The notes: generated by a model from the letters alone, not told the origin. A stretch of DNA of 64,000 nucleotides from Candidatus Eiseniibacteriota bacterium (GCA_963717505.1 OY970342.1:1824001-1888000); one strand, 5' to 3'. Shown: positions 1 through 64,000, counted from the stretch's first letter. Numbers and translations are program-made.

Positions 1-1334
1 GACAGCACGTACGCGCCGTCGCCCTTCACGTGACCGGAGTATTGTTGAAGACGCGTCACCACCGGGCCGACGGGGGCGTGAGCGATCACCCGATCGTTGA
101 GCCCCATGGTGTCGATGAAGCGCAACGACGGCGCGTGGAACGGCGTCGAACCCGCGGTGCCGACCGCAACCAATGACCCCGCGCGCAGGTTCTGCTCGAG
201 ATACCGGCCGACCGGTGCGCCGACCGTCGCCGCGTAGTCACGCTCGATCGGCGCCATGAGCTGAACCGCAAAAGGAATCGCAGCAGCGAGCAGCGCAAGC
301 GCCGCGATCGGCCGTGCGCGGGCCGGTACTGCAAGCGCGGCCCAGCCGATCGCGCAGGCGCACAGCGGGACGATCGGCGCCAGCAACCGGCCGTACGGCA
401 TGTGATCGCCGCCCGCGAACACGATCCCCGCCAGCACCGGCAGCGTGAGCCACAAGACTCGTGCGTAGCGCCAGGAGCGCGCCAGGGCAATCGCCGCGAA
501 TGCACAGGCCGCCGGTGGCACCCAGTAGAGCCAGTTCGACGACAAGTACTGGAGCGCGCCCGCAAGGCGAAGGCCCAACGCGATGCCGGAACCCTTGGCG
601 TAGGCGACATTGGGTAGCATGTCGCCGTAATACGTCCCGCGGAACGCAAGCCAACCAAGGCCGGCGGCGGCGCACGGCAGCGCCACGCGCCACGCGTTTG
701 CCCGCCACGGGGGCGGAATCAGAAGCATTGCGACCGCCCCAGCCACGAAGCCTTCCGGACGCGTGAGCCCCGCGAGCGCGAACGCGATCCCGGCGAACCA
801 CGCCGCCGGGATCGAGGCGCGCGCGACGCTCTGCGGCCACCGGGGATCGTGACTGCCGGCGCGCCAGATGAGCCACGCGCCCAATGTGAGCAGAAACGCG
901 AAGCCTGTGCTCTCCAAACCGCCGAGGCTCCAAATGAGCAGGCCGAAATGGCTGGCGACGATGAGCAGTGCGATCGGCCCTGCCACATGCAGCACGAGCC
1001 ACGCGAGCAGCAGCAAGGACGCGACGCCGAGGATTCTTGAAGCCGCCTCGAGCGGTATGCCGAGTGCTCCCAGCCCGGCGGAGAGCCCGACCCACAACGG
1101 ACTCGAGTAGCCTTCGACACGCTCGCCGTCGGTCCAGGTCAGCCCGTGTCCGGTGAGCAGTCGCTCGGCGTAACGCAGCGCGATGAACGCATCATCGTGA
1201 TAGAAGTGCCGCGCGTGCCAGAGGCCGAGGCCCAAGGCAGCGAGCGAGACGAGGACCAGGACAGAGTTCGGGAAAGTGCCCGCGTGCGGGGAAACGGCTT
1301 CGGGGACACTCGACTCGGATGGTCGGTCGGCCAT
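1..1334 (-). CDS. GT-C fold membrane glycosyltransferase (AftB/arabinofuranosyltransferase-like), 3' end runs off the window
   Basis: Not in the ORF track. Translated by hand from ATG 1334: MADRPSES...FYHDDAFIALRYAERLLTGHGLTWTDGERVEGYSSPLW...LTRPEG...YYGDMLPNVAYAK...GGDHMPYGRLL...FIDTMGLND; many TM helices. Confidence 0.75.
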   Translation of the reverse strand, partial: MADRPSESSVPEAVSPHAGTFPNSVLVLVSLAALGLGLWHARHFYHDDAFIALRYAERLLTGHGLTWTDGERVEGYSSPLWVGLSAGLGALGIPLEAASRILGVASLLLLAWLVLHVAGPIALLIVASHFGLLIWSLGGLESTGFAFLLTLGAWLIWRAGSHDPRWPQSVARASIPAAWFAGIAFALAGLTRPEGFVAGAVAMLLIPPPWRANAWRVALPCAAAGLGWLAFRGTYYGDMLPNVAYAKGSGIALGLRLAGALQYLSSNWLYWVPPAACAFAAIALARSWRYARVLWLTLPVLAGIVFAGGDHMPYGRLLAPIVPLCACAIGWAALAVPARARPIAALALLAAAIPFAVQLMAPIERDYAATVGAPVGRYLEQNLRAGSLVAVGTAGSTPFHAPSLRFIDTMGLNDRVIAHAPVGPVVTRLQQYSGHVKGDGAYVL

Positions 1335-1403
1335 GACGAATACGAAGATAGGGCCTCGGGGTCACTCCCGTCGATTCCGAGGTAATTTGATACCTTCCGA
1401 CCC

Positions 1404-2417
1404 ATGACTGCGTTCCGGGCACTCGGCCTGCTCTCCGGCGGTCTCGACAGCGCGCTGGCCGCGCGCATCCTGATCGACCAGGGCCTCGAAGTGGTCGGAC
1501 TCCATCTCGAATCGCCCATGGCCTGCCGCTCCGACGTGCACGCCGTGGCGCGCGAGCTGGGGATCCAGCTCGAAGTGCGCCAGAAGGGCGAGGAGTACCT
1601 GCGCCTGCTGCGCCATCCGCGTTGGGGGCACGGCCGAAACATGAACCCGTGCATCGACTGCCGGCACTACATGTTCCAGATCGCCGAGTCGCACCTCGAG
1701 GAGTTGGGCGCCAGCTTCTTGTTCACCGGCGAAGTGCTCGGGCAACGCCCGATGTCGCAGACACGCGCGAGCATGCAGCTGATCGATCGCGCGGCGGGGC
1801 TCGAGCGCCGGATCCTGCGGCCGCTCTCGGCGCGCCTGCTCGACGAGACCGAACCCGAGACGCGAGGCTGGGTCGATCGCTCGCGTCTGTACGCAATCGC
1901 CGGCCGATCGCGGCATCTGCAGCTGGCCCTCGCCGAGCGCTGGCAGCTGACCGCGCACCAGTCGCCGGGTGGGGGCTGCCTGCTGACCGACGCGCACTTC
2001 TCGGCCAAGCTCAGGGACTTGTTCGCGCATCAGCCCGAGGAACGGACGACCATGGAAGACGTGGCAATGCTTCGGGTCGGCCGCCACTACCGAGTCGCTC
2101 CCGAACTCAAGATCGTGCTCGGGCGGGATCGCGACGAGAACGCGAAGCTCGCCGCACTCGAAAACGACGAGCGCTGGCTGGTCGAGCCGGTCGGATTCAG
2201 CGCTCCCGCGGCCTTGGTCGTCGGCCCGCGCAGCGAACCGGCGCTGGCCAAGGTTCTGGAGTTGATCGCCATCCACGCCCGAACGATTCCGGCCGAGGCC
2301 TCGGTGCGCTGGCGCGACGGTAACTCGTGGCTGCACAGGGAGATCCAGCCGTCGGCGGCCTCCGCGCCTGACGTTTTGGCGACCGCGGTCCGCGCGGCTC
2401 CGGCTGGGCCGCGATGA
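1404..2417 (+). CDS. PP-loop tRNA sulfurtransferase-like protein (ThiI/MnmA-like, with DUF814-type C-terminal region)
   Basis: SGGLDS PP-loop, NPCIDC, TGEVLGQRPMSQ, PGGGCLLTD, GRHYR and GRD..EN motifs. Confidence 0.75.
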   Translation: MTAFRALGLLSGGLDSALAARILIDQGLEVVGLHLESPMACRSDVHAVARELGIQLEVRQKGEEYLRLLRHPRWGHGRNMNPCIDCRHYMFQIAESHLEELGASFLFTGEVLGQRPMSQTRASMQLIDRAAGLERRILRPLSARLLDETEPETRGWVDRSRLYAIAGRSRHLQLALAERWQLTAHQSPGGGCLLTDAHFSAKLRDLFAHQPEERTTMEDVAMLRVGRHYRVAPELKIVLGRDRDENAKLAALENDERWLVEPVGFSAPAALVVGPRSEPALAKVLELIAIHARTIPAEASVRWRDGNSWLHREIQPSAASAPDVLATAVRAAPAGPR

Positions 2418-3022
2418 ACCCGCCCGCCGATCCCGCCGATACCGTCGAGAGCCCACGCAGGGAGCCCAGGCTCCCGCCGGGACAGATCCTCACCGAGAAG
2501 TGGCCGGTGCTCCATCACGGCGCGGTTCCCAAGGTGAACCTCGCCACATGGGACTTCCGGATTCACGGCTTGGTCGAGGCGCCGGTTGGCTGGACGTGGG
2601 AAGAGTTCCAGAAGCTCCCGCGGTTTCGCGCGAAGAGCGACATTCATTGCGTGACCCGCTGGAGCCGTTACGACAACACGTGGGATGGCGTGTCGATTCG
2701 GGAGGTGTTCCGGCACGTCGTGCTGAAGCCCGAGGCCCGTTTCGCGATCGTTCACGCCGAACAGGGCTACACGACCAATCTGCCGCTTGCGGAGTTGATT
2801 CAGGACGATGTCCTACTCGCCGACCAGCACGATGGCGTACCGCTCACTCCCGAGCACGGCTGGCCCCTTCGCCTTGTCGTTCCCCGGCGTTACTTCTGGA
2901 AGAGCGCCAAATGGGTGCGTGGGATCGAAATCGTCGCCCGCGATCACCCTGGATTCTGGGAACAGAACGGCTACCACAACGACGCCGACCCCTGGCGCGA
3001 GGAACGCTTCTCGGACTGGTAG
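2414..3022 (+). CDS. Sulfite oxidase-like molybdopterin-binding oxidoreductase (YuiH-like)
   Basis: RLPPGQ, DIHCVTRWS, HGWPLRLVVP..YFWKSAKW, GFWEQNGYH; ATGA overlap with the upstream gene. Confidence 0.9.
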   Translation: MNPPADPADTVESPRREPRLPPGQILTEKWPVLHHGAVPKVNLATWDFRIHGLVEAPVGWTWEEFQKLPRFRAKSDIHCVTRWSRYDNTWDGVSIREVFRHVVLKPEARFAIVHAEQGYTTNLPLAELIQDDVLLADQHDGVPLTPEHGWPLRLVVPRRYFWKSAKWVRGIEIVARDHPGFWEQNGYHNDADPWREERFSDW

Positions 3023-3046
3023 TCGCGGTCATCGGCGGAGCGCGCG

Positions 3047-4768
3047 ATGAGCACCACCCCGCGCGAAACCGCACTCGCCTGGCTGCGCGCCCAGTTGAAT
3101 GAGATGGGTGGCTTCCGCAATGCCACCACGCGCGACACTCAGTTCAAGCAGTGGCGTCAGAACACGCTCACCGTGATCCAGCGAATCTGGCCGGGCATCA
3201 CCGAACGGTCGCGACGGTTCAAGAAGGTGCCGTTCGCCCCGGCGTCCAACCTCGCGGATTCGCGCGAGGTACGCGAGAGCTTCGAGCGCGGCTGCGCCGA
3301 GGCCGAGAGCCTGTTGAGCCATTGGATCCAGGAGATCGAGGAGCACGGTGTGCGCCACGAGCCGGCCGAGAAGTCGCAGGCGTCGACCGACGTCGCCGAA
3401 TATGCCGCGACTCTGACGCTCGATCACGCGCCGTCCTCCGACGAGCCGGGCGAGCACGAAGACGAAGTGCGCACGTTGGACCTGGACGATGCTCCCGCTC
3501 AGCCACCGGCACCGCCCGCGGCGCAGATGCAGGGACAGCCCGCTGCGTCAGCGCACCCCCCGGCACCCGGGCACGTTCCGGTTTCGCAACCCCAGGCGCC
3601 GGCGCCCGAGGCCCCAGCCGCGGCTCCTCCGCGCAAGGTTCGCAAGCCCGCAGCCGCCAAGTCCAAGACGCGGCTCAAGGATCTGCTGGGCCTCGGTCAT
3701 CTTTCAGCGGCCCAGGGTGCCGCCGATCACTCGTCGACGGCAGACGGTGAGAATCTGGCGGCTCCGCCGCCGGCTGCCGACACGCCATTCCCGGGGCCGC
3801 CGCCGGTTGCTGTGACACCGTTCCCCTCGCCGCCGCCGGTTGCCGACACACCGTTCCCTGCTCCGCCGCCAGTTGCCGACACGGCAACACCGGTGCCGAC
3901 CGCGTTTCCCGCGCCACCGCCGGTAGCCGACGCATCGTTCCCGCCGACGACCGGAATTCCGGCGGCTTCGGTGTTTCCCGCGCCTCCGCCCGGGTCCGAC
4001 TCTCAGTTTCCGTTGCCGTCCAATTTCCCCACGGGCCCGTTCCACACGACTTCGGAGGCGACCTCGGAGCCGATGGCCGATGCGGAGGATGCGGTCGAGG
4101 ACCTCGAGGATCCAGTCGCGCCCGATGAGCACGTGTTCGCGTCCCGCGAGATCGACCTGGACGCGCACGATGGCGCCGATGCGCAGTCTTACGAGTCCAT
4201 GGTCGAGAAGCTCGAGAACGAAAAGACGACCGAGCCCCTCGTGCCACCCGCAGCCTCGGTGCCGTTCCCCGGACCACCGCCGATCCCGAATGTCATCCCG
4301 ATTACGCCGCCCGAGGTCGCCACGGCGCCGCCAGTGGCCACTCCGCAAAGGACCCCGTCGTCGGCCTTCCCGGCTCTGGCCCCGATCGCGGCGGAACCCC
4401 AATCCGAGTCCTCCGAACCACTCGAGCTCGACCCGGCGAGTCTGCTTCAGGTGGTCTCGGTCGACACTCCGCGCAGCCCGGCGCAGGACGGGTCGATTGG
4501 GCTGGTCTCCGACGACATCGGGCCGGGCCGCTTCAGCGGTCGGACCGCGCCGGTCGCAGCACTCGCCGCCCAGCTCGATCACATGGACATCCCGCCGATC
4601 GATCGCGTGGCACTCAAGCGATTCCTGATCGACCTCGCCCTGCGCCTCGAATCCGACACCTGCGCATGGGTCGATTTGCGGGCGGCAATCATCACCGTAA
4701 TGGAGTATCCGCAGCTCGCGCGTCGCGCGCTGCCCGCCCTGCTGCCGTTCCTCGATCGGGCGGCCTGA
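3047..4768 (+). CDS. Hypothetical protein: helical N- and C-terminal domains joined by a long Pro/Asp/Glu-rich disordered linker
   Basis: 573-aa ORF, GGAG RBS, genome-typical codon usage, low-complexity middle region. Confidence 0.7.
   Translation: MSTTPRETALAWLRAQLNEMGGFRNATTRDTQFKQWRQNTLTVIQRIWPGITERSRRFKKVPFAPASNLADSREVRESFERGCAEAESLLSHWIQEIEEHGVRHEPAEKSQASTDVAEYAATLTLDHAPSSDEPGEHEDEVRTLDLDDAPAQPPAPPAAQMQGQPAASAHPPAPGHVPVSQPQAPAPEAPAAAPPRKVRKPAAAKSKTRLKDLLGLGHLSAAQGAADHSSTADGENLAAPPPAADTPFPGPPPVAVTPFPSPPPVADTPFPAPPPVADTATPVPTAFPAPPPVADASFPPTTGIPAASVFPAPPPGSDSQFPLPSNFPTGPFHTTSEATSEPMADAEDAVEDLEDPVAPDEHVFASREIDLDAHDGADAQSYESMVEKLENEKTTEPLVPPAASVPFPGPPPIPNVIPITPPEVATAPPVATPQRTPSSAFPALAPIAAEPQSESSEPLELDPASLLQVVSVDTPRSPAQDGSIGLVSDDIGPGRFSGRTAPVAALAAQLDHMDIPPIDRVALKRFLIDLALRLESDTCAWVDLRAAIITVMEYPQLARRALPALLPFLDRAA
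3763..3943 (+). repeat. Degenerate ~33-bp coding tandem repeat (PPPVADTPFPx)
   Basis: Units resembling CCGCCGCCGGTTGCCGACACACCGTTCCC recur 4-5 times. Confidence 0.7.
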
Positions 4769-4817
4769 CCTCGCCCTAGTCCGCGACCCCTCGCGCGGCG
4801 AGCGCGGACGGCGACTG

Positions 4818-4846
4818 TTGCAATCATCCGCAGCGGGCGGCAAGAT
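4818..4846 (+). promoter_or_regulatory. Putative sigma70 promoter for a leaderless clpB transcript
   Basis: TTGCAA-N17-CAAGAT, 6 nt before the ATG, no SD sequence. Confidence 0.45.
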
Positions 4847-4852
4847 TCCGCC

Positions 4853-7459
<2,607 letters not shown>

Positions 7460-7467
7460 CCCCCGCG

Positions 7468-9777
7468 TCAGTTGACCCGCACGAAACGCGCGGATCCGGC
7501 CTCACCGACACCGTGGATGCGGGCCCAGTAAACCCCCGGCCTGGCCTTGGAGCCGTCGGTGCGACGACCGTCCCATTCGACGACGTGTTTTCCACTCGTG
7601 AGACCAGCCAGCGATTTCGACCACACACGTTGGCCCGTTGCGGAGAATACTTCGAGCCGCGCGGCGTTGGAGCCGCCGGCCAGATCGAACTCAATGGATT
7701 GGACACCGATGGCAGGGTTCGGTCGTATGGACGAGATCCCACCACGACCGCGGGACTCGGGCGAAGGCACGGACAGTGTCACTGCCCAACTCAGCTCGCT
7801 CGCGCCTTCGTAGGCGAAGTGCGTGTCGGTGCCGCCGTGGTACTGACCGCCGTAGAGCACCATGCGGTCTCGAGCGGCGTCGGCAATGACGGTACCTTGC
7901 CCACGACTGCTCGGCACACTCCCGTCGGGTTGCAGCTGGGTCCACGTGTGTGGTCCGTCGAGGGAAAGAGCAAAGGTTTCAGGTTGCGGGAAGATGTCGT
8001 AACCCGCGCCGTGGAGCACCAGGCGGTCGCGGACGGGGTCGTAGATTGCGCCCCATGACCACACCGGCTGGCCCGGCGGCGCTCCTGAAGTCGCGATCGT
8101 TGCCCAGGTCGGCGTGCCCGCAAGCGTCAATTCCCAGACGTCAGGGATGCCGAGCGTACCGCCGATGACGATCATCCGGTCGCGGGGCGGGTCATAGACC
8201 GCCGCATGGAACGAGCGCGCGCCCGGAGGACCACTCCCCGGCAACTCGGTCCAGGTCGGGGTTCCGGATAGAGTCAGCTCGAAGGTCCGGTTGTCTCCTC
8301 CTCCGAAAACGATCATCCGGTCGCGAGGCGGATCGTAGATTGCCGAGTGACCAACACGCGGCGGAGGTGGAGCGCCCAACGCCACCATCGGGCTCCACCC
8401 GACCGGGTGATGGAGCGTGAGCCGCCAAAGATCGCCGAGCAGGGCACCGCCGAGACCTTCCTGACCGCCGAAGACGATCATCTCGTCCCTCGAGGGATCG
8501 TAGATGGCACTGTGCCCGTGGCGCGCCGCAGGCATCGGATCTCCTGGCTCCCGCGGCTCGGCGAACGGCGACCAGCGGAGCGGTCCAAGATCGAGCATCC
8601 ACGAATTGTTGCCGTCCACGAAATTTGTAATGCCTCCAAAGACGAGCATCTGGTCGGAGGCGGGAAGATGGATCGCCGTGTGAAAGTAGCGCCCCGCCGG
8701 CTCGATGCCCGCATGGAGTTGGGTCCATGCCGGTACTCCCGTGAGCGATAGCGCCCACACGTCGTCGTAATCCGTGTACCCGCCGAAGACGAGCATGCGC
8801 TCCCGGCGGGAATCGTACGCAGCGCCGTGAAGGTGGCGGGGCGCGGGTGGGTTCGGTGTAGCCAGCAGGGTCCAGGAGGCATCGGACATGGAAAGCGACC
8901 ACGCCTCGCTGCTGGGTCCTGAGGCGGCCTGACCTCCGAAGAACACCATGCGGTCTCCCGCCGGATCGTAGATCGCGGTTGCGCCGAAGCGCGGGGTCGG
9001 GGGCGTCCCGGTTGTTGCCAGCAGGGTCCAGGTCGAGGCGGCGAAGTCCGCGACCCAGACCTCGTTCAGTGGTCCCGTCGCATCCTGGCCTCCGAAGATC
9101 ACCATGCGGTCGCGCGCCGGATCGTAGATGGCCGCGTGTTGATACCGGGGCGTCGGAGGTGTGCCACCGAGGGTCACAAAGCTCCATGCCGGATTCGCGA
9201 GATCGAGCGCGCGCACGTCGTTGCGGAGTGCGCCCCCGCCGCCGTTGCCGCCGAAGATCACCATGCGATCGCGCAGGGGGTCATGGACCCCCGAATGCCC
9301 GTAACGGACGCTCGGAACGATTCCCATGGGAGTCAGCTGAGTCCAGGTCGGCGATCCCGACAGGCTCAGTACGAATGAGTCGTTCCTGTGGGCGCTGGGT
9401 TCCCCTTCTCCCGGACCGACTGAACCCCCGAAAACGACGAGCTGGTTGCGGATCGGGTCGTAGACATGCGCGGCGCCAAACCTCGGGGGCCCGCCGGACG
9501 CGATCGGGCGCCAAACCTGGGGATCCGACAGCGAGAAGCCCCAGGAGTCTGTTGCCACGGAAATCAGGCCCAAGGGAGTTGGTACGACACCTCCGTGGAC
9601 GACGAGCCGGTCCAGACCTTCGTCGTACACGCAGGCCAGCCCGTACCGCTCATCCGGCTGAACCCCGAGGCCACGCCAGGTGCCATCGGGAGGGGATGCG
9701 GTCGCGATCCTCGAGAAAGCGGTCGCGATCGACAGAAGCGCTGTGGACCATATGTATCGGGATCGGATTCGAATCAC
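7468..9777 (-). CDS. Secreted Kelch-repeat beta-propeller protein with C-terminal FlgD-Ig/T9SS-like domain
   Basis: Signal peptide; repeated PxPRxxHxAIYDPxRDRMxxFGG; C-terminal PNP...WDGRRTDG...GVYWAR. Confidence 0.85.
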   Translation of the reverse strand: MIRIRSRYIWSTALLSIATAFSRIATASPPDGTWRGLGVQPDERYGLACVYDEGLDRLVVHGGVVPTPLGLISVATDSWGFSLSDPQVWRPIASGGPPRFGAAHVYDPIRNQLVVFGGSVGPGEGEPSAHRNDSFVLSLSGSPTWTQLTPMGIVPSVRYGHSGVHDPLRDRMVIFGGNGGGGALRNDVRALDLANPAWSFVTLGGTPPTPRYQHAAIYDPARDRMVIFGGQDATGPLNEVWVADFAASTWTLLATTGTPPTPRFGATAIYDPAGDRMVFFGGQAASGPSSEAWSLSMSDASWTLLATPNPPAPRHLHGAAYDSRRERMLVFGGYTDYDDVWALSLTGVPAWTQLHAGIEPAGRYFHTAIHLPASDQMLVFGGITNFVDGNNSWMLDLGPLRWSPFAEPREPGDPMPAARHGHSAIYDPSRDEMIVFGGQEGLGGALLGDLWRLTLHHPVGWSPMVALGAPPPPRVGHSAIYDPPRDRMIVFGGGDNRTFELTLSGTPTWTELPGSGPPGARSFHAAVYDPPRDRMIVIGGTLGIPDVWELTLAGTPTWATIATSGAPPGQPVWSWGAIYDPVRDRLVLHGAGYDIFPQPETFALSLDGPHTWTQLQPDGSVPSSRGQGTVIADAARDRMVLYGGQYHGGTDTHFAYEGASELSWAVTLSVPSPESRGRGGISSIRPNPAIGVQSIEFDLAGGSNAARLEVFSATGQRVWSKSLAGLTSGKHVVEWDGRRTDGSKARPGVYWARIHGVGEAGSARFVRVN

Positions 9778-9843
9778 GGGTCGTACCCCCGGGCCGGATT
9801 CGAATGATACCGCTTTCCAAAGGTATCAAGTTGCGAAAAACGA

Positions 9844-10977
9844 CTAACGCGCTGCGACGCGCATCCGCCGGCGCACGAAGTCGTCCGCCGGGTCGGCCGG
9901 CGTCTCGCGCGCGATCGCCAGCGCCTGCTGGAGTGCGCTCTTACGTTCCTCGTCCGTCGTCGACTCGATGATCTTCTCGAGCGCCGCGACGTGAGCGTCG
10001 CGCAGCGCCTCTTCGGGTTTCGCGGCGATGTCGGGTTGAACGCCGGTGCCTTCCCAGTTGGTTCCGGTCACCGGATTGATCGCGCGGCCGGTGGCGATGA
10101 ACGCGGCGAAGTTCGGGTTCAGCCGGAACATGCCGCCAGGATGAGCGCCACCTGCCGTCGGGGCACCCATCACCGTACCGAGCTTGTGGGTCTTGACGTC
10201 GTAGGCGAACTCCTCGGCCGCCGAGCCGGTGAGCGGGCTCACGAGAACGTAGATCGGCTTGCCGTGGAAGCGAGCTCCAGGAACGAACGACACCGTCCAC
10301 CACTGCTCGCGCTCCATGCCTTCGGGTGTGCGCTGTTCGAAGTTGTTGAAGTTCAGACGCGCGCCCGGCTCGATCAGGTAGGTGAGCAGGGTCGCGATCA
10401 TCTTCGGGCTGCCGCCGCCGTTGCGGCGCAGGTCGATGATCAGCGCGTCGGAGCCGCCCAGGAACTGCATGGCCGCCAGCGCCACCGGCTGGGCCTCGTC
10501 GGCGTTCGAGAACATGCGCAGGTCGAAGTAGCCGACATTGCCCGACAGCCGCTGCACCTTCTCGAATCCGTAGTTGCGCTGCCGTTCCTGATCGCGCGCG
10601 CGCTGTCTTTCTGCTGCCGAGGGCTCAGCGATCACCTCGGGCAGCGGCTCGTGGCGGTAGTGGACCCGCAGATGAAGATCGTGGGTCACGGCCTGCAGGT
10701 GGGAGGTCAGGCTGTCGGCGAATTCCTTGGCGCTGGTGATCCTGTCGTATTCGTGCTTCTTCATGCGCTGGGCGATCGCCTTGGTCGTCTGCTTGGCCTT
10801 GTCGGGGAAGATGTAGCGGCGGTCGACCGCATCGATCAGCGAATCGATTACCGTCTTGCGGGTCGCGGCGTCGAGCGTGAGATCGGGCTGGTCCGGCGAC
10901 GGCATGCGGACCTGGGCGCCGGCGAAGGCGGGCAACAGAAGCAGGAGCAACGAGACCACGGAACGGCGGGCGTTCAT
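9844..10977 (-). CDS. S41 family peptidase
   Basis: Signal peptide, DLHLRV, IIDLRRNGGG, TGSAAEEFAY, NWEGTGVQPD. Confidence 0.92.
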   Translation of the reverse strand: MNARRSVVSLLLLLLPAFAGAQVRMPSPDQPDLTLDAATRKTVIDSLIDAVDRRYIFPDKAKQTTKAIAQRMKKHEYDRITSAKEFADSLTSHLQAVTHDLHLRVHYRHEPLPEVIAEPSAAERQRARDQERQRNYGFEKVQRLSGNVGYFDLRMFSNADEAQPVALAAMQFLGGSDALIIDLRRNGGGSPKMIATLLTYLIEPGARLNFNNFEQRTPEGMEREQWWTVSFVPGARFHGKPIYVLVSPLTGSAAEEFAYDVKTHKLGTVMGAPTAGGAHPGGMFRLNPNFAAFIATGRAINPVTGTNWEGTGVQPDIAAKPEEALRDAHVAALEKIIESTTDEERKSALQQALAIARETPADPADDFVRRRMRVAAR

Positions 10978-11636
10978 GACGAAACTCTCCGAATCGGGGT
11001 TTTGCGCGTGCGGCCCGAGCTGTGTTTCTCGATCAGGCCGCGGATCAGAAGGTCAGAAAGCATGGACAGGCGGCGTTCGACGCCTGCGCGATCGCCCAGC
11101 TCTTCCAGGCTCAGGCTGTAGGGCAGGAGCGCATTGCTAGCGGTGACCAGGGATTCGGCATCGCGCGCCGGATTCCGGCTGGCGAGCTGCCCCATCGTTG
11201 TCGCGTCACGCAGCAGTGCCGCGAACACACGGGCCTCGGCGGCGAAGTGGTCCTGCCGGCGGGCGAGCAACGCCGGGCGCACGCCGCCCAGGAGTGCGTC
11301 GAGGCTCGCGGCGTGGGCGCGCGCGTAGTCAAAGCGGTCGAGCACACGCGCGCGCAACATGCTCCGTAGTCGCTGATCCGCCGGGCCGTGTGCCGCCGCC
11401 AGCTCGCGCAGGCGCTCGAGCAGCGCCGACACCATCCGGTCGATGCAGGAGAGCGCAATTTCTTCCTTGCTCGGGAACGACAGGTAGACCGTGCCCTTGC
11501 CGATCCCGGCCTCGCGCGCGATGTCGTCGACCGTCATCTTGCGAAAGCCGTAGCGGGCGAGCAGGCGGTCGGCGGCGTCGAGAATGCGCTCGCGGGCGGC
11601 CGAGGTGACTGGTGACTGATTTAGTGTTTTGGTCAC
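10974..11636 (-). CDS. TetR/AcrR family transcriptional regulator
   Basis: RERILDAA...TVDDIAREAGIGKGTVYLSFPSKEEI. Confidence 0.93.
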   Translation of the reverse strand: MTKTLNQSPVTSAARERILDAADRLLARYGFRKMTVDDIAREAGIGKGTVYLSFPSKEEIALSCIDRMVSALLERLRELAAAHGPADQRLRSMLRARVLDRFDYARAHAASLDALLGGVRPALLARRQDHFAAEARVFAALLRDATTMGQLASRNPARDAESLVTASNALLPYSLSLEELGDRAGVERRLSMLSDLLIRGLIEKHSSGRTRKTPIRRVSS

Positions 11637-11671
11637 CCAGGGAATCTAGCGCCGCCGCGGAGTGCGTGCAA
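11612..11671 (-). promoter_or_regulatory. sigma70 promoter plus palindromic TetR operator overlapping the start codon
   Basis: Minus strand TTGCAC-N17-TAGATT-N6-GTG; GTGAC-N15(AT-rich)-GTCAC at 11612-11636. Confidence 0.6.
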
Positions 11672-11679
11672 CCTGGGTT

Positions 11680-13008
11680 TCAGCGCGCTTCGGACCGCAG
11701 CCCGCCGGGTTTCCGGAAATACACCACCCGGTTCTTGGGGGGCATCTTGGCGCGCAGCAGGGCTTGGTTGGCCGCTCGCCACAGGTCGCTGGTGTTGCTG
11801 GCGCCGTCCGGGTAGAGGGCGACTCCGATGCTCACCGAAACGCTGACCCGGTGCATCTGCCGGTCGAGTGACTCGACGTGCACGATCTGCCGCTCGACCA
11901 GTGAGCGCAATCGCTCGCAGATGGTGACGACATCGTCGACCTGGACCGGTGCCGAGAGCAGGATCGCGAATTCCTCGCCGCCCCAGCGCGCGACCGTGTC
12001 GAACGGCCGCACCGCCGTGCGCAGCGTGTGGGCGACGTGCACCAGCACCCGATTGCCGGCTTCGTAGCCGTAGGTGGTGTTGAAGTTCTTGAAGTTGTCG
12101 ATGTCGGCGATACATAGCGCGAACGAAGCGTGGTCGCGCTGGGCGCGTGCAGTCTCGCTCGACACCTGCCGTTCGAAGTAGGGGCGGTTGAACGCGCCGG
12201 TCAGCGAATCCACGAACACCAGCTGCTCGATGCGCGCCGATCGCCGCCACGCGATCGCCCAGCAATCGGCGAGCAGCGACAGCAGGGCCAGCTCGCGGGT
12301 GCCGAACACGCCCGGCTCCGGGCTGGTTGCTTCGACGTGTCCGAGCACTTCCGCGTCTTCGCCGCACACCGCGGCCGCGGCGACCGAGCGCACGCCCTGG
12401 CGGGAGGCTTCGGGCTCGAGCCGAGGTGCTCGCGTCGTGTCGGCGCAGACCACGACGTCGGTCGGGTGGGCGAGGACCTCGGCGGCGAAGTCGGGATCGA
12501 TCGACCGCGGGGTCGCGGGATCGTCCACCGGTGCGCGCGGCACGAAGTGCACACTCTGAGCGCCGAGCAGCTCGGTTCCAGTCTGGTCGAGCAACTCGGT
12601 GAGGCTGACCCGCGGCGACCCCTGGCCGGGATCCGGCAGCGTCATGGTGTCGTCGAGCCGCAGCAGCCGGCGAACGTGGTCGAGGCTGGCATGGGCCTGG
12701 ACGATCAACGCGACGCGAGCGCGATACTCGAGCCCCTCCTTCTCACGCGCGCCGGGCAGCTCGATCGCGATGAGGTCGAGACCGCGTCCCTGATAGCGGA
12801 CGGTCTCCGAGCCTGGGGTCGCGGGCAGGCGCGTCAGCGTGCCGAGCTGCTCGAGCTGGCGCAGGGCCTGCAGGCTCGCCTGCTCGATCTGCGACGACAC
12901 GCCCGAGTGCAGCGCGCGCTGGACGCGCTGGCGGTCGGCGCTGGGCAGTGAGTCGAGCGGCAGCAGCCGCTCGAGCAAGTGACGGAAGTCGATGGGCTTT
13001 CGGTTCAT
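11680..13008 (-). CDS. GAF-GGDEF diguanylate cyclase
   Basis: DSLTGAFNR, DIDNFKNFN..YG..GN, RPFD I-site, RWGGEEF; start placed at MNRKPIDF. Confidence 0.9.
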   Translation of the reverse strand: MNRKPIDFRHLLERLLPLDSLPSADRQRVQRALHSGVSSQIEQASLQALRQLEQLGTLTRLPATPGSETVRYQGRGLDLIAIELPGAREKEGLEYRARVALIVQAHASLDHVRRLLRLDDTMTLPDPGQGSPRVSLTELLDQTGTELLGAQSVHFVPRAPVDDPATPRSIDPDFAAEVLAHPTDVVVCADTTRAPRLEPEASRQGVRSVAAAAVCGEDAEVLGHVEATSPEPGVFGTRELALLSLLADCWAIAWRRSARIEQLVFVDSLTGAFNRPYFERQVSSETARAQRDHASFALCIADIDNFKNFNTTYGYEAGNRVLVHVAHTLRTAVRPFDTVARWGGEEFAILLSAPVQVDDVVTICERLRSLVERQIVHVESLDRQMHRVSVSVSIGVALYPDGASNTSDLWRAANQALLRAKMPPKNRVVYFRKPGGLRSEAR

Positions 13009-13164
13009 GGGTCGTCCTGCGTCCCTGACGGGCGGCCCCATCCCTGGATCGTGTAACCCGGTGTGTGAGCGAGAGGTCAAAGCAGAGGGGTTCAGACGAA
13101 CCCAGATTGAAAGATGCGCAGCGATTCTAGCATGCAGCGGCATGCAGCGCGGCGGCCGCGCATG

Positions 13165-13194
13165 AAAAAAACCACCCGCGATGACGGATGGTTT
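13165..13194 (-). terminator. Rho-independent terminator
   Basis: Minus strand ACCATCCG-loop-CGGGTGGT followed by a T-run, downstream of the 13254..13883 gene. Confidence 0.7.
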
Positions 13195-13253
13195 CTTTCG
13201 CCGATCGCTTGGGCGGGACGACCCGGAAGAATCTTCCTACCGGCAGATTGTTC

Positions 13254-13883
13254 CTAGTTGAGGCGAACCAGCCGGGAAATGCTCATCCCGAGCGGGCTGG
13301 CAAACCGGAGGAAGTACACCCCGGCGCTCAGCGGACGGCCATCGCTCCCGCGTCCATTCCAATCGACACGGCTGGCGCCGCGCCCCAGGGGGCCGCGGTG
13401 GAGAACCACCTGCTGGCGACCCTGCAGGTCGTAGATCGCCACCTCGGCGTCGACCGGCGCCGTACCGGGGCGTCCGCTCAGGAACAACTGGACGCGCGCC
13501 GCCCCGGCTCCCGGGTTGGGATGGATCTCGGCGCGAATCGGCCGGACCTGATCGGCGGAGATCGTGACCGGATAGGGCCCGAAACTCTGGAAGCTGCCGT
13601 TGGCCAGCTCGAGGTCGAAGCGGTACCAGTAGGTCGCCCCGGCCACGGCTTCGAAATCGTCGACGTAGCACGTGCCAGTACAAAGCGTGCTGGCGTCCGA
13701 CACGCGATCGAACGGACCGGCTTCGAAGCCCGAACGCAGGATGGTGTAGCGCGATCCGGGGAAGTCGCCGTTGAGTCGCACGTGCGGCACGCCCTCTCGA
13801 TACTCGACGTGGACACCCGGGTCGGCGACTGCCAGTGTCGCGACCAGCATCGTGGCGGCGACCATCGCATGGGCTCGCTTCAT
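13254..13883 (-). CDS. Small secreted protein: FN3-like domain plus FlgD-Ig/T9SS-like C-terminal domain
   Basis: Signal MKRAHAMVAATMLVATLAVA; D..AVAGATYWYR; HPNP...YDLQGR...WNGRGSDGRPLSAGVYFLR. Confidence 0.75.
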   Translation of the reverse strand: MKRAHAMVAATMLVATLAVADPGVHVEYREGVPHVRLNGDFPGSRYTILRSGFEAGPFDRVSDASTLCTGTCYVDDFEAVAGATYWYRFDLELANGSFQSFGPYPVTISADQVRPIRAEIHPNPGAGAARVQLFLSGRPGTAPVDAEVAIYDLQGRQQVVLHRGPLGRGASRVDWNGRGSDGRPLSAGVYFLRFASPLGMSISRLVRLN

Positions 13884-14031
13884 GTGGCTGGCTCCCTGAG
13901 AATGTTGCTCGAAGGCGCTCGACGCCCGAGTATTGTGTTCCTGGCCGTGGGCGTACGCAATACCCGGGTCCGACGTGACCGGTTCCGCCCAGGGCACAGG
14001 CAGGCGAACCTCGGCGGCGGGGGTTTTCACC

Positions 14032-14061
14032 TTGACACTCTCGCGAGCCGCTCATTACGTT
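14032..14061 (+). promoter_or_regulatory. Putative sigma70 promoter of the ptsN-like operon
   Basis: TTGACA-N18-TACGTT. Confidence 0.45.
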
Positions 14062-14108
14062 TCAACCTCTTGTCCATCATCGTATTGGCTCGGACGGAAG
14101 GCGACCGC

Positions 14109-14576
14109 ATGAGGCTGTCGGAACTACTCAATCCCAAAGCGGTTGCTTTGCACCTCAAATCCAAGAACAAGCGCGAGGCGCTGGCGGAGCTGGTCGAGGT
14201 CCTCGAGGCCGCCCACGGCTTCGACAGCCAGGGGGAGATCCTCGACCGGGTCATGCGCCGGGAGGCCATGATGGCCACCGGCATCGGCAACGGCGTCGCG
14301 ATCCCCCACGGCAAGGCCCGCTCGGTCGACCGCATGGCGGCCGCGGTTGCCGTCTGCCCTGAAGGCATCGACTACGAGGCCGAGGACGGACACCCGGTCA
14401 GCCTGATCTTCCTGTTCATCTCGCCCGAGAACGCGACCACCCTCCACGTGCGGGCTCTGGCCAGCCTGTCGCGGCTCATGAAGGAAGAGTCGGTGCGCAA
14501 CAGCCTGCGCGAGGCAGCGACGCCCGAGGCCTTCATGGCCGCCCTCCTCGCGGCGGAGAGCGTCTACAGCGTCTAG
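14109..14576 (+). CDS. PTS EIIA component (fructose/nitrogen-regulatory PtsN-like)
   Basis: MRLSELL...RREAMMATGIGNGVAIPHGK (phospho-His)...HVRALASLSRL. Confidence 0.9.
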   Translation: MRLSELLNPKAVALHLKSKNKREALAELVEVLEAAHGFDSQGEILDRVMRREAMMATGIGNGVAIPHGKARSVDRMAAAVAVCPEGIDYEAEDGHPVSLIFLFISPENATTLHVRALASLSRLMKEESVRNSLREAATPEAFMAALLAAESVYSV

Positions 14577-14621
14577 AGTCGTTCAGGTTCACGGCTGGCG
14601 CGCGCCGGCCGCCATCGGCCC

Positions 14622-15284
14622 ATGAGGGGACGAGACGCGATGCGCTTCCTGGAGTCCTGGACCGTCCTGCCGCTGGTCGACTTGATCCGGCTGGCTTTGC
14701 CGGTGGCCGGGACCCTGCTGATGGTGCTCTTGCCCGGCCGGCGAGCCGGCGGGGTCGCCGCCGCGATCGTGATGATCGGGGTGGCCGCCAACCCCGAACT
14801 GATCCCTGCCCTCTGGCTTCATGTGGCGTGGGTCGCCCTGTGGGGGGCTCTGGTCTGGCAGACGTTCCGGGGTTCCTCGCCGCCCGGCCGGCGGCTCGCG
14901 TTCTTCGAGTCCGGGGTCATCGGCGCGATCCTGGGTGCGTCCCTGCTCGTGCTTCTCCTGGCCGCGATCGAACGCCAGGCGCTGCCCCACGACGAAGCCC
15001 GGCGCGCCGCAATCGGGCTCACGCTGCTCGCCCTGGGTCTGCTGCACCTGATGATGCGACACCACACGATCCGCGCCGGGCTGGCGTTCGCCGCCCTAGG
15101 GCTTGGTCTTCAGGTGATCGAAGTCGCGGCCTGGGGCAGCCTGATGCCCGGCTCGGCCGGCCCGCCCGCGGCCGTTTGGTTTGCGACGCTGGTCGCGGTC
15201 ACGCTCGCCGTGCGCATCGGACACATCCGCGAGCGAGTCGCCGGCAGCCCGTGGGTCGGGGATGCACACGACCTCCATGACTGA
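14622..15284 (+). CDS. Divergent NuoK/HyfE-like membrane protein
   Basis: About 6-7 TM; C-terminal half follows the NuoK pattern (LMMRHHTIRAGL...IRERVAGSPWVGDAHDLHD); start may be ATG 14640. Confidence 0.55.
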   Translation: MRGRDAMRFLESWTVLPLVDLIRLALPVAGTLLMVLLPGRRAGGVAAAIVMIGVAANPELIPALWLHVAWVALWGALVWQTFRGSSPPGRRLAFFESGVIGAILGASLLVLLLAAIERQALPHDEARRAAIGLTLLALGLLHLMMRHHTIRAGLAFAALGLGLQVIEVAAWGSLMPGSAGPPAAVWFATLVAVTLAVRIGHIRERVAGSPWVGDAHDLHD

Positions 15285-16686
15285 GGCGCGCGCCGGTACC
15301 GCGCGGGTCGCGAACGGTTCAGGCGCGACTCCCTCCTGGCCCGCGGTGCTGCGCGATCGAACGCGTCGGTTGTTTCCCGACGCCCGGCAAGTCGGCGTCC
15401 TGGCCTGTGGACTCGGCCTCGCAAGTCTCGCGCACCCCTCGCTGCTGACCACCGCACTCGGCGTCGAGCTGCTGGCGCTCGCGTTCTGGCTGTGGGCACG
15501 GGCCGCCCCCGACGCCGCAGAGCAGATCGGACGCTGGGCGTGGCTGCGCCGGCCAGCTTCGGCGTTGTGGCTCGCATTTGCTCTCGATGCGATCCTGCCC
15601 GCCATCGGCTCGGGCCCCCACATCTCCGCGGTCCAGCCCCTGCGGTTGGTTCAGGCGGCGGCGGTGGCCTGGGCCGGACTCGAATTGCTCGCCTCGCTGC
15701 CGCTGGTGCGCACGTTCTCGGATCTGCCGGGTCCTTACCTCGACGTGCGCTCGTGGCTGCCGGTGCTGATGCCGACCACCGGTTTTCTCGTGCTCTGGCG
15801 ACACAGCGAGCTGTGGACCAACGTGTCGCCGGTGCGCGAGGCTGCACTGCTGCTGCTCGCGATCACCACCGTGCTCGCGACGTTGCGCGCGTTCGCGCGC
15901 CGGACCTGGACGGCATCCTTGCGCTGGCTGGTGCTGATCGACTGCACGCTCGGCGCGATGGTGCTGGCCAGCGCGCTCCTGCCCTCCGACGTGACGCTCT
16001 TACTATGGGTCGCCGCCACCGGCGCGCACACGTTTCTCCTGGCCGGCGAACTGCGCGGGTCGGCGCCGCGCCGCGGCGCGATGCTCACGCGGTTGTGGCG
16101 GATCGCGAGCTGGACGGCACTCGCCTGCCTGGCCTGGCCCGCGGCTGCGCTCAATGGTCCCGAACACCACGGCGGCATCGGCACGGCGGTGCGCGTCATG
16201 CTCATGATCTCGACGCTGTTCGCAGGCTGGATCGTGGTCGGGCGCATGCTCCCGGCCGACGAGCGGCGAACCGTCATGCGCCCCGAGCACGTGATCACCA
16301 TGAGCCATGCGACCGCACTCCTCATCCTGGTCCTCGCATTCCTGGCGATCGGCATGGCGTGGTGGGCGGGGTTCGAGCCGACGATCCCAACCACGCTCGC
16401 TGCGATCGGACCTTTGGCGATCGGCGGCTGGACCGCAGTGCTGAGTCGCCAGCAACGCACGTTGCGGCGGCGGATCGAGCAGATGGTGGCGGCATTTCGC
16501 GGTCCCGCGCGCAAGATCTTCGAGCTGTTCGTCCGGCTCGAGGGCGCGATCGTCGCGTGGCTCGGCGGGCTGACCCGTGCGCTGGCGCGGCCACTACACG
16601 ACCTGCACACCGGGGATGCCCAGGAATATCTGCTGTTCCTGGTCGGGCTCGCGGTGCTGGCGATGATCATGCAGGTCCTGCGATGA
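15277..16686 (+). CDS. Divergent NuoL/MrpA-like antiporter-fold membrane protein
   Basis: Multi-TM; LGVELL (TM5 Glu), FLLAGEL; C-terminal amphipathic helix plus LHTGDAQEYLLFL like NuoL LQTGxxxxY. Confidence 0.6.
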   Translation: MTEARAGTARVANGSGATPSWPAVLRDRTRRLFPDARQVGVLACGLGLASLAHPSLLTTALGVELLALAFWLWARAAPDAAEQIGRWAWLRRPASALWLAFALDAILPAIGSGPHISAVQPLRLVQAAAVAWAGLELLASLPLVRTFSDLPGPYLDVRSWLPVLMPTTGFLVLWRHSELWTNVSPVREAALLLLAITTVLATLRAFARRTWTASLRWLVLIDCTLGAMVLASALLPSDVTLLLWVAATGAHTFLLAGELRGSAPRRGAMLTRLWRIASWTALACLAWPAAALNGPEHHGGIGTAVRVMLMISTLFAGWIVVGRMLPADERRTVMRPEHVITMSHATALLILVLAFLAIGMAWWAGFEPTIPTTLAAIGPLAIGGWTAVLSRQQRTLRRRIEQMVAAFRGPARKIFELFVRLEGAIVAWLGGLTRALARPLHDLHTGDAQEYLLFLVGLAVLAMIMQVLR

Positions 16687-16701
16687 CAGGTCCTGCGATG
16701 A
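16672..16701 (+). repeat. Perfect 15-bp tandem duplication at a gene junction
   Basis: CAGGTCCTGCGATGA x2. Confidence 0.9.
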
Positions 16702-17885
16702 CCTTCGCGACCCTCGCGGCTTCTCCACTGTTTCCGCCGGCGCTGGCGCTGATCGCCGCACTGCTCATGTTCTCGCTCGACCGGCGCGACCGGCTGCATG
16801 CGCTCGAGTGGGCGACCGGGGTCATTCTGGTGCTGCTCGCGGTCGGCCTGGTGCGCGCGCCGGTGTCGGGGCCGACCTGGTCGCTGCTGGCGCCCGGCAT
16901 CGTCGCGGCGTTGCTCTCGCGCGATCGCGACAGCCTGCTCGAGAGCGAATGCGCATTGAAGCTGCTGTGGGTATTCGGGGCGGCAATTGCGTTGTCGTGG
17001 GCTGGCGTTCGCTTGCTCGAACTCTCGACCGGCACCGAAGTCGTGCTCGAACAGTGGGCGGTGCTCGAGCTGGGCGTCGATCCCGAGTTCCTCTGGCAAG
17101 CGGCCCTGCCGTTGTCGCTGGTGCTTGGCATGGTCTTGCTCGGCGGCGCGCCGTTCCATTTCTGGGCCGCGGACGTTCTTCAGGGTGCGCCGGTCTGGCT
17201 GTCGCCGCTGGCGGTGATCGTGATCCAGATCACCGGCGCCGGCTGGCTCAGCTCGCGACTCGCCGGGATCGCGCGATTCCCCGAAGCCGCGCGTGCGGTC
17301 GCCGGCTGGCTGGCAATGGGCGCGTTTCTCGCGTTCGCCGTGGGTGCCGTGACGTTGTTCGTCCAGCGACGGCCCGAGCGGCGTGTCGGTACGCTGGCGA
17401 GCTTGAACGGCGGGTTGTTGCTCGCCGCCCTCGCGTTCGCGCGTGGTGGCGCGAGTGCCGGTGTCGATCCCGACTTCGTTGCACGCTGGACGGCGCACCT
17501 GGTTCTGGCCCTGAGCGGTGCCGCGATTCTCGCGCGCTTCGTGCCGGTGGCCACCGCGGGTCCCGAGCCGACACCGGTGTTGTTCCGCTCGCACCCGGTG
17601 ACTGGACTCGTGGGATTGTTCGCACTCGCTTCGCTCGCTGGTGTTCCGGGAACCCCGGGCTCGGCGATCTGGCGAGAGGTCGCAGGCATGGTGGCGCGCG
17701 GCGGCTGGATCTGGGTGACCTTCGCGCTGTGCGCCGCGTGGTTGGCGGCGCTGGGCGCGGTGATCCGCCAGGCGCGCGAGGCGTTCGGGATCAGCCGGCC
17801 GGGGCCGGCGCCCCGGGTGCCGTGGCAGCCGCGTCTCGCGATCTGGGTGTGCGCGGCGGGGCTGGTGGTCCTCTCGCTCCGCTAG
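16683..17885 (+). CDS. Divergent NuoN-like (Proton_antipo_M fold) membrane protein
   Basis: ECALK, APFHFWAADVLQGAP, LFRSHP, ASLAGVPGTPG; alternative start 16698. Confidence 0.75.
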   Translation: MTGPAMTFATLAASPLFPPALALIAALLMFSLDRRDRLHALEWATGVILVLLAVGLVRAPVSGPTWSLLAPGIVAALLSRDRDSLLESECALKLLWVFGAAIALSWAGVRLLELSTGTEVVLEQWAVLELGVDPEFLWQAALPLSLVLGMVLLGGAPFHFWAADVLQGAPVWLSPLAVIVIQITGAGWLSSRLAGIARFPEAARAVAGWLAMGAFLAFAVGAVTLFVQRRPERRVGTLASLNGGLLLAALAFARGGASAGVDPDFVARWTAHLVLALSGAAILARFVPVATAGPEPTPVLFRSHPVTGLVGLFALASLAGVPGTPGSAIWREVAGMVARGGWIWVTFALCAAWLAALGAVIRQAREAFGISRPGPAPRVPWQPRLAIWVCAAGLVVLSLR

Positions 17886-18008
17886 ATTCCCCTCGACCCG
17901 GGGCCCTGCCCGGGTTCAATATCAATGAGCGACCCGGTTCGTACGCCCTCGGTTTCCCCGCCATGGCGTTCACGGATGTGCTACTCGATGGCCACCGAGG
18001 AGGAGCCC

Positions 18009-20633
18009 GTGAGCAACGTCATGTTCGTTCGTCGTGCATGCCTCGCGACGACTTTGTGCGCGGTGTTGTTGCCCGCCGGCACGTCCCGGGCCGCGTCGTT
18101 TGGTGAGTTCATCGATCCACATCCCGCGCCCGGCAATCAGTTTGGGTCGCACATCGTGCCGTTGAGCACGGGCAATGTGGTGATCACCTCACCCTATGAC
18201 GACGCCGGCGGAAACGACGCGGGTGCGGTCTATCTGTTCAACGGCGCGACCGGGGCGTTGATCAGCACGCTGCGCGGAAACAAGGGCGGCGACAACGTCG
18301 GCATCGACGGGGTCACGGTGCTCGCCAACGGCAATTTCGTGGTCGCCAGCCCGAACTTCGACAACGGTCTGGTCATCGACGGTGGTGCGGCGACCTGGTG
18401 CAGTGGAACGACCGGGGTGAATGGAGCGGTTTCCGCCGCCAACAGCCTGGTCGGGACCGTGGGTTTCGATCAGGTCGGCAGTGGTTACGTGGTGGCACTC
18501 ACCAACGGCAACTATGTGGTTGGCAGCCCGATGTGGAACCGCCTCCCGAACTTCCGCGTGGGGGCGGTGACCTGGGGCAACGGCACGACCGGAATCAGCG
18601 GAGCGGTTTCGCTCGCCAATAGCCTGGTTGGCTCCCGAGTCGACGACAGGGTCGGCGAGAAGGTGATGGCGCTTTCCAATGGCAACTATGTGGTCGGAAG
18701 CTGGCTCTGGGACAGCGGTACGATCGCCAACGCCGGGGCCGCGACCTGGGGCAATGGAGCCATCGGCGTGAGCGGTGCGGTCTCCGCCGCCAATAGCCTG
18801 GTCGGCTCCAATTCTGACGATCATGTCTCGGACTACATGTTCCGGCTCTCGAACGGGAACTACGTGGTCGCCAGCCCACGCTGGAACAACGGCTTTACTG
18901 CCGACGCGGGTGCCGTGACCTGGTGTAACGGCACGACCGGAAAAGCAGGGGTGATCTCCGCCGCCAACAGCCTGGTCGGCACGACGGCGGACGACAACGT
19001 CGGTTTCGGTAGCTTTGTTCCGCTCCCGAACGGTAACTATGTAATCGGGAGCGTGAGTTGGGACAACGGCGCCGTGGTCGATGCGGGCGCGGCAACCTGG
19101 GGCAGCGGCACGACCGGCGTGACTGGCGTGGTCTCCGCCGCGAATAGCCTGGTTGGCTCGACGGCTGCTGATCGTCTTGGTTACGAGGTGACGGAACTCG
19201 CGAACGGCAACTACGTGGTCACCGGCCGGGACTGGGACAACAGCGCCGTCGGCGACAGCGGTGCTGTCGACGCTGGCTTCACGGCTTGGGGCAACGGGAT
19301 GACCGGTGTGAGTGGGGTGATCTCCGCCGCCAACAGTCTGGTCGGCACGACGGCCGGAGAAGGAGTTGGCTACGTTGTGACGGCGCTAGCGAATGGCAAC
19401 TACGTGGTTGGCAGTCCCGGCTGGGACAACGGCGCCTTGGTCGACGTCGGTGCCGCGACTTGGGGCAACGGGACTACCGGGGTGAGCGGGGTGATCTCCA
19501 CGACCAACAGCCTGGTCGGCTCATCGGCTCATGATGTGGTCGGCGCCACAGTGGCGGCGCTGACGAACGGCAACTATGTGGTCGGCAGCTCGGGCTGGGA
19601 TGACGACGGGGTTGCCGACGTGGGTGCAGCGACCTGGGCCGACGGCACGACCGGACTTGTTGGCGTGGTTTCCCCCGCCAACAGCCTGGTTGGCTCGCAA
19701 ACCGGCGATTGCGTGGGCACTGCCGTGACGGCTCTTACGAACGGCAACTACGTGGTGGTCAGTATGTGGGACAACGGCGGTGCCGCTGACGCGGGTGCGA
19801 CGACCTGGGGCGACGGCACCACCGGGGTGACCGGGGTGGTCTCCGAAGGCAACAGCGTGGTTGGTTCGTCGTACGGCGATGGTGCCAGCATGACCGTGAC
19901 CCCGCTGTCGAACGGCAACTACGTGGTGGCCCGACCGTTTTGGCACAACGGCGCGGTCATGTTCGCGGGTGCCGTGAGCTGGGGCGACGGAGCGTTCGCG
20001 GCGACCGGCGTGGTTTCGTCCGCCAACAGCCTGGTCGGGCTCAATGCCAACGACTTCGTCGGCAGCCATGGGGTGACGGAGCTTTCGAACGGCAACTACG
20101 TGGTGGCCAGCCCAGCCTGGGACAGGGGCGCCGTCGTCGACGCCGGCGCCGCGACCTTGGGAGACGGTGCGAGCGGGTCGAGCGGCGGCGTCTCCGCCGC
20201 CAGCAGCCTAGTGGGCGCCGCGGAGAATTCGAGCCTGGCATTGGTCGTTGTGGACGCCGTGAACAACACATACATCGCCAGTTTCCTCACGGATGGTGGC
20301 GGGCGGGTGCGGGTCAGTTCGCAGGACGAGTCCAATCTCGTGAGCGTCGCCGACAACTTGGAGCCAGCGCAGCGGACGATCGGTATACGACCAAATCCCG
20401 CGCGCGGAAACGCACTTCACGTGGCGTTCGCTTTGCCGACCGCGGGCCCCGCGCGGCTCGAGCTGCTGGACGTCAGCGGGCGGCGCGTGCTGGCGCGCGA
20501 GGTCGGCTCGCTCGGCAGCGGACAGCACACCGTGAATCTGGCCGAGGGTCGAAGGGTCGCTCCCGGGATCTACTGGGTGCGGCTGACCCAGGGCGCGAGT
20601 CAGCAGAGGGCCCGCGTGGCGGTGATCGAGTGA
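18009..20633 (+). CDS. Secreted DUF5650-type repeat protein with C-terminal sorting domain
   Basis: About 11-12 repeats of LxNGNYVVxSxxW...GAxTWGxGTTGVxGVxSAANSLVG; C-terminal RPNP...LDVSGRRV...PGIYWVRL; GTG start after GAGGAG. Confidence 0.8.
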   Translation: MSNVMFVRRACLATTLCAVLLPAGTSRAASFGEFIDPHPAPGNQFGSHIVPLSTGNVVITSPYDDAGGNDAGAVYLFNGATGALISTLRGNKGGDNVGIDGVTVLANGNFVVASPNFDNGLVIDGGAATWCSGTTGVNGAVSAANSLVGTVGFDQVGSGYVVALTNGNYVVGSPMWNRLPNFRVGAVTWGNGTTGISGAVSLANSLVGSRVDDRVGEKVMALSNGNYVVGSWLWDSGTIANAGAATWGNGAIGVSGAVSAANSLVGSNSDDHVSDYMFRLSNGNYVVASPRWNNGFTADAGAVTWCNGTTGKAGVISAANSLVGTTADDNVGFGSFVPLPNGNYVIGSVSWDNGAVVDAGAATWGSGTTGVTGVVSAANSLVGSTAADRLGYEVTELANGNYVVTGRDWDNSAVGDSGAVDAGFTAWGNGMTGVSGVISAANSLVGTTAGEGVGYVVTALANGNYVVGSPGWDNGALVDVGAATWGNGTTGVSGVISTTNSLVGSSAHDVVGATVAALTNGNYVVGSSGWDDDGVADVGAATWADGTTGLVGVVSPANSLVGSQTGDCVGTAVTALTNGNYVVVSMWDNGGAADAGATTWGDGTTGVTGVVSEGNSVVGSSYGDGASMTVTPLSNGNYVVARPFWHNGAVMFAGAVSWGDGAFAATGVVSSANSLVGLNANDFVGSHGVTELSNGNYVVASPAWDRGAVVDAGAATLGDGASGSSGGVSAASSLVGAAENSSLALVVVDAVNNTYIASFLTDGGGRVRVSSQDESNLVSVADNLEPAQRTIGIRPNPARGNALHVAFALPTAGPARLELLDVSGRRVLAREVGSLGSGQHTVNLAEGRRVAPGIYWVRLTQGASQQRARVAVIE

Positions 20634-20711
20634 TTTTGAGTTGCGCGGCGCGGCTGTCCGGGAATCGCGGGGCGAGTGGAGATCAGCCGGTCGCGGCGGG
20701 GGCCTGGCCGG

Positions 20712-21686
20712 TCATGCGAAGAGTTCAGCCAACCGAGCTGCCTGGATGCCATCGAGCCCGAGTTCGAGCGCTTCCCGCACGGGTTCCAGATGTTCAGGCC
20801 GCCCCGGCCCAATCACGATCGCCGTGATCTCGTTCTGCGCGAGGAGCCACGCGAGCGCAAGGCCGGCCATGGAGACCCTCTGTTCCCCCGCCTCCTTCTC
20901 CAGCCGTTCGAGTGCGGCGAACACCCGGTCATCGGCGAAGGCCACGTATCCCTCGGGGCGCTGCCTCATGCGCGATCCGTCCGGATACGCCTGCCCGCGG
21001 CGGTATTTTCCCGTGAGCCACCCGCCTGCGAGCGGGCCGAAGCACTCGTAGCCTACGCCGTGCCGGCGGCAGACCGGGAAGACGGTCTCGGCGTCGTTCT
21101 TCTCGAGCAGCGAATGTGAGTTCTGGACGAGCTCGTAGCGGACGAGGCCCTCGCGCTCCGAAATTGCGAGCGCCTCGGCCAGCTGGTCGCCGGTGAAGTT
21201 GGAGGCGCCGACGGCGCCGACCTTGCCCGCGCGCACCAGCGCGTCGAAGGCAGACAACGTCTCCTCCGGCCGCACGTCGGCGTCGAATGCGTGTGCAAGA
21301 TAGACAGCGACGCGCTCGATTCCGAGGCGGCGCAGGCTCGTCTCGATCTGCCGCAGAATCCGCGCATGCGAGAGGCCATGATCCTCGCCCGCGTCCATCG
21401 GGTTGTAGGTCTTGGTCTGGATCACGAGCGCGTCGTGTACGTCGCTGCCCTTGGTTGCCAGCCACCCGCCGATCCAGCTCTCGCTGCGACCGCCGCCGTA
21501 CGCGTCGGCGGTATCGAAGGCGCGGATTCCCAGATCCCACGCCGTGTCCATGATCCTGAAGGCCACGTCGTGTGCGATTCCACGGCCGAAAAAGGCCGGC
21601 GCCGAGCCGACGCCCCCGAAGTTGCCGCAGCCGAGGACGAAACGCGTGACCGCGACGCCACTCCGGCCGAGCATGTGCGTCTCCAT
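20712..21686 (-). CDS. Aldo/keto reductase
   Basis: LGCGNFG, FDTADAYGGGRSE, SLRRLG, GASNF, PLAGGWLTGKY. Confidence 0.92.
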   Translation of the reverse strand: METHMLGRSGVAVTRFVLGCGNFGGVGSAPAFFGRGIAHDVAFRIMDTAWDLGIRAFDTADAYGGGRSESWIGGWLATKGSDVHDALVIQTKTYNPMDAGEDHGLSHARILRQIETSLRRLGIERVAVYLAHAFDADVRPEETLSAFDALVRAGKVGAVGASNFTGDQLAEALAISEREGLVRYELVQNSHSLLEKNDAETVFPVCRRHGVGYECFGPLAGGWLTGKYRRGQAYPDGSRMRQRPEGYVAFADDRVFAALERLEKEAGEQRVSMAGLALAWLLAQNEITAIVIGPGRPEHLEPVREALELGLDGIQAARLAELFA

Positions 21687-21715
21687 GGGCGATCCTAGGC
21701 CGCTAGCTCACTCGG

Positions 21716-22123
21716 TCACCGCCGCGCGGTGGATATACCACTCCGTCGCCGGGCGAGTGCCGCTGCCACCAGTGCCCGAACAGAGGGGCGGTTGGCCTCG
21801 GCCAGGGAGCGGACTTTTACGTGACGCAGCCCCTTGCCGGTGCCTTCCAGCAGCCGCTTGGGGTCCGCCAGCAGCGCCCCTTGATAGAAGCCGAGATTGA
21901 TGTAGCCGCGCATGGGCATGATGTAGGCGTAGCCGTCGGTCATCTTCCTCGGCCCGACGCCATAGGTGGCGGCGTTGTCGCCGAGCCGCACGGTCTCGAC
22001 CGTGCTCACGTCGACGGCCCGGATCATGGCCCGCAAGCGCCGCGCGATGGCGGCGAGGCCGGGCTCGACACCCGCGAGCAGCTCGTCGAAGGTGCCTTGC
22101 GCCGCCTTTGGTAGATCGGCCAT
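21716..22123 (-). CDS. DUF1801 (YdhG-like) domain protein
   Basis: INLGFYQGALLADPKRLLEGTGKGLRHVKV. Confidence 0.8.
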   Translation of the reverse strand: MADLPKAAQGTFDELLAGVEPGLAAIARRLRAMIRAVDVSTVETVRLGDNAATYGVGPRKMTDGYAYIMPMRGYINLGFYQGALLADPKRLLEGTGKGLRHVKVRSLAEANRPSVRALVAAALARRRSGISTARR

Positions 22124-22174
22124 CGAGTGCCTTCACTTCGGTTGACCTGCCGCGCAGGCTGTCTCCCGAGAAGT

Positions 22175-22250
22175 TGGTGCGCCGACCAGGAATCGAACCT
22201 GGAACCCACTGATTAAGAGTCAGTTGCTCTACCAATTGAGCTATCGGCGC
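22175..22250 (-). tRNA. tRNA-Lys (anticodon CUU)
   Basis: GCGCCGATAGCTCAATTGGTAGAGCAACTGACT-CTT-AATCAGTGGGTTCCAGGTTCGATTCCTGGTCGGCGCACCA; 76 nt, cloverleaf, encoded CCA. Confidence 0.97.
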
Positions 22251-22469
22251 AGAACCAGACGCGGCGTCTCGAGGCGCGGAACTCGTCCGCGCCGGGGCCC
22301 GGGTGAGGGCGTGCGGGCGCGAGAAACGCCGCGAAATCTACGCACCGCGCACGCCGTACGTCAAGCACGACGGGACCGCGGGTCGTAACCCCTATCCGCC
22401 ACCGAGTCCCGAGAGGTGCTGTGCTATGGTTCCGCGTCTTTCTGCACACACCCCCAGGAGATGCAGGTC

Positions 22470-22883
22470 ATGGCCGAGCGGCCAACCGGGCAACGATTCT
22501 TCCCGCTGTTCATGCGGTTCTGGTTGCCCGTGCTCCTCTACATCACCGCGATCGGCATCGTGAGCGCGCAACCCCGCCTGCGCCCACCGGTGCGCTTCTT
22601 CCACTCCGACAAGCTCTGGCACGTGCTCGAGTACGCCCTGCTCGGCTACCTGCTGGTGCGCGCGTTCCGCGCCACGCAACGGACGCCCCGCGTTCTGACC
22701 GCATCGGTGCTCACCGTCGTGTGCGGGGTGGCGATCGCCTCAGCTGATGAGAAGTTCCAGTCCACGGTCCCCGGACGGGTGTCGAGCATCTACGACGTGG
22801 CCGCCGATGGCGTCGGACTCGTGCTGTCGCAGGTTTTGTACGCTCGATTCCTCGCGTCTCCTGGACGGAGGGTCGTGCTATGA
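22470..22883 (+). CDS. VanZ family membrane protein
   Basis: DKLWHVLEYALLG, DEKFQSTVPGR..SIYDVAAD; ATG 9 nt after AGGAG. Confidence 0.85.
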   Translation: MAERPTGQRFFPLFMRFWLPVLLYITAIGIVSAQPRLRPPVRFFHSDKLWHVLEYALLGYLLVRAFRATQRTPRVLTASVLTVVCGVAIASADEKFQSTVPGRVSSIYDVAADGVGLVLSQVLYARFLASPGRRVVL

Positions 22884-24217
22884 AACACCAGGCGCCGCGC
22901 GGCACCCGCGATCTGCTACCCGGCGAGATCGAGCGCTGGCAATGGGCCGAAGCCCAGGCGCAGGCGGTGCTCGAGCGCTACGGCTTTGCCGAGGTCCGCA
23001 CGCCGATCTTCGAGGACTATGAGCTGTTCGCGCGCACTTCGGGCGAATCGTCGGAGGTCGTTCAAAAAGAGATGTACCGCTTCAAGGACCTCGGTGATCG
23101 CGATCTGGCGCTGCGCCCCGAGTGCACGGCCGGTGTCTGCCGCGCTTACTTGGAGCACGGACTCGTTGGCCGCGGCCGGATCCACCGCCTCTGGTACCTG
23201 GGGACCATGTTCCGCTACGGGCGCCCGCAGAAAGGGCGATACCGGCAGTTCTGGCAAGTGGGGGCCGAGATCATCGGCACGCCGGAGCCGGGCGCCGATG
23301 TCGAGATCATCGCGTTGTTCGTGGACCTGTTCGAGGCTTGGGGATTTAGCGACCTGTCGGTGCTGGTCAACAGCGTGGGCACGCCGGAGTCGCGTCGCAC
23401 GTATGTGCACGCGTTGCGCCAATGGCTCGAACCGGTTCGCGACCAGCTCAGCAAGGAGTCGCAGGCGCGACTCGAGACCAATCCGATGCGGATTCTCGAC
23501 AGCAAGGACGAGGGCGACCTGATGTTTCTGCGCGGCGAGGGTGGCGTTGCCCCGGCGCCGCGCATGCTCGATGTGCTCGACGCCGCCGATCGCACGCACT
23601 TCGACGCCGTGCTCGCCGGTCTCACGACCCTGGGCATCCGCTACGAGATCGACCACGGCCTGGTGCGCGGACTCGACTACTACACGCGCACCGCGTTCGA
23701 GGTGCACGACCGCTCGCTCGGCGCCCAGAGCGCGCTGGGTGGCGGTGGGCGCTACGATGGCTTGATCGAGATGCTCGGCGGTCCGCCGACCCCCGGTGTG
23801 GGCTTTTCGATCGGGCTCGATCGCGTGCTGCACGTGGTCGGCGAGCGCGGCGACGCGCCCACGGCGGCGACACCGGCGGTGTTCGTGGTCGCGATGGAGA
23901 CGACCCGCGCGCCGGCACTCAAGCTCCTGCGCGAGCTGCGGCGTGAGTTCGCCGCGATCGGAGATCTCGAGGCCAAGGGCTTTGGCGCCCAGATGAAGGC
24001 GGCCGGCAAGAGTGGTGCGCGCTTCATGGTGCTGCTCGGCGAAGACGAGTGGAAGAAGAACGAGGTCGTGATCAAGGATCTGGTGAGCGGCGAGCAGGAG
24101 TCGGTCGCGGCCGATCGGCTTGTCGCACGCGTGCGCGAGCGGCTCGAGAAGCCCGCAAGAATGGATGAGGACGCCAAGGCTCTGTTTAGAGCGAATGACG
24201 AGGGGATGAAGAATTGA
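22880..24217 (+). CDS. hisS: Histidine--tRNA ligase
   Basis: PRGTRD, RPECTA, RPQKGRYRQF, LVRGLDYY, GGGRYDGL. Confidence 0.97.
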   Translation: MKHQAPRGTRDLLPGEIERWQWAEAQAQAVLERYGFAEVRTPIFEDYELFARTSGESSEVVQKEMYRFKDLGDRDLALRPECTAGVCRAYLEHGLVGRGRIHRLWYLGTMFRYGRPQKGRYRQFWQVGAEIIGTPEPGADVEIIALFVDLFEAWGFSDLSVLVNSVGTPESRRTYVHALRQWLEPVRDQLSKESQARLETNPMRILDSKDEGDLMFLRGEGGVAPAPRMLDVLDAADRTHFDAVLAGLTTLGIRYEIDHGLVRGLDYYTRTAFEVHDRSLGAQSALGGGGRYDGLIEMLGGPPTPGVGFSIGLDRVLHVVGERGDAPTAATPAVFVVAMETTRAPALKLLRELRREFAAIGDLEAKGFGAQMKAAGKSGARFMVLLGEDEWKKNEVVIKDLVSGEQESVAADRLVARVRERLEKPARMDEDAKALFRANDEGMKN

Positions 24218-24233
24218 ACGCGAGACGGAGACC

Positions 24234-26075
24234 ATGACCGAGCAGACCACCCCGGCGGACATCGAACTCGAAGGCCTCGGCGACTGGCGCCGCTCGCACA
24301 CGTGTGGCGAGCTGCGGCCCGAGCACGTCGGCAAGACCGCGACGGTGATGGGCTGGGTGCATCGCTCGCGCGACCACGGCGGCGTGCTGTTCGTCGACCT
24401 GCGCGACCGCCACGGCCTGACCCAGATCGTGTTCCGCCCCGAGACAGGGGGGAAGGATCTTCTCGAGCGGGCATCAAGGCTTGGAAATGAGTGGGTGATC
24501 GCGGTGCGCGGCACGGTGACTGATCGCCCCAAGGAATCGCTCAATCCCGAGCTGCCGACCGGGGCGGTCGAAGTCGACGTGCGCGAGCTGCGCGTGTTCG
24601 CGGCCGCCGACCCGCTGCCGTTCCAGGTGAACGAGGACCTGCACCTGGCGGGCGAGGACGTGCGCCTGCGCTATCGCTATCTCGATCTGCGCCGGCCCGA
24701 GCTGGCGCGCATGCTGGCGCTGCGCCACGAAGCCGCGCAGTCGGCGCGCCGGCACTTGTCGGCGCACGGCTTTCTCGAAATCGAAACCCCGATGCTGGTC
24801 AAACCCACGCCCGAGGGCGCTCGTGACTATGTGGTGCCGAGCCGCGTGCACCCGGGGTCGTTCTACGCGCTGCCGCAGAGCCCGCAGCTCTACAAACAGA
24901 CCCTGATGATCGCGGGTTGCGACCGCTACTTTCAGCTTGCGCGCTGCCTGCGCGACGAGGACCTGCGCGCCGATCGCCAGCCCGAGCACACCCAGATCGA
25001 TCTCGAAATGAGCTTCGTCGCCGAGGACGACGTGTTCTCCGCGGTCGAGGGTCTGTTCGTGGCGCTGTGGAAAGACTGCCTGGGCGTCGACGTGAAACCG
25101 CCGTTCCTGCGCCTGACCTTCGACGAATCGATGAAGCGCTACGGCACCGACAAGCCCGACCTGCGCTTCGGCCTCGAGTTCACCGACGTCACCGCCGAGT
25201 GCGCACAATCGCCGCGCAACGTGGTCGCCAACGGCGCCAAGGCCGAGGGTGGAATCGGCGTGGCCATGACCATTCCGGGCGGCGCCGAGATCTCGGGCAC
25301 GCAACTGCGCAAGTTCGAGGACGTGGTCAAAGCCGCCGGCGCCGGCGGGCTCACGTTCTTCAAGATCCAGGACGCCGACCGCGAAAAGCAGCAGGTCATC
25401 TTCCCCGGCGCCTTGCTCGACAAGTTCCTCGAACGCTGCTGCGCCAAGACCGGCGATGCGGTCGTGTTCACCAACGGCCCGTGGGAGCTGACGTGTAAGG
25501 CGCTCGGCGTGCTGCGCACTCAGCTCGGCGAGGCCGAGTTGGCCAAGCGCGGGCTCACCGACGCACCGCCCGAAAAGCAGGACTGGCGCTTCCTCTGGGT
25601 GCGGCAGTTCCCGATGTTCGAGTGGGAGCCCGACAAGAAGCGCTGGGCGCCGCGCCACCACATGTTCACCATGCCGAACCCAGAGCACCTCCAGTATCTG
25701 GAGACCGATCCCGGCAAGGTGTACGCGCAGCTCTACGACCTGGTGTTGAACGGCGTCGAACTCGGCTCGGGCTCGATCCGCATTCACCGTACCGACATCC
25801 AGGAGCGGGTGATGAAGGTGATCGGGCTCTCTCGCGAGCAGGCTTACGAGAAGTTCGGGTTCCTGCTCGACGCCTACCGGTTCGCCTCGCCGCCGCATGG
25901 CGGCATCGGCATCGGCTTCGACCGGATCGTCATGTTGATGGGCGGGCGCGAGTCGCTGCGCGACGTGATTGCCTTCCCCAAGACCGCGAGTGCGGCGAGC
26001 CTGATGGACGGCTGCCCGAGTGCGGTCGAGGATGAGACGCTGAAGGAGCTGAACATTCGGCTCCAGGCCAAGTAA
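24234..26075 (+). CDS. aspS: Aspartate--tRNA ligase
   Basis: RDHGG, RYLDLRR, PEGARDY, LPQSPQ, DEDLRADRQPE, PPHGGIGIGFDR, IAFPKT. Confidence 0.97.
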   Translation: MTEQTTPADIELEGLGDWRRSHTCGELRPEHVGKTATVMGWVHRSRDHGGVLFVDLRDRHGLTQIVFRPETGGKDLLERASRLGNEWVIAVRGTVTDRPKESLNPELPTGAVEVDVRELRVFAAADPLPFQVNEDLHLAGEDVRLRYRYLDLRRPELARMLALRHEAAQSARRHLSAHGFLEIETPMLVKPTPEGARDYVVPSRVHPGSFYALPQSPQLYKQTLMIAGCDRYFQLARCLRDEDLRADRQPEHTQIDLEMSFVAEDDVFSAVEGLFVALWKDCLGVDVKPPFLRLTFDESMKRYGTDKPDLRFGLEFTDVTAECAQSPRNVVANGAKAEGGIGVAMTIPGGAEISGTQLRKFEDVVKAAGAGGLTFFKIQDADREKQQVIFPGALLDKFLERCCAKTGDAVVFTNGPWELTCKALGVLRTQLGEAELAKRGLTDAPPEKQDWRFLWVRQFPMFEWEPDKKRWAPRHHMFTMPNPEHLQYLETDPGKVYAQLYDLVLNGVELGSGSIRIHRTDIQERVMKVIGLSREQAYEKFGFLLDAYRFASPPHGGIGIGFDRIVMLMGGRESLRDVIAFPKTASAASLMDGCPSAVEDETLKELNIRLQAK

Positions 26076-26092
26076 CCGCTACGGAGGACCCC

Positions 26093-27313
26093 ATGTGCAG
26101 ATCCGCGTTGCTCATTGCGCTCGCGACCTTCCTTTCGGCGAGTGTCTCCGCGACCGCCGACGTCGTCACCGAATGGAACCTCAAGGCCGGCGAGCTGGCA
26201 GTGGCCGCCGCCATGCCGACGCCGCCGACCGTGCGCGTCTTCGCGATCGTTCAAACCTCGGTGTACGAGGCAGTCAACGCGATCACCAAGGTCGATCCGA
26301 TCGGCAAGCTCAAGTTGAATCCCGCGCCCGGGGCCTCGGTTGACGCCGCGGTCGCCTCGGCCAGCTGCAACGCGCTCCTGCAGCTCGTGCCGCGACAGCG
26401 CGAGGCGATCGAAAAGGCGTACACCGCCGCGTTGTCGGCGATGGCCGACGGCCCGGCCAAGACCGCGGGGATCGCGCTCGGCAAGCAGGCCGCCGATGAG
26501 ATGGTCGCGATGTGCGCGAACGACGGTGCTGCCGCCGACCCGACCTATCGCCCCTATGCGCCGCCCGGCTTCTACGTCCCGACCACCATTCCCGTGGCTC
26601 TGACGTGGGCGAATCGCAGGCCGTGGATCATGTCCAAGCCCGATCAGTTCCGGCCGGGTCCTCCCCCGGGGCTGAAGAGCGAGTTGTGGGCGCGGGACTA
26701 CAAAGAGATCAAGGCCCTGGGAGCCAAGAACAGCACGCAACGGACCGCGGAGCAGACCGAGATCGCGAAGTTCTGGGAGGCATCGGCGCCCACCCTCTAC
26801 ATGGGCGTCGTCCAGTCGGTCGCGACCGCACCCGGGCGTAACGTGACCCAGAACGCGCGATTGTTCGCGACGGTCACCCAGGCGATGGACGACGCCGCGA
26901 TCGCGGTGTTCGACGGCAAGTATCACTACAACCTGTGGCGGCCGATCACCGCGATCCGCAATGGCGACAACGATGGCAATGACGCGACCGAGCGGGATTC
27001 CATGTGGGTGCCGCTGATCGACACGCCCATGCATCCGGAGTATCCGTGCGCGCACTGCATCGTTGCGGCCACGGTCGGCACCGTGCTCCAGGCGGAAGTC
27101 GGGACCGGGCCGATGCCGGTGCTCAAGACCGCGAGTCCGACCGCTGCGGGGGCGACGCGCTCCTGGACCAATGTCGATGACCTGATCCGCGAAGTCTCTG
27201 AGGCGCGCATCTACGACGGTGTGCACTATCGGACTTCGACCGAGGTCGGCGCCGCGATGGGCCGGAAGATCGGGGCCCTGGCAGCGGCGAAATACCTGAA
27301 GCCGGTGAAGTAG
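26093..27313 (+). CDS. Secreted vanadium-dependent haloperoxidase / PAP2 family protein
   Basis: KYHYNLWRPITAI, HPEYPCAH, ARIYDGVHY; signal peptide. Confidence 0.88.
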   Translation: MCRSALLIALATFLSASVSATADVVTEWNLKAGELAVAAAMPTPPTVRVFAIVQTSVYEAVNAITKVDPIGKLKLNPAPGASVDAAVASASCNALLQLVPRQREAIEKAYTAALSAMADGPAKTAGIALGKQAADEMVAMCANDGAAADPTYRPYAPPGFYVPTTIPVALTWANRRPWIMSKPDQFRPGPPPGLKSELWARDYKEIKALGAKNSTQRTAEQTEIAKFWEASAPTLYMGVVQSVATAPGRNVTQNARLFATVTQAMDDAAIAVFDGKYHYNLWRPITAIRNGDNDGNDATERDSMWVPLIDTPMHPEYPCAHCIVAATVGTVLQAEVGTGPMPVLKTASPTAAGATRSWTNVDDLIREVSEARIYDGVHYRTSTEVGAAMGRKIGALAAAKYLKPVK

Positions 27314-27455
27314 TCGAAGCGTTTTCGCGGCGAGTGTTTCACGGCACCAAAGCCTCGCCCCCTCCCGGGGAACGCGCCCGGTGCACGTTTGAGCATGAGA
27401 GAGCCCGCTTCACATCACCCGATTGACGTTGCTCGCGAGTAGATTTTGCTTTCAA

Positions 27456-27628
27456 TGACGCCACGGCGGGATCTATCGTCGGACCGTCCCGCTGATTCAG
27501 CTGGTGATCCCGCTCTCGCGTGGCGTTGGCCGAACCTTCCTTACGCCCTGACGAGACCTGCCGGGGATGCCAGGTCTGAAACCGGCGGCTGTGATCCCGT
27601 CGAGGGTCCGACCGAGCCCCCCCGCCGG
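27456..27628 (+). ncRNA. Candidate structured RNA or 5' leader (unassigned)
   Basis: Four 7-10 bp stems plus an 8-nt loop-loop complementarity, found by eye; I recognise no Rfam family. Confidence 0.3.
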
Positions 27629-27760
27629 CCGCTCCGCGCCGCGATTCCTTGATTTCGCAGGGATGCGTCTGCTCGAGAGATTGGAGCCACTTTCGAGGTA
27701 CTCGCCGCCCTGAACGCACTCCGTGCAACAGGTCCCTCGATCCTCGCCGCACCACCCATC

Positions 27761-30700
27761 ATGGAGCCGCTCATGATCCCCAAGAATCTACGTCCGTTGG
27801 CCGGTGTCGAAATGAGAGCTCTTCGACACGGCGTACTCGCAGCCGCGGTTGCCGCGGTCCTGACTTTGGTTCTCGGTTCTGCCGCATGGGCGCAATCGAC
27901 GTACACGTGGTCCGGTGGGGAAGGCCCCGCGCCGTGGTCCGACGCCGACAACTGGAGCCCGAGCCGGATCACGATTGCCAACGACGACGTGATGGTGATC
28001 AACACCTCGGCCACGATCACCGGGATTCCCCTGGAGACGATCGGCCAACTGTTGGTTGCGGACGGCGCCACAGTTTCGCTTCAAGCCGGGATCGCCGGCA
28101 CGATCCTGACCCTCGATGGCGGCACCGGCACCGACTTCGACGTAGCCGCCGGCTCCACGCTCAATCTGAACGGGACCGCACTCCAGATCTCCTTGTCGCC
28201 GGGCGCGACCGGGACCGTCGGAGGATCGATCACCGCGACCGCTGGCGCGCAGCGGATTCTCTCGGGTGGAGCCGGAGCGCTGGTGTTCCAGAGCGGGTCC
28301 GTCATGACCTGCGGAACCGGATTCTCCGGCAACGTCTTCGGAACCACGTCGCTCAATTCCGTGGTCTTCCAGAGCGGGTCTCTGTACGTGCACGTCGCCG
28401 GTTCCAACCCGTTCGGAGCCGGGCAGCCAAACTCGGTTCTGACCTTCGAGGCGGGGAGCCGCTTCCGGCTCGACGGCAACACCTCGCCGGCAGCCACCGG
28501 CCGCACCTATGCCGATTTCGAGTACAACGCGACTGGAGCCAACGCGATCACGGGAGGCGCCCCGCTTTCGATCGACAATCTGTTCATCACGCAGGGGACG
28601 ATGAACTGCAACATGACCGGGCTGTTCAGTCTGCGCGGGAACATCACCGTTAATGGCGGGGCGGCGCTCAACTTCAGCCCCACGTCACCCGCGACCGTCA
28701 GCCTCAATGGCTCCACGAGCCAAGCCATTACGGTCAACGGGTCGTTCAACTCCACACACAACTCCACATTCAGCATCAACAACCCCAACGGTGTCGTCCT
28801 GGGATCCAATCTGACGATCGGAACCAGCACCGCCGGCGGCGGCATCTCGTTCCTGAACGGCAGGATCACCACGGGTGCAAACAGTTTGACGATCGCCAGT
28901 GGCGCCAGCATCAGCGGCGCCGGTTCGGGCACCGGCTGGGTCGCGGGCAATCTGATCCGCAATGTCCCCGTGGGCGGGACGCGCACCATGGACGTCGGCG
29001 ATGCCGCCGTCTATGCCCCGGTGGCGCTGCAGGTGAACGGGCTCGGATCGGCGTTCAATCTGGCGGCCAGCACGATGGGAGCGGAGCACTCCTCGGTCGG
29101 CACCTCGGGACTCGACGCGACCCGCAGCGTCAACCGCACCTGGACGCTGACGCCACAGTCGGCACCGACTTTTGCCGACTACAGTGCAGTGTTCGGCTTC
29201 GCGGCCGCCGACGTCGATCTGGGTGCCGATCCCGCGAACTTCGCCGTCCGCAGGTTCAACGGTGCTTCATGGTCGTTGACGACGACCGGCGTGCGAACGG
29301 CCACCAGCACCCAGGCCACCGGCATCACAGCCTTCAGCGATTTTGCAGTGGGCGAGCCGCAACACACCCTGGCCGTCACCGTGGTCGGCACGGGCGCTGT
29401 GGCGAAGGTGCCTGACCAGGCGGGCTACGACGAGGGCACGTTGGTCGACCTGACGGCGACTCCGGGCGTGGGCTACCAGTTTGCGGGTTGGAGCGGGGAC
29501 GCATCGGGTACGGCAAACCCGCTGACCGTGACGATGGACGCGAACAAGTCGATCACGGCGACGTTCACGATCATCACCTACACGCTGGACGTGACCGTCG
29601 TGGGCAACGGGACGGTGGCGAAGGTGCCGGAACAGGCGAGCTACGGCGTCGGCGAGCTGGTCGAGCTGACCGCGACGCCGGCGGTCGGTTACGAGTTCGT
29701 AGGCTGGAGCGGGGACGCATCGGGGACGACGAACCCGCTGACCGTGACCATGGACGCGAACAAGTCGATCACGGCAACCTTTGCGGCGTCCAGGGTCGTC
29801 GTCGTCAGCCAGATCTACGGTGGTGGTGGCAATTCTGGCGCTCCCTACCACAACGACTACATCGAGCTCTTCAACCGCGGCACCACCTCCGTGGACTTGA
29901 CTGGGTGGTCCGTGCAGTACACGTCAGCGGCCGGCAGCTCGTGGGCCACGACCCCGTTGTCGGGCTCGATCGCGGCCGGCGGGTACTACCTCGTCCAGCA
30001 GGCCGCTGGCACGGGTGGCGGCGCCAGCCTCCCGACGCCCGATGCGGTGGGTGCCATCGCCATGAATCTCGCCTCCGGCAAGGTGGCTCTGGTCGCCAGC
30101 GCCACGGCGCTGACCGGCACGTGTCCCAGCGGCGGGGATCTCGTGGACCTCGTCGGATACGGTGCAGCCGGCTGCTCGGAGACCGCACCGACCGGCATCC
30201 TCAGCAACACGACTGCAGCCCATCGCAACAGCGGGGGCTGTGTGGACACGGATCACAACGCCAATGACTTCACGGTTTCCGGCCCCGCGCCGCGCAACAG
30301 CTCGGCGCCGACCAACTCGTGCGTGTTCACGCTGGCGGTCACCGTGGCGCCGCCCGGGGGCGGCACGGTCGCCAAGGTTCCCGACCTGGCCAGCTATCCG
30401 GCCGAGACTCCGGTCGAGCTGACGGCCACCCGGACGTCGGGCTACCACTTCGCGGGTTGGACCGGGGATTTCAGCGGAACGGCCAACCCGGCGACCGTGA
30501 TCATGGACGGCAACAAGACGATTGTCGCCAACTTCGAGCTGAACTCCACGGTCGGCCTGGTCGTCGTCAGCCAGGTCTACGGTGGCGGCGGCAACACGGG
30601 GGCGCAGTACCAGAATGACTTCATCGAACTATTCAACCGCGGCAATCTCACCGTCGATATCACCGGATGGTCCGTGCAATACGCGTCGGACAGTGGCAGC

Positions 30701-31393
30701 GTGTGGTTCACCACGAACCTCATAGGCTCGATCCCACCGGGTGGCTTCTACCTGATCCGGCAAGGTGCCGGTGCGGGTTCTGGCGCCGTCCTGCCGACTG
30801 CGGACGCGATCGGCACCATCGGGCTGAGCGCGGTTTCGGGCAAGGTGGCGCTGGTCAACAACGACGCCGTCCTGTCTGGAAACTGTCCGAGTGGTCCGGA
30901 AGTCATCGACTTCGTTGGCTACGGCCGCGCGGACTGCTCCGAGGGGGCTCCGGCGTCGTCGCTCAGCAACACCATGGCCGCCCACCGCCGGGAGGACGGG
31001 TGCGTCGATACCGGCAACAATCTGGGTGACTTCGGGACCGCAGTTCCCACGCCACGCAACAGTGCGACCCCAACGAGCTTCTGCCCGATCTGGACGGGAA
31101 CCGAGGACGTCATCGTCTCGGGGATCGAGCTCGGGAACGTGTCACCGAACCCATCGCGGGAATCGATGCGGATTCCGTTCGTTCTGCCGCGGGAATCCGA
31201 TGTGCGTCTCAGCGTCCACGACCTGCAGGGCCGACTGGTCACGACGCTGGCGGACGGGCGATTTGCCTCCGGACGGCATGAACTGATCTGGGACGGCCGA
31301 GGCGTGAGTGGGCTCGCCCGGTCGGGCGTCTACTTCATTCGAATGGAGACGGCCGGAGAGATCTTCGTCCGCAGGGCGTCGCTGACGAGGTAG
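27761..31393 (+). CDS. Large secreted protein: beta-helix-like N-terminus, 3 InlB-B-repeat-like domains, 2 lamin-tail domains, FlgD-Ig C-terminus
   Basis: VxLTATPxxGYxFxGWSGD-type repeat x3; VVSQxYGGGGN...NDxIELFNRG x2; PNP...DLQGRLV...WDG...SGVYFIR; true start may be 27812. Confidence 0.85.
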   Translation: MEPLMIPKNLRPLAGVEMRALRHGVLAAAVAAVLTLVLGSAAWAQSTYTWSGGEGPAPWSDADNWSPSRITIANDDVMVINTSATITGIPLETIGQLLVADGATVSLQAGIAGTILTLDGGTGTDFDVAAGSTLNLNGTALQISLSPGATGTVGGSITATAGAQRILSGGAGALVFQSGSVMTCGTGFSGNVFGTTSLNSVVFQSGSLYVHVAGSNPFGAGQPNSVLTFEAGSRFRLDGNTSPAATGRTYADFEYNATGANAITGGAPLSIDNLFITQGTMNCNMTGLFSLRGNITVNGGAALNFSPTSPATVSLNGSTSQAITVNGSFNSTHNSTFSINNPNGVVLGSNLTIGTSTAGGGISFLNGRITTGANSLTIASGASISGAGSGTGWVAGNLIRNVPVGGTRTMDVGDAAVYAPVALQVNGLGSAFNLAASTMGAEHSSVGTSGLDATRSVNRTWTLTPQSAPTFADYSAVFGFAAADVDLGADPANFAVRRFNGASWSLTTTGVRTATSTQATGITAFSDFAVGEPQHTLAVTVVGTGAVAKVPDQAGYDEGTLVDLTATPGVGYQFAGWSGDASGTANPLTVTMDANKSITATFTIITYTLDVTVVGNGTVAKVPEQASYGVGELVELTATPAVGYEFVGWSGDASGTTNPLTVTMDANKSITATFAASRVVVVSQIYGGGGNSGAPYHNDYIELFNRGTTSVDLTGWSVQYTSAAGSSWATTPLSGSIAAGGYYLVQQAAGTGGGASLPTPDAVGAIAMNLASGKVALVASATALTGTCPSGGDLVDLVGYGAAGCSETAPTGILSNTTAAHRNSGGCVDTDHNANDFTVSGPAPRNSSAPTNSCVFTLAVTVAPPGGGTVAKVPDLASYPAETPVELTATRTSGYHFAGWTGDFSGTANPATVIMDGNKTIVANFELNSTVGLVVVSQVYGGGGNTGAQYQNDFIELFNRGNLTVDITGWSVQYASDSGSVWFTTNLIGSIPPGGFYLIRQGAGAGSGAVLPTADAIGTIGLSAVSGKVALVNNDAVLSGNCPSGPEVIDFVGYGRADCSEGAPASSLSNTMAAHRREDGCVDTGNNLGDFGTAVPTPRNSATPTSFCPIWTGTEDVIVSGIELGNVSPNPSRESMRIPFVLPRESDVRLSVHDLQGRLVTTLADGRFASGRHELIWDGRGVSGLARSGVYFIRMETAGEIFVRRASLTR

Positions 31394-31416
31394 GCCGCTT
31401 CGAGCTGGGTGTAACG

Positions 31417-31449
31417 AAGGTGGCCACCCCTCTCGGGGGTGGCCACCTT
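31417..31449. terminator. Hairpin terminator between convergent genes
   Basis: AAGGTGGCCACCCC-N5-GGGGTGGCCACCTT, perfect 14-bp inverted repeat. Confidence 0.75.
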
Positions 31450-31466
31450 GGTTTCTGGCACCAGAA

Positions 31467-33866
31467 CTACAGCTGCCAGAGATAGCTGAACTTGGTGAAC
31501 ACGCTCGCGCTCTGCGGCGCCAGGTCCTCGGTTTCCTCGCCGTCGTACGTCGCGCCGTAGCCCAGATAGATAACGGTTCCCGGCCGCACGTAGTAGCTGA
31601 GCAGGATGTCGGGCACCAGCGACTGCGACTTCTCCGTCAGGTTGCCGCTGGTGTCGTAGCTGCGACGGGCTTGTAGCTCGGTGATCCAGCGCAGCGACAG
31701 CTCCCGCGTGAACTGGTACGAGAGCCTGAGCCGCGGGATCAAGGCCTCGCGGAACTTGGTGTCGTCCTGGCGCCACACGGTGGCGGCGTTCACGCTCAGG
31801 CCCCCGTCGAACTGAGTGCTGAACCGGAAGTCGCTCCACAGTTCCCAGCGGCGGTCGTGCCCGGGCACGGTCTCGGCGAACACGACCTGGTCGCCCCACA
31901 CGTAAGTGGCGCCGCCGCGCAGCGTCCGCCCGGCCTCGCTCCAGGCCCACATCGCGCGCCGGAAGATGTTGTCGAACTCGACCCCGTTGTGCCGAATGAA
32001 CCGATAGACGTTCTCCATCCCGATTCCTCGGTTGCGCGGGAACACGATCTCCTGGACCAGCGACACCACTTCGTCGGTCTTGGTCTGGTTGTCCCAGGAG
32101 TAGTCGACTTCGTAGTAGTTCGGGAAGTGGATCCCGGTGTACCACTGGTTCTCCTTGGCCCACAGGTGTGGGTTGAACCACGCCGCGTACGCGCGGATGT
32201 CGGTGCGCTGGATGAATCCCATGTCCGCCTGGAAGTCGGGCGAGGTGCCGCGGACCTCGAAGCCGGTGTTGAGCGGCCGCGAGTCGCGCGCCACCGACGC
32301 GTAATAGGCGTCGCCCTGGGTCTCCTGTCCGGTCAGGCCGCCCAAGTCGGGCGGCAGCGAGCCAGGCGGGACTGACGAGAAGTCCTGCGCGCGGTCCCAG
32401 CTGTGCGCGCCCTGGAACGTCAGGCTGAACTTGTCGGCCCAGCTCAGGCGGCCGTCGGCCGCCGCGACCCGGTTGTACTCGTCGTCGAGCGTGCGATCGG
32501 CGCCGAACACTCCGACGTAGCTGCTCTTGAACACGTCACGGCGCAGGCGCCCGATGTTGAACACCGCGTTCTGATCCGAGTAGGGGTTCGCGGGATCCGG
32601 CAGGCCGTCGATGCTCTCGCCCGAGCTGCGATCCGCAGAGCTGAGGACCCCGAAGGACATGCGACGGAGCTTGCCGCTGAGCTTGCCGCCGTACAGCGGG
32701 TCCACGATCTGCCGGGTGTACATCAGGTTGATCGGCATGGTGAAGATGTCGCTGCCCTCCAGGAAGAAAGGGCGTTTTTCCGGATAGAAGATCGCGAAGC
32801 GCTCGTTGATGTCGACCACACCGGCGTCCGCCTCGATCTGGCTGAAGTCGGGGGTGACGGTCAGGTCGGCGATCAAGTTGCTGGTCAGGCCGACTTTGGC
32901 GTCGAGCCCGGCGCGACCCTCGGGATCTCCGTAGTCCATGCCGCTCGGCGACGACTCGGCCGCCGTCGTCGTGGTGTAGGTCGGCGTGATCTGGATGTTG
33001 CGCCCGGGGCGCACGCCCTGGAGCCCACTCATGCTGCCGATCTGCGTGTGGTAGCTGTTGATGTTGCGCGACACCGGTGACCAGTACATGTGGATGCCGT
33101 CGCGCCGGATGTCGCGGATCGCCTGGAAGCCGAACGTGACGTCCTGGCCCGGCTGGAAGCGCAGCGTGGTGAACGGGATCGCCATCTCGACGTCATAGCC
33201 GTCGTCGGTCACCCGGCCCTTACTGGTGTACTGGAAGTCGGGCGCCATGTCGCTGTCGCGGCCCTCCTGGTCGACACCGTCCATCTGAATGCCGGCCGGG
33301 TTCGAGCACAGGAAGAACGAGCGCTGCTTGTCGTTGTAGGTGTCGATCGAGACGCCAACCCAGTCGCCCTGCCACACCTGGTCGCGTGGCACGATCGGCG
33401 CCTGCACCTTGCGGGGATCGTCGCCGGCATGGAACGCGATGTAGAGATTCTTGTCGTCGTAGAGCACGAGTGTGACCGTGCCCAGCGTGTCCTTGACCCC
33501 TTCGACCGGACGGTTGTGGGTGAACGCCTCGAGCAGCGCCGCACGTTCCCAGACCGCGTCGTCGAGCACGCCGTCGACGTTGGGCGGCGTGTCGGTGCGC
33601 GGGGCGCGGAGCTTGGTCATGCTGTCGGCGCCGGCGAGTCTCAGGGTCGCCCGCATCCAGGGCACGGCCGAGATGGTCGACGAAGGCACGACCACGCTCG
33701 CGAGCAAGGTGGAGTCCGTGGTCGCTGCGGTCCTGACGGTCGGGGCGGCCGAGGTCGAGTCCTGAGCGCCGGCGTCCGGCGCCAGGTCCAAGGCGAATAG
33801 GCAGGAAAGCGCCAGTACCGTTCGCGGATCCAAAGCGCGGGTGCGGGCGGGAGCGTGCGGCTTCAC
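31467..33866 (-). CDS. CBM9-like plus DUF5916 outer-membrane barrel protein
   Basis: VDGVLDDAVW, EMAIPFTTLRF, PDFSQIEAD, FYPEKRPFFLEG, C-terminal KFSYLWQL; GTG start with GGAGGA RBS. Confidence 0.85.
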   Translation of the reverse strand: MKPHAPARTRALDPRTVLALSCLFALDLAPDAGAQDSTSAAPTVRTAATTDSTLLASVVVPSSTISAVPWMRATLRLAGADSMTKLRAPRTDTPPNVDGVLDDAVWERAALLEAFTHNRPVEGVKDTLGTVTLVLYDDKNLYIAFHAGDDPRKVQAPIVPRDQVWQGDWVGVSIDTYNDKQRSFFLCSNPAGIQMDGVDQEGRDSDMAPDFQYTSKGRVTDDGYDVEMAIPFTTLRFQPGQDVTFGFQAIRDIRRDGIHMYWSPVSRNINSYHTQIGSMSGLQGVRPGRNIQITPTYTTTTAAESSPSGMDYGDPEGRAGLDAKVGLTSNLIADLTVTPDFSQIEADAGVVDINERFAIFYPEKRPFFLEGSDIFTMPINLMYTRQIVDPLYGGKLSGKLRRMSFGVLSSADRSSGESIDGLPDPANPYSDQNAVFNIGRLRRDVFKSSYVGVFGADRTLDDEYNRVAAADGRLSWADKFSLTFQGAHSWDRAQDFSSVPPGSLPPDLGGLTGQETQGDAYYASVARDSRPLNTGFEVRGTSPDFQADMGFIQRTDIRAYAAWFNPHLWAKENQWYTGIHFPNYYEVDYSWDNQTKTDEVVSLVQEIVFPRNRGIGMENVYRFIRHNGVEFDNIFRRAMWAWSEAGRTLRGGATYVWGDQVVFAETVPGHDRRWELWSDFRFSTQFDGGLSVNAATVWRQDDTKFREALIPRLRLSYQFTRELSLRWITELQARRSYDTSGNLTEKSQSLVPDILLSYYVRPGTVIYLGYGATYDGEETEDLAPQSASVFTKFSYLWQL

Positions 33867-34062
33867 GGCGGTCCTCCAGCAAGTGCGAAGTGGCGTATGC
33901 GTGCCGAGGCGACGCAGATTCCGATACGGCAAGCTAGGCGAAACGTTGCTAGCGGTTATCAAGCCTGGGAAAGAACCTGCGACCGCGGGGGATTCCACCG
34001 ACGAAAGCGGCGAATTCGTCCGACGGGCGCGCTCACCGGGGTGGCTGCGGCCGTTTTCCTGG

Positions 34063-34091
34063 TTGCGAGGTGCCGGGGCCGCTCCTAGAAT
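34063..34091 (+). promoter_or_regulatory. Putative sigma70 promoter
   Basis: TTGCGA-N17-TAGAAT. Confidence 0.55.
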
Positions 34092-34141
34092 CGCGGCCTT
34101 CCGCTCCACCCCAACGTCACTTCCTGAAGCCTGGAGTCCTC

Positions 34142-37100
34142 ATGGAATCGCTTGCCTGCCGCCGGCTGGCGCCGGCCGTCGCGTTTGCTTGCCTGATCAT
34201 TTCCGGGAGCGCCACCGCCGGTCCGTCGAAGGGCGCACACGCCATCGTCAACGCCCGTATCGTACTCGCTCCGGGCAAGGTGATCGAGCGTGGCACGATC
34301 GTCGTGCGTGACGGCATGGTCATGGCCGTGGGCGCCAACATCGCGGTCCCGGACGATGCCCGCGTATGGAACGGCGACAGCCTGACGGTCTATTCGGGCA
34401 TGATCGAATCGTTCTGGGATGCGCCCGAGCGCGGAGGGTCGCCGCGGCCTCAAGGTGGCGGATTCCCGCCGGCGGTCGCGCCGACCGAGCCCGTGCTCGG
34501 CGCGACGCATCCTCTGCCGTGCGTCACACCCGAGCGGCGGGTAGCCGAGGATGTTCCCGCGGTCGCCGAGTCGCTGGCCGCGCTGCGGCGCGCGGGCTTC
34601 GCGGTGGCGCACCTGGTGCCGGGCCACGGGATCATCCGCGGGCAGAGCGCCGTGGCCGGGCTCGCCAGCGTCGGCAAGAACGACGCCGTGCTCAAGAGCG
34701 ACGTGGCGCAGATCCTGTCCATGGAGCAGCAGCCGAGCGGCTATCCGAACTCGACCATGGGCGTGGTCGCGGTCATGCGCCAGGCATTTCTGGATGCTCG
34801 CTGGTACGAAGACGTGTGGGCACGCTACCGGCGCCAGCCGGCGGGCAAGCCCAAGCCGATGACCAACGTCGCGTGGGCCGCCCTCGGGACCGTGGTCTCG
34901 GGAAGTCAGCCGGTGTTCATCGAAACCGCCGGCATGCTCGAGGCGTTGCGTGCGGCCGCCGTTGCGCGCGAGGCGCGGGTGACGGCGCGGATCGTCGGGA
35001 GCGGTGACGAGTACAAGCGCGTCAAGGACATCGCCGCGACCGGCATGCCGCTGATCATTCCGGTGAACTACCCGGATGCGCCCGAGTTCGAGACCGCCGA
35101 TGACGCCCTCGAAGTCTCGACTCCGGACCTGCGGCACTGGAGCAACGCCCCGGGCAACGCGGCGGCGCTGGCCAAAGCCGGCGCCCGCTTCGCCCTGAGC
35201 GCCAAAGGGCTCAAGGACCCAACCGGATTCCGGGCGGCGGTGGCCAAGGCCATCGATCGCGGTCTGTCGCGCGACGTGGCGCTCGCGGCCGTGACCACCG
35301 TCCCTGCCGAGCTGCTCGGCCTATCCGATCGCCTCGGCACGATTGCCGCCGGCAAGGCGGCCACGTTCACGGTGACGCGCGGCGAGTTGTTCGATTCGAC
35401 CTCCAAGGTCGTTGAAGTCTGGGTGGACGGCGTGCGGCAGGCAGCGGCGGCGGCCGAAGACGTGCCCAGCCCCAAGGGCAATTGGGATCTGGCGTGGGGA
35501 AGCCAACGCGCCCGGTTGATCGTTCAGGTCACCCCGGATACCAGCGTCAAGCTGGTGATGGGCAGCGACACACTGGTGGCGAACGGGCCGCGGGTGGAAC
35601 GGGAGCGAGTTCAGTTCACGGCTCGGCTCAAGGATGGTCTTGCCGACTTCGACCTGAGTGCCCGCGACGAACGCCTGCTCGGCGACGTGGATCGCACGCC
35701 CAAGCAGGTCGTGGCAGTGCGCGCTCCCGAGAGTGCCGCCAAGGGCGAAAAGACGGTCGCCAAACCGACACCGGGAGCACAGCCCGCCGCTGTCGTCGTG
35801 ATGGGCGACGTCGAGGCGTGGCGCGCGCAGCCTCCAGCCCAGCCGGCCGCGATCTTGGTGCGCAATGCCACGATCTGGACGGTTGGCCCTCAAGGCACGA
35901 TCGAGAATGCCGACCTGCTGGTTCGTGGCGGCAAGATCTCGGCGGTGGGAGCGAATCTCAAGGCGCCTTCGGGCGCGATCGTGATCGACGGCGCCGGCAA
36001 ACACGTCATGCCCGGGATCCTCGACGCCCACAGTCACTCGGCGATCCTGGGCCAGGTCAACGAGTGCACCAACATCGTCACCGCTGAGGTCCGGGTTGCC
36101 GATGTGGTCAACTCCGAAAGCATCGAGATCTACCGGCAGCTCGCGGGCGGGACGACGATCATGCACCTGCTGCATGGCTCGTGTAACTCGATCGGCGGGC
36201 AATGCGCGGTGATCAAGAATCGTTGGGGCGAGGCGCCCGACCGGATGCTGATGGCGGCGCCGCCGACCATCAAGTTCGCTCTCGGCGAGAATCCGAAGCG
36301 CTCGAGTGTGTCCGGCAGCGCGGTGCCGCGCCGCTATCCCGACACGCGCGCGGGTGTCGAACAGTCGATTCGCGACGCGTTCACGCGGGCGCGTGACTAC
36401 GGACTGGCGCAGGAAGAGTGGACCAAGGGCCGCCGCCCGGCGCCGCCGCGCCGCGACCTGCAGCTCGACGCCGTGCTCGAGATTCTCAGGGGCCAGCGGA
36501 TGATCCATGCGCACTCCTACCGCCAGGACGAGATCCTGGCCCTGCTGCGGCTGTGCGAGGAGTTCGGCGTCACCCTGCAGACCCTCCAGCACATCCTCGA
36601 GGGCTACAAGGTCGCCGACGAGATGGCGAGCCACGGTGCTTCGGCCAGCGCGTTCAGCGATTGGTGGGCGTACAAATTCGAGGTGATCGACGCGATCCCG
36701 TACAACGGCTATCTGATGTGGGACCGGGGCGTGACCGTCTCCTACAACTCCGACAGCAACGACCTGGCGCGCCGGCTCAACACCGAAGCCGCCAAGGCGA
36801 TCAAGTACGGCGGTGTCCCGCCCGAGGAAGCGATCAAGTTCGTCACGCTCAATCCGGCACAGCAGCTCAAGATCGCCGACCGCGTCGGCTCCCTGGAGCC
36901 GGGCAAGGACGCCGACTTCTCGATCTGGAGCGGGACGCCACTGTCGCCCTATTCGCTGTGCGAACAGACCTGGATCGAGGGGCGCAAGTACTTCGATCGC
37001 GCCGCCGATCTGGCCGGCCGCGAGTCGCTGGCCAAAGAGCGCGAGTCGCTGGTGACCAAGGCGCGCGCCGCGGCGAAGCCGGCGGAAGGCGCCCGCGCGG

Positions 37101-37174
37101 GCGGAAGGCGTTTCGGTTATCTCGAGGAAGCCCAGCACGACGGCAGCTTCTGCGAAGAGGAGGGCGGACGATGA
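34142..37174 (+). CDS. Secreted two-domain amidohydrolase family protein
   Basis: Second domain has PGILDAHSH, KFALGENPK, HAHSYR, QHILEGY, NSD and GSLEPGKDAD; first domain degenerate. Confidence 0.9.
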   Translation: MESLACRRLAPAVAFACLIISGSATAGPSKGAHAIVNARIVLAPGKVIERGTIVVRDGMVMAVGANIAVPDDARVWNGDSLTVYSGMIESFWDAPERGGSPRPQGGGFPPAVAPTEPVLGATHPLPCVTPERRVAEDVPAVAESLAALRRAGFAVAHLVPGHGIIRGQSAVAGLASVGKNDAVLKSDVAQILSMEQQPSGYPNSTMGVVAVMRQAFLDARWYEDVWARYRRQPAGKPKPMTNVAWAALGTVVSGSQPVFIETAGMLEALRAAAVAREARVTARIVGSGDEYKRVKDIAATGMPLIIPVNYPDAPEFETADDALEVSTPDLRHWSNAPGNAAALAKAGARFALSAKGLKDPTGFRAAVAKAIDRGLSRDVALAAVTTVPAELLGLSDRLGTIAAGKAATFTVTRGELFDSTSKVVEVWVDGVRQAAAAAEDVPSPKGNWDLAWGSQRARLIVQVTPDTSVKLVMGSDTLVANGPRVERERVQFTARLKDGLADFDLSARDERLLGDVDRTPKQVVAVRAPESAAKGEKTVAKPTPGAQPAAVVVMGDVEAWRAQPPAQPAAILVRNATIWTVGPQGTIENADLLVRGGKISAVGANLKAPSGAIVIDGAGKHVMPGILDAHSHSAILGQVNECTNIVTAEVRVADVVNSESIEIYRQLAGGTTIMHLLHGSCNSIGGQCAVIKNRWGEAPDRMLMAAPPTIKFALGENPKRSSVSGSAVPRRYPDTRAGVEQSIRDAFTRARDYGLAQEEWTKGRRPAPPRRDLQLDAVLEILRGQRMIHAHSYRQDEILALLRLCEEFGVTLQTLQHILEGYKVADEMASHGASASAFSDWWAYKFEVIDAIPYNGYLMWDRGVTVSYNSDSNDLARRLNTEAAKAIKYGGVPPEEAIKFVTLNPAQQLKIADRVGSLEPGKDADFSIWSGTPLSPYSLCEQTWIEGRKYFDRAADLAGRESLAKERESLVTKARAAAKPAEGARAGGRRFGYLEEAQHDGSFCEEEGGR

Positions 37175-38526
37175 GCCGGAGTCTGGATCTTCAGGGGCTC
37201 GGGAGCCACGGACTCCGGAGCGGCTTGCTGGCGATGTGGATGGTCGTCGGCGCGGGATTCGTTTCCGCCGAGACGATCGTGCTCACCGACGCCACGGTGC
37301 ACACGGTCAGCGGACCGGTGCTCGAGGACGCTTCGGTCGTGATTCGCGACGGGGTGATCGGCGAAGTCGGCGCCAGTGTCGCGATTCCCGCCGGGGCGCG
37401 GGTGATCTCGTGCTCGGGTAAGCACGTTTATCCCGGGTTCATCTCGCCCAATTCGGTGCTCGGTCTGACCGAGATCTCGAGCGTCCCGGGCAGCAACGAC
37501 GATCGCGAGATGGGAGAGATCAATCCCAACATCAGTGCCGAGATCATGATCAATCCCGACAGCGACCTGCTCCCGGTGGCCCGGGTGAATGGAGTGACCA
37601 GCGCGCTGGTCATGCCGCGCGGCGGACTGATCGCCGGCACCGCGGCATTGATTCATCTGGCGGGCTGGACGCACGAGGACATGACCGTGCTCGGCCCGGC
37701 GGGCCTGCTGGTCCAGTGGCCGCCGCTCAACCAGGCGCCGGGGGGATTCGGTGGGGGTGGAGCCCAGCGTCCCGAGGCCGCCCGTAAGCAACGCGACCAG
37801 TCGATCGCGGCGCTGCGCGATGCGTTCGAGCAGGCGCGCGCCTACAACCGTGCCCGCGGCGCCGAAGGCAAGGCCGGCATTCCCCGACACGACGGCGACG
37901 TGCGCTGGGAGGCGATGGCCAAAGCGCTGCGCGGGGAGATTCCGGTGATCCTGCGGGCGTCGACGCTCGCGCAGATCCGGGGCGCGCTCAACTTCGCCGA
38001 CGAGATGCAGCTCCAGCGCGTGATTCTCCTGGGTGGCCAGGATGCCTGGCGGATCGGCGACGAGCTCAAGCGCCGCAAGATTCCGGTGATCGTCAACGGC
38101 GTGCTCGATCCGCCGACTCGGATGCACGACGGTTACGACGCGCGCTACAGCGGGCCGGCGCGGTTGCACGCCGCGGGCGTGACGTTCTGTATCGGCGACG
38201 ACGGCGGGCGCGACGAGGCGGCGAACGCGCGCAACCTGCCGTACCACGCGGGCGCCGCCGCGGCGTACGGTTTGCCCCGAGACGAAGCGCTCAAGGCGGT
38301 CACGCTCTATGCGGCCCAGATTCTCGGCGTCGGAGATCGGCTAGGCTCGATCGAGCCGGGCAAGCAGGCCGACCTGTTCGTGTGCGACGGCGACCCGCTC
38401 GAGATCACTACCAAGGTCGAGCGGGTGTTCATCGCCGGGCAGGAAATGTCGATGGAAACCCGCCACACCCGGCTGTTCGAGAAGTACGACGCCCGGCCCA
38501 AGGGGGCGAAGGCCCGTCCGCGTTAG
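37171..38526 (+). CDS. Secreted amidohydrolase family protein lacking the HxH motif
   Basis: GKHVYPGFISPNS, ARNLPYHAG, EALKAVTL..AQILG, GSIEPGKQADL; ATGA overlap. Confidence 0.88.
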   Translation: MSRSLDLQGLGSHGLRSGLLAMWMVVGAGFVSAETIVLTDATVHTVSGPVLEDASVVIRDGVIGEVGASVAIPAGARVISCSGKHVYPGFISPNSVLGLTEISSVPGSNDDREMGEINPNISAEIMINPDSDLLPVARVNGVTSALVMPRGGLIAGTAALIHLAGWTHEDMTVLGPAGLLVQWPPLNQAPGGFGGGGAQRPEAARKQRDQSIAALRDAFEQARAYNRARGAEGKAGIPRHDGDVRWEAMAKALRGEIPVILRASTLAQIRGALNFADEMQLQRVILLGGQDAWRIGDELKRRKIPVIVNGVLDPPTRMHDGYDARYSGPARLHAAGVTFCIGDDGGRDEAANARNLPYHAGAAAAYGLPRDEALKAVTLYAAQILGVGDRLGSIEPGKQADLFVCDGDPLEITTKVERVFIAGQEMSMETRHTRLFEKYDARPKGAKARPR

Positions 38527-38529
38527 CCT

Positions 38530-38558
38530 TTGACCGGTCCGGCGACCGGGCGTAGGCT
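38530..38558 (+). promoter_or_regulatory. Putative sigma70 promoter of the kinase operon
   Basis: TTGACC-N17-TAGGCT. Confidence 0.55.
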
Positions 38559-38680
38559 TCGCACGCATTCTCCACACAGGATGTTGGTCGATCGAGGCCG
38601 CGACCGAGCCTGCGCACAGCAACTCCCCTGCGCCTGCGGGCTGTGACACGACCCGCCCCGATCGCAGACGAGGTGACGCA

Positions 38681-41170
38681 ATGCAGGGCCGCCGCTTGGG
38701 TCGCTACCGGATCCTCGAGCCTTTGGGCGAGGGGGGAATGGGTAGCGTTTGGCGCGCCGACGATGAACTCCTTGGCCGTGCCGTCGCGGTCAAGCTCCTG
38801 CCCGACAATCTGGCCGACTCTCCGCAGGCCAGAAGGCGCTTCCTGCGCGAAGCGCGACTGGTGTCGGTCCTGGACCACCCGGGGCTGGTCACGCTCTACG
38901 AGGCCGGCGAGGAAGACGGCCGCCTGTTTCTCGTCTTCGCGCTGATCGAAGGGCGAACCGTTCGCGAACTGCTTCGCGGTGGACCGATGCTCACTGCCGA
39001 TGCCGTACGCATTGCCACCGAGGCCGCCGAAGCGCTGGGGCACGCCCATGCCCGGGGCGTCGTTCACCGGGACATCTCGCCCGGCAATCTCATGGTCAAC
39101 CGCGAGGGCCGGACGGTGGTCATCGACTTCGGGCTCGCCCTGGGAGCCAACACGTCCCGCATCACCTCGTCGAGCGCCACCGTGGGCACCGCACCCTACA
39201 TGCCTCCCGAAGTCATCAGCAATTGTCCGATGGACCATCGAGGCGACGTCTACAGTCTGGGAGCCGTGCTGTACGAAATGGTCGTGGGCCGGCCGCCATT
39301 CCGCGCCGACCAGACCGCGGCACTCATCTACTCCGTGCTCCACGACGAGGTTCGTCCGCCTTCGGCATTGCGCAAGGAAGTGGACCCGCGGCTAGATGAC
39401 GTGATCCTCAGGGCGCTGGCCAGGGATCCCGCGGCGCGGTTCGCACGTATCGAGGAGTTCGCCGGCGACCTGCGCGCAACCTCCGGGATCGAGGCGATCG
39501 CCCCGACCGCAAAGCGGCTGGGCCACATGGCCGAGTTCGGCCGCTCCAACGTCGCCATTGCGCGCACCGAGCTGGCGGTCCTGCCGTTTCGCCATGTCGG
39601 CCCGGCGGGTGAAGCGGACGTCGTCGCCGAGCACTTCGCCCGCGGCCTGTCGGACATCGTCAGCGCGGCGTTGGCGCGCTTTGCTCGCTTGCAGATCGTG
39701 CCCCCGGGCCACGAGTCCGCCACCGAAGGCGTGCCGTGGCGCAACCTTGCCCGCCAGCTCGGAGTCCACCTGATCCTGGTGGGAACGGTGCGCAAATCGG
39801 ACACGCACCTGCGTGTGAGCTTCAGTCTGATCGACGGATGGCTGGGGGAACAGGTCGGCGGGGACACCATCGAGGGAACCGCGTCGGATCTGTTCGCATT
39901 CGAAGATCGCCTGGTGGCCGGCATCATTCGTGCGTTGAACCTGGAAGCCGTCGAAACGGTGCGGGTTCCCGCTCTCGCCGCCACCGCGGCGCACGAGAAG
40001 TATCTTCAGGCGCTCGGCTACCTCCAGCGCACCGACAACGAAGCGTCGGTCGATGGCGGCATCCGGCTCCTGGAAGGGCTGATTCACACCGAGGGCTCGG
40101 GTGCACTCCTACAATCGGCCCTGGGGCGCGGGTACCTGCGCAAGTACAATCTGACCTTCGAGCACGAGTGGAAGGACCGCGCCGAGACGTCGTGTCGGAT
40201 GGCGCTGGCGCTGGATCCCCATTCCCCCGATGTCCTGATCACGCTGGGCAGCGTCCTCTACCACTCGGGCCGACACGACGAAGCGGTTGCGGCACTGCAA
40301 CAGTCGCTCGATCTGAATCCGGGCAACGCCGATGCGTGGATCGAGCTGTCGTATGCCCGAGAGGCGCGTGGCGACCTGAGCGGCGCCGAGCACGCCGCGC
40401 TGGAGTCGATCGCACTACGGCCTGGGAGTTGGCGAACCCACGACCGACTGGCGCTCGTGCGGTTCCGGAAGGGTCTGTTCGAGACAGCGGCAGCGGCCTG
40501 GAGTCGGGCCCTCGAGCTCGTCCCGGACAATGCCATGGTCATCACCAATCTCGGATCGGCCTACTTCCACCTGGGACGGCTCGAGGACGCGGAGCGGGAA
40601 TACCGCCGCGCCCTCGGAATTGCCCCGGGCGCCAACACGTTCAGCTACCTGGGAACAGTCCTGTTCTTTACCCAACGGAGCGGTGAAGCCGTGGCCTTGT
40701 TCGAGAAGGCCGTCGCACTGAGACCGAAGGATGCGAGAACGTGGGGAAACCTGGCCGACGCCCAGCGATGGACTCGGGGACTCGACGCCAAGTCGTGCCT
40801 GTCGTTCGAAAGAGCGGTGGTCCTGACCCGTGAGCACTTGGCGGGCAATCCCGCCAGCGCCGAGGACTGGTCCAGGCTCGGCAGGTGGCTGGCCAAACTC
40901 GGCAAAGTCGAGGAGTCGGTGGATGCGACACGCCGAGCGCTCGATCTCGCGCCCGAAATCCTGGCCATCCACAGCCGGGCAGCGACTGTATTCGAGTTGG
41001 CAGGCAACAGAGAGTCAGCAGTCCAAAGTTTCGAGCACGCCCTGACGTCAGGGTACGGCCGCGTCGAGCTGGAGCGGGATCCGGAGCTCGAGCGTCTGCG
41101 ACAGGACCCGCGGGTGGCGAGGTTGTTGAGCACCGGCGGGAACACTGATTCGGGTCCCGGAGGTCGCTGA
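38681..41170 (+). CDS. Hanks-type Ser/Thr kinase with TolB-N-like domain and TPR array
   Basis: LGEGGMGSV, VAVK, HRDISPGN, DFG, GTAPYMPPE, DVYSLG; LAVLPF domain; many TPRs; no TM helix. Confidence 0.92.
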   Translation: MQGRRLGRYRILEPLGEGGMGSVWRADDELLGRAVAVKLLPDNLADSPQARRRFLREARLVSVLDHPGLVTLYEAGEEDGRLFLVFALIEGRTVRELLRGGPMLTADAVRIATEAAEALGHAHARGVVHRDISPGNLMVNREGRTVVIDFGLALGANTSRITSSSATVGTAPYMPPEVISNCPMDHRGDVYSLGAVLYEMVVGRPPFRADQTAALIYSVLHDEVRPPSALRKEVDPRLDDVILRALARDPAARFARIEEFAGDLRATSGIEAIAPTAKRLGHMAEFGRSNVAIARTELAVLPFRHVGPAGEADVVAEHFARGLSDIVSAALARFARLQIVPPGHESATEGVPWRNLARQLGVHLILVGTVRKSDTHLRVSFSLIDGWLGEQVGGDTIEGTASDLFAFEDRLVAGIIRALNLEAVETVRVPALAATAAHEKYLQALGYLQRTDNEASVDGGIRLLEGLIHTEGSGALLQSALGRGYLRKYNLTFEHEWKDRAETSCRMALALDPHSPDVLITLGSVLYHSGRHDEAVAALQQSLDLNPGNADAWIELSYAREARGDLSGAEHAALESIALRPGSWRTHDRLALVRFRKGLFETAAAAWSRALELVPDNAMVITNLGSAYFHLGRLEDAEREYRRALGIAPGANTFSYLGTVLFFTQRSGEAVALFEKAVALRPKDARTWGNLADAQRWTRGLDAKSCLSFERAVVLTREHLAGNPASAEDWSRLGRWLAKLGKVEESVDATRRALDLAPEILAIHSRAATVFELAGNRESAVQSFEHALTSGYGRVELERDPELERLRQDPRVARLLSTGGNTDSGPGGR

Positions 41171-41174
41171 TGAT

Positions 41175-41579
41175 ATGGCCACGAAAACCGTAACCGTCAC
41201 CGTCAGGCTGAACAACTTCAAGCTGAACATCAACAACATGCGGCCGAAGGCCTTCACGCTTGCGGATGACGAAATCGTCTGGCATTGCTCTAGCGCGCGC
41301 ATGAAGGTCGACTTCAATTATCCCGGGTATTATTCGCCGTTCGACTGGACGTCGAAAATCATTCCAAGGAACACACGGACGCCGTGGACCGTCGAACATC
41401 CGAGAGGTGTCACCAAGTACACGCTGACCATTTATCACGCCGACGGCACGGTGGTCGTGGATCCCGAGGTGGATGCGGATGGCGGGGATCCGGGCCGGCT
41501 GTCGTCCAGGAAGAAGGCATCGAAGAAGAAAGGCGCGAAGAAGAAGGCTGGGAAGAAGTCGGCGCGGAAGCGGAAGTAG
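41175..41579 (+). CDS. Small beta-rich hypothetical protein with DPEV motif and Lys-rich tail
   Basis: 134 aa, tightly packed between neighbours; KYTLTI...VVVDPEVD; tail RKKASKKKGAKKKAGKKSARKRK. Confidence 0.7.
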   Translation: MATKTVTVTVRLNNFKLNINNMRPKAFTLADDEIVWHCSSARMKVDFNYPGYYSPFDWTSKIIPRNTRTPWTVEHPRGVTKYTLTIYHADGTVVVDPEVDADGGDPGRLSSRKKASKKKGAKKKAGKKSARKRK

Positions 41580-41588
41580 GAGCATGAC

Positions 41589-44500
41589 ATGACGCCGTTG
41601 CCGGGGTGGGGAACCGGTTCACTCGGTAGTCGCATCAGCGTCTCGATCGCGCAGGTGCTCGGGATCGCCCTGGTGACGGCGGCCATGTCAGGCTGTGACG
41701 GGTTTCAGCACACGCCCTCGGGGGGTGAAGCGATCGACGCGATCGACGAACGCTACCTCCAGCCCAGGGTCTACCCGGGCGATGTGTTGCGAGTCGAGCC
41801 CCGAGAGGCCGCGCTCGACCACGTCCGGCTGATGCACGAACAGACTGGAACCCCGCACGTGGCACCCGGAGACGTCCCCGCGACCGGAACCCGTTGCCTC
41901 TGGAAATCGGCGGGTCCGAGCAACATCAACGGCCGGGTGACTTCGATCTCGATCGCCATGCAGACCCCCGAGATCGTGTTCGTGGCAAGCGTCGGCGGCG
42001 TCTGGCGCTCCACGGACCGGGCGCGGCGATGGCAGCGGGTTCTGGGCAATGCCCGGCCGGGCGTGTTTGGCGCCGTCGTCGTCGACGGGCTGGGCGAAAC
42101 CGTCTATGCCGGCGGTGGGGATCCCAACTATCAGGAGATCGCATGGGGCGGGGGCCCCGGAATCTGGCGATCGACCGACGGCGGTGACTCCTGGAGTCAC
42201 GAGTCGGTCGCGGAACTCGACCGAGCGGTGATCTTTCGGTTGATCATGGATCCCAACGATCCGGATCACGTTTTTGCGGCAACCAGCGCGGGGGTGTGGG
42301 TCCGCGCTTCAGGGTCATGGGTCCGCCTCTCGGGCATGGACGCGCCGTGCAGTGACATCGCCGTGGACTTTTCGACCGCAAGCCCGATCGCGTTCGCCGG
42401 AATCTACGAAGACCTGGGGTCGTTCACCCGCGGAGTCTGGAGGCACGTCGGGTCTTGGGAACCGCCGTCGAGCGCGATACCTCAGAACGGGGGCATCATC
42501 GCGCTGGCCATGGCGCCCAGCACTCCGGCCACGATCTACGCCAAGGTCCAGAAGCAGAACTCGAGAAGACCGCTGGGAGTCTGGCGTACGACCAACGGCG
42601 GGACCAGCTGGAGCAGGAAGTCCGCCCTGAGCAACAAGGACGACATTGCCTGGTACACGAGCGGCATTGCCGTTCATCCGGGGGACCCCGATGTCGTGTG
42701 GCTGGGGCTCATCGGGCTCTATCGCAGTACGAACGGTGGAGCGAATTGGACGGAGCGAAAGTTTGGAGACCATTCCAACGTGGAACTGCACATTGACCAA
42801 CACGCGATCGCATTCGATCCGGCCGATCCCAACTTCCTCTACGTCGGCAATGATGGAGGGCTCATCCGCAGCACGGACATGTCGGCGGTGGACGAGTCGG
42901 GCGACAACAAGTGGCACTGGGAGAGCGTCAGCCACGGGATGGTCATCACCGAGTTCTACCGGATCGCAACCCGGTCGGCCACCGGAACGCTCCTCGGCGG
43001 TGGAACGCAGGACAACGGCACGGCGCTCACCTTCGGCAACAGGACCTGGTACGTCCACCAGCACTGCGATGGAGGTTATGTCGCCGTCGACGCCGCGAAC
43101 GTCCTCGGTGTCTACGAGTCTTGTGACGGCAGCCTGGTTCGTTACGGCAATCCGGTCCCGGGCAAGATCGACTGGGGAAGCACGATCGTCTCCTGGCCCG
43201 GGTCGTTCAAGGATCCTCACGACCCAGTGGCGACCGACCCCGAGAACCCTGGACACGCGGTCGCGGTTTCGTGGCTGAATCACGAGCAGCCGCGACTCAA
43301 ATACACGACCACGAACGGTGCGACGTGGACCAGCATGCCGGGGCCCCTTCCCGACGATGCCACGGTCACCGCGATCGCAGTTGCGCCGGCTCAAGGCTTC
43401 ACGACGTTCTACGTCGGGTATCGGAGCCCCGGGGAGGGTGCGGGGGTGCGTTCGACAGCGAACCGCGGCACCGGTTGGACCCAGCCAAACGGCTTTCCCG
43501 ATGTCTCCCCGAACGCTATTGCCGTCGACCCGAACGAGCCGACACACGCGTTCGTCGCCGTCGGTGGCAACGAGGGAGCCATGGGCACGATCCTGCGCAC
43601 CACCGACTCGGGAAAGACCTGGGTCGACGTGGGCGGGTCCGGTGCCACGGGGCTCCCCGAGGCGCCGATGACCGGCGTGGCGATCGATCCAGTGGTCGAT
43701 CCCGTGGTCGGGCACGTGATCTATGCCTGCGGCTTCGTCGGCGTCTTCAGAGGAATCGTGGCCGACGACGGTAGCGCGACCTGGGCTCCATTCGATCAGG
43801 GACTGCCCGAAGGGCTGGACGTCAACGACATGACACTCAACACGGCGACCCGGATGCTCTCGATCGGAACCAGAGGCTACGGCGTCTACGAGCGCTATGT
43901 CGGTGACGCCGAATGTCCGCAAGATCGAGTGCTGGTCCGCGACAACGTCTTCGACCGAGGCAACGGGCCGGCTCTGATCGGTGAACCGAACCCCGAGGAC
44001 CCGGTGGATCTCAACGGGGACGGACTGTGGGCCGCCAACAGCTCGGTCGACGGCAGCATCAACTGGTGGACGTCGACGGACATTCGCGTCGCGGTGAAAG
44101 ACGCGGCGGGATCCGCGATCCCGGACTACGATCACGTGGAGTTCGAATCGTGCCCGATCTGGTCGGATCAGGAAGCATGTCCGCGTGGCATGCTGTGGGA
44201 TGCGCGCCCCAACCCGGGCGATGTGGCACGCGTCTTCGTCCAGGTCACGAACCATGGACTGACGCCGATGACCCAGGTACGGGTCACGGCGCTGTGGTTC
44301 GGCGGCAGCGTTCCGGCGCCGCCGCTTCCCGGCACCTTCTGGAGTGCGAGCTTTCCGACTGGTTCAGGTTGCGCACCGATCTCGGCCAACTCCGGTTGGC
44401 AGTACGTGGACCCCGCGAAGCGCTGCGACACCATCGATGTCGTGAACCCGGGCGAGCCTCGCGTTGCCTCCTTCGACTGGCAAGTTCCACCCGGCGCCCA

Positions 44501-45035
44501 GCCTCCATTCCAGTATCTGGCGGTGATCGAATCCAACCAGGCGCCGCTCGGATCCGCGCGCGGGGACCACGACATGGATGTGCTGGTGCCCAACTCCCAT
44601 CAGGTCGCACTTCGCTCCCTGAACGTCTCGCAGGTGGTCACCGCGAGTGCCGCGCGCGTTCAGGAGTTGATCCGCATCGCTCCAACCGGTGTTGTCGCGG
44701 GGACCGTTTTCACCGTCACGTTCGGAGGACGGGAGCCCGGTGACGAGATGCGCCTGTTCGTTCCTCAGGGCGCCGTCGACTGGATCGGCGCGGCCCGGGA
44801 CACCGCCAGCGACTCGCTCGTTACGCCCGGGCACATGATCCCGGCAGGGTATGCCGGATTTAGGGCGGATTCGGTCGCTCGTGGCGAGATCCTCACGGGG
44901 TCCCCTCTGGATCTCGCTCTGGTGTTCTTCCCAGGGCACGCGGGGGTGGCTCGCCCCCGCTATCTGCACGTGGTCGCCCGGAACGGGGTCCGGGTCCTGG
45001 GGGGAATGACCTGGGTCGTAAGGCCTAACCCATAG
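41589..45035 (+). CDS. Putative lipoprotein with BNR/Vps10-like beta-propeller and extra C-terminal domains
   Basis: Lipobox-like MSGC; WKSAGP..INGRV, repeated RSTDGGxSW, HIDQH, GNDGG, GGTQDNGT, GTRGYGVYE. Confidence 0.85.
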   Translation: MTPLPGWGTGSLGSRISVSIAQVLGIALVTAAMSGCDGFQHTPSGGEAIDAIDERYLQPRVYPGDVLRVEPREAALDHVRLMHEQTGTPHVAPGDVPATGTRCLWKSAGPSNINGRVTSISIAMQTPEIVFVASVGGVWRSTDRARRWQRVLGNARPGVFGAVVVDGLGETVYAGGGDPNYQEIAWGGGPGIWRSTDGGDSWSHESVAELDRAVIFRLIMDPNDPDHVFAATSAGVWVRASGSWVRLSGMDAPCSDIAVDFSTASPIAFAGIYEDLGSFTRGVWRHVGSWEPPSSAIPQNGGIIALAMAPSTPATIYAKVQKQNSRRPLGVWRTTNGGTSWSRKSALSNKDDIAWYTSGIAVHPGDPDVVWLGLIGLYRSTNGGANWTERKFGDHSNVELHIDQHAIAFDPADPNFLYVGNDGGLIRSTDMSAVDESGDNKWHWESVSHGMVITEFYRIATRSATGTLLGGGTQDNGTALTFGNRTWYVHQHCDGGYVAVDAANVLGVYESCDGSLVRYGNPVPGKIDWGSTIVSWPGSFKDPHDPVATDPENPGHAVAVSWLNHEQPRLKYTTTNGATWTSMPGPLPDDATVTAIAVAPAQGFTTFYVGYRSPGEGAGVRSTANRGTGWTQPNGFPDVSPNAIAVDPNEPTHAFVAVGGNEGAMGTILRTTDSGKTWVDVGGSGATGLPEAPMTGVAIDPVVDPVVGHVIYACGFVGVFRGIVADDGSATWAPFDQGLPEGLDVNDMTLNTATRMLSIGTRGYGVYERYVGDAECPQDRVLVRDNVFDRGNGPALIGEPNPEDPVDLNGDGLWAANSSVDGSINWWTSTDIRVAVKDAAGSAIPDYDHVEFESCPIWSDQEACPRGMLWDARPNPGDVARVFVQVTNHGLTPMTQVRVTALWFGGSVPAPPLPGTFWSASFPTGSGCAPISANSGWQYVDPAKRCDTIDVVNPGEPRVASFDWQVPPGAQPPFQYLAVIESNQAPLGSARGDHDMDVLVPNSHQVALRSLNVSQVVTASAARVQELIRIAPTGVVAGTVFTVTFGGREPGDEMRLFVPQGAVDWIGAARDTASDSLVTPGHMIPAGYAGFRADSVARGEILTGSPLDLALVFFPGHAGVARPRYLHVVARNGVRVLGGMTWVVRPNP

Positions 45036-45110
45036 CGGGGCATCGATCCCAGCCCCGCTGGCTTGACTCCGGAGGGACTACCTCCGAGGCTCCGCCGGCA
45101 CAGCCACTGC

Positions 45111-45147
45111 CAACCTTTTTCCCCGCAAGACCATCCTACTCTTGCGG
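45111..45147 (+). promoter_or_regulatory. Putative autoregulatory ECF promoter with inverted repeat
   Basis: CAACC-N16-CATC; CCGCAAGA-N9-TCTTGCGG flanks the -10 element. Confidence 0.4.
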
Positions 45148-45726
45148 ATGGAGCACTCGGGCCCCGGAGTGACCCCGCTGAGCGATGACTCGCTGCCGCC
45201 GGCACACGGCTCGGACGTCGACGACGCGCGTCGCGCGGCCTCGGGCGACCGGGTGGCGTTCGAGCGCCTGTACCGGGGTCACGTGGGGCGGATCCACAGC
45301 TTGGCTCGGCGCCTGGCGGGGTTCGAGGACGCGAACGAAGTCACCCAGGACGTGTTCGTGCGGGCCTGGCAGAAACTCGGAACTTTTCGTGGCGAGGCGC
45401 AGTTCGGAACATGGCTGTATCGTCTGGCAATCAACGTGATGCTCGCGCATCGAGGCCGGCTCGGCGCCCGGCGCGACCGCTATGGCGGCGCGGACGAGGT
45501 GCTGGATCACCTCTCGGCGCGTCCCGCGCAGATGGACCTGGCCCTCGACTTCGAGACTGCGCTGGAACGATTGCCGGAAGGGGCGCGACAGGTGTTCGTG
45601 CTGCACGACGTCGAGGGTTTCAAGCACGAGGAGATCGGCCGCATGCTCGGCATCTCGTCGGGAACGTCCAAGGCGCAGCTCCACCGCGCACGCATGTTGC
45701 TGCGCAGGAATCTCGGGAGATCGTGA
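45148..45726 (+). CDS. ECF RNA polymerase sigma factor
   Basis: AFERLY, QDVFVRAW, FGTWLYRLAIN, HEEIGRMLGISSGTSKAQLHRAR; start uncertain (45142/45148/45169). Confidence 0.93.
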   Translation: MEHSGPGVTPLSDDSLPPAHGSDVDDARRAASGDRVAFERLYRGHVGRIHSLARRLAGFEDANEVTQDVFVRAWQKLGTFRGEAQFGTWLYRLAINVMLAHRGRLGARRDRYGGADEVLDHLSARPAQMDLALDFETALERLPEGARQVFVLHDVEGFKHEEIGRMLGISSGTSKAQLHRARMLLRRNLGRS

Positions 45727-45730
45727 GTTC

Positions 45731-46483
45731 ATGAAGCACGCCCCACTGACATCGGACCCCTGGACCGACCGGCTGTCGGAGTACCTGGACGGCACGCTCG
45801 ACGCGCGGACGCGCGCCGGAGTCGTGGCGCACTTGCCGGGTTGCGCCGAGTGCAGCGCCGCGCTCGAAGAGCTGCGGCTGGTCAAGGCGCGCGCTACGGC
45901 GCTCGAGGATCGTCCGCCGGCAGCCGACCTGTGGCCGGCGATCGCACGCCGGCTCGACGAGAAGCCGATGGGCGTCGGGGCGCGAATCGCAGGCTGGTTC
46001 GGCGGCGCGCGCATCGCGCTCACCGTTCCGCAGTTCGCCGCCGCCGCCGCACTGTTGATGGTGATGTCGGGGGGTGCCGCGTGGTTCCTGGCTCAGCGTC
46101 CTGCGGCTCCGATCGCCGCGCGGACGGGAGACGTATTCAGATTCGCGACCCCGGCTCCCGGCACCCATGGCGTCAACGGCGGAAATGGCGCCAACGGCAC
46201 CAACGGCGCGCTCAACGCCGGCTACGACCTGACGCGCTACGACGCGACCATCGCCGACCTCGAATCCGTCCTGCGCACGCATCGCGCGGTGCTCGACACA
46301 TCGACCGTGCGGGTCATCGAACAGAACCTTGCGGTCATCGATCGCGCGATCGCCGATGCGCGCAGTGCGCTGGCCGCGGATCCGGCGAGTATCTATCTGA
46401 ACAACCATCTGGCGGCGCAGTTGCAGGCCAAAGTGCAGCTGCTGCAGCGTGCTGCCGCCGTGGTCACGGTTCACCAGGGCTAG
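45731..46483 (+). CDS. zf-HC2 transmembrane anti-sigma factor
   Basis: LSEYLDG...HLPGCAEC, one TM helix, helical C-terminus. Confidence 0.88.
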   Translation: MKHAPLTSDPWTDRLSEYLDGTLDARTRAGVVAHLPGCAECSAALEELRLVKARATALEDRPPAADLWPAIARRLDEKPMGVGARIAGWFGGARIALTVPQFAAAAALLMVMSGGAAWFLAQRPAAPIAARTGDVFRFATPAPGTHGVNGGNGANGTNGALNAGYDLTRYDATIADLESVLRTHRAVLDTSTVRVIEQNLAVIDRAIADARSALAADPASIYLNNHLAAQLQAKVQLLQRAAAVVTVHQG

Positions 46484-46497
46484 GGAGAAGCGAGGAC

Positions 46498-47514
46498 ATG
46501 AGACTCCGCTGGGCTGTCCTTCTGTCGATGATCATGGCGACGGCAGCCGCCGCAGCAGGGACCGATACGACGGTGCAGGCGCGCAAGGGCGCGCGTCTCT
46601 ACCTGAACAACTTCGGCGGCAACATCGCGGTCGAGGCCTGGCGCAAGAACGCAATCCACGTGGTCGCCGATCACTCGGATCGCGTGAAGGTGGTCATCGT
46701 GGAGTCCGGGCCCGACATCCAGGTTCAGTACGCTTCTCGACGCCGGCCGGCACGGATCGACTACCGCATCCAGGTGCCCGAGTGGCTGCCGCTCAACCTG
46801 GAAGGGATTCACTCGAACATTCGGGTCAAGGGCGTGAACAGCGACGTGCTCGCCGAGACCGTGCACGGACTGATCAGCGTCGAAGGCGGGTCGGGGCTGA
46901 TCCGGTTGTCGTCGATGAACGGCCCGGTCAGTTCGGTCAAATCGCGCGGACGGCTCGAGGCCGAGTCGATCAACGAGGCCGTGCGCGTGATCGACGCCCA
47001 GGGCGAAGTCGTGGTCAGCGCGGTCAACGGCGACATCGACCTGGAGGGCATCGACGCCGGGCGCATCTCGGTGTCGACCGTGAACGGCGACGTGCATTTC
47101 CTGGGCAATCTGCACAAGGACGGCCAGTACGACTTCTCCACCCACCAAGGCGACTTGATCTTGGGCATGCCCGAAAACCTCGACGCCACGATCTCGGTGG
47201 CCACATTCAACGGCGACTTCGAGTCGGTCTTCCCGGTGCGCCTCGACAACGCCCGCTACGGCCGGCGCTTCCACTTCGCGATGGGCGAGGGCAGTGCGCG
47301 ATTGAGTCTCGAGTCCTTCGGCGGATCGATCCGCCTGGTGTCGGTAGCCGAGGCGATGCGCGACGCTCAGGAGCGCCAGCGCGAGTGGCTGCAGGAAGAG
47401 CGGGAGCGCGCGCAGGAGGAGCTGGAAGAGGCGCACGAGCGCGAGCAGGAACGGAAAGAAGAGATGCAGGAGAAACAGGAGAAACAGAAGTACCAGGAGC
47501 GTCGCCACCGCTAG
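46498..47514 (+). CDS. DUF4097 beta-strand repeat (adhesin-like) protein with charged coiled-coil tail
   Basis: Signal peptide; repeated (S/T)xNGxI; Glu/Arg/Gln-rich C-terminus. Confidence 0.82.
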   Translation: MRLRWAVLLSMIMATAAAAAGTDTTVQARKGARLYLNNFGGNIAVEAWRKNAIHVVADHSDRVKVVIVESGPDIQVQYASRRRPARIDYRIQVPEWLPLNLEGIHSNIRVKGVNSDVLAETVHGLISVEGGSGLIRLSSMNGPVSSVKSRGRLEAESINEAVRVIDAQGEVVVSAVNGDIDLEGIDAGRISVSTVNGDVHFLGNLHKDGQYDFSTHQGDLILGMPENLDATISVATFNGDFESVFPVRLDNARYGRRFHFAMGEGSARLSLESFGGSIRLVSVAEAMRDAQERQREWLQEERERAQEELEEAHEREQERKEEMQEKQEKQKYQERRHR

Positions 47515-47521
47515 CGCGAGA

Positions 47522-49960
47522 TTATCGGACCACCACCAGCTTGCCGGTCACGGCACCTTCGGCGCCATCGAGTCGAAGACCATAGAGTCCTGGCGCCAGC
47601 CGTCGCGCGTCGAGGCGCGCCTCGTGAGATCCGGCCTCGAGCCAGACGTCGTCGAGCGGACGCGCCACTTCGCGGCCCTGGATGTCGAAGAGCCGGAGCG
47701 TGACGGTTCCGGCGCGGCCGAGGACGAAACGCGCACGCGATTCGACCCGGACGGGATTCGGCGTGAGGGTCAAACTCGTGCGCGGCAGGATGGGGGCGTC
47801 GACACCGACGATCGCAAACGTCTGGTCGTCGAGGAACGCGATATTGGGGTGATGGAAGTTGTTCACGGTTTTGAAGCTGCCGCAGACGGCAACGATGTGA
47901 AACTCTGTGTTCGATTGAGTTGTGATGTCCGCGGGTACGCCGTCGAGTGTCGGAGCCCAGACCAGCAAAGGCTTGGGGCCTGGCGCCTGTCCATCGGCGA
48001 TGAAGGCGGCGAGGAACTCCCTCGGCTGGCCTTGAACGGCGTAGAATTCGCCGCCGATGTACAGCCGACCGAGCGCGAGCCTCATCGCAGTCACCACTCC
48101 ATCCGGGTTCGGTGACCAGGGTTCGGCGGCCCCGGTCGAGACGTGGAACGCGAGCAGGAACTGGCGATCGAACACGCCGAATTGCTGAAAAGCCCCACCC
48201 GCGTAGACGATCTCGTCCCCGGCCTCGACGGCTAGAACAGTAGCCCCCAGCGCGGCGGAGTCGGGAGGAAACGGCGTCCACGACGTGGCCACGCCGGCGT
48301 CGGCGTTGACCTGTCCGAGTCCGTTGCGGGGGCTGCCGCGCAGCGTGTCGAACGACCCGGCCACATAGACCCGCTCGCTGTCGACCTCCTTGATGTCGTA
48401 AACGTGGCCCGTGTTTGGCGGGCTCAGGAATTCGGGCCGAACACCGCCACCCAGGTCGAGGGCGGCCAGCCCCTGACTCGGGTCTCCGCCGATCGAGCTG
48501 AATGCGCCGCCCACCCATATGTGCCCGGTTCTGTAGCCGAGGGCGTTCACCGGGGAATTCACCGCCGGCGCCCATGACGACAAGTTCCCGACGACGTCGA
48601 TGACCGCGAAGTTGCTGCGCGGCTGTCCGGCCGCCGCCGTGAAGCTGCCGCCGACGAGTAACCAGGGGAACGCGAGCTCGAGCTCCATCACCGTGCCCGT
48701 CACCCCCGGATTGAACGCGTGTGCTTTGCCGCGGTCGGCTGAAGCGGGATTGGTGATGATCGCCGCGAGGTTCTGACGCGCGACCCAACCGACCGAGAAG
48801 AAGTTGCCGCCGATGAACGCTCGGGTCGGGTCGACGGCGACCGCGTGGACCGGGCCTGCGGCATTCGGATTCCAGCTGCCCGCGAAATCGTCGGCGGTCG
48901 AAAGGTTCGCGGCTCCGTTGCGCGGTGCGTTCCCGGCGTTCGCGAAGTCTCCGCCAATCCAAAGTTGACCGGCAATGAAAAGAATGGTCCGCACGCGCGC
49001 ATCGGCGCCCGGATTCCAGGGGCGCAGCACCGAAAGTGTGAGGTCGAATGCCGTCAGCCGCTGTCGGGACTGACCCAGGACCGTGGTGAAGTCGCCGACC
49101 ATGTAGACGTTGGATGGATCGGCGGTGAACGCGAACACTTCTCCGTTGACGTTGGTCGCCGGGGCGAGGGTCCCCGACGACGTGATGATCGCGAGATTGG
49201 TGCGGGGCTGACCGCCGACCATCGAGAACAGGCCGCCGATCGCGAGGTTCAGCCCCGAGCGGAACACCGCGTTCACCGGGCCGTTGACGTTTGGATTCCA
49301 GGTCTGCAGCGCTCCGGTGGCGGGATGGAGCGCCGCCACGCGGTTGCGGGTCGTGCCGCCGATCGCGGTGAACTCGCCGCCGACGTAGATCAGGCTCGAG
49401 AAGGAGCCGAGGAAACGCACGCTGCCGTTGGCGCCCGGATCCCAGGAGTTGACCGCACCGCTCGCGGGGTCCAGGGCAGCGAGTCGCGACCGGGCGACCC
49501 CTGCGATCGTGGTGAAGTCCCCGCCGACGTAGAGCATCCCGCCGGAGAGCAGGATGCTGCGCACGGTGGCATCCGGTTGCGGCGCCCAGGCCGTTACGTT
49601 GCCCGTGGCGTCGATGTGGGCGAGACAGCGGCGAGTGATCCCGCGGATGGTGGTGAACGATCCACCCAGGAACCATCCACCCGACCCGTCGGCAACCACC
49701 GCATGCACGACACCATTGATGTGGAGAGGTGGACCCTCCAGGGCCCCGGTCGACCGGTTCGTGACGGCACCACTCCCGGTGGGTGGGCCCACGCGCTGGA
49801 ATTGGCCGCCGATGAACATGAGGTCGAAATAGGGCTCGACCGCGTACACCGGCCCGTCGGTCACCCAGAACGACTCGTGGAGAGACTGTGCCGAGACGGA
49901 CATCGGCACCGTCAGGAACAGAAGGAAGGCGAAGACGAGATGACTCGGTCTTGGGATCAT
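47522..49960 (-). CDS. Secreted beta-propeller repeat protein with C-terminal sorting domain
   Basis: Repeats of YVGGxFxxIGGxxRxxLAAxD...WNPxxNGxV; C-terminal TPNP...FDIQGREV...PGLYGLRL. Confidence 0.82.
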   Translation of the reverse strand: MIPRPSHLVFAFLLFLTVPMSVSAQSLHESFWVTDGPVYAVEPYFDLMFIGGQFQRVGPPTGSGAVTNRSTGALEGPPLHINGVVHAVVADGSGGWFLGGSFTTIRGITRRCLAHIDATGNVTAWAPQPDATVRSILLSGGMLYVGGDFTTIAGVARSRLAALDPASGAVNSWDPGANGSVRFLGSFSSLIYVGGEFTAIGGTTRNRVAALHPATGALQTWNPNVNGPVNAVFRSGLNLAIGGLFSMVGGQPRTNLAIITSSGTLAPATNVNGEVFAFTADPSNVYMVGDFTTVLGQSRQRLTAFDLTLSVLRPWNPGADARVRTILFIAGQLWIGGDFANAGNAPRNGAANLSTADDFAGSWNPNAAGPVHAVAVDPTRAFIGGNFFSVGWVARQNLAAIITNPASADRGKAHAFNPGVTGTVMELELAFPWLLVGGSFTAAAGQPRSNFAVIDVVGNLSSWAPAVNSPVNALGYRTGHIWVGGAFSSIGGDPSQGLAALDLGGGVRPEFLSPPNTGHVYDIKEVDSERVYVAGSFDTLRGSPRNGLGQVNADAGVATSWTPFPPDSAALGATVLAVEAGDEIVYAGGAFQQFGVFDRQFLLAFHVSTGAAEPWSPNPDGVVTAMRLALGRLYIGGEFYAVQGQPREFLAAFIADGQAPGPKPLLVWAPTLDGVPADITTQSNTEFHIVAVCGSFKTVNNFHHPNIAFLDDQTFAIVGVDAPILPRTSLTLTPNPVRVESRARFVLGRAGTVTLRLFDIQGREVARPLDDVWLEAGSHEARLDARRLAPGLYGLRLDGAEGAVTGKLVVVR

Positions 49961-50060
49961 ACTCGGTTGGACGATGTTACCGGTCCGCCGTCAGCCGACC
50001 GACCGAGCCCCAGGCGAGCGGAGGCCCAGGTCCCCGAGGAGGCCGGCCGCCTCAGCATCG

Positions 50061-50109
50061 GCTTTGCGGCACAAAGTGCTTGACGGCAACACGGCTGAGC
50101 CGGTAATGT
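50061..50109 (+). promoter_or_regulatory. Palindromic operator plus sigma70 promoter
   Basis: CTTTG-N5-CAAAG (50062-50076) next to TTGACG-N18-TAATGT. Confidence 0.55.
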
Positions 50110-50119
50110 CTCGCCCGCG

Positions 50120-50740
50120 ATGGCAGACATCACGCCCCTTCGACCTCACCGGCGGCCCGACGAGCCGCCCGCGCTTTCCGAACACGCGATCGACGACCTG
50201 CGCTTCATCCGTCAGACGATGGAGCGTGCCGGTGTGTTCACCGCGGTCCCGGGCTGGGGCATGGTGGTGGTCGGCGCCACCGCGTGCGCCGCGGCGTTCT
50301 TCGCCGCGCGCGAAACCACCCCGGCGCTCTGGCTGACGGTGTGGAGCGTCGAGGCGGTGGCGGCGCTGGTCATCGGGCTCGCGGCCATGGCGCACAAGTC
50401 GCGCATGGCAGGCGTGTCCGTGTTCGCCGGCACCAGTCGCCGGTTCTTCCTGAGCTTCTCGCTGCCGCTGGTCGCGGCAGCCGTCCTGACCGTCGCGTTG
50501 TTTCGTGCCGGAATGGCCTCGCTGCTCCCCGGCGTGTGGCTCCTGCTCTACGGCACCGCGTTCGTCTCCGGCGGCGCATTCTCGGTGCCGATCGTCCGCG
50601 TGCTCGGGTTCTGCTTCCTGGCCATCGGCGTCGTCACGCTCGCCGCCCCGACGTCGTGGGGCAATCCGATCATGGCCGCCACGTTCGGCGGACTCCACCT
50701 GGTCTTCGGCGTCGTGATCGCGAGGCGCTACGGTGGCTAG
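50120..50740 (+). CDS. Multi-pass membrane protein (about 6 TM)
   Basis: AIDDLRFIRQTMERA, WLLLYG, FGGLHLVFG; typical partner of the adjacent wHTH regulator. Confidence 0.8.
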   Translation: MADITPLRPHRRPDEPPALSEHAIDDLRFIRQTMERAGVFTAVPGWGMVVVGATACAAAFFAARETTPALWLTVWSVEAVAALVIGLAAMAHKSRMAGVSVFAGTSRRFFLSFSLPLVAAAVLTVALFRAGMASLLPGVWLLLYGTAFVSGGAFSVPIVRVLGFCFLAIGVVTLAAPTSWGNPIMAATFGGLHLVFGVVIARRYGG

Positions 50741-51101
50741 AGCCGGAGCTCTGAAACGCGGTCGGGGCGCCGCCGGCGCGCTCGGCCGTGCCGCCCCGCC
50801 CGAGCCCGCCCACGCGCTCGACCGCATCATCCACGAGCGGACCCGGCTCGGCATGGTCAGTGCCCTCGCGGTCAACGACTCGCTCACGTTCTCGGAACTC
50901 AAGACCTTGCTGGGATCGACCGATGGAAACCTCAGCGTGCACGCCCGCAAGCTCGAGCTGGCCACCTACGTCACGTGCACCAAGCAGTTCGAAGGGCGGG
51001 TGCCCAAGACCCGCTACCGGCTGACGGCCGCCGGCCGCCGTGCGCTCGAGGCCTATCTGAACCACATGGAGGCGCTCATCCGTGTCACGCGCTCGCGATG
51101 A
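50733..51101 (+). CDS. Winged-helix transcriptional regulator (HTH_34/ArsR-MarR-like)
   Basis: [38 protein letters not shown]. Confidence 0.9.
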
Positions 51102-51921
51102 CTCGCGGCACCGCCCGGCGGTGAACGGCGGGCACGCCAACGGCAACGGCGTGGTGAACGGCGCGCGCCCAGCCACCCATGCGACCCGCCGCGAAGCCGC
51201 CCACGAGCCGATCGAGTTCCGCGGTCTGCACGTGGCCTGCATCATGGACGGCAACGGCCGCTGGGCGACCTCGCGGAACATGCCGCGGGTCGCCGGCCAT
51301 CGTGCCGGCGTCGAGACCGTGCGCGCGATCGTCGAGGCCGCACCCGGGTTCGGCATCGGCACACTGACGCTCTACGCGTTCTCGTCCGACAACTGGCAGC
51401 GCCCGCGGCGCGAAGTCGCCGCCCTGCTCGATCTGCTGCGCCAGTACATCCGGCGCGAGACCGAGCGCTGCGTCCGTGACGGCGTGCGGGTCTCGTTCAT
51501 CGGCCGGCGCGACCGGCTGAGCGATGCCGTCGTCCGCTCGATGGAGCAGATGGAGGCGGCGACGCTCGCGGGTCGCAACCTGCACCTGCGGGTCGCCGTC
51601 GACTATTCGTCGCGCGACGCGATCCTGCGCGCCGCCGCGCGCGCGCCGGCGGGCATCGAGCTGGATCGCGACCAGTTCCTGCACATGCTCGCCGATGGCG
51701 ATCCGCCGGTGATCCGACCGCGCTACGTCGACCTGATGGTGCGCACCGGCGGCGAGCAGCGGCTGTCGGACTTCCTGCTATGGGAGTGCGCCTACGCCGA
51801 GCTGTACTTCACGCCCCAGCTGTGGCCGGACTTCGCCGCCCAGGACCTGGAGCGCGCGGTGGCCGAGTACCACCGGCGTGACCGGCGCTTTGGCCGCGTT
51901 CCCGACGCGGCCGTCAGCTAG
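51082..51921 (+). CDS. uppS: cis-prenyltransferase (UppS-like isoprenyl transferase)
   Basis: [47 protein letters not shown]; start uncertain (51082/51121). Confidence 0.88.
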
Positions 51922-52022
51922 CCAAAGCACACCTGCCGGAACACCAATCGACGGACCGCTGCGCCGCGAACGTTACTGCACACTTGTGCCCGTGACGGAT
52001 ATGAGCCTAGAATGCGGCCGCC

Positions 52023-52919
52023 ATGCGCGTGGAGTACCGCGAGGAGCCCTGCCGGACCGCTCTCAACGAAGTCCGCGGGATGCCGTTCCGGTGGTCGCTC
52101 AACCCCTACACCGGATGCGCGCACCGCTGCGCCTTCTGCTACGTGCGCGCCTTCGAGCAGCGCGCCGACCGTCCGGCCGATGGCCGATACGGGTGGTCGA
52201 TCCGGGTCAAGATCAACGTCGCCGACGTGCTGCGCACCGAGCTGGCCCGCCGTTCCTGGCAGCGCGAGACCGTGGTGCTCGGCGCCGCGACCGATCCCTA
52301 CCAGCCGGCCGAGGGGCGATACCGTCTGACTCGCCGATGCATGGAGGTCCTGTCGGCTGCGAGCAATCCGTTCGGTCTCATCACGCGTGGCCCCCTGATC
52401 GTCCGAGATCGCGACGTGCTCCAGGAGGCCTCGAAACGCGCCAAGGTCTCGGTGCATCTGTCGGTGCCGACCGTCGATCCCGACGTCTGGAGCAGGACCG
52501 AGCCCGGAACCGCGCCTCCGCACCAACGCCTGCGCGCCGTGCGCATGCTGGTCGACGCCGGGATCGACGCCGGAGTCGCGATGGCGCCGATCCTGCCCGG
52601 GATCTCGGATCGACCGGATCAGCTCGAAGCGGTGGTGCGCGCGGCACGCGATGCCGGTGCTACGCGATTGTGGGGTGGGGCGGTCTACCTGCGTCCGGGA
52701 ACGCGTGAGCACTTCTTCGAGACGCTGGCCCGGCACTGGCCCGAGCAGCTGGGGGAGTACCAGTCGATGTTCCGGGAGCGCGCGTACCTGCCGACCGCCC
52801 GGACCAAGGCGATCTCCGACCAGGTCCACGAGCTCAAACAACTTCACGGCATTCGCGATCGTCGGCTTCACCCGCTGCGACCGCCGCCCGGGCCGGACCA
52901 GCTCGAGTTGGCGGTCTGA
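52023..52919 (+). CDS. Radical SAM protein, spore photoproduct lyase-like / Rv2578c family
   Basis: NPYTGCAHRCAFCY, TDPYQPAE, EPGTAPP..RL, APILPGISD. Confidence 0.9.
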   Translation: MRVEYREEPCRTALNEVRGMPFRWSLNPYTGCAHRCAFCYVRAFEQRADRPADGRYGWSIRVKINVADVLRTELARRSWQRETVVLGAATDPYQPAEGRYRLTRRCMEVLSAASNPFGLITRGPLIVRDRDVLQEASKRAKVSVHLSVPTVDPDVWSRTEPGTAPPHQRLRAVRMLVDAGIDAGVAMAPILPGISDRPDQLEAVVRAARDAGATRLWGGAVYLRPGTREHFFETLARHWPEQLGEYQSMFRERAYLPTARTKAISDQVHELKQLHGIRDRRLHPLRPPPGPDQLELAV

Positions 52920-53050
52920 CCCAAAGCTTCTTGGGGCGCTGCGGGGTGGAAGAGTAAGCTCGGGCCACGAACAGGACGTTCGGATGCTCCCCGCATCACG
53001 AGCCGACGCTCGTCCACGCGCCCGCGAGTTCGGCTGCTCAGGAGTGAGCC

Positions 53051-54385
53051 ATGCGTCTGGACCTGCGGTTCCCGCTGCTCGCCCTTGCCCTGCTCACGTT
53101 GTCGTGCGCCAGCTCGTCGCAACTGGCCAGGCGTGCTGACCGTGCGCTTCAGAAGCAGGATTTCGACAAGGCCTATCGCGAGGCCAGGGCCTCGCTCGAC
53201 AAGGACTTCTCGAACCAGCACGCGCGCGAGGTCATGTCGGCCGCGGCGGACGTGCTGATCCGCAGACAACAGCAGGGCATATTGAGTGTCGCCGACTACG
53301 ACACGCTCGCGGCCGCCGAACAGCTACTGGATCTGCGCGGGTTCGTCGACGAGGTGCGCCGCTACGAAGCGGAGCTGCCGATGAACCCCGAGTTCGACGA
53401 GGCTGCGCGTCGCATTCGCCAGGGTGCGGCGGGCTACCTCTACGCCGCCGGCCGCGCCTACGAGGACGCCGGGAGATTCCGCCAGGCGTACCGCAGCTTC
53501 GAATCCGCGATCCGCTTCGTGCCCGGCTACTCGGATCTCGGCACCCGCATGCCCACGGTGTTCGAGCAGGCGCTGATTCGCGTCGCGGTCGTCCCGTTCC
53601 TCGACGAGACCGGGCTGCCGCTGCTGGCTCTCGAGCTGGACGCGCAGATGATGGCCGAGCTGGCGCGGCCCCTGGGCGAGACGCGCTTCACCGAGCTGAT
53701 CCCGAGCGCACAGGTGCGCGCTCACATGGAATCCGGCGATGAGGGAGACCTTTCGCGCGATCGGGCGCTGGCGGTCGGCAAGGCGGCGGGCGCCGGCGTG
53801 GTCGTGTGGGGTCGCCTGCGCGGACTGCGCAGCGAACATCACGTCGACCACTACCACGGACACCTCTATCGAAAGACCTCGTATGAAGACACCTCGGGTG
53901 TCGAGGTCGACCGCTACCACGAGGTTCCGTTCGACGCGACGCACCGGCGGCGCGAGGTCGAGCTGCGCTGGGAATCGGAGGCCATCGACGTCGCCACCGG
54001 CGGCACGCTGCTTCGCGACGGCGGCGAGGCGAAGGCCTGGGCGCGCACCGTGTACTCCGATTTCGGCGGCGAGGGCGATCCTGACGATTACTGTCTCTAC
54101 ACGTCGGACATGCGCCGGCAGGATTGGGCGCGGTGCGACCGCCTCGACAACGATTGGCACGAGGTCTTCGGTCGATGGTCCGTGCCCCAATTCCTCGAGC
54201 AGACCCGCGAGCACCACGACCGGCGTCAGTACCGGTCCCAATATCGAGGGGAGTTCCGCCGAGGCCGGGGCGGCGACCCCTTCTACCTCGACGACCTGCC
54301 GGTGACGTCGGACCTCGCGCTGCTCGCACTGAGCGAAGTCCCGAGCCGGGTGCTCACGGGCCTGCTCGAGTTGGAGAACCGATGA
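53051..54385 (+). CDS. Hypothetical lipoprotein (TPR-like plus CsgG/LpoB-like region)
   Basis: Lipobox LTLSC; helical repeats; RVAVVPF. Confidence 0.65.
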   Translation: MRLDLRFPLLALALLTLSCASSSQLARRADRALQKQDFDKAYREARASLDKDFSNQHAREVMSAAADVLIRRQQQGILSVADYDTLAAAEQLLDLRGFVDEVRRYEAELPMNPEFDEAARRIRQGAAGYLYAAGRAYEDAGRFRQAYRSFESAIRFVPGYSDLGTRMPTVFEQALIRVAVVPFLDETGLPLLALELDAQMMAELARPLGETRFTELIPSAQVRAHMESGDEGDLSRDRALAVGKAAGAGVVVWGRLRGLRSEHHVDHYHGHLYRKTSYEDTSGVEVDRYHEVPFDATHRRREVELRWESEAIDVATGGTLLRDGGEAKAWARTVYSDFGGEGDPDDYCLYTSDMRRQDWARCDRLDNDWHEVFGRWSVPQFLEQTREHHDRRQYRSQYRGEFRRGRGGDPFYLDDLPVTSDLALLALSEVPSRVLTGLLELENR

Positions 54386-55164
54386 CCACATCGAGATGCG
54401 CTGTAATCACGGGAGCCGCCCAAGGAATCGGACGCAGGACTGCCGAGACGTTCGGCCAGGCCGGCTACCGCCTGGCGCTCATCGACCTGCGCATGCCCGA
54501 AGCAACGCTCGATTCACTCCGCTCACTCGGCGCGGAGGCCTTCGCCCACACCGGGGATATCACGAAGGAAGACGTCATCGAGGTTTTCGCGCACGAGGTG
54601 CACGACCGCTTTGGCCCTGCGGATGCGCTGGTGAACAACGCCGGCATCGCATTCATTTCGCCGGCCGAGCTCACGTCCGCTGCCGACTATCGACACGTTC
54701 TGGAGGTGAACCTGGTCGCCCCGTTCCTCCTCGCCAAGGCGTTCGGCACACGAATGCTGGCGGCGCAGCGCGGCAGCATCGTCAACGTGGCCTCGGTCGC
54801 TGGATTGGTCGGCGTCGCCGATCGCGCCGCCTACAACGCCTCGAAGCACGGGTTGATCGGACTGACTCGCACACTCGCCGCCGAATGGGGCGGGCGCGGC
54901 GTTCGCGTGAATGCCGTGTGCCCCGGCTGGGTCAAGACCGAGATGGATGTGGTCTCTCAGACCGAAGGGCACTATTCCGACAGCGACATCACCGGCCGCG
55001 TGCCCATGGGCCGCTTCGCCTCGCCCGATGACGTCGCCAACGCGATCCTGTTCCTCGCCGATGGCACGAAGAGCGCCTTCATCAACGGCGCGGCACTCAC
55101 GGTCGACGGTGGCTGGACGGCCGACGGCGGCTGGGAGTCGTTACGTCACAGCCACCGGTCATGA
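54382..55164 (+). CDS. SDR family oxidoreductase
   Basis: TGAAQGIG, NNAG, YNASK, VNAVCPG, VDGG. Confidence 0.93.
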   Translation: MTTSRCAVITGAAQGIGRRTAETFGQAGYRLALIDLRMPEATLDSLRSLGAEAFAHTGDITKEDVIEVFAHEVHDRFGPADALVNNAGIAFISPAELTSAADYRHVLEVNLVAPFLLAKAFGTRMLAAQRGSIVNVASVAGLVGVADRAAYNASKHGLIGLTRTLAAEWGGRGVRVNAVCPGWVKTEMDVVSQTEGHYSDSDITGRVPMGRFASPDDVANAILFLADGTKSAFINGAALTVDGGWTADGGWESLRHSHRS

Positions 55165-55184
55165 AGTGCCGGGTGCTCTGACCG

Positions 55185-55700
55185 CTACGGCAGGTTCGAG
55201 CGCGGGTCGCTCGGCGGCAGGTCCTGGCGGCCGTGGCCGAGCGCGTGGGTGACGGCGGTCCCGGCTTCCTCCCAGAAGCTGTAGTCCGGGTACTTGCCGG
55301 GGCCGTCGATCAGCAGGTCTTCCTTCTCGTAGATCAGCTCGCGGCCATCGGTCTCGGCCATCTCGAAGTCGGTGGTCATCTGGAGCGCCAGCGTCGGGCA
55401 GGCTTCGGCGCACAGTCCGCAGAAGATGCAGCGGTTGAAGTTGATGCGGAATGCCGAGGGGTAGCGGCGGCCGTCTTCGCGCTCGGCGGGCTGGATGGTG
55501 ATGCAGTCGACCGGGCACGACGCGCTGCACAGGTGGCAGGCGACGCAGCGCTCCTCGCCGCTCGGGTCGCGGGTCAGCACGATGCGCCCGCGGTAGCGGA
55601 ACGGTACGTCGGGCTTCTGCTCCGGGTACTGGATCGTCACCGGCTTCTTGAACATCTGGCGCAGCGTCACGCCCATTCCGGTGATGATTTCTTTCAGCAT
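55185..55700 (-). CDS. nuoI: NADH-quinone oxidoreductase subunit I
   Basis: [30 protein letters not shown]. Confidence 0.95.
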
Positions 55701-55716
55701 CGGTTCCCCGTGGGCG

Positions 55717-58106
55717 TCAGGCGGTGGCGAGCGACGCGATTCGAGCGACCGCGCCCTGGGCGGTGCCGGCGGGCCACGCCACATCGCGTGAGAGCAGCAG
55801 TGTACCCGCGGGCACCGTCGCATGCACGCGGACCGCGAACTCGATCGTCGCGCCATTCAACGTCAGCGCAGTGCTACCGCCGTTTCCGAAACGCTGGGCG
55901 TCGGCGGCCGATACGTACGCGAGCGCCGGGCCGGCCATCTTCTGGATCGGTGCCGAGACGCGCGAGAGCAGTTCGCTGCCCAGCGTGCGATCCATGCGAT
56001 AGACCGCGAGGCCATCGCCCGACGATGCGAACGCGGGAGCCGCGGACGCTGGAGCCTCGAGCGCCGTGAGGTCGAGGCGCACGCCTTCGCTGCCGGCCTG
56101 GAGGTCGGCGAGCGGCGCCCAGAGCGGGGTCGCCCGCGCGCATGCGGTGCGCAGCTCGGCGAGCGAACGCGCCCGCGGCTGCCCGACCGCCGACACGCGA
56201 AGCGCCTCGAGCGCTTCCCACGCCATGCGCGCCGAACTCTCGGGCGGAGCCACGTGGTAGTCGCGCGGGAAATCCTCGTTCTGAACGCGATCGCGCACCG
56301 AGAGTCCGGGCAGCCGCGCCGGCGCGAATGCCTGGAGCCGTCCGCCGCGGTTCACGTAGCTGCCCTGGGACTCGTAGGTCACGGTGGTCGGCAGGAACAC
56401 GTGCGCGGCCTCGTGGAGCGTGCCCGGCAGATAGTCGAGCACCATCAACAGATCGAGCTTGCGGAGTGCCGCAACCGCTTTCGCGTCCCACGACGAAACT
56501 TCGCACTCGACCAGGACCGCCGCGCGCAACTTGCCGGCGGCGAGGTCGGCGAGGATGCCCGCGAGGCCGCTCCGGGCCATGGCCGTAGCACCGAATCCGT
56601 TGGGACCCGGGAACAGGCAGCCAAATCGCGTGGCAGCCTGGCGCACGCGCACGGCCTTCGCGAGTGCGGCGCCCGCCACGTAGGCCGGGCCGTCCATCAG
56701 GTCCGAGCCGAGCAGGATGCCGGGTCGCTGGGCGGAGCCGAGCGCATTCGCTGCGGCGTCGAGACCTTCGCCCCCGGTCGCGCCGAGCTTCGCGGTCAGG
56801 GACGCGAGTGCGGCGGCGATCTGGGTCGGCGCGGTGGAGATCACGGTCGCGACATCGTTCAGGTAGCGCTCGATCGGGCCGACGACGAACACCTTGCCGC
56901 CGCGCCGCGCCACCTGTCGTGCGGCCAGGGCGGCCATCGGTGCTTCGTCGATCAACGAGGCGCCCGCCACGAGCAGGACGTCACAGTGCGCGATATCGGC
57001 CTGATCGAGCGACTCGCAGCCGGCGGCGGTGATCGCATTCAATGCAGCGACTGCGCGAGCCTCGCGTTCGACTTCGTCGAAGTGCGCGATCTGAACACCG
57101 GCGAGCGGCCCGCTCGCCAGGGCATCGAGCGCGACGTGGGTTTCGACCGAGGCGCGAGCCGAGGTCACGAGCGCGATGCTCTGAGCACCATGCTCGCGCG
57201 CGATCGCGTGCAGCGCGCCGCCGGCCAGGCCGATTGCTGCCGGCCAGTCGCCGGTCTCGCCCTGGACCCGGATCGCCCTGGGGCGCGCGGGGTCCATGAC
57301 GTAAGCGTGCCCGAACTGGCCGCGGTCGCACATGAAGCGCCGTTGACCGCCGGGTTCTCACGCACGCGCACGCGCTGCAGCTCGCGATGGCGTGCACCGG
57401 GATGGACGTTGCAGCCGACCGAGCAGTGCGGGCACACCGACGGCGCGATCTCGAGGTCCCACACGCGCGACTTGAAGCGGAACAGCTTGTCGGTGAACAC
57501 GCCGGTCGGGCACATCTCGACCAGGTTGCCCGAGAACGGACTCTCGAACGGTCCGTCCTCGAAGCGGCCGAAGTAGACGCGGTCGCGGCTGCCGGTGACG
57601 CCGAAGTCGCGGCCGCCGGCGTACTCCTGGTAGAAGCGGCTGCAGCGATAGCAGGCGATGCAGCGATTCATCTCGTGGACGATGAACTCGCCCAGGAACT
57701 GGTTCTCGAACGTGCGTTTCGGGATCTTCATGCGCCGCTGCCCGTGGCCGCCGGCGATGGTCAAATCCTGAAGCTGGCACTCGCCGCCCTCGTCGCAGAT
57801 CGGGCAGTCGTGCGGGTGGTTGAGCATCAGCCACTCGATCACGCTCTTGCGCAGGGCGACCGACTCCTTGTCGAGTGTGGTGACCTCCATGCCGTCTTGC
57901 GCCGCGGTCATGCACGCCATCACCGTGCGCGGTTTGCCGTCGCTGCCGGTGACCGTGCACGCGCACACCCGGCACGAGCCGACCGCTCCGAGATCCTTGT
58001 GATAGCAGAACACCGGGATCGGCACTCCGGCCTTGAGCCCGGCCTCGACCAGGTTGGTGTTGGGCTCGACCGTGATCTTGCGGCCGTCGATCAGGATTTC
58101 AGGCAT
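55717..58106 (-). CDS. nuoG: NADH-quinone oxidoreductase subunit G (one frameshift at about 57337)
   Basis: [43 protein letters not shown]...MCDRG, split over two ORFs. Confidence 0.9.
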
Positions 58107-59415
58107 GGCTCATTTCCGGCGATGGCGTCCGGGCTCCCGGGAACGTGCAGCGTCCGGCCCGAACATGCTCTTCGAGAACGTGGCGGAAGTGCGCGTACAG
58201 ACCCTTCACCGGCTCGGCGGCGCCGCGCGGCGTGCGCGCAGAACGAATTGGGTCCGATGTGGCGATAGAGTTGGTCGAGCCAGTCGAGATCGGCCATGGT
58301 GCCGCGGCCGTTCTCGATGCGGCTCGAGGATCGCGACGCCGAACGGCAGTCCGTCGCGGCACGGCGTGCAGAACCCGCACGATTCGCGCGCGAAGAACTG
58401 CTGCAGATTCAGCACGCCCGCGCACCGGGCAATCGTCCTCGGAGAACACGATGAAGGTGCCGGTGCCGAGTCGGCTGCCGACCTTGGCCGACCGGCTCGA
58501 AGTCGAGCGGGACGTCGAGATGGTCCGGTGTCAGGAACGAAGTCGAGGCCCCGCCCGGGATCACACCCAGCAGCTTCTTGCCGCCGCGCACGCCGCCCAT
58601 CTCGCTCATCAGCTCGCGCAGCGTGGTGCCGATCGGCCGCTCGACGCACATCGGGCGCTCGATCGAGCCGCGAGCCGCCGTAGAGCTTGGTGCCCGCGCC
58701 CTCGGGATTCCTGGCCAGACCCTTGAACCACGCGGCACCGTTGCGGACGATTCCGGGAACGCACGCGAGCGTCTCCACGTTGTGCACCGTAGTCGGCCGG
58801 CCCCACAGGCCCTTGGTCGCCGGGAACGGCGGCTTGGCGCGCGGCTGAGCGCCGGCGGCCCTCGAACGCGTTGAGCAGTGCAGTCTCCTCGCCGCAGATG
58901 TAGCGGCCGCCACTCCGGTGGACAGGATGTCGTACGACCACCGTGTGCCGGCGACACCGTCGCCCAGGTATCCGGCACGACGCGCTTCGTCGATCGCGGT
59001 CTCGAGTGCTCTCGCCTGCGGGAAGTACTCGCGGCGAATGAAGATGAACCCGTCGGTCATCTCCATCGCCCAGCCGGCAAGAATCATGCCCTTCGATCAG
59101 GACGTGCGGGTTGTTCTCGGCGATCACCCGGTCCTTGAACGTGCCGGGCTCCATCTCGTCGAAGTTGCATACGAGGTACTTGGGGCCGCCGTCGTGCTTG
59201 TCGCCGCTCGGGACGAACGACCACTTGAGGCCCGAGGGGAACCCCGCGCCACCGCGGCCGCGCAGTCCCGAGTCCTTGATCATCGGGATCAGGTCGGCCG
59301 GCTTCATGTCCTTGAGCGCGCGGTCGACCGCCTGATAGCCGCCGGCCGCCCGATACTCGTCGAGCGAGGCGGCGACCCCGTTCCTGGCTTTGGCGGCGAG
59401 CAGGACGTCGGTCAT
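58099..59415 (-). CDS. nuoF: NADH-quinone oxidoreductase subunit F (multiple frameshifts)
   Basis: GRGGAGF, DEMEPGTFKDR, YICGEETAL, KPPFP, NVETL, ESCGFCTPCR, FCAH in alternating frames. Confidence 0.88.
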
Positions 59416-59422
59416 GGGCTCG

Positions 59423-60094
59423 CTACCAGCGGATGCCGGCCATCACCGGGAGCACCATGGTGTCGACCCCTTCGGTGAATGCGTGGTGGAAACGCACGTC
59501 GATGAACAGCGAGGAACTCTGCTCGATCTCCATGTCGATGCCGAAGCCGACGTTGTAGCCGAACGCGCCGGACTCGCGGCTGCCGGTGATGACCTCGCCC
59601 GGCACCCAGCCGCCTCCGAGCCATCCCCACCACGGGTCCCAGTACGGGGGGATGTAGACCAGCGCGTTCTGGGTGATCTGAACGTTGCGCTTGTAGAAGC
59701 CAACCCCACCCGTTATCCAGGGCACATTGTCCCCCGTGGGATTGAACCGATAGACGCTGTTGAGGGTGATCGACCACAGGCTGGAGTAAGCGTTGTCGAA
59801 AGTGATCGAGTCCGAATTGGCGTGTTCGAGCACCACCGGGTCGACCGACAGCCAGTTGTGGGTCCACTCGACCTGCATCGACATCTTGGGCGACAGGTTC
59901 CGCCCCAGCGCGAACGCCATCACCCCGCTGGAGTTGAGGAACTCGTTGAGGTCCCCGACCGGACTGGTGACGCCGCCGGCCGCGAAGCCGGTGCCGCGGC
60001 GGAAATAGCCGCCGGCCGAAGCGTCGGCGACCATCAGGGTCGCGCTCAACAAGAGTCCGGCCATCATTCCGAATCGAATCGACTGCTTCTTCAC
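59423..60094 (-). CDS. Outer-membrane beta-barrel protein (OmpA/OmpW-like, probably 8-stranded)
   Basis: GTG start after AGGAG; signal peptide ending ADASA; amphipathic strands, PWITGGVG, GYNVGFG, terminal GIRW. Confidence 0.8.
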   Translation of the reverse strand: MKKQSIRFGMMAGLLLSATLMVADASAGGYFRRGTGFAAGGVTSPVGDLNEFLNSSGVMAFALGRNLSPKMSMQVEWTHNWLSVDPVVLEHANSDSITFDNAYSSLWSITLNSVYRFNPTGDNVPWITGGVGFYKRNVQITQNALVYIPPYWDPWWGWLGGGWVPGEVITGSRESGAFGYNVGFGIDMEIEQSSSLFIDVRFHHAFTEGVDTMVLPVMAGIRW

Positions 60095-60137
60095 GCTGCC
60101 CGCTCCTTTGTCCGGTCGTGGTGCTGCGATCAACAGT

Positions 60138-60671
60138 TCATCCCTTGCGAATCTTGCCGACCAGCGCCCGCACCGACGCGGCATCGGTCGTGCAGGGTCC
60201 GTGGATCGTTTCGCCGGCCAGCAGGCACGGGGCTTTTTCGCAGTGGCCGAGGCACACGATCGGCAACAACGTGATCTCGCCGTCGGCGGTGGTCTCGCCC
60301 GGGCGAATGCCCAGCTCGGTGGACACGCGCTCCAGCAGCGTCGCCGCCCCGGTCAGGTGGCACGAGATGCTGTCGCACACGAACACCACCTTCTTGCCCG
60401 CCGGACTCCGGAACAACAGGTTGTAGAACGTCGCGACTTCGTCGACCTCGGCCGGCGTCATCATGCAGCGCGCCGCGACCCGTTGAACCGCGGCATCGTC
60501 GATCCAGCCGTGGCGCTGCTGTTCGTCCCACAGCGCGTCGACCACGTGCTCGCGCGCGACCGCGCGCTCGTCGGGTCCCAGCTCCATCCGCACCGGATTG
60601 CCGCGGACGTCGAGCTTGGGCGCCGTAGCCTGGGCGCCGAGGGAGCGGGGCTCGCGCTTCACGTCGCTCAC
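60138..60671 (-). CDS. nuoE: NADH-quinone oxidoreductase subunit E
   Basis: VATFY, VCDSISC, CLGHC; GTGA overlap with the nuoD stop. Confidence 0.92.
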   Translation of the reverse strand: MSDVKREPRSLGAQATAPKLDVRGNPVRMELGPDERAVAREHVVDALWDEQQRHGWIDDAAVQRVAARCMMTPAEVDEVATFYNLLFRSPAGKKVVFVCDSISCHLTGAATLLERVSTELGIRPGETTADGEITLLPIVCLGHCEKAPCLLAGETIHGPCTTDAASVRALVGKIRKG

Positions 60672-63122
60672 TTGTCGATGTCTCCGAGCACGAAGTCGAT
60701 GCCACCCAGCGTGATCACCAGGTCCGAGACCTTCTGGCCGCTGCACCATCATCGGCAACGCCTGGATGGTGCGGGAACGACGGCGTGCGGATGAACACCC
60801 GGTAGGGCAGGTTGCGTGCCGTCGCTGATCACGTGGTATCCGTACTCGCCCTTCGAGCCTTCGGTCGCGACGTAGGCTTCACCGGCCGGCGGCACGAAGC
60901 CACGCGACACGTTCACGAAGTGATGGATCAGGCTCTCGATGTCGTGGAGCATGCGGCCCGGCTCCGGGATCGAGTAGCCGATATTCGGGCGTGATGTAGT
61001 CGCCGTCGGGCATGTGGCGCACGCATTGCTCGATGATCCGGTAGCTCTGCCACATCTCGGCCATGTGGACCAGGTAGCGGTCGTAGTTGTCGCCGGTGGA
61101 CGCGGTCGGGACGTCGAACTCGAACTTGTCGTAGCCGGAGTAGGGCGTGACCTTGCGCAGGTCCCAGCGGAGCCCGCAGGCGCGCAGGTTCGGTCCGGTG
61201 AAGCCCCAGGTCGATCGCGTCGTCGAGCGAGATGCCGCCGGTGTCGCGGCAGCGGGCCACGAAGATCGGGTTGCCGGTCAGCAGTTTCTCGACGTCGCCC
61301 ATCTGCTTCGGGAAGCGCTTGAGCCAGGCTTCCATGTCGTCGCGCCAGCCCTCGGGCAGGTCCTGGGCGACGCCGCCGATGCGGAACCAGCTCGGGTGCA
61401 TGCGCCCGCCGGTGACCTTGGCGACGAAGTCGAGGATCTGCTCGCGGTGCTCGAACGTGAAGAACACCGGGGTCAGGGCACCCGCGTCCTGCGCGAACGT
61501 GCCGATCCACACCTGGTGGCTGATGATCCGGAACAGCTCGGCCATCATCACGCGGATCACCTGGGCGCGCTCGGGCACCGTCGACGCCGAGCAGCGTCTC
61601 GACCGACAGCACGTAGGGCAAGTTGTTCTGGACGCCGCGACAGGTAGTCGATGCGGTCGGTGTAGGGCAGGAAGCGGTGGTAGGTCTGGCGCTCGGCGAT
61701 CTTCTCCGGGCCGCGGTGGTGATAGCCGAAGTCGATGTCGAGGTCCTCGACGTTCTCGCCGTCGAGCTTGAGGATCAGCCGGATCACGCCGTGGGTCGCC
61801 GGATGATTCGGCCCCATGCTCATGATCAACGTGCCTTCCTCCTCCTGCTTGTACTGCGGGTAGTCGTCGATCGCCTGCTCGAAGGCGAGCACGTCTTCCT
61901 GGTTGAACGGCGCCATCTCGGAGCCGCGGTAGGGGTGATCCTTGCGCAGCGGGTGCCCTTCCCAGCACGACGGCATGTACAGGCGGCGCGGGTCGGGATG
62001 GCCGTCGAAGCGGATGCCGAACATGTCCCACATCTCGCGCTCGTACCAGTTGGCGGCGCGGGTAACGCCGAGGTCGCCGTCGGCAGGTGCGGGTTCTCGG
62101 CGCCGAGATCGACCGCCAGGCGCACCTGGGGCTTGCCCGGCTCGAGCGCGGCCAGGTGATAGATCGTGCGGAATCCAGCGCCGCGCGGCCGGTTGTCGAT
62201 GGCGCACGCGTACTCGAGCCGGCGGAAGCGTGGGGTGGCGTCGTGCTTCAGGTACTCGAGCGCGGGCCCCAGCTGCTCGGGCCTCACGCGCCAGGTCAGC
62301 GTGTCGGACGGGCCGAAGTTCTGGTGGTCGCGCTTGAGCTCGCCGAGGCGCTCACGCAGGCCTTCCTCGACGGTTTCGAGTCCGTCGGTCCGCGGCGACA
62401 CAGGCGAAGGCGGCGTCCAGGTCGGCGTGTACGCCGCCGGCAGCCCGCCGTCGGGTCGGACGATGGTGCCGCGCGGCCGCGTGCCTTCGAGCCCCGGGCC
62501 ACGCGGATCGTCGGTGGTGGTGACGCCGACGATGCGTGGCGGCTTGATGGTGCCCGAGGTTGCCGTCCTTCCGGCGCAGCACCTCGCGGAACGGCCGCTC
62601 GGTCTTCTTGATCTTTTCCTGGAGCAACATCAGCGCCTGGATCACCGACTCGGGCCGCGGCGGGCAACCCTGGATGTAGGCGTCGACCGGCAGCAGCGTG
62701 TCGACGCCCTGGACCACGGAGTAGACGTCGTACATGCCGCCCGAGTTGGAGCAAGAGCCCATCGAGATGACCCAGCGCGGCTCCATCATCTGCTCGTAGA
62801 TCCGGACCAGCGCGGGCGCCACCTTCTTGAACACCGTGCCGGCGACGACCATCAGGTCGGCTTGCCGCGGCGATCCGCGCATGACCTCGGCGCCGAAGCG
62901 CGAGATGTCGTGGCGCGAGGTGATCGAGGTCGCCATCTCGACGAAGCAGCACGACAGACCGAAGAACATGGGCCACATCGAGTTCGCCCGACCCCAGTTG
63001 ACTAGGTCGTCGAGTTTGGCGAGGAGCAGCGAGTTCTCGAGCGCCTCGGGGATGGAGGAGGGTGCTTCGAGGGTGTTGGCGATGGTCGGTCGGACGTCCG
63101 TGGTCACTCGCACCTCGGGCAT
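60668..63122 (-). CDS. nuoBCD: Fused NADH-quinone oxidoreductase subunit B/C/D (multiple frameshifts)
   Basis: Nuo[16 protein letters not shown]; Nuo[19 protein letters not shown]; Nuo[29 protein letters not shown]. Confidence 0.85.
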
Positions 63123-63239
63123 GGAGGCTGGCGTGCGATGGCTTGGATTCGATGGGTCAGGCTGTAGATATAGCTGAGGCGCGGGAAGTTAGCACATGCG
63201 GGTGGATGGGGGAGAAGCGGCGTCCGACCGAGATAGTCG

Positions 63240-63268
63240 TTGACCGGATCATGCCCCGGGCCTAGCCT
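63240..63268 (+). promoter_or_regulatory. Putative sigma70 promoter
   Basis: TTGACC-N17-TAGCCT upstream of the 63414 gene. Confidence 0.5.
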
Positions 63269-63413
63269 TTTCTCACCTCCCTCCGCTTCGCGGAACGGAC
63301 GCCCCGCGCCGCGAAGCAGAATTTGGCTGGTCCGGATCCGGGATCGTTCGCCGCCGGTTGCTGCCCGGCTGCGGGACGAGCCGCCGCATGTGCCCCTTGC
63401 GCGGAGGTGATCG

Positions 63414-64000
63414 ATGGCCAAGTCCCTGGCGATGCTCCTGCTCACAGGAGCGTCCACGTTGCTGCCGAGCCTGTTGCTGGCAGCCCCCGATTTCACGGAC
63501 GTCGATGCGCAGCCGGTGTTGATGAACGCCGGCATGGCGCGTGAGCTGCAGTCGCGGAGCACGTCCCTTGCCACCGCGGCGAACGTCATCGACACGGTCT
63601 ACGTCGGCTACACGCCTGGCCACACGAGCCACAACTGGTGGTCCGTTTGGTCCGGGGCCGACAAGTTCCACGACGGTGGCCCTTATCGAAAGCCACCGGC
63701 ACAGGGCGGCATGTGGGACTTCGAGGGACCGTACCCCAACGGCGATTCGCTGCAGGGCTGGACGCCGGTGCGCAATCAGATGAGCGGCACGGGTGGCATC
63801 ACGATCCCCGACTATCAGCGCCCGTGGCGGTGCGTGGACTATGGCAACGAGGCCAGTGCGGTCATCCCCGGAGTTGGGCGAACGGGTGGTGTGGTCGGCG
63901 TGTGGCACGTGGACGCGGGCGACCTCCAAGCGGTGCCCGCATCGGTCGACGACGCGGCCGACGGACTCAACGGCGCCGGCCCGGGGGTCGGTGGCGTCAA
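63414..64000 (+). CDS. Secreted hypothetical protein, N-terminal part (truncated by the window)
   Basis: GGAGGT RBS; MAKSLAMLLLTGASTLLPSLLLAAP...DTVYVGYTPG...GMWDFE...DSLQGW; open to the window end. Confidence 0.75.
   Translation, partial: MAKSLAMLLLTGASTLLPSLLLAAPDFTDVDAQPVLMNAGMARELQSRSTSLATAANVIDTVYVGYTPGHTSHNWWSVWSGADKFHDGGPYRKPPAQGGMWDFEGPYPNGDSLQGWTPVRNQMSGTGGITIPDYQRPWRCVDYGNEASAVIPGVGRTGGVVGVWHVDAGDLQAVPASVDDAADGLNGAGPGVGGV

Follow-up and report, generated by a model that had tools for sequence, protein, structure and literature searches.

The closest described relatives of the locus reported here are membrane complexes built from antiporter-type subunits. Mrp stands by itself in the membrane, with no redox arm, and its L-type subunit, which bears a lateral helix, lies directly beside an N/M-type and a K-type subunit. 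PMC7419157 and PMC7733839 are concerned with the Mrp complex. In NuoN of complex I, K247 and K395 are essential; their importance and their numbering are taken from PMC13073174. Control of K+ transport by EIIA(Ntr) via TrkA and KdpD is reported in PMC9239096 and 10.1101/2023.07.05.547876. Here we report an operon from the uncultured Candidatus Eisenbacteria, located in a window (the whole stretch of DNA analysed) of 64,000 nucleotides, which places an EIIA gene before three genes for antiporter-type membrane proteins, A, B and C. Our best reading, which is tentative, is that A, C and B form a membrane complex of their own, linked to EIIA and not pumping protons in the canonical way: a cation device centred on B and set by EIIA.

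An operon headed by an EIIA gene

The window contains four intact genes on the plus strand at positions 14109-17885, without stops or frameshifts, in agreement with a preliminary description of three overlapping intact genes downstream of an EIIA gene. With their conserved neighbour, they are:

11680..13143, minus strand: GGDEF diguanylate cyclase gene, divergent conserved neighbour (PF00990, E 5.9e-38)
14109..14576, plus strand: EIIA(Ntr)-like regulatory PTS protein, 155 aa, first operon gene (PF00359, E 8.5e-35)
14640..15284 (alternative start 14622), plus strand: protein A, 214 aa, seven-helix membrane protein of HyfE architecture (fold match, AF2 model)
15277..16686 (alternative start 15262), plus strand: protein B, 469 aa, NuoL/ND5/MrpA-like antiporter-type subunit (AF2 model, Foldseek, VIA-align, hhalign)
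16683..17885, plus strand: protein C, 400 aa, NuoN/ND2/MrpD-like subunit, N-terminally shorter (hhalign, TIGR01770, PDB profile match)

The genes of A and B overlap by 8 nt, and those of B and C by 4 nt (ATGA). Since each protein has 100-300 homologues, and in view of the dN/dS values given below, A, B and C are real genes and not chance open reading frames of a genome with 70% GC. They form the entire membrane part of the operon, with 1,080 residues and roughly 30 helices. As noted before, no nuoM, nuoH, nuoA, hydrogenase or Mrp small-subunit genes adjoin the operon, and NuoH-like, NuoB/D-like, ferredoxin and hydrogenase genes are absent from the operon itself.

EIIA(Ntr)/PtsN proteins are recognised by a PTS_EIIA_2 domain, the His of a GxAIPH motif, the lack of a cognate EIIB/C, an equivalog score and linkage to rpoN. 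The EIIA protein matched PF00359 at 120 bits and aligned end to end with E. coli PtsN at 30% identity. Its H67 aligns with the His of the GIGNGIAIPHGK motif in E. coli PtsN (residue 73, alignment numbering), and this phospho-His is invariant in 85/85 orthologues. The protein fell short of the cut-offs that NCBIfam sets for the PtsN and FruA-IIA equivalogs (90.7 bits against TIGR01419, the PtsN equivalog, whose cut-off is 138.7), and within the window its gene has no rpoN beside it. The genome encodes EI, HPr and HprK; it is 86.7% complete by marker count and gave no match to PF02378, the sole EIIC family searched; the PTS of this genome appears to be regulatory only. Among the 48 related loci with at least 3.5 kb upstream of ptsN, 46 carry a GGDEF gene upstream on the opposite strand, at a distance of 150-3213 nt (median 508), and this gene is possibly co-regulated with the operon. 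From synteny, EIIA may bind the trio; the conserved divergent GGDEF gene would be an equally plausible EIIA partner.

Fold and homology of the three membrane proteins

Profile and fold evidence agree with the proposed relationship of the trio to HyfE/NuoK, NuoL and NuoN, weakly so in the case of A. Judging from profile comparisons, C is clearly a remote NuoN homologue, despite family scores under the cut-offs. It aligned with NuoN by hhalign with a probability of 99% and E 4.8e-18 (C 76-399 with E. coli 141-469), and the profile of its family matched M. smegmatis NuoN (8e9g_N, E 4.9e-8). NuoN membership is defined by the curated cut-offs of NCBIfam TIGR01770 / NF004441 and related models; C reached 38.8 bits against TIGR01770 (E 5.5e-10), far under its cut-off of 332.6 bits. 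Against PF00361 it reached 12.7 bits (E 0.073), below the gathering cut-off of 21.5 bits, while the five canonical members of the genome scored 152-307 bits. The N-terminal helices (TM1-3) are missing from C, and the motifs ECALK, PFHFWAADVLQGAP and SLAGVPGTPG are present, as previously described.

Protein B had no sequence match in Pfam, NCBIfam or PDB, nor any match to PF00361 (Proton_antipo_M) at E <= 1. Its AF2 model (pLDDT 87.4, pTM 0.84) gave 23 Foldseek matches at E <= 1e-3, the best at 1.2e-5, and every one was a NuoL/ND5-type chain. With VIA-align, the model reached Z 22-25 over 370-420 residues, with residues 30-468 corresponding to E. coli NuoL 109-589, and hhalign also aligned B with NuoL (E 1.3e-3), tail motif included. 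In the NuoL/ND5/MrpA-type fold, a core of the fourteen-helix type, containing broken helices, is followed by a long lateral helix and by an anchor helix at the C-terminus. The model of B shows this fold except for the first three NuoL helices (TM1-3), which have no counterpart; its lateral helix spans residues 394-444 (51 residues) and its final TM helix residues 448-468.

The C-terminal domain of NuoK, MrpC and HyfE (PF00420) is recognised by a Pfam score above the cut-off, a three-helix fold and two Glu residues in the membrane (E36 and E72). Protein A matched no Pfam or NCBIfam model, and PF00420 found no match in it, also in a profile scan of the genome. In its AF2 model (pLDDT 88.4), residues 116-214 span whole NuoK, MrpC and NdhE chains at Z 6.1-7.2; the NuoK chains 8qby_K and 3rko_K gave Z 7.2 and rmsd 2.6 over 97-98 residues. 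A VIA-align Z below 8 is weak, in a range that the tool describes as common among helical bundles. The sequence profiles of NuoK (E 0.07), E. coli HyfE (E 0.42) and the genome's own HyfE-like protein (E 0.13) gave no significant match. The weak fold scores and the shared HyfE architecture thus suggest, weakly, that A is NuoK-like.

The prediction of a B+C complex scored 0.68 (runs 0.70, 0.61 and 0.68), against 0.00 for the best control, and passed a mark attained by 58 of 80 solved complexes and by 2 of 110 mismatched pairs. The runs had at least 38% of contacts in common, with a partner pLDDT of at least 76. The predicted interface places B 36-118 and 437-441 against C 322-370, as is canonical for antiporter-like subunits that lie side by side. 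In part, this result may reflect likeness to solved complexes, and it may stem from complex I and Mrp structures already known to the predictor.

Loss of the canonical proton axis

Proton-pumping subunits of this class have a central axis of TM5 Glu, TM7 Lys, TM8 Lys/His and TM12 Lys/Glu. All four are lacking in C, and B has the TM5 Glu only, its residue equivalences being of low confidence. The column of NuoN K247 (TM8) is Q182 in C and that of K395 (TM12) is W330, each in 43/43 sequences, exactly as read by eye earlier. The TM7 Lys is also absent; the Leu reported in its place appears when C is aligned with M. smegmatis NuoN by HMMER, whereas hhalign puts the column in a gap. Since at most 1/43 sequences has a charged residue in any of the columns 140-158 and 67-79 (the TM7a and TM5 segments), both K217 and E133 of NuoN are without counterpart, the latter in line with the preliminary description. 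Other residues of E. coli NuoN are retained: E154, K158, H224, D229, Q291 and R296.

In B, no Lys is conserved at >= 90%, and three buried carboxylates are near-invariant: E64 (80/80), E136 (79/80) and D222 (75/80). E64, which sits at the predicted interface with C, is the TM5 Glu; it pairs with NuoL E144 in the low-confidence hhalign alignment, and the constant offset of 79 between the structural ranges points to this pairing as well. For the N-terminal half of B, the residue equivalences are based on this alignment and on aligned ranges, not on a superposition residue by residue. The retention of the TM5 Glu, the lateral helix and an LxTGxxxxY-type tail (LHTGDAQEY), together with the lack of the lysines, had all been foreseen. 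In A, the columns matching NuoK E36 and E72 are positions 151 and 187, which hold Ala/Gly and Val/Ile and no acidic residue, which bears out the reported loss of both glutamates. To this we add position 158, mid-membrane and two turns further on in the same helix, where 54/92 relatives have Glu and 35/92 have Gln; the protein of the window has Gln. The buried carboxylates that remain in A are E90, together with Glu/Gln158.

The lysine-based relay is thus gone from the trio (Leu or nothing, Gln and Trp in C; no conserved Lys in B; neither Glu in A), which rules out canonical proton pumping by the trio. Because B keeps its three carboxylates and A has Glu158 in most relatives, an ion path based on carboxylates (E64, E136, D222 and A Glu158) may nevertheless run through the complex. 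Of the repurposed pseudo-antiporter proposed earlier, the loss of the Lys/Glu axis, complete in C and extensive in A and B, therefore stands, while its designation as non-pumping, a scaffold or an assembly factor goes further than these carboxylates allow.

The fixation of neutral or hydrophobic residues at the relay positions of C and the lack of conserved Lys in B would also suit a signalling or scaffolding device without transport, in which the antiporter fold serves as a conformationally responsive membrane platform. Such a platform would tether or sequester EIIA, possibly with the diguanylate cyclase as well, and link the state of the membrane to PTS(Ntr) and c-di-GMP signalling. The many invariant Arg/Trp loop motifs of B (RWAWLRRPA, PRRG, ERRxxMRP) fit this explanation, as do the invariant His/Asp tails of A (DAHDLHD) and B (DLHTGD), which are possible docking sites, the conserved divergent GGDEF gene and the apparently regulatory PTS. 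However, B carboxylates kept at 75-80/80 and a mid-membrane Glu/Gln in A are unexpected for a pure scaffold, and purifying selection on some thirty helices would be costly for an anchor; we regard this explanation as unlikely, though the most serious alternative to a cation device centred on B.

Distribution and selection

The order ptsN-A-B-C is kept wherever flanks allow: 81/81 loci have ptsN and A upstream of B, and 71/71 have C downstream, so the suspected tie to EIIA, and the synteny that was to be looked for, hold as genetic linkage in every locus with flanks. B is present in 55 of the 59 genomes of one GTDB family of Candidatus Eisenbacteria and in none of the 91 genomes of the phylum's other families. 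In this sample, the operon is a trait of that family, narrower than the phylum.

Across 13 disjoint pairs of relatives, the dN/dS medians were 0.114 (A), 0.146 (B) and 0.133 (C), with 0.03-0.41 as the range of all pairs, which shows that the trio is under purifying selection along its length. A stop codon was found in one of 60 matches (a TGA, in genome G089), the matches coming from 56 of the 151 sampled genomes. If the genes were functionless and decaying remnants of an ancient duplication of nuo, mrp or hyf genes, this would explain why every residue considered essential for pumping is lost in C and why Pfam and NCBIfam models score very low or not at all. This explanation is contradicted by the selection and conservation data: medians of 0.11-0.15 are not near 1, the value named earlier as the mark of a relic, the replacement residues in C are themselves invariant, stops are confined to that single match, and gene order is strict. 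The confident AF2 models of A and B (pLDDT 87-88) also speak against it, and we consider it extremely improbable.

Other complex I-like machinery in the genome

The canonical set that the preliminary description had asked after is present: the genome has an intact nuoA-H-J-K-L-M-N cluster (C1:39184-46584) with canonical Glu and Lys residues. Elsewhere lies a Hyf-like cluster (hyfB/C/E/F/G/I-like), preceded by an HTH_17+EIIA_2 gene. A Mrp (CPA3) operon is recognised by MrpE/F/G and MrpB beside MrpA/C/D. The operon reported here has A, B and C only; the genome search covered PF03334 (MnhG), which was detected neither in this genome (86.7% complete) nor in the 59 genomes of the family.

A, B and C could thus be accessory or alternative subunits of canonical complex I or of the Hyf-like complex, for instance a regulated extension or brake. 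They are homologous to subunits of both complexes, both clusters are available, and the gene preceding the hyf-like cluster indicates that EIIA-type control of complex I-like machines recurs in the genome. On the other hand, the nuo and hyf clusters each encode full L, M/N and K/E sets of their own, and B and C lack TM1-3 and the residues that would extend a proton relay. The lateral helix of B and the predicted B-C contact fit a self-contained unit, A-B-C always travel with ptsN, apart from nuo and hyf, and, by profile comparison, the Hyf-like proteins of this genome are not nearer to the trio than Nuo is. We find such an accessory role improbable.

Proposed function

The three proteins of the stand-alone, EIIA-linked complex that we favour descend from the antiporter module common to complex I, Mrp and group-4 hydrogenases. 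The trio would assemble as A-C-B, in the order of NuoK-NuoN-NuoL or MrpC-MrpD-MrpA, with the lateral helix of B probably just long enough to clamp one neighbouring subunit, and would act independently of canonical complex I. Its most likely role would be cation conduction or exchange centred on B, C being kept as a structural and coupling partner, and the phosphorylation state of the co-encoded EIIA would set its activity. Given the lysine loss in these divergent complex I relatives, the trio probably does something new.

Comparison with known systems

The trio resembles the distal arm of complex I (NuoK/NuoN/NuoL; ND4L/ND2/ND5) in that C is a detectable NuoN homologue and B is folded like NuoL, complete with the TM5 Glu, a lateral helix, an anchor helix at the end and the LxTGxxxxY tail. 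The last 99 residues of A superpose on whole NuoK, at a weak Z, and the predicted B/C contact is the canonical neighbour interface. Unlike complex I, the trio has no redox module and no NuoH/A/J/M, only two antiporter-type subunits, and B and C are without N-terminal helices, at a sequence identity of 10-21%. C has lost the TM5 Glu and all three lysines of the NuoN axis, A has lost E36/E72 of NuoK, and B has no conserved Lys. The trio is co-encoded with EIIA, and the genome has a separate canonical complex I set.

The MrpA-MrpD-MrpC core is matched by an L-type B, an N-type C and a putatively K-type A without a redox arm; with VIA-align, B matched Dietzia MrpA (7d3u_A) at Z 22.7, and A 116-214 matched MrpC (6z16_c) at Z 6.1. 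In contrast to Mrp, the operon lacks MrpB, E, F and G genes, B has no MrpA C-terminal extension, and the trio lacks the conserved Lys/Glu relay of MrpA and MrpD.

With Hyf (hydrogenase-4 / formate hydrogenlyase-2; HyfB, HyfE, HyfF) the operon shares a set of E-like, L-like and N-like subunits, and A is built in two parts like HyfE and is almost equally long (214 versus 216 aa in E. coli, where PF00420 covers 127-216). It differs in lacking hydrogenase, NuoH-like, NuoB/D-like and ferredoxin genes, and the profile match of A to HyfE is not significant.

Finally, the known targets of EIIA-Ntr are unrelated to the trio and not co-operonic with ptsN, and this EIIA, whose putative interaction with the trio is suggested by synteny, lies apart from rpoN and under the PtsN equivalog cut-off. 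As in PTS(Ntr) control of TrkA/KdpD, however, a PtsN-like EIIA with its phospho-acceptor His occurs together with EI, HPr and HprK, with EIIC undetected (PF02378), and its gene is tied genetically to a homologue of a membrane ion machine.

A four-gene operon in one family of Eisenbacteria

The preliminary description gave the right coordinates and gene order for an operon of four intact, tightly packed genes on the plus strand, in which a PTS EIIA gene (ptsN) is followed by genes for three membrane proteins. We refer to these as A (214 aa, with likeness to HyfE/NuoK), B (469 aa, to NuoL/ND5/MrpA) and C (400 aa, to NuoN). The locus contains (window positions):

11680-13143, minus strand, GGDEF diguanylate cyclase with a 300-residue N-terminal region without Pfam match
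13254-13880, minus strand, small secreted protein with a weak FlgD_ig match
14109-14576, plus strand, EIIA gene (ptsN), intact ORF
14640 (or 14622)-15284, plus strand, A, intact ORF
15277 (or 15262)-16686, plus strand, B, intact ORF
16683-17885, plus strand, C, intact ORF
17925-20633, plus strand, 902-aa secreted DUF5650-repeat protein (11 repeats, E = 2e-231) with a T9SS tail (weak Por_Secre_tail match)

A and B overlap by 8 nt, B and C by 4 nt, and a gap of 45-63 nt separates ptsN from A. Simple scans found neither a sigma-70-like promoter nor a convincing terminator at the operon. Across related loci, neither of the two flanking secreted proteins keeps its synteny with the operon. In 46 of the 48 related loci with at least 3.5 kb upstream of ptsN, the GGDEF gene is found there in divergent orientation; since this position is conserved, and often only 150-300 nt from ptsN, it suggests a control region shared by the GGDEF gene and the operon.

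A collection of 5.8 billion proteins yielded 100-300 homologues each of A, B and C, those with names coming almost only from Candidatus Eisenbacteria; JGI labels C as "NADH:ubiquinone oxidoreductase subunit N" and A and B as "hypothetical". The order ptsN-A-B-C is kept in relatives: of the 105 B-containing loci retrieved, all 81 with enough upstream DNA have ptsN and A 5' of B, and all 71 with enough downstream DNA have C 3' of it. In a 151-genome sample of the phylum, B was found in 55/59 genomes of the window's GTDB family; it was found in 0/91 genomes from 16 other families of the phylum, and five near-complete sister-family genomes had no B-like gene at E <= 0.1. The protein family is narrow, found so far only in one GTDB family, and its organisms are uncultured. 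Seven TPA records with B (L102, L108, L109, L137, L141, L150 and L161) carry the names of other phyla (Saccharimonadaceae, Limnocylindria, Udaeobacter, Verrucomicrobiia, Acidiferrales, Terriglobales, Methylomirabilota). Six of them carry ptsN, A and B, and C too where the contig is long enough; L161 is cut, so that only B and C are visible. Their B proteins show 35-47% identity, typical of Eisenbacteria; probable mislabelling, not transfer, would explain these records.

Because the window's own operon has no close relatives (a metagenome scan gave at most 61% identity over the best aligned segment, and 39-48% for relatives matched over most of B), the dN/dS analysis used relatives that form close pairs with each other. 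With the Nei-Gojobori method on 13 disjoint pairs, 85-96% identical in B, the medians were 0.085 for ptsN, 0.114 for A, 0.146 for B and 0.133 for C; over the 40 closest pairs, which are not independent, A, B and C ranged from 0.03 to 0.41. The medians for A, B and C are not near 1. From this conservation and the low dN/dS, we judge the genes to be functional; their replacement residues (described below) are themselves fixed. One B gene (G089:C57:19026-20414, from a relative) has a single in-frame TGA inside an otherwise full-length match, which could reflect either a pseudogene or an error in sequencing. That the operon is a decaying relic is very hard to believe with such medians.

Loss of the lysine axis in protein C

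Protein C fell under the threshold of Pfam PF00361 (E = 0.073) and matched TIGR01770 (E = 5.5e-10). The profile of its family (43 sequences) matched M. smegmatis NuoN (8e9g_N, E = 4.9e-8), and hhalign against 25 NuoN sequences headed by that of E. coli gave a probability of 99% (E = 4.8e-18), with C 76-399 corresponding to E. coli 141-469. Judged by these profile comparisons, C is a remote NuoN; its N-terminus is ~65 residues shorter.

We mapped E. coli NuoN numbering, which for E133, K217, K247 and K395 follows PMC13073174, onto the C family.

Residues of E. coli NuoN and their counterparts in C (counts out of 43 sequences)
E154: E89, 43/43
K158: K93, 43/43
H224: H159, 42/43
D229: D164, 43/43
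Q291: Q228, 43/43
R296: R233, 43/43
K247: Q182, 43/43
K395: W330, 43/43

The K217 column holds Leu by the HMMER alignment and a gap by hhalign, and charged residues occur in at most 1/43 sequences at columns 140-158. Columns 67-79, where E133 is expected (21 residues before E89), have zero charged residues in the 43 sequences. The four residues first noted by eye as absent from C (the TM5 Glu and the TM7, TM8 and TM12 Lys) are therefore indeed absent by the column map, and the ECALK motif of C corresponds to E154/K158 of NuoN, not to the TM5 Glu. In E. coli NuoN, K247A and K395A nearly abolish activity (PMC13073174).

Fold and conserved residues of proteins B and A

B has no sequence match in Pfam, NCBIfam or, by profile search, the PDB. 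An exhaustive HMM search of 1.84 billion representatives with the B profile returned 96 proteins, all of at most 473 aa and consisting of its own family and fragments; no canonical NuoL or MrpA was retrieved, so there are no bridging relatives among these representatives. The ESM Atlas, which gives leads only, placed B in its own cluster and otherwise gave two clusters without a name (0.92) and clusters of PF00361 (0.89). The AF2 model (42 sequences) is confident, with pLDDT 87.4 and pTM 0.84; at its C-terminal end a helix of 51 residues (394-444) precedes the last TM helix (448-468). Foldseek gave 23 matches at E <= 1e-3, all to NuoL/ND5-type chains (best 7p7c_L, 1.2e-5), and MrpA 7d3u_A at 5e-3. 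VIA-align gave Z 22-25 over 370-420 residues, and since model residues 30-468 align with E. coli NuoL 109-589, B lacks the first three helices of NuoL. By sequence, hhalign against NuoL reached only E = 1.3e-3 and a probability of 18% (B 164-461 with NuoL 257-604), the B tail PLHDLHTGDAQEYLLFLVG aligning with the NuoL consensus ..QTG..q.Y. As modelled, then, B is NuoL-like by fold only.

Tentative residue equivalences in B come from hhalign and the aligned ranges: permissive hhalign places E64 on NuoL E144, with which the structural ranges agree at a constant offset of 79, and K229 of NuoL falls in a gap. No Lys position reaches 90% conservation among the 80 orthologues compared; the conserved carboxylates in hydrophobic helices are E64 (80/80), E136 (79/80) and D222 (75/80).

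A likewise has no sequence match in Pfam, NCBIfam or, by profile search, the PDB. Its model (pLDDT 88.4) has seven TM helices and no Foldseek match at E <= 1e-3. Against 48,161 representatives, VIA-align superposed A 116-214 on the whole of 8qby_K and 3rko_K (Z 7.2, rmsd 2.6, 97-98 residues) and on 6u8y_g, 7eu3_E and MrpC 6z16_c (Z 6.1-6.5); A 11-172 aligned with NdhG, of NuoJ type, at Z 6.8. Such Z values are common for helical bundles by the tool's own range, which makes this weak evidence of a NuoK-like fold; it gains weight because several independent NuoK homologues align end to end with the same range of A. E. coli HyfE (216 aa) has the same layout, with PF00420 at 127-216. The A profile aligned in register, without significance, to NuoK (E 0.07) and to the HyfE of E. 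coli (0.42), as well as to the HyfE-like protein encoded in the same genome (0.13).

The NuoK-like part had been described as lacking both glutamates, and we found no acidic residue at positions 151 and 187 of A, which correspond to NuoK E36 and E72. Seven residues past 151 in the same helix, mid-membrane in the NuoK-like half, position 158 (window 15109-15111) is Glu in 54/92 sequences and Gln in 35/92, the window having Gln. E90 of A is invariant.

In the A tail (window 15245-15284) DAHDLHD is nearly invariant, and B has (R/H)DLHTGDAQEY where its lateral helix ends (window 16597-16629). DLH-type His/Asp motifs are thus common to A and B, and the canonical NuoK and NuoL tails have no counterpart. 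In an A-C-B complex the two motifs could be close neighbours at the cytoplasmic surface and form a putative docking site for a metal or for EIIA.

Predicted association of B and C

Complex prediction, which covered B and C without A, scored 0.68 with own alignments (runs 0.70, 0.61 and 0.68) against 0.00 for the best control, passing a mark that 58/80 solved complexes and 2/110 mismatched pairs reach and that is rough with own alignments. The runs had at least 38% of contacts in common, with partner pLDDT at least 76. The predicted interface comprises residues 36-118 (including E64) and 437-441 (the lateral-helix end) of B, and 223-227, 293-294 and 322-370 of C. Neighbouring antiporter-like subunits of complex I and Mrp are placed in the same way, so the pass may partly reflect memory of those structures. 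The prediction supports B-C binding, short of demonstrating it.

Complex I and Hyf-like genes elsewhere in the genome

The genome, one contig (C1) of 4.16 Mb, is 86.7% complete. A canonical nuoA-H-J-K-L-M-N set is present outside the window, at C1:39184-46584; nuoB-G and nuoI, which encode the peripheral arm, must lie at another place. In this cluster nuoH directly follows nuoA, and NuoJ has a C-terminal extension of at least 50 residues. The canonical NuoK has both glutamates (IELML, AAAEVA), and the canonical NuoN belongs to the 25-sequence NuoN set, of which 25/25 have E and K at every axis column.

A second cluster outside the window (C1:690458-698471) encodes a HyfE-like protein of 213 aa, which matches PF00420 weakly, and two proteins with PF00361, along with NuoH-, large- and small-subunit-like ORFs assigned by eye only; it looks like a group-4 hydrogenase or Hyf-type enzyme. 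Its genes show no significant similarity to A, B and C beyond that to Nuo, and we rejected a recent copying of the trio from them. MnhG (PF03334) was not found in this genome, at its 86.7% completeness, nor in 59 genomes of the family. With both machines encoded in the same cell, A, B and C might serve complex I or Hyf as an accessory module; we consider this improbable for an operon that stands apart from either cluster with a ptsN of its own.

The EIIA protein and the PTS

The EIIA protein matches PF00359 (E = 8.5e-35); its NCBIfam scores, for PtsN as for fructose IIA, stay under the equivalog cut-offs. An end-to-end alignment with E. coli PtsN shows 30% identity. In it H67, invariant in 85/85 orthologues, falls on the His of the GIGNGIAIPHGK motif, residue 73 in alignment numbering and the phosphorylation site of PtsN. 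The genome encodes EI, HPr and HprK (at ~3.868-3.872 Mb) and three EIIA_2 proteins, and no EIIC was found with PF02378, the sole EIIC family searched in this 86.7% complete genome; from this gene content its PTS looks regulatory. Directly 5' of the Hyf-like cluster lies a gene for a 239-aa HTH_17+EIIA_2 protein, the genome's second case of an EIIA-type gene in front of a complex I-like membrane machine. Together with the fixed EIIA linkage of the operon, this suggests PTS control of complex I-type machines. In other bacteria EIIA(Ntr) is linked to K+ (PMC9239096; 10.1101/2023.07.05.547876).

Interpretation

The operon is conserved, selected and lineage-specific, and joins a C homologous to antiporter-like subunits with a B of the same fold. 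The lysine axis is lost, the PTS context is regulatory, and canonical complex I genes lie elsewhere. We infer a stand-alone A-C-B complex that would not pump protons canonically and would be controlled by EIIA, consistent with the repurposing and the EIIA tie first proposed for these genes. B would retain either a carboxylate-based cation path or no transport whatever. If the latter, the trio would be a non-transport signalling scaffold, for which the regulatory PTS and the divergent GGDEF gene would be natural partners; with carboxylates so strictly kept within the membrane helices of B, we think this rather unlikely. An EIIA-linked stand-alone ion device is the reading we tentatively prefer, while holding it as somewhat short of probable.

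A bolder reading, possible though doubtful, is that the trio represents an unrecognised class of membrane machine derived from Mrp/complex I, with carboxylate/arginine chemistry in place of the lysine relay. It would act either as a cation transporter under the gating of EIIA(Ntr) or as a sensor of membrane energy with output to the regulatory PTS and a c-di-GMP cyclase. If so, it would be a natural antiporter-like module working otherwise than by lysine-mediated proton transfer, with C, naturally "dead", kept as a subunit for conformational coupling. To our knowledge, the Lys/Glu axis is central in every current model of proton movement by complex I, Mrp and membrane-bound hydrogenases. Loss of NuoN K247 or K395 cripples the E. 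coli enzyme (PMC13073174). Here fold, subunit neighbours and lateral helix have long been kept under purifying selection, yet Gln and Trp are fixed at those positions, and B, the L-type partner, conserves no lysine. The trio thus offers a natural experiment: it may show what such a scaffold achieves once the relay is gone, and which of its parts are there for assembly and coupling and which for proton chemistry.

In the open-access papers searched, we found no description of a link between EIIA/PtsN and antiporter-like subunits or of this Eisenbacteria system; co-mentions of PtsN and NuoL were incidental, in transcriptome studies, and PMC11323493, which names Eisenbacteria, complex I and Mrp, concerns a different phylum, Ca. 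Effluviviacota. Compared with known systems, the trio has its fold and the logic of its neighbours in common with the complex I/Mrp module; its minimal composition, the loss of the defining residues and the regulatory partner we regard as new.
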